From assembly GCA_963696455.1 (NCBI GenBank), contig CAVOKK010000025.1, positions 35,909-59,908 of the forward strand: 24,000 bases of DNA. Direction: 5' to 3'. Below are positions 1 to 24,000 of the stretch, one piece after another. The stretch's first letter is position 1. Each line of letters starts with the position of its first letter. Position numbers and translations under genes: made by a program. A model generated the notes under the pieces. It was given only the letters and a program-made list of their open reading frames with translations. It was not told the DNA's origin and did not search any database. The DNA is from an uncultured Actinomycetota bacterium. Lineage in GTDB: Bacteria > Actinomycetota > Actinomycetes > Streptosporangiales > Streptosporangiaceae.

Positions 1-847
1 CGCTTTCAGTCGCAGTATCTATGAGCAGGGGATTAAGCGCGGGCAGATACTCGGGGTCAGAGAAGTCGAGCAAGATAGTGTCTTCTACCCTCTTTCCAAC
101 GTGGCGCAGCAAGTAGTCGACGAGGCCACCATGTGGATCAATTACACCCACGCCATGTCCGAGCTCAATGTCTTGCCTGATGAGATTCTTTAGGAAGTTT
201 GTCTTTCCCGAGCCGGTCTTTCCAACGATGTACACATGCCTGAGCCGGTCGGCAGGAGAGATGGATACAGGCACGTATACGTCCGTTCGGCTCCCCTGCT
301 GGTATGCGGCTCCTATTGCTGCGGCATCGTTCAGCTGCGGGAGTTTGAACCGCATAGGAAGGCGAGTTGCACGGTGCCCAGTCAGACCGCGGCCTTCGAT
401 GTGCCCATAAGGCGGATGGAAGGCGCGGATCAGCTCCTCCGGATGGCCAACTACACCTAGTTTGCCTATATCTGGCGGAAAGATGACACTCTTGCGGGAT
501 GGGACTCGCTCCTGCTTCACTGTCAGGCCGAGGATGTGTCGGCCGATCACAGTGGCTAGGACGTCATCGACCGGCTCGTCGGAGTGCAAGCTTAGGTGTA
601 TGGCGAGCGGGGACGGTGACGGGGTCGCCGCCATGGTGGCCGCCAGAAAGAACTCCGCGGCCTGTCTGTGAGTCGTCGGCACAACTCCAGTGCTCCCTGC
701 CATCGGGTGGCTGTCAAATCCGTCACGCCCGAGCGCCGAGGCAGCGGGAATCGTACATGTGAGATCGATTGTGATTGGTCCGTGTCGGCGTCGGAGCAGG
801 TCGACAAGATGAGCCCAGTCCGGCTTGATTGGTAGCCCATAGCCCAT
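1..847 (-). CDS. P-loop NTPase, TrwB/TraD/HerA-like (FtsK-HerA superfamily); 3' end runs off the window
   Basis: Absent from the ORF track because it is open at the window edge; I translated the minus strand by hand. Walker A HVYIVGKTGSGKTNFL lies at about 199-238, followed by GHGVGVIDPHGGLVDYLL and NPLL. The frame is open from TAG at 908-910 and the first ATG is at 847-845. Codon usage and GC are lower than in the rest of the window. Confidence 0.6.
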   Translation of the reverse strand, partial: MGYGLPIKPDWAHLVDLLRRRHGPITIDLTCTIPAASALGRDGFDSHPMAGSTGVVPTTHRQAAEFFLAATMAATPSPSPLAIHLSLHSDEPVDDVLATVIGRHILGLTVKQERVPSRKSVIFPPDIGKLGVVGHPEELIRAFHPPYGHIEGRGLTGHRATRLPMRFKLPQLNDAAAIGAAYQQGSRTDVYVPVSISPADRLRHVYIVGKTGSGKTNFLKNLIRQDIELGHGVGVIDPHGGLVDYLLRHVGKRVEDTILLDFSDPEYLPALNPLLIDTATES

Positions 848-1199
848 CCTGTCTACTGGTCGGGAGATGAGTCCTGACCTTAGCCCGCGGCAAAGCGGGC
901 TCTTTCCCTACCGTCACGGACCAGGCAGGCAGGAGCAGCACAGACATGTGGTCAAGTAGCGAGCCGGCTTTTCGTTCCGAAAGTGCGTCATTGGCTCGGC
1001 CTACGCATAGCACATGGAAGAAGGCGCTGAGCTCGTCTCCTTCCTCGTCGCGCACTGTCTGGAGGCGGTACACCATGGCGAGGTCAGGACGGGCCAGATC
1101 GCGGAAGATCCGCAAGAGTTCAAGCTGCGCCGGAAGAGTGCTAACCGCTTCGTCGGAGTCGTAACGGCCCAAGTTCAGCGAGAAGTACGTGTTCGACAA
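723..1199 (-). CDS. Hypothetical protein; probably the frameshifted 5' part of the downstream ATPase
   Basis: TTG start at 1199 preceded by GGGGTG 7 nt upstream. The first 100 or so residues (MSNTYFSLNLGRYDSDEAV...LLLPAWSVTVGKEP) look protein-like. The last 55 or so look like out-of-frame read-through and overlap the ATPase frame by about 125 nt. Confidence 0.4.
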   Translation of the reverse strand: MSNTYFSLNLGRYDSDEAVSTLPAQLELLRIFRDLARPDLAMVYRLQTVRDEEGDELSAFFHVLCVGRANDALSERKAGSLLDHMSVLLLPAWSVTVGKEPALPRAKVRTHLPTSRQDGLWATNQAGLGSSCRPAPTPTRTNHNRSHMYDSRCLGARA

Positions 1200-1354
1200 G
1201 TTTGTTCACCCCTCTCGTGGGAGCTCAACATCTGGCCATCGAGCACGTCTTGGCCCTCGGGATCTGAACAGTCGCCGCGACGAGTCGACGCCATCAGATT
1301 ACAGGGACCCTTCCAAATATTCTAGACACGTGATACAAAGATTCTGGAGGGCTG

Positions 1355-1618
1355 ATGAAGATGCTGCCGGTGCCTGGGCCATGGCTGCGGCACGCCGTGA
1401 ACCTGGTGTTGGCAGTAGCGCTCGTTCCCCTGTCTCTTGCGATCGCCGTGGTGGCAATACCTGTCTTGACGCTCGTCAGCGTGTGTTGCTCGTTCACTGC
1501 AGCGGGTCGTAGGTACGTGCAAGCCTTGTGGAAGGCTATTTTCACCCACATCGAGACCGTTGTTCGCGAGCTCGTGTCGAGCCGAGAGGACGACGGGAAA
1601 CCGAAGCTGGAGCACTGA
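1355..1618 (+). CDS. Small membrane protein (87 aa)
   Basis: GGAGGG lies 4 nt upstream of the ATG. A 34-residue hydrophobic stretch (AVNLVLAVALVPLSLAIAVVAIPVLTLVSVCCSF) is followed by a charged tail. It lies in the lower-GC block. Confidence 0.5.
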   Translation: MKMLPVPGPWLRHAVNLVLAVALVPLSLAIAVVAIPVLTLVSVCCSFTAAGRRYVQALWKAIFTHIETVVRELVSSREDDGKPKLEH

Positions 1619-1875
1619 ACCGCGCACGTCAATCACCGCGGCTTGCCCTGATGGTCCCAGGCAGCCATGACTGAATGCGGGCACTCCGCGGCGACCGGTC
1701 CAGCTTCCCAGCGTGTCTCGTTGGCCCACTATCAAATCGCGAACATGTGGCAGGTCGGCTGGCTCTAAGAGCCTAGGCCTACTCCCTGCCAATAGCAGCT
1801 TGCCCGGCGTGCGGGCCTGGAAGATCACGTCAGCCAGCTGAGCTCTCCCGACCCCGGCCGCGCGGCCGGCGGACA

Positions 1876-3837
1876 TCAGCCCTGGTGGTGGCGGTGCTCC
1901 GCGGGCGGTAGGTCGAGGGCGGGGTTGCCGTCGAAGAAGCCGTCTGGCCGCAGCTGGAACCCGACGCTGGTGACCGGCATCACCGGCCAGTCCTCCGGGC
2001 GCACCACGTGGTGAGCGGTGAACGTATGCCACAGCACCAGGTCGGTGTTCTCCAGCGGGCGGTCGGCCGCGGTCCAGGCCGGCAGGCCGTCCCCGCCGGG
2101 ATGCTGGTTGGGGTAATCGCCGGCCGGGAACTGCTGATCGGGATCGTAGGCGGTGACCCACAGGTGCTTGGTGGCGAACTCGGCCCGCCGCATCATGTGG
2201 GTGTCGGGCTGGCAGAAGGGCAGCACGCTGTCCTCGGGCACGAGCTTGTAGGCCACCGGCGCGCCGGTCGCGTTCAGCCGGCCGGGGTTGGTGATCTTCC
2301 AGTAGCGGGCGGCGCGCCCGTCAGCCACCCGCTTCGCCTCGGACTCGCGGCGCAGCGGGGTCTGCCGGACTACCCAGGCGTTGCCATACGGGTTCTCCGG
2401 GCCGGGCGGCAGCGCCACCGAGTCGCACTCACAGACAGTGTTCTGCGGGCCATCGACCAGCATGTCCAGCCGTACGCAGAAAATGTGCTGGTGATGGGGA
2501 CCGTAGACCTGCGGGGCGACCAGGGTGCCGTAGGCCGGTATCTGTCCCTCGGGCAGTGCCCCGTTGGAGATCACGCCGGTCAGCTTGACCTCGTATTCGA
2601 TGGTGCCGTCCTGGTAGAGGTACCAGTAGTAGCCGTACTCGTAGTTCCCGACGGTGGCGATCATCGAAATCACCAGCCGCCGTGAGCGCCGGACCTCGGC
2701 CTTGCCGGTGCGCCAGTCGGTGTGCTTCCACGACATGCCGTGGTCTTCCTCGTGCAGGCAGATCGCGTTCCTGATCAGCTGCGCGTGGCCGTCGTTGTCG
2801 TTGAGGCAGGCGTCGAAGTAGTAGATCTCGCCCAGGCAGTCACAGCCCAGCTCCAGGCTGTTGGCGAGCACGCCGATGCCGTACTCCCCCATGTCGAAGA
2901 CGTTCTTGCGGTAGTGCGTCGGGCTCGGGTCGCCGTAGGGGATGACCATTTCCGCGAGCGAAGCGCGGTAGATGACCGGCCGGAGCGCTCCGTGATCCTG
3001 GTAGCGCACCAGGTGAAGGACCAGCCCCTCGCGGGGGGTAAAGCCAACCTGGAACCGCCATTTCTGCCAGCGCACCTCGTGCCCGTCGACCGTGAAGCTG
3101 GTGCCCTCCGGCTGGGTGATCTCCACTGGCTTCAGATCCTGCCGGGGCCCCGTCGGGGAAGTGCGGGACGTTTCCGGCGTCGCGGATCCCTGCGGCGGTG
3201 TAGTTGCCGCTGCGCGGCGGCAGCGGGAACTACGCCGTGGTCCTCGATATCCACTACTTCCATCCGGTCGAGGTCGAAGCGGACGATCAGGCCCTCCACC
3301 GGGCGGGCGTATCCGTTGTCGTCGGGGTCCCCCTCGCGCACCCAGGTCAGCGGCCGGAGGAACCGGCCCTGCCCGGCCGCGTCCTCGGGGCCGTTGTAGC
3401 CCACCGACCAGGGATCGATCATCACCATGTCGAAGTCGGTGACGCCGCGGCGGCGCATCGCCTCTTGCCAGCGGGCGTCCTTCTTGACCGCCGCCTCGGT
3501 GGCCAGAAACTCCTCGAGCATGACTGCCGGCTGGACACCGGGCACCTCACGCCACAGGCGCACCTCGCCGGCGGTGATCGAGACCACCGCCTCGTAGGTC
3601 CTGCGCTCGGCCCGCTCCCGGAGCACGATATGCGCCTGGCGTTCGAACGCCTCGCCCGGCCGGTAGCCGAGGACCGCGTCCTTGGCTGGTTCCCGCAGCG
3701 TGACGTAGACGAACCGCGCACTCGCAGCCAGGCCGCGGTCCCGCTTGAGGATCGCCGGTGGCGGCCTCGATCTCCTCCGCAGTCAGCGGGTCCAGCGGAT
3801 GCCGCACCGCCACCGTAGGCTGCTCAGCCGCTTTCAT
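1876..3837 (-). pseudogene. Copper/TPQ primary amine oxidase, split over four reading-frame segments
   Basis: The C-terminal 416-aa ORF has the TPQ motif TVGNYEY and Cu-ligand motifs HHQH and WHTFTAHH. The N-terminus (MKAAEQPTVAVRHPLDPLTAEEIEAAT) and the middle domains lie in other frames. Hand translation places shifts near 3751-3763, about 3227 and about 3165-3172. SD GGGAGGGAG precedes the ATG at 3837. Confidence 0.85.
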
Positions 3838-3995
3838 CGTCCGCTCCCTCCCTCGCTCGCTCCCGAAGCCACGGATACTCGCTCACGGCATTGGGCGTCA
3901 TGCCGCCGCCACAGCGAGAGTTGGCGGAAGCGGCCGGTTCCTCCCGGTCCTACCTCAGGCCTATTGCTACGTCAACAGGGCCAATTCAGCCTTCT

Positions 3996-4137
3996 CACGG
4001 TCGCGGGCAGGTCAGGCGTGCGGTGGCCATGCCGGCCGGTCATGTCCTCGTTAGCGACGAGAGCGTTCGCCACGGCCACTTCGACCGCCTGCACGACCGC
4101 CTCGTAGAAGGGATCGATGTGCCCCCCACGGCCCGTC
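3996..4137 (-). repeat. Relic copy of the dmpA 3' end (about 92% identical to 4953-5097)
   Basis: Direct nucleotide alignment by eye gives 7 substitutions and 3 single-base indels over about 133 nt. It encodes HIDPFYEAVVQAVEVAVANALVANEDMTGRHGHRTP. Confidence 0.8.
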
Positions 4138-4156
4138 GGGAGCTGCTCGTCCCGTC

Positions 4157-4239
4157 AGGACGCGGCTGCGCAGCCTCAGATCACGGCGGGAACGAGCAGT
4201 GAGACGTCGCAGACTCCCTCCCGGCCGCGGTCGACGAGG
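4157..4239 (+). repeat. Relic copy of an internal pucR segment (matches 9071-9163)
   Basis: The 62-nt core agatcacggcgggaacgagcagtgagac...ccggccgcggtcgacgagg differs from 9101-9163 by 1 substitution and 1 indel. Weaker similarity extends about 20 nt upstream. Confidence 0.75.
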
Positions 4240-4332
4240 AGCGATGGGGCCTTACCGATTCCGCACGCGAAGCTGGCGGTCGCACGGATGCGGCGGGCGC
4301 CCCCACGGCGCCGCGCGGCCCTAGAGCGACGG

Positions 4333-4563
4333 TCAGATCTGATCGCGCTCGTCTCGCCAGCTGTCCATCACGCTGGTATCCCGGCCGGGCTCGTCGAGTA
4401 TGTCTGCCGGGTCCCACTGGTCGTTGTTGAGGTCGTCGCGCTCCTCGTGCCAGACGCCCATGACGTCATCCTCATCGTCATCGTCGTCCAGCATCCCCGC
4501 CGGGTTCCAGTCGCTCCCGGAGATCTGGTCGCGTTCGTCTCGCCAGTTGTCCATCTCGCTCAT
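4333..4563 (-). CDS. Small hyper-acidic Trp-repeat protein (76 aa), no recognised family
   Basis: GGAGGTGG lies 7 nt upstream of the ATG at 4563; TGA is at 4333-4335. Sequence: MSEMDNWRDERDQISGSDWNPAGMLDDDDDEDDVMGVWHEERDDLNNDQWDPADILDEPGRDTSVMDSWRDERDQI. The track's 195-aa version adds an Arg/Gly/Ala-rich extension that does not look coding. Confidence 0.55.
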   Translation of the reverse strand: MSEMDNWRDERDQISGSDWNPAGMLDDDDDEDDVMGVWHEERDDLNNDQWDPADILDEPGRDTSVMDSWRDERDQI

Positions 4564-4757
4564 CGCTAGCCACCTCCGGATGCGACGGTAAGGGAAAACC
4601 TGGCTCGCTTCACCCCCCGCGCCGCGAATTCGCGCGGGCCCGCGCCCAGCTCCGCACGGGCCGACCCGGACAGCGGCACGCGCGGCGGCGCTTACCGCTT
4701 CCGGCAGGGCGACACCGGCGGCAAGGCAACCGGGAACGGCGAGCTGGGTATGAATCA

Positions 4758-4776
4758 CGAGGCGACGTTCGCCTCG
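4758..4776 (-). terminator. GC-rich hairpin downstream of dmpA (possible terminator)
   Basis: cgaggcga-cgt-tcgcctcg forms an 8-bp perfect stem with a 3-nt loop, 134 nt past the dmpA stop. There is no U-tract. Confidence 0.25.
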
Positions 4777-4909
4777 TTCCCGCACTACACGACCCTGGAC
4801 CACTGCCCCTTGGCGGTCTCCCGCCCCGTCGGCAAACTCCGTCTCCGCGGCACCACCGGCGGTCACCGAAGTCGCCGTGACCGTCAGGTTATGAGCTCTG
4901 CCCCGGTCC

Positions 4910-6129
4910 TCACGACGCACGGGCGGATCTTGCTTTCGCGACGAGCTCGCGCACGCGGTCGCGGGGCAGGGCAGGCGTGCGGTGGCCGTCCCGGCCGGTC
5001 ATGTCCTCGTTAGCGACGAGGGCGTTCGCCACGGCCTCCTCGACCGCCTGCACGACCGCTTCGTAGAACGGGATCGATGTGCCCCCACGGCACGAACTCG
5101 AGCTGGTCAAGGTGCTCCGGTGACCCGTGGAAGGTGGCGATCGACGGCGTGAAGGCTTCCTTGTTCGCGGTCGAGAAGGCCAGGAACAAGTCGCCGGAGA
5201 AGTGGGAGCCGCTCGTCCCGGTCCGGGCGAGGCCGAGCGTCACCCGCCGGGCGAGTGCCTGGCACTGGCCGGGCAGGAGCGGGGCATCGGTCGCGACGAC
5301 TGCGATGACCGAGCCGGCGCCGTGGCGGAGCGCGGAGAAGTGCTCGGCCAGCGGGTTGTCGTCCGCGAGCGCCTCGCCCAGTGGCACCCCGGCGAGCACA
5401 AGCTCGTGCCGGGCGCCGAAGTTGGCCTGCACGAAGGCGCCGACGGTGTAGTCACGTCCGGCGTAGGAGACCAGCCGGGACGCCGTGCCGGAGCCGCCCT
5501 TGAAGGCGTAGCAGTTCATGCCGGTCCCGCCGCCGACCGATCCTTCCTCGATCGGACCGCCGCCTTCGGCACTCTCGAGCGCTTCCACGACGGTTGACTC
5601 GTGCACGTGGTGGCCGTTGATGTCGTTGAGGTAGCCGTCCCAGGTCTCGGCCGAGACGGGCATGAGCCACGCCTCGGTGAGGTCGGGATGGTGCTGATGT
5701 GTCCAGGCGATGATGCCGGCGTGCCCCACCCCGACGGCGTGGGTGTTGGTGATGACGACCGGACCGGAGAAGGTGCCCGACTCCTCGATCCAGGAGGCAC
5801 CGGTCATCTCGCCGTTCCCGTTCTGGTTGTGCAGGCCGGCCGCCACCGGGTCGCCGGGGCACGCCTTCCCGCGCGGGTGGATGGCCGTCACGCCGGTGCG
5901 CACGTCCGGTCCGCTGATCAGCGTCACGTAACCGACTTCGAGGCCGGGCACGTCGGTGATGGCGTTCCAGCGCCCCGGCCTGCCGTCGAACGGGATGCCC
6001 AGGGCACGGGCCCTGGGCTTTCCCGACGGCGTCGACAGGTGCGGGTCGGCGCCGCCTCCGCCACGGCTCCCGCCGGAGCCGGCGGCCGCTCCCGCTCCGC
6101 TCCGCCGGACCGGCCGAGGGCGCGCTCAT
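4910..6129 (-). pseudogene. S58/DmpA-family peptidase (L-aminopeptidase/D-esterase-like), disrupted at both ends
   Basis: The body has GIPFDGRPGRWNAITDVPGLEVGYVTL...GSVGGGTGMNCYAFKGGSGTAS...VVATDAPL. The C-terminal 50 or so residues (FYEAVVQAVEEAVANAL...) are in another frame because of an extra base at 5069. The conserved N-terminus has no ATG/GTG/TTG in frame below the TGA at 6126-6128. Confidence 0.8.
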
Positions 6130-7674
6130 TCGGCCACCCGGACCGGCTCGGCGTTCCTCGTCGATCGGCGCGTCGCGCAGCGTCCAGGCCCGGCCCTTCT
6201 GCGGCAGGATCACGGCCGCCCAGTAGACGAGGCCGATGCCCATCGTGATGAGGGTGACCTCGAGGAGCAGCCTGGTCTGCTGCGTGAAGACATAGCCGAG
6301 GGCAGCCAGCGCCAGCAGCGGCGGGAGCGGCCAGAACGGCATCTTGTAGGCACCGCCGCGCGTCGCGCCGGTCGGCCGGGCCACCAGGGCCGCGATAGCG
6401 ACGAGGGCGTAGTCCGCCACGAGGCTTGCCCCGGTCAGATCGACGAGAGTGTTCAGCGACACGCCCAGGCAGAGGACCGCTCCGAGGACGCCGATGAAGA
6501 TCGTGGCGATCCAGGGGGAACGGAACCTCGGATGCAGGTCCGACAGCCATCTGCTCACTGGCCCCGGGTAGGCGCGGTCACGAGCTGAGCTGTACAGGAT
6601 GCGCCCGTAGCTCAGGATGATGGCGATGACGGCGTTCAGGATGGCGAGGCAGATGCCGATGCTGATGACGTCATACAGCCCGGTATTCCCCGTCGTCTCG
6701 ATGAAGTACTGCAGCGGGATAGCCGACGTCGTGAAGGCGGCGAGGCTCGGCGCTCCGATGATCGTCGCGGCGAAGGGCACGAACTCGGCGAGCACCGTGA
6801 TGACAAGCGACCAGAGAATCGCGCGGGCGATGTTGCGTCGCGGCCCGGCCGTTTCCTCGGAGAAGTTCACGGCGTTGGCGTATCCGTTGTACGAGAAGAC
6901 CGCTACCGCGGTAAGAGCGAGGATGCCCGAGAACGCTACGGGGACCAGGGCACCGTGGGCACCGCCGATCACCGGGTGGGCAAGCGCACTCCAGTTCTTG
7001 GCATGTGAGAACCCGAGCACCGTCAGGATGAGCAGGGCTGCTAGCTCGATGGCGAGGAAGACACCGGTGAGGACGGCGTTGAAACGGATCTTCAGGACGG
7101 CGACGCCGGCCGCGATGATCATGATCACGGCACCGACGTAGCGCGGATCGAGGTTGGCGACGACGGCGAAGTAGGTGCCGGCCCCGAGAGCGATCGTGGC
7201 AGGGATGAAGGCGATGAAGTCGGCGTACAGAGCGAAGGTGATAAAGCTGACCGGCCCGGCGAGCGGCGAGGTCCTGCCCTTGAACGAATGCCCCACCAGC
7301 GCGTAGTCGCCGCCCGCGATCGGGAACGACGCAGCGAGTTCCGCCCAGCAGAAGGCCATGAGCACGCCGACGATGGCAGCGAAGACGAACGACCAGAATG
7401 AGCCACTGCCGGCAGCCACGAGCGCCACCGGGGCGATGATGAACACCGAGGCAGCCGGAGTCACTCCCGACAGCGTGACGAGGACATTGCCGAGCACGCT
7501 GATCGAGCGCGACAGCTCCTGCTTGTAGCGCCCGTGGGCGTGGCCCTCGACGGCGTGCTCAGCGTGCACGACTGCGGCCGCGAAGGCCTTCTCCTGCTCG
7601 CCCGAAAGCCCTTCCGGCGGCTGCACGACGCCCGGTGCCTGGTCGGGGCCGGTCGCCGGCCTGTCGGTGTCCAT
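6126..7674 (-). CDS. APC-superfamily amino acid/polyamine permease; 3' end uncertain
   Basis: About 12 hydrophobic segments, with typical motifs (GVTPAASVFI, ELAASFPIAGGDY, FSYNGYANAVNFSEE). GGGAGAGGAG lies 6 nt before the ATG at 7674; the track start at 7695 is also possible. The frame has no stop until 5452, running out of frame through dmpA, so the real end near 6126-6135 is inferred. Confidence 0.75.
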
Positions 7675-7810
7675 TGCCGTCTCCTCTCCCGTCATCGCCC
7701 CGGCGGCGAGCGAGCGGCCGGCCGCCGTCCTCCTGAACCTCCGCTATCCCGTGACCTGACCCGTCGATCTGCCCTCGATGGTACGGATGCCGTTGTGCGC
7801 CGACAATGCA

Positions 7811-7851
7811 CACTTTGGGTATTTAGCCATTCTCACTTTGCACATAAAGTG
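7811..7851. promoter_or_regulatory. Candidate operator in the divergent permease/pucR intergenic region
   Basis: CACTTTG occurs at 7811-7817 and 7834-7840, 23 bp apart start to start. The second copy is part of the 18-bp palindrome CACTTTGCACATAAAGTG (7834-7851). This is the most AT-rich stretch of the intergenic region. Confidence 0.4.
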
Positions 7852-7857
7852 TGGTCC

Positions 7858-9609
7858 GTGACTCTCTCGCTGCGCGAGATCCTCGAGCTCGAGCCGCTCC
7901 GCAGGGCACGCCCGCAGGTGCTCGCCGGGCGGGACCATCTCGACGAGTTCGTCAGGTGGGTCCACGTGACAGAGCTCCCCGACATCGCCTACCTGCTGCG
8001 GGGCGGCGAGCTTCTCCTCACGACCGGGATGGCGATCGCCGGAAGCTCGCACGTCCAGGAGAAGTACATTGCCGATCTGGCGACCGCCGGAGTGGCCGGT
8101 GTCGTCGTCGAGCTTGGCCGCAACTTCCGCGAACTGCCCGACGCCATGGTCAGGGCAGCCGAATCCGCCGGGCTGCCGCTCGTGGCGCTCGAGCGCGAGG
8201 CCCGGTTCGTCGAGGTCACGGAGGCGGTGCACAGGGAGATCATCAACCGGCAGTACGAGCTCTTGCGCCGTGCCGAGCAGGTGAGCCGGGAACTCACCGA
8301 GCTCATCCTCTCCGGTGCCGAGCTGGGCCGCATCGTCGGCCGGCTCGCCGAGATCTTCGGCGACCACGTCGTACTCGAGGACGACGCCCACCAGGTTGTC
8401 GAGATCGCAGGCGTCAGCGAGGGCCTCGGCGACGTGCTCGCCGGGTGGGACGAGCACGCCCGCAGCGGGCACGACGAGATCGAGCGCGGCGCCGTGCACC
8501 GCTGCGACGGCGCCCCGCGGTGCCTGTGGGTAACGCTGTGGCTCCGGCACCAGCCGTGGGGCCGTCTCCACGTTCTCGAGACGCGCAGCCGGCTGGACGA
8601 CATCATCGAGCTGCTCGTCGACCGGGCGGGCGCTGCCCTCAGCCTCACGCTCCTGGCCGAGAAGGACGCCGCCCATCTGGCCGATCGCGCCCGAAGCGCC
8701 CTGGTGAGCGAGGCGGTCTCGGGTCGTTCCGGGACGGCTACGGACTTCCTGCGCCGGGCGCGCAGCCTCGGCGCCGACCTTGCCGGAGGCCGCCTCGTGC
8801 TGCTTGCCGTCGAGACGACGTGGCCGACGCCGACGCCGACGCCGCCCGGCGCGGCCGCAGGCCGCGTCGCCGGCCGGGCGGCGGCGAGCGAGGAGGCGCG
8901 CCGGCTCTCCGTCCGTGCCGCCGTTGCCGCCGACATCCGCCAGGCAGCGACCGAGCGCGCGTGCGGGGCCCTGGTCGGCCTGGTGGGCGACTACATCCTT
9001 GCCGTTCTCGCCGTGCCGGGCGGCCGGTCCTTCCCCGGCGTGCTCGAAGAGGTCGTCGAGCAGGCGGCCGTCAGGGCGACGCTGCGCAACGAGCCGGTCG
9101 AGATCACGGCGGGAACGAGCAGTGAGACATCGGCAGACTCCCTCCCGGCCGCGGTCGACGAGGCAGTTGCCGCTCTCGGCGTCGGGCGCAGGAGCAGCGA
9201 CGGCCGCCGCATCCATCACTTCGCCGAACTCGGCACCTACCAGCTGCTGGTAGCACTCGCCCAGGGACCGGAGCTGGCGCAGTTCGTCGACTCCGAGCTG
9301 CGGGCTGTGCTCGACCACGACGCCCGGGCTCGCACGAGACTGCTGCCGACGCTGACCGCCTACCTCGAGCACGCCGGGCGCAAGGCGGACACGATCCGCG
9401 CCCTGGGCGTCCAGCGCCGCACTCTTTACGCCCGGCTCGAACGGCTCGAGGCCATCCTCGGGCGAAGCCTGGAGCTGCAGGACACCCGGACTCGCCTCAC
9501 TCTCGCGCTGCAGGGCCTGGCTCTACTGCAGGATCGCCAGCCGCTCCTGTTCACCACGGCGCGCGGGGCCGCGGCCATGGCGCCGGCGGTCTCAAGCGCG
9601 AACACGTGA
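7858..9609 (+). CDS. PucR-family transcriptional regulator
   Basis: The N-terminus (V)TLSLREILELEPL...LLTTGMA is typical of the PucR N-terminal domain. The C-terminal HTH reads LLPTLTAYLEHAGRKADTIRALGVQRRTLYARLERLEAILG. GTG at 7858 is preferred, with 7849 as an alternative; the track's 7534 start adds non-coding-looking sequence. Confidence 0.85.
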   Translation: MTLSLREILELEPLRRARPQVLAGRDHLDEFVRWVHVTELPDIAYLLRGGELLLTTGMAIAGSSHVQEKYIADLATAGVAGVVVELGRNFRELPDAMVRAAESAGLPLVALEREARFVEVTEAVHREIINRQYELLRRAEQVSRELTELILSGAELGRIVGRLAEIFGDHVVLEDDAHQVVEIAGVSEGLGDVLAGWDEHARSGHDEIERGAVHRCDGAPRCLWVTLWLRHQPWGRLHVLETRSRLDDIIELLVDRAGAALSLTLLAEKDAAHLADRARSALVSEAVSGRSGTATDFLRRARSLGADLAGGRLVLLAVETTWPTPTPTPPGAAAGRVAGRAAASEEARRLSVRAAVAADIRQAATERACGALVGLVGDYILAVLAVPGGRSFPGVLEEVVEQAAVRATLRNEPVEITAGTSSETSADSLPAAVDEAVAALGVGRRSSDGRRIHHFAELGTYQLLVALAQGPELAQFVDSELRAVLDHDARARTRLLPTLTAYLEHAGRKADTIRALGVQRRTLYARLERLEAILGRSLELQDTRTRLTLALQGLALLQDRQPLLFTTARGAAAMAPAVSSANT

Positions 9610-9673
9610 GCAGGTCGACCTGACCGGCCCGTCCTCGCCTGAGACGCCGCTCTTGCCTGGTGACCGACCGCCA

Positions 9674-9692
9674 TGTGTCACTTTGTGACACA
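9674..9692. promoter_or_regulatory. 19-bp perfect palindrome (operator candidate) with a -10-like box for the TA operon
   Basis: TGTGTCAC-TTT-GTGACACA. TACGAT at 9699-9704 lies 6 nt before the ATG at 9711, consistent with a leaderless transcript. Confidence 0.5.
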
Positions 9693-9710
9693 CGGTGGTA
9701 CGATCACAAC

Positions 9711-10124
9711 ATGGCCGATCATTACACCCTGCGGCTGGCGCCGGGAATCAAGCAGCGGCTCGCCGACTGGGCCCGGCGGTCCGGCATGCCCGAGCGCAGC
9801 CTTGCCCAGCGATACGTCGATGAGGGCCTCCGGCATGACGCTCATCCGCTGATCCAGTTCCTGGACGGCCCCAGCGGCCGGCGCGCCAGCCTGGCTGGCC
9901 GCGGCCTGGACGTCTGGGAGGTCATCGCCACGATCCGCGACAACCACGGGTCGATCGCCCAGGCCGCCGACTACCTGCAGATACCCGCCGGGCTGGTCGA
10001 AGCGTCCGTTGCCTACTACGGCGAGTACAAAGGCGAGATCGACCAGGAGATTGAGCTCAACGAGGCGGAGTACGCGCGCGGGATCGCGGCCGCCGCAGCC
10101 GGCGAGCGGGCGCTGCGCGAGTGA
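9711..10124 (+). CDS. Antitoxin-like protein: N-terminal RHH-like segment plus DUF433-like domain
   Basis: MADHYTLRLAPGIKQRLADWARRSG looks RHH-like. GRRASLAGRGLDVWEVIATIRDNHGSIAQAADYLQIPAGLVEASVAYY fits the DUF433 pattern. The stop overlaps the next gene's start (GTGA). Confidence 0.7.
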   Translation: MADHYTLRLAPGIKQRLADWARRSGMPERSLAQRYVDEGLRHDAHPLIQFLDGPSGRRASLAGRGLDVWEVIATIRDNHGSIAQAADYLQIPAGLVEASVAYYGEYKGEIDQEIELNEAEYARGIAAAAAGERALRE

Positions 10125-10489
10125 AAGCCCTGCTGGACGAGCAGCTATCGCCGCAGATCGCCGCGCTCCTGCGCCAGGCCGGCCTCGACGTGGAAGCGGT
10201 CGCCGAACGGCCTGACCTGGTCGGGCGCAGCGACATGGTCATCTTCGAGGTCGCCTGCCGCGAGGACCGGGCCGTGATCACGAACAACATCAAGGATTTC
10301 CGGCCGCTGGCCGCTCAGTGGCTCGCCCAGGGACGCGTCCACGGCGGGCTGATCCTGCTCCCCTCCGCACGCACGCGCACCCGCGCCGCCACCACGATGC
10401 TGGCCGACCGGATCGCCAGCATCCTGCAGGACAACCCCGATGGCCTGACCAGCAGCGAACGCTGGATCAGCCCGCTGCCCAGCAGCTGA
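10121..10489 (+). CDS. PIN-like toxin candidate (DUF5615 / Mut7-C-like)
   Basis: MKALLDEQLSPQIAALLRQAGLDVEAV...DMVIFEVACREDRAVITNNIKDF...GGLILL matches the DUF5615 pattern. There is a 4-nt GTGA overlap with the upstream gene. Confidence 0.7.
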   Translation: MKALLDEQLSPQIAALLRQAGLDVEAVAERPDLVGRSDMVIFEVACREDRAVITNNIKDFRPLAAQWLAQGRVHGGLILLPSARTRTRAATTMLADRIASILQDNPDGLTSSERWISPLPSS

Positions 10490-10578
10490 ACCCTGCTCGG
10501 TCACCACCTGCGGGAAGCCGGTTATGCCCAGGCCGGAATGGACATCGATACCTCGGGCCGCAGATCCCCGGCGAGGGT

Positions 10579-11367
10579 CTACTGCGGGTTCCCGTGCAGG
10601 CCGCCGGCGGCCGGTCCCGGCGCGGGATCGGCCCAGTGCGGTTCGCGCTTCTCAGCGAAGGCCGCGAGACCCTCACGCATGTCCGGGCCGGCTTGAATCC
10701 GTTCCACTGCACGCGCGGTGGCCTCCCATCCCACGGCTTCCGCAGCAGTCCATTGCTCCTCCAGTGCCTGCAGGGTGGCGCGCACAGACGCAGGCGATGA
10801 GGCACATACCTCCTCGGCAAGTTCGAGCGCGACGGGGACCGCGTGGCCCGGTTCGGCGAGCCGGTTCACGAAGCCGATCTGGTAGGCGCGCTGCGCGTCA
10901 AGGCGGGCTCCGGTGATGAGCAGTTCCCTGCACAGGTTCACCGGCAGGCACCGCATGGCCCGCAGCAGCGCACCGGAGCTGGCGACGAGGCCCCGCATGG
11001 TCTCGGGCAGCCCGAACTCGGCGGTGCGGGACGCGACGACCAGGTCGCAGGACATCGCGATCTCGAACCCGCCCCCGAGAGCGAGCCCTTCCACGGCCGC
11101 GATGAGGGGCTTCGTGTGCTTCCGCCGGATGATGCCGTACTCCCCGCCCCGCTGCGTCGGGCCGCCCGCGCCGGACACGATGTCCGTTCCGGCGCAGAAG
11201 ACCTCGGCAGTGCCGGTCAGGATGCCAGCCCAGTACCGGGGATCGTCCTGGAAGTCGCTGAGCGCTTCGTCGAGTTCCCGGGTGGTCACGCCGTCGATGG
11301 CGTTGCGCTTGGCCGGTCGCTCGATGCGGATCACGGCGACGCGCCCGCGGGTCTCTTTCCGGATCAT
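10579..11367 (-). CDS. Enoyl-CoA hydratase/isomerase (crotonase) family protein
   Basis: VAVIRIERPAKRNAI, FCAGTDI and PLIAAVEGLALGGGFEIAMSCDLVVAS...FGLPE are the crotonase oxyanion-hole motifs. Confidence 0.85.
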   Translation of the reverse strand: MIRKETRGRVAVIRIERPAKRNAIDGVTTRELDEALSDFQDDPRYWAGILTGTAEVFCAGTDIVSGAGGPTQRGGEYGIIRRKHTKPLIAAVEGLALGGGFEIAMSCDLVVASRTAEFGLPETMRGLVASSGALLRAMRCLPVNLCRELLITGARLDAQRAYQIGFVNRLAEPGHAVPVALELAEEVCASSPASVRATLQALEEQWTAAEAVGWEATARAVERIQAGPDMREGLAAFAEKREPHWADPAPGPAAGGLHGNPQ

Positions 11368-11403
11368 GGCTTCACTCCGCTCAGAAGAAATGCGCCGTTA
11401 CCC

Positions 11404-12381
11404 TCATCGAGGGTTCAGTACGTACTTGCCTGTTACCCCGCGTTCGCCGAAGCTCCTGAGAAGCCGCCCGGCCTCGCCGAGGGGCACGGATTGCGGCGCA
11501 GGCGGATGTATCTCGCCGGCGCTGATCCGCGCGAGGACGTCGGCCAGCAGATCGCGACTAGCGCCGGGGCCCCCGCCGCCGCGCGACCAGTCCCCCCAGT
11601 CCACGCCGATGATGCTGCGGTTGCGCAGCAGGACGACGTTCATGGGCAGCCGCGGGATCTCCCCCGAGGCGAAGCCGAGGACGCAGAGCCGTCCGCCGGC
11701 GTTGAGCGCGCGCAGAGCGGACTCACTCGGCGCGCCGCCGACCGGATCGATGACGACATCCGCGCCGCCATCGGTCACAGACCGGATGGCGTCCTTGAGA
11801 TTGTGGTAATCGATGGCGACATCGGCTCCCGCGGCCAGCGCGGCGGCCCTCTTCTGCTCGGTGGACGCAACGGCCACGACCCGGGCTCCGAGGCCGTGAG
11901 CGACATCGACAGCGGCGAGCCCGATGCTCCCGCCGGCACCCAGAACGACGACCTGCTCGCCGGGTTCGATCGTGACCCGCCTGGTGACGGCAAAGACCAT
12001 TGTCGAGTAGTTCTCAGCCGCGCTGGCGGCCACCGTCAGGTCAACACCATCAGGGACGAGGACTACTCCGGCCGCAGGGCGCACGGCGTGCGACGTGTAG
12101 CAGCCGAAGTCCATGTCGATGCACGCAACCGGGACACCGATCGCAAGGTGGTCGACGTTGGCCCCGCACTCGACGACCTGCCCGGAGAGTGCCGAGCCGG
12201 GCGTGAACGGGAGCTCGGGCCGGATCTGGTACTTCCCTTCGACGATCAGGCCGTCGACGAAGGACGTCCCCGCGGCCGCCACCTCGATCAGAACCTCGTC
12301 CGGTCCCGCCCCTGGAGTGGGCTCGTCGACCAATTGGAGCATGTCGGGACTGCCGAAGCCGGTGCACAAGATGCGCTGCAT
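11404..12381 (-). CDS. NADPH:quinone oxidoreductase-like MDR (zinc-type alcohol dehydrogenase superfamily)
   Basis: AGGAG lies 9 nt upstream of the ATG at 12381. The sequence has MQRILCTGFGSPDMLQLVDEPTP...VLIEVAAAG and the Rossmann motif VLGAGGSIGLAAV. The track's 459-aa ORF over-extends the 5' end. Confidence 0.85.
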   Translation of the reverse strand: MQRILCTGFGSPDMLQLVDEPTPGAGPDEVLIEVAAAGTSFVDGLIVEGKYQIRPELPFTPGSALSGQVVECGANVDHLAIGVPVACIDMDFGCYTSHAVRPAAGVVLVPDGVDLTVAASAAENYSTMVFAVTRRVTIEPGEQVVVLGAGGSIGLAAVDVAHGLGARVVAVASTEQKRAAALAAGADVAIDYHNLKDAIRSVTDGGADVVIDPVGGAPSESALRALNAGGRLCVLGFASGEIPRLPMNVVLLRNRSIIGVDWGDWSRGGGGPGASRDLLADVLARISAGEIHPPAPQSVPLGEAGRLLRSFGERGVTGKYVLNPR

Positions 12382-12427
12382 CGATGGATCTCCTGTCTGC
12401 GCGGAGCACTGCTGCTGCGCGCCGAAC

Positions 12428-12446
12428 GATAGCCTTATCTCTATGA
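12428..12446. promoter_or_regulatory. LysR-type box GATAGccttATCTCTATGA (ATAG-N8-CTAT dyad)
   Basis: It lies in the divergent qor/lysR intergenic region. It is 15/19 identical to a second copy at 13342-13360. Confidence 0.5.
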
Positions 12447-12477
12447 TCATGGTCGTCGTGGCGCGAGAAGGCTTCCG

Positions 12478-13360
12478 ATGGCGATCACCCTGACTCAGAT
12501 CCGCGCCTTCCTGGCGGTGAAGGCAACCGGCAGCATGCGCCTGGCGGCTGAGCAGCTGCTGATCAGCCAGCCGTCTGTGTCGGCCGCGGTCTCGGCGCTC
12601 GCCGATGAGCTGATGACGCCGCTGGTCGAACGCCATGGCCGCGGCGTACGGCTCACCGCGGCCGGGGAGGCGTTCGTCCCCTACGCAGCCCAGGTGCTCG
12701 GGCTGCTCGAGCAGGGCACATTCGCTGCCAGGGAGGCAGCCGCACCCGGAGAGCTCGAAGATCCGCCTGATCACCGTCAACACTGCCGGCGAGTACCTGG
12801 TTCCGCCGCTGATCCAGGCCTACCGGCTGCTGCATCCGGGCATCAGCGTCCTGCTGGAGGTCGCTAACCGCGCCACGCTGCTCGAGCGGCTGCAGTCCCG
12901 GCGCGCTGATATCGGCATCGGCGGCCGGCCGCCCGGCGGCAGGCTGTCTGGCTACCCGTTCCTGTCCAACGAGCTTGTCGTCGTCGGCCGGGAGATTCCC
13001 GCCGACCTCGGCGAGGCCTCGTGGCTGCTGCGTGAGGAGGGGTCCGGCACCCGGCTGGCCACCGAGCGCCTGCTCGCCGACCTCGACCTCACCGCTCCGG
13101 AGGTGCAGACGCTGGGGTCAAACGGCGCGATCAAGAATGGCCTGGCGGTCGGCCTCGGCATCACCCTGATCTCGCGGTTCGCCGTAGCCCGTGAGCTGCG
13201 GGAGGGGCGCCTGGTCGAGATCGGCGTGCCCGGCACGCCACTGACGCGCCCCTGGCACGTGCTGTTCCCCCGATCGGGACCGGAACGTCCGGCCGTCCGC
13301 GCGTTCGGCGAGTTCCTGCGGTCGGACCAGGCTCGTCAATTGATAGAAGAATCTCTATGA
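12478..13360 (+). pseudogene. LysR-family regulator (CbbR-like by position), frameshifted between the HTH and effector domains
   Basis: The HTH part (MAITLTQIRAFLAVKATGSMRLAAEQLLISQPSVSAAVSALADEL) is in one frame. The substrate-binding part (SSKIRLITVNTAGEYLVPPLIQAYRLLHPGISVLLEV...) is in the next frame. The junction is near 12750-12765. Confidence 0.8.
13342..13360. promoter_or_regulatory. Second LysR-type box GATAGaagaATCTCTATGA, at the head of the AT-rich cbbL promoter region
   Basis: It overlaps the lysR stop codon. It is followed by TTGATAAATCTGG and TTTTTTAAAT, a roughly 60-bp AT-rich stretch in a 70% GC context. Confidence 0.5.
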
Positions 13361-13394
13361 CACATTGATAAATCTGGCCTTTTTTAAATGACTT

Positions 13395-14825
13395 ATGCCG
13401 CCTAGGCTTCTGAGCATGTTCGAAGCAGGAGTACGCGAGTACCGCGAGATCTACTGGACGCCCGGATACCAGCCCAGGCAGACTGACGTCCTCGCGGCGT
13501 TCCGGCTCATCCCGCAGCCGGACGTCGCACCGCAGGAGGCCGCCGCGGCCGTGGCCGCTGAATCCTCAACCGCTACCTGGACCACCGTCTGGACCGATCA
13601 CCTGACGACACTCGAGCGCTACAAGGCACGGGTCTACGACCTCGAGCCGGTGCCGGGCCGCGACAACCAGTACCTCGCGTACATCGCCTACCCGATGGAG
13701 CTGTTCGAAGAGGGCTCGGTGACGAGCATGATGGCCTCGATCACCGGGAACGTCTTCGGTTTCAAGGCGATCCGGGCGCTACGGCTGGAAGACCTGCGGA
13801 TCCCCGTCGCGTACGTCAAGACGTTCCAGGGTCCGCCGAACGGGATCCAGGTCGAGCGCGACAGGCTGAATAAGTACGGCCGGCCGCTGCTCGGCGCCAC
13901 GCTGAAGCCCAAGCTCGGGCTGTCGGCCAGGAACTACGGCCGTGCCTGCTTCGAGCTGCTGGCCGGCGGCCTCGACTTCACCAAGGACGACGAGAACATC
14001 ACCTCCCAGCCGTTCATGCGCTGGGGCGACCGGTTTGAGTTCGTGATGGAGGCCGTTCGCAAGGCCGAGCTGGAGACCGGGGAACGCAAGGGCCATTACC
14101 TCAACGTCACCGCGCCGGACTGCGAGCAGATGCTGGAGCGGGCCGAGGCCGCCAGGCAGCTCGGCGCGCCGATCATCATGCACGACTATCTGGTCGGCGG
14201 ATTCTCGGCGCACCAGACGCTGTCCCACTGGTGCCGCCGGAACGGCATGCTGCTGCACGTGCACCGCGCCCTGCACGCCGTGGTCGACCGGCAGAAGGAC
14301 CACGGCATCCACTTCCGGGTCCTCGCCAAGTGGCTGCGGCTGGCCGGCGGTGACCACCTGCACACCGGGACGGTCGTCGGCAAGCTTGAAGGCGACCGGG
14401 CGACGACGCTGGGCGTGGTCGACCTGCTCCGCGAGGACTTCGTGGCCGCGGACCGCAGCCGTGGCATCTACTTCGATCAGGAGTGGGCGGCGCTGCCAGC
14501 GGTCATGCCCGCCGCGTCCGGCGGGATCCATGTCTGGCACATGCCCGCGCTGGTCGACATCTTCGGTGATGACTCGGTCCTGCAATTCGGCGGCGGCTCC
14601 GCCGGGCACCCGATGGGCAGCCGGGCCGGCGCCACGGCCAACAGGGTCGCGCTCGAGGCCTGCGTCGCGGCTCGCAACGAGGGCCGCGACCTGGCCGCCG
14701 AGGGACCGCAGATCCTCGAGCAGGCGGCTCAGCGCTCTGCCGAGCTTTCCGCGGCGCTGGACACCTGGCGGGAGATCAAGTTCGATTTCGAGTCCGTCGA
14801 TACCCCGGATGTGATGCCGGCATGA
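13395..14825 (+). CDS. cbbL: RuBisCO large subunit, form I (red-like lineage)
   Basis: Catalytic motifs are intact: [80 protein letters not shown] and [12 protein letters not shown]. The red-type signature [11 protein letters not shown] is present. An alternative start is at 13416. Confidence 0.95.
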
Positions 14826-15133
14826 AGCTGGAAACCTTCTCCTACCTGCCCGAGCTCACCCCCGGCCAGCTCGAGCGGCAGATCAGCGCGATCGTCGGCC
14901 GGGACCTCATGGCCGGCATCGAGTTCAGCACCGCACCGGACCCGCGCGATCACTACTGGACGATGTGGAAGCTTCCGCTGTTCGACGGCGCCGATACCGC
15001 GGCCGTCCTGGCCGAGCTTGAGGCCTGCCGGCAGGCTCACCCGGACGCCTATATCAAGCTCAACGGCTATGACGCGGTCAGGCAGGGCCAGGTCGTGTCG
15101 TTCGTCGTGTACCGCCCGGAACGGGGTGCGTGA
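14822..15133 (+). CDS. cbbS: RuBisCO small subunit (103 aa)
   Basis: ATGA overlap with cbbL. The sequence has [18 protein letters not shown]...[11 protein letters not shown]...[23 protein letters not shown]...SFVVYRP. Confidence 0.9.
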
Positions 15134-16125
15134 TGCCCCGGCCGATCATTCTGAGCATCGCCGGTGACTCCGGCTCCGGCAAGACAACCATTACCCGCGG
15201 CATCGTCCGGGTGCTCGGCGAGGACAGGGTCACCCACTTCTGCGCCGACGACTACCATCGCTTTGACCGGCGCCAGCGCGCTGAGCGTGGCATTACCCCG
15301 CTCGACCCGGAATGCAACTACCTCGACGTGCTGACACAGGACGTCCGGCACCTGCGCAACAACGACGCCATACTCAAGCCCACCTACCAGCACGCCGACG
15401 GCACCTTCGGGCCGCCTGTCTACCTCACGCCAGCCCGCTTCGTCATCGCGGAAGGGCTGCTGATTAACCACACCCCTGAGCTGCGCGAGATGTTCGACGT
15501 CCGTGTCTACCTGAACCCGCCCGAGGAGATCAGGCGGCGCTGGAAGGTGGCCCGCGACTGCTCCCGCCGCGGCTACTCCACCGATCAGGTCCTCCGCGAG
15601 CTCGACCGGCGCGAGCACGACTCCGAGCAGTTCGTCCGCCCGCAGCGGCACTACGCGGACATGGTCGTGTCCTTCATGCCGGGTTCCTCGCAGGACCCCG
15701 GGCAGCTGGACGCCCACCTCTTCCTCCGCGACTCGCTGCCCTACCCCGACCTGTCCGGAGTCGCCGGAACCGGCGGGGAAGCAGCGGAGGACGGCCTGAC
15801 GCTCATCGAGCGACCAGGCGAGCAGGAGCTGCGCATTCCCGGCACGATCTCGGCCGGCCGCGCCGTCGAGCTGGACGAGCTGATCTGGGACCGGATGCAT
15901 TTCGCGAGCCACCTGCGCCAGCAGCGACTCGGCGAGTTCACCACCGGCTCCGACCTGCACCGCTCCGACGCGCTCGCCCTCGCGCAGCTCCTGCTGCTGT
16001 ACGAGCTGGTGACCGCCCGTGCTGTCATAGCACTCGGCGGCGAGAGCGCCCGGTCCAGGGCGCAGCACTCGACCGAGCCGCCCCCCGTCCCGGAGGCGGT
16101 GGTCCCGGCCGGGCCCAGCCGGTAG
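15133..16125 (+). CDS. prk: Phosphoribulokinase (PRK/uridine kinase family)
   Basis: The ATG overlaps the cbbS TGA by 1 nt (GTG at 15130 is also possible). P-loop SIAGDSGSGKTT, DDYHRFDR, ITPLDPECNYLDV, LKPTYQH, VIAEGL and WKVARD are present. Confidence 0.85.
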   Translation: MPRPIILSIAGDSGSGKTTITRGIVRVLGEDRVTHFCADDYHRFDRRQRAERGITPLDPECNYLDVLTQDVRHLRNNDAILKPTYQHADGTFGPPVYLTPARFVIAEGLLINHTPELREMFDVRVYLNPPEEIRRRWKVARDCSRRGYSTDQVLRELDRREHDSEQFVRPQRHYADMVVSFMPGSSQDPGQLDAHLFLRDSLPYPDLSGVAGTGGEAAEDGLTLIERPGEQELRIPGTISAGRAVELDELIWDRMHFASHLRQQRLGEFTTGSDLHRSDALALAQLLLLYELVTARAVIALGGESARSRAQHSTEPPPVPEAVVPAGPSR

Positions 16126-16222
16126 GCCGTTCACCAGCCTAAGGAACGGGAACGAGCGGCTGGGAAACGCGGGAGCAGGGCTGCAGGCAGCCGGGGTCTC
16201 GCGCGGACCGGAGCCGTGCGAG

Positions 16223-17770
16223 CTATCTCGTGCGCACCAGCACAACCAGCCCGGCCGCGCGGGAGCCGTCAGTCCGCGGCCTGATCGGATGCTGAGCGGC
16301 GAGGGCACCGGCGGCTGCGCCGGCCAGAGCGCCGGCTACCGGCCCGACCAGCATCATGAAGACGGCCACCACTGAGAAGTACGTGAGCACCAGGCCGCAG
16401 ACAGCGCCGGCTACCGCGCCGGCGAGCGAGCCCTGCCGCAGGCGTGCCACCCGCAGGTCCTCCGGCGCACCGCCAGCTGGCACTGCCCAGGCAGCCATGA
16501 GCCCGGCCGGGACAGCGAGCAGGGCCGCCAGCGCAGCGACGATCAGGACAAGCCCCTGACCGTCATTGCCGCCCCACGCTGTCACCACCGCCCAGATCGC
16601 GAAGCCGGAGGCCAGACCCATGCACGTGCCGGCGAACAGGGACACGGTCGTTACGGCCGAACGCCGGGAGGTCGCGTAGAGTATGGCCGCCACGTACCCG
16701 ACCGAGAGCGTTTGCAGCGGGAGGATGGCCAGCGTGATAACGCCGCCCATCGCGGCGAACGCCCAGAGCGTGCTGGTCTCGACCGCCCTCAGCCTGGACC
16801 GCACCGGCGGCAGCGCAGCCGCCGCCAGTGCGGCGGCGACCGGCAGCAGCCCGATGATCTCGCGCGGCACGCTGAACGGCCCCACGCTGGCGCCGCGCTG
16901 CAGGTGACTGTCCATCCGCACGACGACTACGCCGAGTCCGCACATCGCCGCGCAGCCTGCGACCCGCACCAGCCGGGCGACGATGGTGCTGGCGACCGGG
17001 CCGAACCAGCCGCGGCTGCGGCCCACCCACGGCAGCACGACGATGGCGGCCACTCCCGCCAGGATCCGGACCCGGTCGGTCACCGTCTGCGGGTCAACGT
17101 ACGGGGCGCGGACAGCGCGCCAGCTCAGCCAGATCGTCCAGGCCGCGACCGCTGCTACCGCCGCGACACCGATCCAGTACATGACCTTGCGCACCACGTC
17201 TGCCTCCTTCGCCACAAGCAACAGTCCGCCTGCCAGCCAGCGCAGCTGCGGCCAGCCGCCGGGAACCTGCGCCGCCTCGGCCCGAACGGCCTCGGCCCAT
17301 GGCCGGCGCGCCGGCGGCAGCAGCCGCTCCGCCCCGCGCAGGAGCGCTGCCAGCATCCCGGTGAGCTGCTCCATCACGACCCCTCTTCGGCCAGGCGCCC
17401 GGCCGCGGCCCGGCGCCCGGCCGCAGAACGGCCCGGAACCACGGCCCGGCCCGGCTTCGCAGCGCGGCCAGGCCTTCGCCGCCCGGGCGTCCAGCGGAGG
17501 CGCCGCAGCCAGTGCTGCCGTAGCCGCGGCCAGCCCGTCCGTGGTGAGCCGGTACAGGTGGCGCCGGGGCCGCCCGGCAGGCTCACCGTCCTCCCAGCAG
17601 GCCTCGACCATCTCCCGGTCGGCCAGCCGGACCAGGATCGGGTAGAGCGTTCCCGACTTCAGCCCGGTCTCGCCCGCGAGGTCGTAGCCGTGCCGCCAGC
17701 TGGCCGGCCGGGCGGCGAGGGCGGCCAGCACCGCCAGGGTCTGAGCAGAGAACGCCGCGCGACGTGACAT
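16223..17770 (-). CDS. PadR-like wHTH fused to (or coupled with) a polytopic membrane protein
   Basis: The N-terminus HGYDLAGETGLKSGTLYPILVRLADREMVEACWE...RHLYRLTTDG is PadR-like. After a Gly/Arg/Pro linker, an internal ATG at 17374 (MEQLTGMLAALLRGAERLL...) leads into about 10 hydrophobic segments. There is no in-frame stop between the two parts. Confidence 0.65.
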   Translation of the reverse strand: MSRRAAFSAQTLAVLAALAARPASWRHGYDLAGETGLKSGTLYPILVRLADREMVEACWEDGEPAGRPRRHLYRLTTDGLAAATAALAAAPPLDARAAKAWPRCEAGPGRGSGPFCGRAPGRGRAPGRRGVVMEQLTGMLAALLRGAERLLPPARRPWAEAVRAEAAQVPGGWPQLRWLAGGLLLVAKEADVVRKVMYWIGVAAVAAVAAWTIWLSWRAVRAPYVDPQTVTDRVRILAGVAAIVVLPWVGRSRGWFGPVASTIVARLVRVAGCAAMCGLGVVVVRMDSHLQRGASVGPFSVPREIIGLLPVAAALAAAALPPVRSRLRAVETSTLWAFAAMGGVITLAILPLQTLSVGYVAAILYATSRRSAVTTVSLFAGTCMGLASGFAIWAVVTAWGGNDGQGLVLIVAALAALLAVPAGLMAAWAVPAGGAPEDLRVARLRQGSLAGAVAGAVCGLVLTYFSVVAVFMMLVGPVAGALAGAAAGALAAQHPIRPRTDGSRAAGLVVLVRTR

Positions 17771-17778
17771 GCGGCAAA

Positions 17779-17794
17779 CTCTACCTATGTAGAG
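17779..17794. promoter_or_regulatory. Inverted repeat CTCTAC-N4-GTAGAG just upstream of the PadR start
   Basis: It lies 9 nt upstream of the ATG at 17770, in the divergent intergenic region. An 8-bp palindrome GTGTACAC is at 17801-17808. Confidence 0.35.
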
Positions 17795-17949
17795 CTAAGG
17801 GTGTACACGCATTCGCGCAAGATCCGGAAATTGCTGGCGGCAGGACCGTCCGGCAGTTGTCCATCCGGGGCCGCCCCGTTCGTCGTCACGACAGAACCGG
17901 GTCCTCCCGGAGCACCTGGGCACAGGCACCCACAGAAAGGACAGGACAG

Positions 17950-18450
17950 ATGGCAGACGGATACGTGTCGGTCTCCCGGCACATCGAGGTCCCCGCGGAA
18001 CGGCTGTTCGCGCTGCTCGCCGACCCCGCCAACCATCAGCTGATCGACGGCTCGGGCATGGTCCGCGAACCGGTCACGGCGGTCACGCTGGCCGGAACCG
18101 GCGACACGTTCCGGATGAACATGCATCACGACGAGTGGGGCGACTACCAGATGCACAACGAGGTTGTCGACTACCAGGCCGGCCAGCTCCTGGTGTGGCA
18201 GCCCGCCCGGGTGGACGTCTCCGGCCCCGGCCAGCAGGAAGTCATCCGCTCCGCCTTCTACCGGTGGGGATACGAGCTCGTCCCCGACGGCCCCGGCGCC
18301 ACCACGGTCACCGAGACCTTCGACTGCACCCGCTCACCGGACGACCTGCGCGACGCCGTCCGCGAAGGCGAAGGCTGGCGGGACTCCATGACCGCGTCGC
18401 TGGTCAAGCTGGAGCAGCTGGCAAAGGCCGCGGGCCCGGCGTCCCGGTAG
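17950..18450 (+). CDS. SRPBCC (START/polyketide cyclase-like) family protein
   Basis: AAGGA lies about 9 nt upstream of the ATG at 17950. The sequence has VSRHIEVPAERLFALLADPANHQLIDGS...TETFD...L, with length and pattern typical of the family. Confidence 0.7.
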   Translation: MADGYVSVSRHIEVPAERLFALLADPANHQLIDGSGMVREPVTAVTLAGTGDTFRMNMHHDEWGDYQMHNEVVDYQAGQLLVWQPARVDVSGPGQQEVIRSAFYRWGYELVPDGPGATTVTETFDCTRSPDDLRDAVREGEGWRDSMTASLVKLEQLAKAAGPASR

Positions 18451-18455
18451 CGGCC

Positions 18456-19393
18456 TCAGGGCGTCTCGCCGCGCACAGCGCCAGCGATCGCTCGCAGCTT
18501 GCCTGCTAGCCCGGCCACGTTCTCCGTGCGAGGCAACCCGACGAGGAAGTCGGTGACCCCGGCCGACCGGAGCCCGGCGGCGCGCGCGGCCGTTGCGTCC
18601 TGGTCGATCGTCCCGTCGCCCGAAGAGGACCGGCTCGAACGCCGTCGTGACCAGGACCGATTCCGGATCGCGCTGCCGTTCCGTCATGGCCGCCCGCATC
18701 CGGGCAATGCCGCCGGTAACATCGGCGGCGTCATCGCCCCACGGGATCCAGCCGGCGCCGAAGCGGGCCAGGCGGTCCATGGCACCGCGGTTGACCGTGC
18801 CGCTCACCCAGATCGGGACACCGCCGGCCTGGCTCGGCTTGGGCATCTGGTGAATCCGGTCGAGCCGGATCTCCGCGTCTGCGTAATCCACCCGATCGCT
18901 GGTCCACAGGGCCTGGCAGATGGCGAGATTGCGGTCCAGCTGGCGCCCACGCCGGGCGAAGTCGCGTCCGGTGGCCTCATATTCCTCGCGCTGCCAGCCG
19001 ACGCCGACGCCGAGCTCCAGCCGCCCGCCGGACAGCACGTCGATGGTCGCCGCGGTCTTGGCCAGCAGGACAGGACTGCGCAGCGCCGCCAGCAGAATGC
19101 GGGTCGCGAACCGCACGTGAGATGGTCACCGCGCTGAGATAGGCGATGGTCGCGAGCGGGTCCAGCCAGGAACCGTCGGGTCCCGTCGGCTGCTGTCCGC
19201 CCCGGATCCCGCCGAGTTCCGGGCGAGCGTAGTTCTCCAGGCGCTCGCCGAGAACGACATGATCGGACAGGATGACCCGGTCGATGCCAGCCTCGTCCGC
19301 GGCCTTGGTCCATCCGATCATCCTGGCCAGATCCGGCACCGGCTCCGCGTCGAAGTTGAGGAGGTACAGCGAGACGCTTACCGGTTCGGTCAT
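18456..19393 (-). pseudogene. LLM-class (luciferase-like, F420-type) oxidoreductase, two frameshifts
   Basis: The N-terminus MTEPVSVSLYLLNF...GIDRVILSDHVV...LATIAYLSAVT and the core VRFATRILLAALRSPVLLAKTAATIDVLSGGRLELGVGVGW are in different frames. A sensible C-terminus (SGDGTIDQDATAARAAGLRSAGVTDFLVGLPRTENVAGLAGKLRAIAGAVRGETP*) is in yet another frame. Shifts lie near 19118-19125 and 18620-18630. Confidence 0.8.
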
Positions 19394-19400
19394 GCAGACC

Positions 19401-19859
19401 TCAGATCTCGACGAAGGTGTTGGCCGACCACTCGATCTCGATTGCACGTTCCTCGAAGCGCCACGATGTACCGTCCGTGCGACAGTACTTATCCCGGTAC
19501 CGGATGTAGAGGATGCGGTCGACGGGGACAGCTCCATCGTCGTCAATGTGATGGGCCTCGCAGTAGACCCGCCCGGTCGCAACGTCGCCGGAGGCTTCGT
19601 AAAGGCGATTGGCGACCACGTGCAGGGTGCGCAGACTCTGCCTAAGCCGGTCCGGCACGAGGCTCAGCTCCGCATGGCCTGTCCACCTCGCCAGCACTTC
19701 GTCCGAGTCGCGGCGCCGGCGCAGCATCGTCAGCACCGCGTCCTCCGCGAAGAGCGCCACGAAGCCGGCCCGGTCCCGGTTATCCAGGGTGCTCGCGTAC
19801 CGGAACGAGAGCCGATCCAGTTCCCGCTCTGCCTGGTCGTCCACGCGATCGCCGGTCAC
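19401..19859 (-). CDS. NTF2-like / SnoaL-like family protein
   Basis: VDDQAERELDRLSFRYASTLDNRDRAGFVALFAEDAVL...GRVYCEAHH matches the SnoaL_4-like pattern. GTG start at 19859 (or 19844). The stop lies 7 nt before the LLM start. Confidence 0.7.
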   Translation of the reverse strand: MTGDRVDDQAERELDRLSFRYASTLDNRDRAGFVALFAEDAVLTMLRRRRDSDEVLARWTGHAELSLVPDRLRQSLRTLHVVANRLYEASGDVATGRVYCEAHHIDDDGAVPVDRILYIRYRDKYCRTDGTSWRFEERAIEIEWSANTFVEI

Positions 19860-21601
19860 AGGGCGGGGACAGCTGCAGGGGCGGCCTGCGGTGCCGCGGA
19901 TCAGCCGTCCGGGCAGCGCATCGGTGGGCTCGCCGTCCCGGTAGGTTTCCTGGCCGGCGACGATCGTGTGCCGGTAGCCGTCGGCGCGCTGCAGCAGCCG
20001 CCGGCCGCCGGCCGGCAGGTCGAAGACCATCTCCGGCCGGTGCAGCCGGACGGACGTCATGTCAATGACGTTGATGTCCGCGCGGTAGCCCGGCGCGAGG
20101 ACGCCGCGGTCGCGCAGGCCAACCGCGCGGGCGGTGTCGCGGGCCTGCCGCTGGATCACGAACGGCAGGCTCGGCAGGCCTCGCCGCGGTCCCTGGCCCA
20201 GTGCCCGAGCAGCGTCGTGGGGAAGCTGCCGTCGCAGATGGTGCCGACGTGCGCGCCGCCATCGCTCAGCCCCGGAATGGTATGCGGGTGCTGCAGCATC
20301 TCGCGGACCGCGTCCAGGTTGCCGCCCGCGTAGTTGGCGAACGTGAGATAGAACATGGCAGCACCGTCGCCGGCGGCCATGATGTCGTAGGCCAGTTCCT
20401 CCGGGGTCACGCCAAGCCGCCCGGCCCGGGCGGCGATGGACTGCGCCGGGTCGGGCTCGTACACCGGCGGGTCGGTGACCTCGTACATCAGCTCGTACTT
20501 GTGGATGAGGATGCCGCCGAGACGCTGCCGGTTCTTCGTCCTGGTCTGCGCGGCGAGTATCTCGTGACGCAGACCCTCCGTGCGCATCAGCCTGGCCTGC
20601 TCCGCGGAGTCCAGATCCGCCAGGCGCTGCCAGACCGGGTTTTCCATGAAGGGATGGAGCGTATTGCGCAGCCCGAGCAGCAGGCCAACGGGCCGGGGCG
20701 CGACCTGGGCCCGGATGGCCAGGCCCTCTTCCTGGCATCCGGTAACGAACGCCAGCACATCGCGGAAGCTGCCGGGGGCCAGGTTGTTCTGGACGAGGGA
20801 GACGGACACCGGCATGCCGCCGGCCCGCATTGCCTGCCGCAGCAGCGCGAACTCGGCCTCGTTGTCGGCCTCGAAGAAATCAGAGACCACCTGCATGACG
20901 CCGCGGCCCGTCTGTCCGACCGCGCGGGCGATCGCGACCACCTCGTCCTCGGCGGTGCCGTAGGACGGCGTCAGCTCGCCGTCGATGCTCTTGTGGTTCA
21001 GGGTGCGCGAGGTGGTGAAGCCGAGCGCCCCCGCGGTCACTGCCTCGCCGGCCAGGCGCGCCATCTCGGCGGCCTCGTCTGGCGTTGCCTGCACATGCGC
21101 TGCGGCCCGCGCGCCCATCACCTCGACGCGCAGCGCGGCGTGCGGCACCTGGGCCGCCACGTCGACGTCGTACTGCCGCTGGCCAAGCACGTCCAGGTAG
21201 TCGCCGAACGACGCCCAGTTCCAGGTCAGCCCTTCGCGCAAGGCTGTCCCCGGAATGTCCTCCACGCCCTCCATCAGCTCGACCAGCCGGTCCCGGTTCG
21301 GCGGCTGCACGGGCGCGAAGCCGACGCCGCAGTTGCCCATGACCACGGTCGTCACGCCGTGCCAGGAGGACGGCTGGAGCCGGGAGTCCCAGGTCGCCTG
21401 ACCGTCATAGTGGGTGTGCACATCGACGAAGCCCGGCGCGATCACGGCGCCGCCGGCATCGATCTCCCTGGCGCCCCGGCCGCCGACGGCCCCGACCGCG
21501 GCGATCACGCCGCCGTCGACCGCCACATCGCCCTCGAGCGGGTCGCCGCCGTTGCCGTCGACGATCAGTCCGGAGCGGATGATCAGGTCGTGGTCAGTCA
21601 T
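19856..21601 (-). pseudogene. N-acyl-D-amino-acid deacylase (D-aminoacylase) family amidohydrolase, frameshifted
   Basis: [14 protein letters not shown] and [17 protein letters not shown] are present. The 481-aa ORF ends prematurely (..GHWARDRGEACRACRS*), while the conserved continuation GLPSLPFVIQRQARDTARAVGLRDRGVLAPGYRADINVID...PGRLIRG is in another frame. One G is missing near 20178-20181. A second shift near 19880-19900 is needed to reach the TGA at 19856-19858. Confidence 0.8.
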
Positions 21602-21646
21602 GGCCGGTCCTCACCGCTCCGGCAGTGGCCGGGGCACGCTTCCGCG

Positions 21647-21675
21647 CTGATTGTAAACCAGTATACTGATTGTAA
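21647..21675. promoter_or_regulatory. Operator candidate: two CTGATTGTAA direct repeats flanking the palindrome CAGTATACTG
   Basis: The repeats are at 21647-21656 and 21666-21675, 19 bp apart. The perfect 10-bp palindrome is at 21659-21668. It is an AT-rich patch in the divergent amidohydrolase/thioesterase intergenic region. Confidence 0.4.
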
Positions 21676-21738
21676 GTCAGCGTCCGCCTCGCCCGCTACA
21701 GCCCAGTTCCCGACCGATTACTGAGCCGGAGTACCGCA

Positions 21739-22578
21739 ATGCCGGATAGTGCCAGCGCAGCCCCTGCGACCGAGGTGACATTCGCGGACCTGCTCGACCT
21801 GGACGATCATGGTGACGGGCGCTACCGGGGCGTGTGCCACGAGGGTGCCCCGGCGCGGGCCTTCGGCGGGCAGGTCGCCGCGCAGGCCTTCGCGGCGGCC
21901 GCAAAGACCGCGCCTGCCGGCCAGAAGCCGGCGTCGATGCATGCCTACTTCGTCAGGACCGCAGCCGCCGGGGAGCCCGTTGACTACGTCGTCACCGTTG
22001 CCGGAGACGGGAACACCGTCAGCCACAGGTCGGTGACAGCGCTGCAGAGAGGGCGCACGGTGCTCCTTCTGCTGGCGTCGTTCCATCGCCCTGAGGACGG
22101 CCCGGCGAGGTGGCGAACGCCGGCCGGACCCGGTGCTCCCCCGGCGGACGATCCCGGCGATCGGCCCCGCCCCCGGTCCGTCCGGGAGCTCGCTGTTGAG
22201 CAGCTGGTGCCAGCGCCAGAGGAGTCGGCCAGCGATCCCGCCCTCGGCCGCTATGCCCGGTGGATGCGCGCGCGCTCCCCGATCGGCGGCGACGCGGCCC
22301 TGCACGCGGGGGCGGTCATCTACCTGGCCGACATGGTTCTCGCGCGCGCGGTGCTGCAGCCGCACGTGCAGGATTCTGACGGCCCGGCGAGAGCCGCGTC
22401 GCTCGACCACTCAGTCTGGTTTCACGGCGACGTCCGAGCCGACCAGTGGCTCCTGCTTGAAGCCGTCAGCCCGGTGCTGAACGGCTCGCGCGGCCTGGCC
22501 GTGGCGCACGTCTACAGCCCGGCGGGCGTGCTGGTCGCCACGGCCGCGCAGGAGGTCCAGGCCCGCCAGCTCGGCTAA
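21739..22578 (+). CDS. Acyl-CoA thioesterase II (TesB-like)
   Basis: FGGQVAAQAFAAA...SMHAYFVR...V.HRSVTALQ.GR and the C-terminal double hot-dog part LDHSVWFH...W are present. The length of 279 aa is typical. Confidence 0.8.
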   Translation: MPDSASAAPATEVTFADLLDLDDHGDGRYRGVCHEGAPARAFGGQVAAQAFAAAAKTAPAGQKPASMHAYFVRTAAAGEPVDYVVTVAGDGNTVSHRSVTALQRGRTVLLLLASFHRPEDGPARWRTPAGPGAPPADDPGDRPRPRSVRELAVEQLVPAPEESASDPALGRYARWMRARSPIGGDAALHAGAVIYLADMVLARAVLQPHVQDSDGPARAASLDHSVWFHGDVRADQWLLLEAVSPVLNGSRGLAVAHVYSPAGVLVATAAQEVQARQLG

Positions 22579-22589
22579 CCACCCGACCG

Positions 22590-23591
22590 ATGAAGGGCAG
22601 GAAAGTGGGCTTTCTTGAGTCGCCGCTGTTCCACGTCACGCAGATAGTCGACTCGCTGGATTCTGCATTCGACAGCCACCGCCGGCTGTTCGGCCGGCCG
22701 GTGTACTACGTCGGATACTGGGACGTTGCCAGCCGGGACGCGATCGCCACCATCATCGGGGGCGTGGTCATTGAGGGCATGGTCCCGCACCAGCAGAACG
22801 GCCGTTATTCCTTCGCCGGTCAGGACCTCAGTCCGTTCCTGACTGCTCCGGGCGGCGGCCACCTGCATTCGCTGGCCTGGTACGCGGTCGGCATCGACGA
22901 CCTCGCGGGCGAGCTCCGCAAGAAAGGCGTCCGGTTCACCGACACGAGCGGCGAGCTCATCACCGGCGCTGTCCCGGCGCACGGGCCCATCCCCGTGGTT
23001 CCCGGCTCCGCCATGCGGTATCCGCCCGGCTGGACGTCGGCCGTCCTGTACACCTACTTCGACGACACCCCCGGCATGATCGAGTTCTGCGAGCCATCAT
23101 CTCGCCATCCCGGAATCAGGGCGGAGCCAGACCCCGACACCCCGGTTCAGGGATACCGGGAGGTCGATCCGCTCGGCATTGAGCGAGTATCACATCAGAC
23201 GGTGGCCGTTCCTGACGCCGAAGCCGCGGCAAGATTCTTCGAGGACACTGTCGGCGGCGAGCGGGTGTACGCAGGCGAGAGCGAGACGGCCGTAGCCCGG
23301 ACCATCGTCGTCCGGGTCGGCGACGGTGCTGGCACCTTTCTCGAGCTGGCCGAGCCAGCCGGGCCCGGTCCGGTGCAACGTGATCTCGACCAGTTCGGGC
23401 ACGGCGTCCTGCACGCCTGCACCTTCACGGTCGCTGACCTGGGCGCAGTACGCGAGCACCTGGACCGCGAAGAGTTCGCGCGGGAATCCGAGACGGCGAC
23501 GACACTGGTGACCGATCCGCTCAGCACAGCCGGCAGCCGGTTCGGGTTCACCACCACCGTCCTGGCCGGGAGCGCGCCGGGCGGCCGGTGA
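22590..23591 (+). CDS. Two-domain VOC (glyoxalase/dioxygenase-like) family protein
   Basis: There are two roughly 150-aa halves, each starting with a beta-alpha-beta-like segment (LFHVTQIVDSLDSAFDSHRRLFG and ERVSHQTVAVPDAEAAARFFEDTVGG). The assignment comes from pattern only. An alternative GTG start is at 22605. Confidence 0.55.
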   Translation: MKGRKVGFLESPLFHVTQIVDSLDSAFDSHRRLFGRPVYYVGYWDVASRDAIATIIGGVVIEGMVPHQQNGRYSFAGQDLSPFLTAPGGGHLHSLAWYAVGIDDLAGELRKKGVRFTDTSGELITGAVPAHGPIPVVPGSAMRYPPGWTSAVLYTYFDDTPGMIEFCEPSSRHPGIRAEPDPDTPVQGYREVDPLGIERVSHQTVAVPDAEAAARFFEDTVGGERVYAGESETAVARTIVVRVGDGAGTFLELAEPAGPGPVQRDLDQFGHGVLHACTFTVADLGAVREHLDREEFARESETATTLVTDPLSTAGSRFGFTTTVLAGSAPGGR

Positions 23592-23610
23592 TCGCAGCCG
23601 CCGGCGGGAC

Positions 23611-24000
23611 CTACGCCGGGAAGCCGGGAGGCCGTGCGGCCTCGTCCCACAGGTCGCGCCAGGTGTCGCGCTCGGCGGCGAGCGGGTCGTCGGCCACCGC
23701 CAGCGGAGTGCCGAGGATCTTCACGGCCCGCTGCCCGGTCTCGTACCGGGGCCACGGCCCGGACGCAGCCGAGGACGGATCACCGGTCGCGGCAAACGCC
23801 GCCCAGGCGGAGCGCATCGCGTGCCCCAGGGATCGCCCGGCGTCGTCTACTCCGACGAACTCGGCCCAGCCGCACCGGTCGAAGGTGTCAAAGGTGAACG
23901 GGAGGTCCACGGCGTGGAAGGCGCCGAGGTCCGCGCCCGGGTGGCGGGATTGCCAGGTGAAGGCGTAGGCATAGGTCCGCGGGTTGTGCGCCGACTGGGC
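23611..24000 (-). CDS. Carboxylesterase/lipase type B family protein, C-terminal part (5' end outside the window)
   Basis: Hand translation from 24000 gives AQSAHNPRTYAYAFTW...GAFHAVDLPFTFDTFD...AMRSAWAAFAATGDP...WPRY, the C-terminal signature of type-B carboxylesterases. Confidence 0.75.
   Translation of the reverse strand, partial: AQSAHNPRTYAYAFTWQSRHPGADLGAFHAVDLPFTFDTFDRCGWAEFVGVDDAGRSLGHAMRSAWAAFAATGDPSSAASGPWPRYETGQRAVKILGTPLAVADDPLAAERDTWRDLWDEAARPPGFPA

Follow-up and report, generated by a model that had tools for sequence, protein, structure and literature searches.

A hyper-acidic orphan reading frame with internal repeats, inserted between catabolic genes of an uncultured Actinomycetota bacterium

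The 24,000-nt stretch of DNA that we analysed (hereafter, the window), which comes from an uncultured Actinomycetota bacterium, carries on its minus strand a 76-codon open reading frame (ORF) for a hyper-acidic product, located between chromosomal catabolic genes. Judging from sequence, we give about an even chance to the reading that this ORF is a real, expressed and lineage-specific orphan gene, either young or fast-evolving. It looks like a genuine coding sequence in three respects, namely its codon periodicity, its host-like codon choice and its Shine-Dalgarno (SD) site.

The ORF runs from the ATG at 4563-4561 to the TGA at 4335-4333, and its product, MSEMDNWRDERDQISGSDWNPAGMLDDDDDEDDVMGVWHEERDDLNNDQWDPADILDEPGRDTSVMDSWRDERDQI, contains 21 Asp, 7 Glu, 6 Arg, 5 Trp and no Lys. 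Asp and Glu make up 28 of the 76 residues (37%) and the net charge is about −22; on recounting, these values agree with those of a preliminary description of the same DNA. The ORF and the elements within and around it are the following.

4333-4563, minus strand: hyper-acidic ORF of 76 codons (ORF list, codon-position GC and periodicity test)
4570-4577, minus strand: Shine-Dalgarno-like GGAGGTGG, 6 nt before the ATG (sequence and 7-mer count)
4462-4554, minus strand: repeat unit A, codons 4-34, MDNWRDERDQISGSDWNPAGMLDDDDDEDDV (repeat and self-alignment analysis)
4369-4461, minus strand: repeat unit B, codons 35-65, MGVWHEERDDLNNDQWDPADILDEPGRDTSV (repeat and self-alignment analysis)
4336-4368, minus strand: truncated repeat unit C, codons 66-76, MDSWRDERDQI (repeat analysis)
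4521-4560, no strand assigned: 5' copy of a 40-nt direct repeat, 90% identical to 4335-4374 (repeat search)
4335-4374, no strand assigned: 3' copy of the 40-nt direct repeat (repeat search)
4623-4644, no strand assigned: abutting 12-nt palindromes CGCGAATTCGCG (4623-4634) and CGCGGGCCCGCG (4633-4644), statistically ordinary (palindrome count)

The length of an ORF is uninformative in this region, where 45 ORFs of at least 30 aa overlap a 4-kb stretch at 69% GC. The GC content at codon positions 1, 2 and 3 of the acidic ORF is 0.69, 0.35 and 0.86, respectively (chi-square p = 3e-10). The periodicity persists when the codons for D, E, M and W are excluded (0.66, 0.55 and 0.89; p = 0.004), and it is thus not a mere by-product of GAC runs. 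The synonymous choice is close to that of the host genes of the window, with GAC at 76% versus 83% and GAG at 86% versus 83%, while AAC and CAG are used at 100% each, which is also host-like. The codon-position GC pattern argues for a coding history and against a recent birth from non-coding DNA.

The strong SD sequence noticed earlier before the ATG is present at 4577-4570. Counting both strands (48,000 strand positions), the window has only three instances of its 7-mer GGAGGTG, and because it is so rare the chance of finding it correctly placed before the ATG of this ORF is estimated at about 3e-4. No promoter, terminator, Rfam family or unusual RNA structure was found around the ORF. The perfect palindrome CGCGAATTCGCG that had been pointed out upstream is indeed there, but it is not special: the window holds 22 perfect 12-nt palindromes, from which this one is indistinguishable, and we rejected it as an operator. 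Together with the palindrome that it abuts, it sits between the ORF module and a plus-strand relic described below.

The ORF is built from a 31-aa (93-nt) unit that is present in 2.35 copies. Units A and B have 11 of 31 residues and 53 of 93 nucleotides in common (57% nt identity), and the repeat keeps the W, P, ERD and hydrophobic positions. The BLOSUM62 self-score at an offset of 31 is 97, compared with 15 ± 7.6 and a maximum of 53 for 5000 composition-preserving shuffles, and for units A and B alone the score is 69, where the shuffles reach at most 50. A degenerate unit between the two ends of the product had been proposed before; in our analysis a weaker middle copy lies at 4428-4467 (65% identical) and sets the 93-nt (31-aa) period. 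The motif MD(N/S)WRDERDQI, described as both starting and ending the product, is present at both ends, although the N-terminal copy begins at residue 4 and not at residue 1. The 35-nt direct repeats behind it (4335-4369 and 4521-4555) do differ at three positions, two synonymous and one Asn/Ser. The repeat extends to 40 nt (36 of 40 identical for 4521-4560 and 4335-4374), the fourth difference being Glu/Val, and the terminal repeat homology stops exactly at the stop codon. The synonymous changes, which had been taken as a hint of selection on the peptide, are real, but they suggest selection only faintly: between A and C there are two synonymous versus one or two non-synonymous changes (two with the 40-nt repeat), which is not significant (Fisher p = 0.05-0.10), and between A and B dN is 0.62 and dS 0.71, a dN/dS of about 0.87. 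The gene would have grown by serial internal duplication, in which a 93-nt unit was doubled to 186 nt and then diverged; a later partial duplication of the 186-nt block would have given the near-identical (90%) ends of the ORF, with the end of the duplication coinciding with the stop codon.

Profile searches, which the preliminary description had proposed, gave no family match for the product: there was none in Pfam (E ≤ 1), NCBIfam or PADLOC, and in PHROGs the best hit was a family of unknown function at E = 0.43. No PDB sequence matched at E ≤ 10. A word-indexed search of 5.8 billion proteins returned no candidate homologue, and no homologue came from tblastn-confirmed scans of GTDB species genomes, JGI metagenomes and IMG/VR viral contigs. 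Plasmids and phages gave no match, either by tblastn with the protein or by blastn with the 663-nt spacer DNA that contains the ORF. Exact look-ups found no match, and in the literature we found nothing relevant to its motif strings. On these searches of family libraries and large sequence collections, the ORF is an orphan, apparently restricted to its lineage, as had been suggested when its family was not recognised.

A full phmmer search of 1.84 billion representative proteins gave a single match, P0001 (E = 5e-14), a 2640-aa hypothetical protein in which ELNxKNAADTGGDWNPAGLLE recurs about 20 times and which is encoded on an 89-kb virus-like metagenomic contig. The two proteins share G-x-D-W-N/D-P-A-G-(L/M)-L-(E/D) as a conserved repeat core, but nothing aligns beyond this motif, and host, GC content and architecture are unrelated. 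When the comparison was re-run, it split into 16 stretches of 1.4-11.7 bits each, with i-Evalues from 4e4 to 7e7, none of them reportable; even the best stretch (11.7 bits, i-Evalue 4e4) does not place the ORF among the GDWNPAGLLE-type repeats of P0001. We therefore rejected P0001 as a homologue, since the E-value of 5e-14 sums one 9-residue motif repeated 16 times. We read the match as coincidental, or at most as convergence on a short motif, because the score sums repeats and chance alone would produce about one such 9-mer in 2.4e11 residues (an estimate).

Structure prediction, also proposed earlier, was run with AlphaFold2 (AF2) from the single sequence and gave a low-confidence model (pLDDT 57.6, pTM 0.20) that has no compact fold and looks disordered. 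It places helices only at residues 4-14, 34-46, 52-56 and 64-75, of which 4-14, 34-46 and 64-75 lie at the MDxWRDERDQI motifs. We infer that the product would be an intrinsically disordered polyanion with three short amphipathic Trp helices and two DW(N/D)PAxxLD turns.

The genomic setting of the ORF was obtained by comparison with the closest relative, L001, the genome of an uncultured Actinomycetota bacterium assembled from a metagenome (MAG), which is colinear with the window at 95% nt identity (window 9533-4903 aligns with L001 6527-11114, and window 3856-1855 with L001 11143-13141). On the minus strand of the window the neighbours are a copper amine oxidase gene (start 3837), the acidic ORF, a Peptidase_S58/DmpA gene (stop 4910-4912) and an amino-acid permease gene, with a divergent PucR-family regulator gene on the plus strand; the ORF is oriented like DmpA and the amine oxidase. 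When compared with L001, the window carries an insertion between the DmpA-family peptidase gene and the copper amine oxidase gene, and the ORF lies within it. In L001 the permease, DmpA and amine oxidase genes form an overlapping operon, with 51 nt between the end of DmpA (11107) and the start of the amine oxidase (11159), and the ORF is absent from the syntenic position. Streptosporangiaceae-like MAGs conserve the PucR-permease-DmpA cassette, with an overlap of the permease stop and the DmpA start, and the genes downstream of DmpA vary: relatives that are 86-89% identical keep the cassette and have other genes there. Among 86 loci, only L001 has the adjacency of DmpA and amine oxidase, and an exact-pattern metagenome scan found no further junction of this kind. 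The ORF was also considered as a RiPP precursor, a multi-core peptide beside a peptidase and an oxidase; we rejected this, since L001 has the adjacent enzymes without the ORF and no modifying enzyme is specific to the insert.

The insertion is a mosaic. In the direction of DmpA it consists of an orphan spacer (spacer X), a PucR scrap, a 17-nt DmpA scrap, a second DmpA 3' end and an unmatched 84 nt. Its parts, and the DmpA 3' end that borders it, are the following.

3857-4902, no strand assigned: 1046-nt insertion relative to L001, which has about 28 nt here (genome alignment)
4240-4902, no strand assigned: orphan spacer X, 663 nt, with no match in the rest of the window, 86 related loci, plasmids or phages
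4640-4894, plus strand: coding-like relic, with GC3 of about 0.9 and one frameshift
4152-4239, plus strand: PucR-family regulator scrap, 87.5% identical to 9068-9163 in the same orientation, with three indels
4138-4154, minus strand: DmpA body scrap of 17 nt, 16 of 17 (94%) identical to 5204-5220
3941-4135, minus strand: decayed second DmpA 3' end, frameshifted and with a 38-nt replaced patch (repeat search and alignment)
4900-5094, minus strand: gene-attached DmpA 3' end, orthologous to L001 through the stop and ggaccgg, with a 1-nt insertion near 5072

Spacer X is itself composite and carries the acidic ORF and, on the other strand, the frameshifted relic. We rejected spacer X or the ORF as a diverged or overprinted piece of the cassette or of any other part of the window, the best sensitive blastn match having E = 0.017, and tblastx gave only high-GC noise. 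The relic at 4640-4894 (85 aa) has neither a Pfam match nor a homologue. It lacks a start codon over about 150 nt upstream, and its end lies 15 nt from the DmpA stop. It is what remains of a different gene, oriented divergently to the acidic ORF, and the two palindromes separate them.

The core of the second DmpA tail (3998-4135) is 92% identical to 4956-5094 and 87% identical to L001. The tail ends in tgaggtaggaccgg, and the same tgagg..aggaccgg follows the real stop. The last 84 nt before the amine oxidase (3940 to 3857) have no match and lie within an unmatched stretch at 3857-3997. The direct repeats that had been described as bracketing a 0.8-kb segment are found at 4005-4126 and 4964-5086 (93% identical, spacing 959-960 nt, about 0.8 kb enclosed), and each of them is a copy of the end of the Peptidase_S58/DmpA gene on its 3' side. 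The scraps follow the order and orientation of the cassette (PucR 9163 to 9068, DmpA 5220 to 5204, DmpA 5094 to 4900), and they are diverged and interrupted by deletions. The simplest reading is that they are what is left of a second PucR-permease-DmpA copy, whittled down by deletions, with the acidic ORF in the spacer between the two copies.

The operon around the ORF is damaged. Compared with L001, in which the permease, DmpA and amine oxidase are intact (522, 387 and 653 aa, respectively), the window has seven frameshifting indels in these three genes, at the 3' end of the permease (6152, 6123 and 6056), in DmpA (5072) and in the amine oxidase (3753, 3228 and 3152). The cbbL-cbbS-prk genes of the same window (13395-16125) are intact, with overlapping stops and starts. 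At the indel density of the operon about four indels would be expected in them, and the probability of none is estimated at about 0.01. The damage is therefore concentrated in the permease-DmpA-amine oxidase operon, which points to either real pseudogenisation or local strain heterogeneity in the assembly. The frameshifted operon around the ORF may accordingly be a region in decay, or its sequence may be locally unreliable.

A rival reading is that the ORF itself is a non-functional relic, a luckily open leftover of a longer repeat gene between the cassette copies, unexpressed and unselected. We regard this as somewhat unlikely. In its favour, the ORF lies amid gene scraps and beside a frameshifted relic, three neighbouring genes are frameshifted, units A and B give a dN/dS close to 1 and no promoter was found. 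The terminal repeat homology ends at the stop codon as if a rearrangement junction had fixed the end of the ORF, and a coding-like GC3 would outlast inactivation for long. On the other hand, an 8-nt SD sequence is well placed at the ATG, and no parent gene is detectable among the 1.84 billion representative proteins. In addition, the 231-nt ORF has no indel, whereas the adjacent gene scraps have about five small ones in about 235 nt, that is, about one per 50 nt. Had the ORF, the scraps and the relic arisen together and evolved neutrally, an ORF without any indel would be expected with a probability of about 0.01.

Another reading is that the arrangement is an assembly artefact, in which a metagenome-derived contig strings together two strain haplotypes or contains a chimeric join; the tandem DmpA tails, and perhaps the placement of the ORF, would then exist in no single genome. 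In its favour, all of the nearest relatives are MAGs, the tails of DmpA differ by 8%, which is similar to the divergence between strains, and several of the 1-nt insertions among the seven frameshifting indels resemble doubled polymorphic sites (the window has CCCGTTC where L001 has CCGTTC and both the remnant and L002 have CCCTTC). However, the concatenation of haplotypes would not yield collinear scraps with internal deletions, nor 663 nt without an allele elsewhere, and with cbbL-cbbS-prk intact the indels are concentrated in one operon and not evenly spread. Even with a false join, the ORF would be real DNA with a coding signature. We consider this explanation improbable.

Still less probable, in our view, is that a small mobile or integrative element entered at the 3' end of DmpA with the ORF as its cargo, which would code for a protein of the anti-restriction, DNA-mimic or anti-defence type. 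In favour of this, the product is an orphan of small size and high acidity, the sister genome L001 lacks the segment, and direct repeats of a gene 3' end bracket it, as after a Campbell-type integration. Like elements flanked by attL and attR, the segment of about 0.8 kb that is absent in the sister lies between repeats of about 195 nt of the gene end. However, there is no integrase, transposase, terminal inverted repeat, tRNA or att core. No recombinase or integrase was found in the 1046-nt insert, where only the 76-aa ORF and the 85-aa relic are coding-like and neither has a Pfam match, and the repeats are imperfect (92-93% identical). The gene-attached tail matches L001 as its orthologue and the displaced tail is the divergent one, which is the reverse of what integration predicts. 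The insert holds scraps of local genes in cassette order, so a decayed segmental duplication fits better than an integrative element. The GC content across the insert (0.63-0.73) is genome-like and the codon use is host-like, and there is no match in phages, plasmids, viral contigs, PHROGs, PADLOC or Pfam ArdA/Ocr. T7 Ocr and ArdA are also small and have a very high density of Asp and Glu. In contrast to them, the ORF product has no sequence or profile similarity to these proteins, has no predicted rigid fold that would show its charges like B-DNA, and is host-like in composition and not encoded on a phage, plasmid or conjugative element. The link to DNA mimics and to anti-restriction or decoy proteins that the preliminary description had drawn is thus unsupported, though not refuted: there is neither a profile match, nor a mobile-element context, nor a phage or plasmid match, nor a compact fold in the low-confidence AF2 model.

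It is likewise very unlikely that the ORF is the first member of a new family of repeat mini-proteins, hyper-acidic and studded with Trp, that act as polyanionic decoys; for this, DW(N/D)PAG(L/M)L(D/E) would have to be a true short linear motif, independently reused in the giant viral repeat protein, the product would have to sequester a basic DNA- or RNA-binding partner (a nuclease, nucleoid protein or regulator), and the gene would have been caught soon after its assembly by internal duplication, plugged into an existing operon.

Returning to the reading as a real, lineage-specific orphan gene, the ORF best fits a known kind, judged by its features, namely a taxonomically restricted small gene with internal repeats. 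Like orphan small genes that have grown by tandem duplication, it has no homologue, is short and predicted to be disordered, and contains a duplicated unit. It is absent at the syntenic site of a genome that is 95% identical, and it lies in a rearranged intergenic region where it could borrow the transcription of an operon. It differs from de novo orphan genes in its strong codon-position GC, which points to a coding history. As a real gene, the ORF would occupy the spacer between two copies of the PucR-permease-DmpA cassette, one intact-looking and one whittled down to a remnant, just upstream of the copper amine oxidase gene. Because it has the orientation of the operon and a strong SD sequence but no recognisable promoter, its most likely route of expression would be read-through transcription starting at the permease-DmpA promoter, with translation initiated at the ORF's own SD site. 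If the product acts at all, it would most plausibly bind basic, nucleic-acid-binding or cation-rich surfaces in a stoichiometric manner, as an electrostatic decoy or buffer.

If expressed, the ORF would serve as a clean case, in bacteria, of a gene that is very young and lineage-specific, with a construction that can still be read (a 93-nt unit, its doubling to 186 nt and a partial third copy) and with insertion into a pre-existing operon as its route to expression, the sister genome representing the "before" state. The small proteome of uncultured soil Actinomycetota, which is largely unexplored, would also gain a disordered polyanionic mini-protein. At present the integrity of the region is doubtful and the orphan is a single, unreplicated case, whose value lies mainly in being a candidate for an expression test. 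A tryptic peptide that is diagnostic for the product is DQISGSDWNPAGMLDDDDDEDDVMGVWHEER.

Three successive genes of the window, within 1876-6152, carry frameshifting indels relative to the closest related genome (L001, 95% identical). They encode the permease (with the indels at its 3' end), DmpA and the copper amine oxidase, and L001 has an intact version of each. Every single-base difference from L001 in these genes is an insertion on the window side, and several of these insertions look like doubled SNP sites. In DmpA, a 50-nt insertion at 6123 has in addition removed the start codon. The luciferase-like monooxygenase ORF at 18334-19116 aligns to no more than positions 68-229 of its Pfam profile (314 positions in all), with the match beginning at the first residue of the ORF, which indicates that this ORF is probably truncated or frameshifted too.

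The remnant DmpA tail has lost its final codons to a 38-nt patch of lower GC content (agaaggctgaattggccctgttgacgtagcaataggcc; 3958-3997, minus strand). Within this patch, some 120 nt upstream of where the amine oxidase starts, is a TTGACG hexamer, so that the patch might provide a promoter -35 element after the insertion; a consensus scan called no promoter.

The PucR-family regulator gene of L001 has an internal tandem duplication of about 398 nt (region 6128-6925), in which 6128-6525 and 6527-6925 each align to window 9136-9533. The junction of the duplication lies within the PucR segment 9068-9163, the same segment that is present as a scrap in the insertion of the window, and this coincidence points to a possible hot spot of local recombination around GACTCCCTCCCGGCCGCGGTCGACGAGG.

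Where synteny with L001 stops, at about 9650, the window has a pair of genes with a 4-nt overlap (9660-10489), which looks like a putative toxin-antitoxin module. The first protein has 154 aa and the N-terminus MTDRHVSLCDTRWYD, and the second (122 aa) resembles a PIN/DUF5615-type toxin.

In the region 12635-16125 the window also contains an intact form I RuBisCO operon, which implies autotrophic potential in a Streptosporangiaceae relative. Its genes include the following, whose stops overlap the next starts:

13395-14825, cbbL
14822-15133, cbbS
15130-16125, phosphoribulokinase

The LysR-type regulator ORF upstream of the operon is without the N-terminal HTH domain.

P0001, the phmmer match to the acidic ORF that was rejected as homology, is a 2640-aa hypothetical protein encoded at 6001-13923 of an 89-kb virus-like metagenomic contig (L087). 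Pfam gives no match for it. Its modules of about 130 aa are separated by copies of ELN(Q/K)KNAADTGGDWNPAGLLE, about 20 in number and evenly spaced, and MORN-like repeats are found at the C-terminus, a layout that resembles a polyprotein or linker-repeat architecture.
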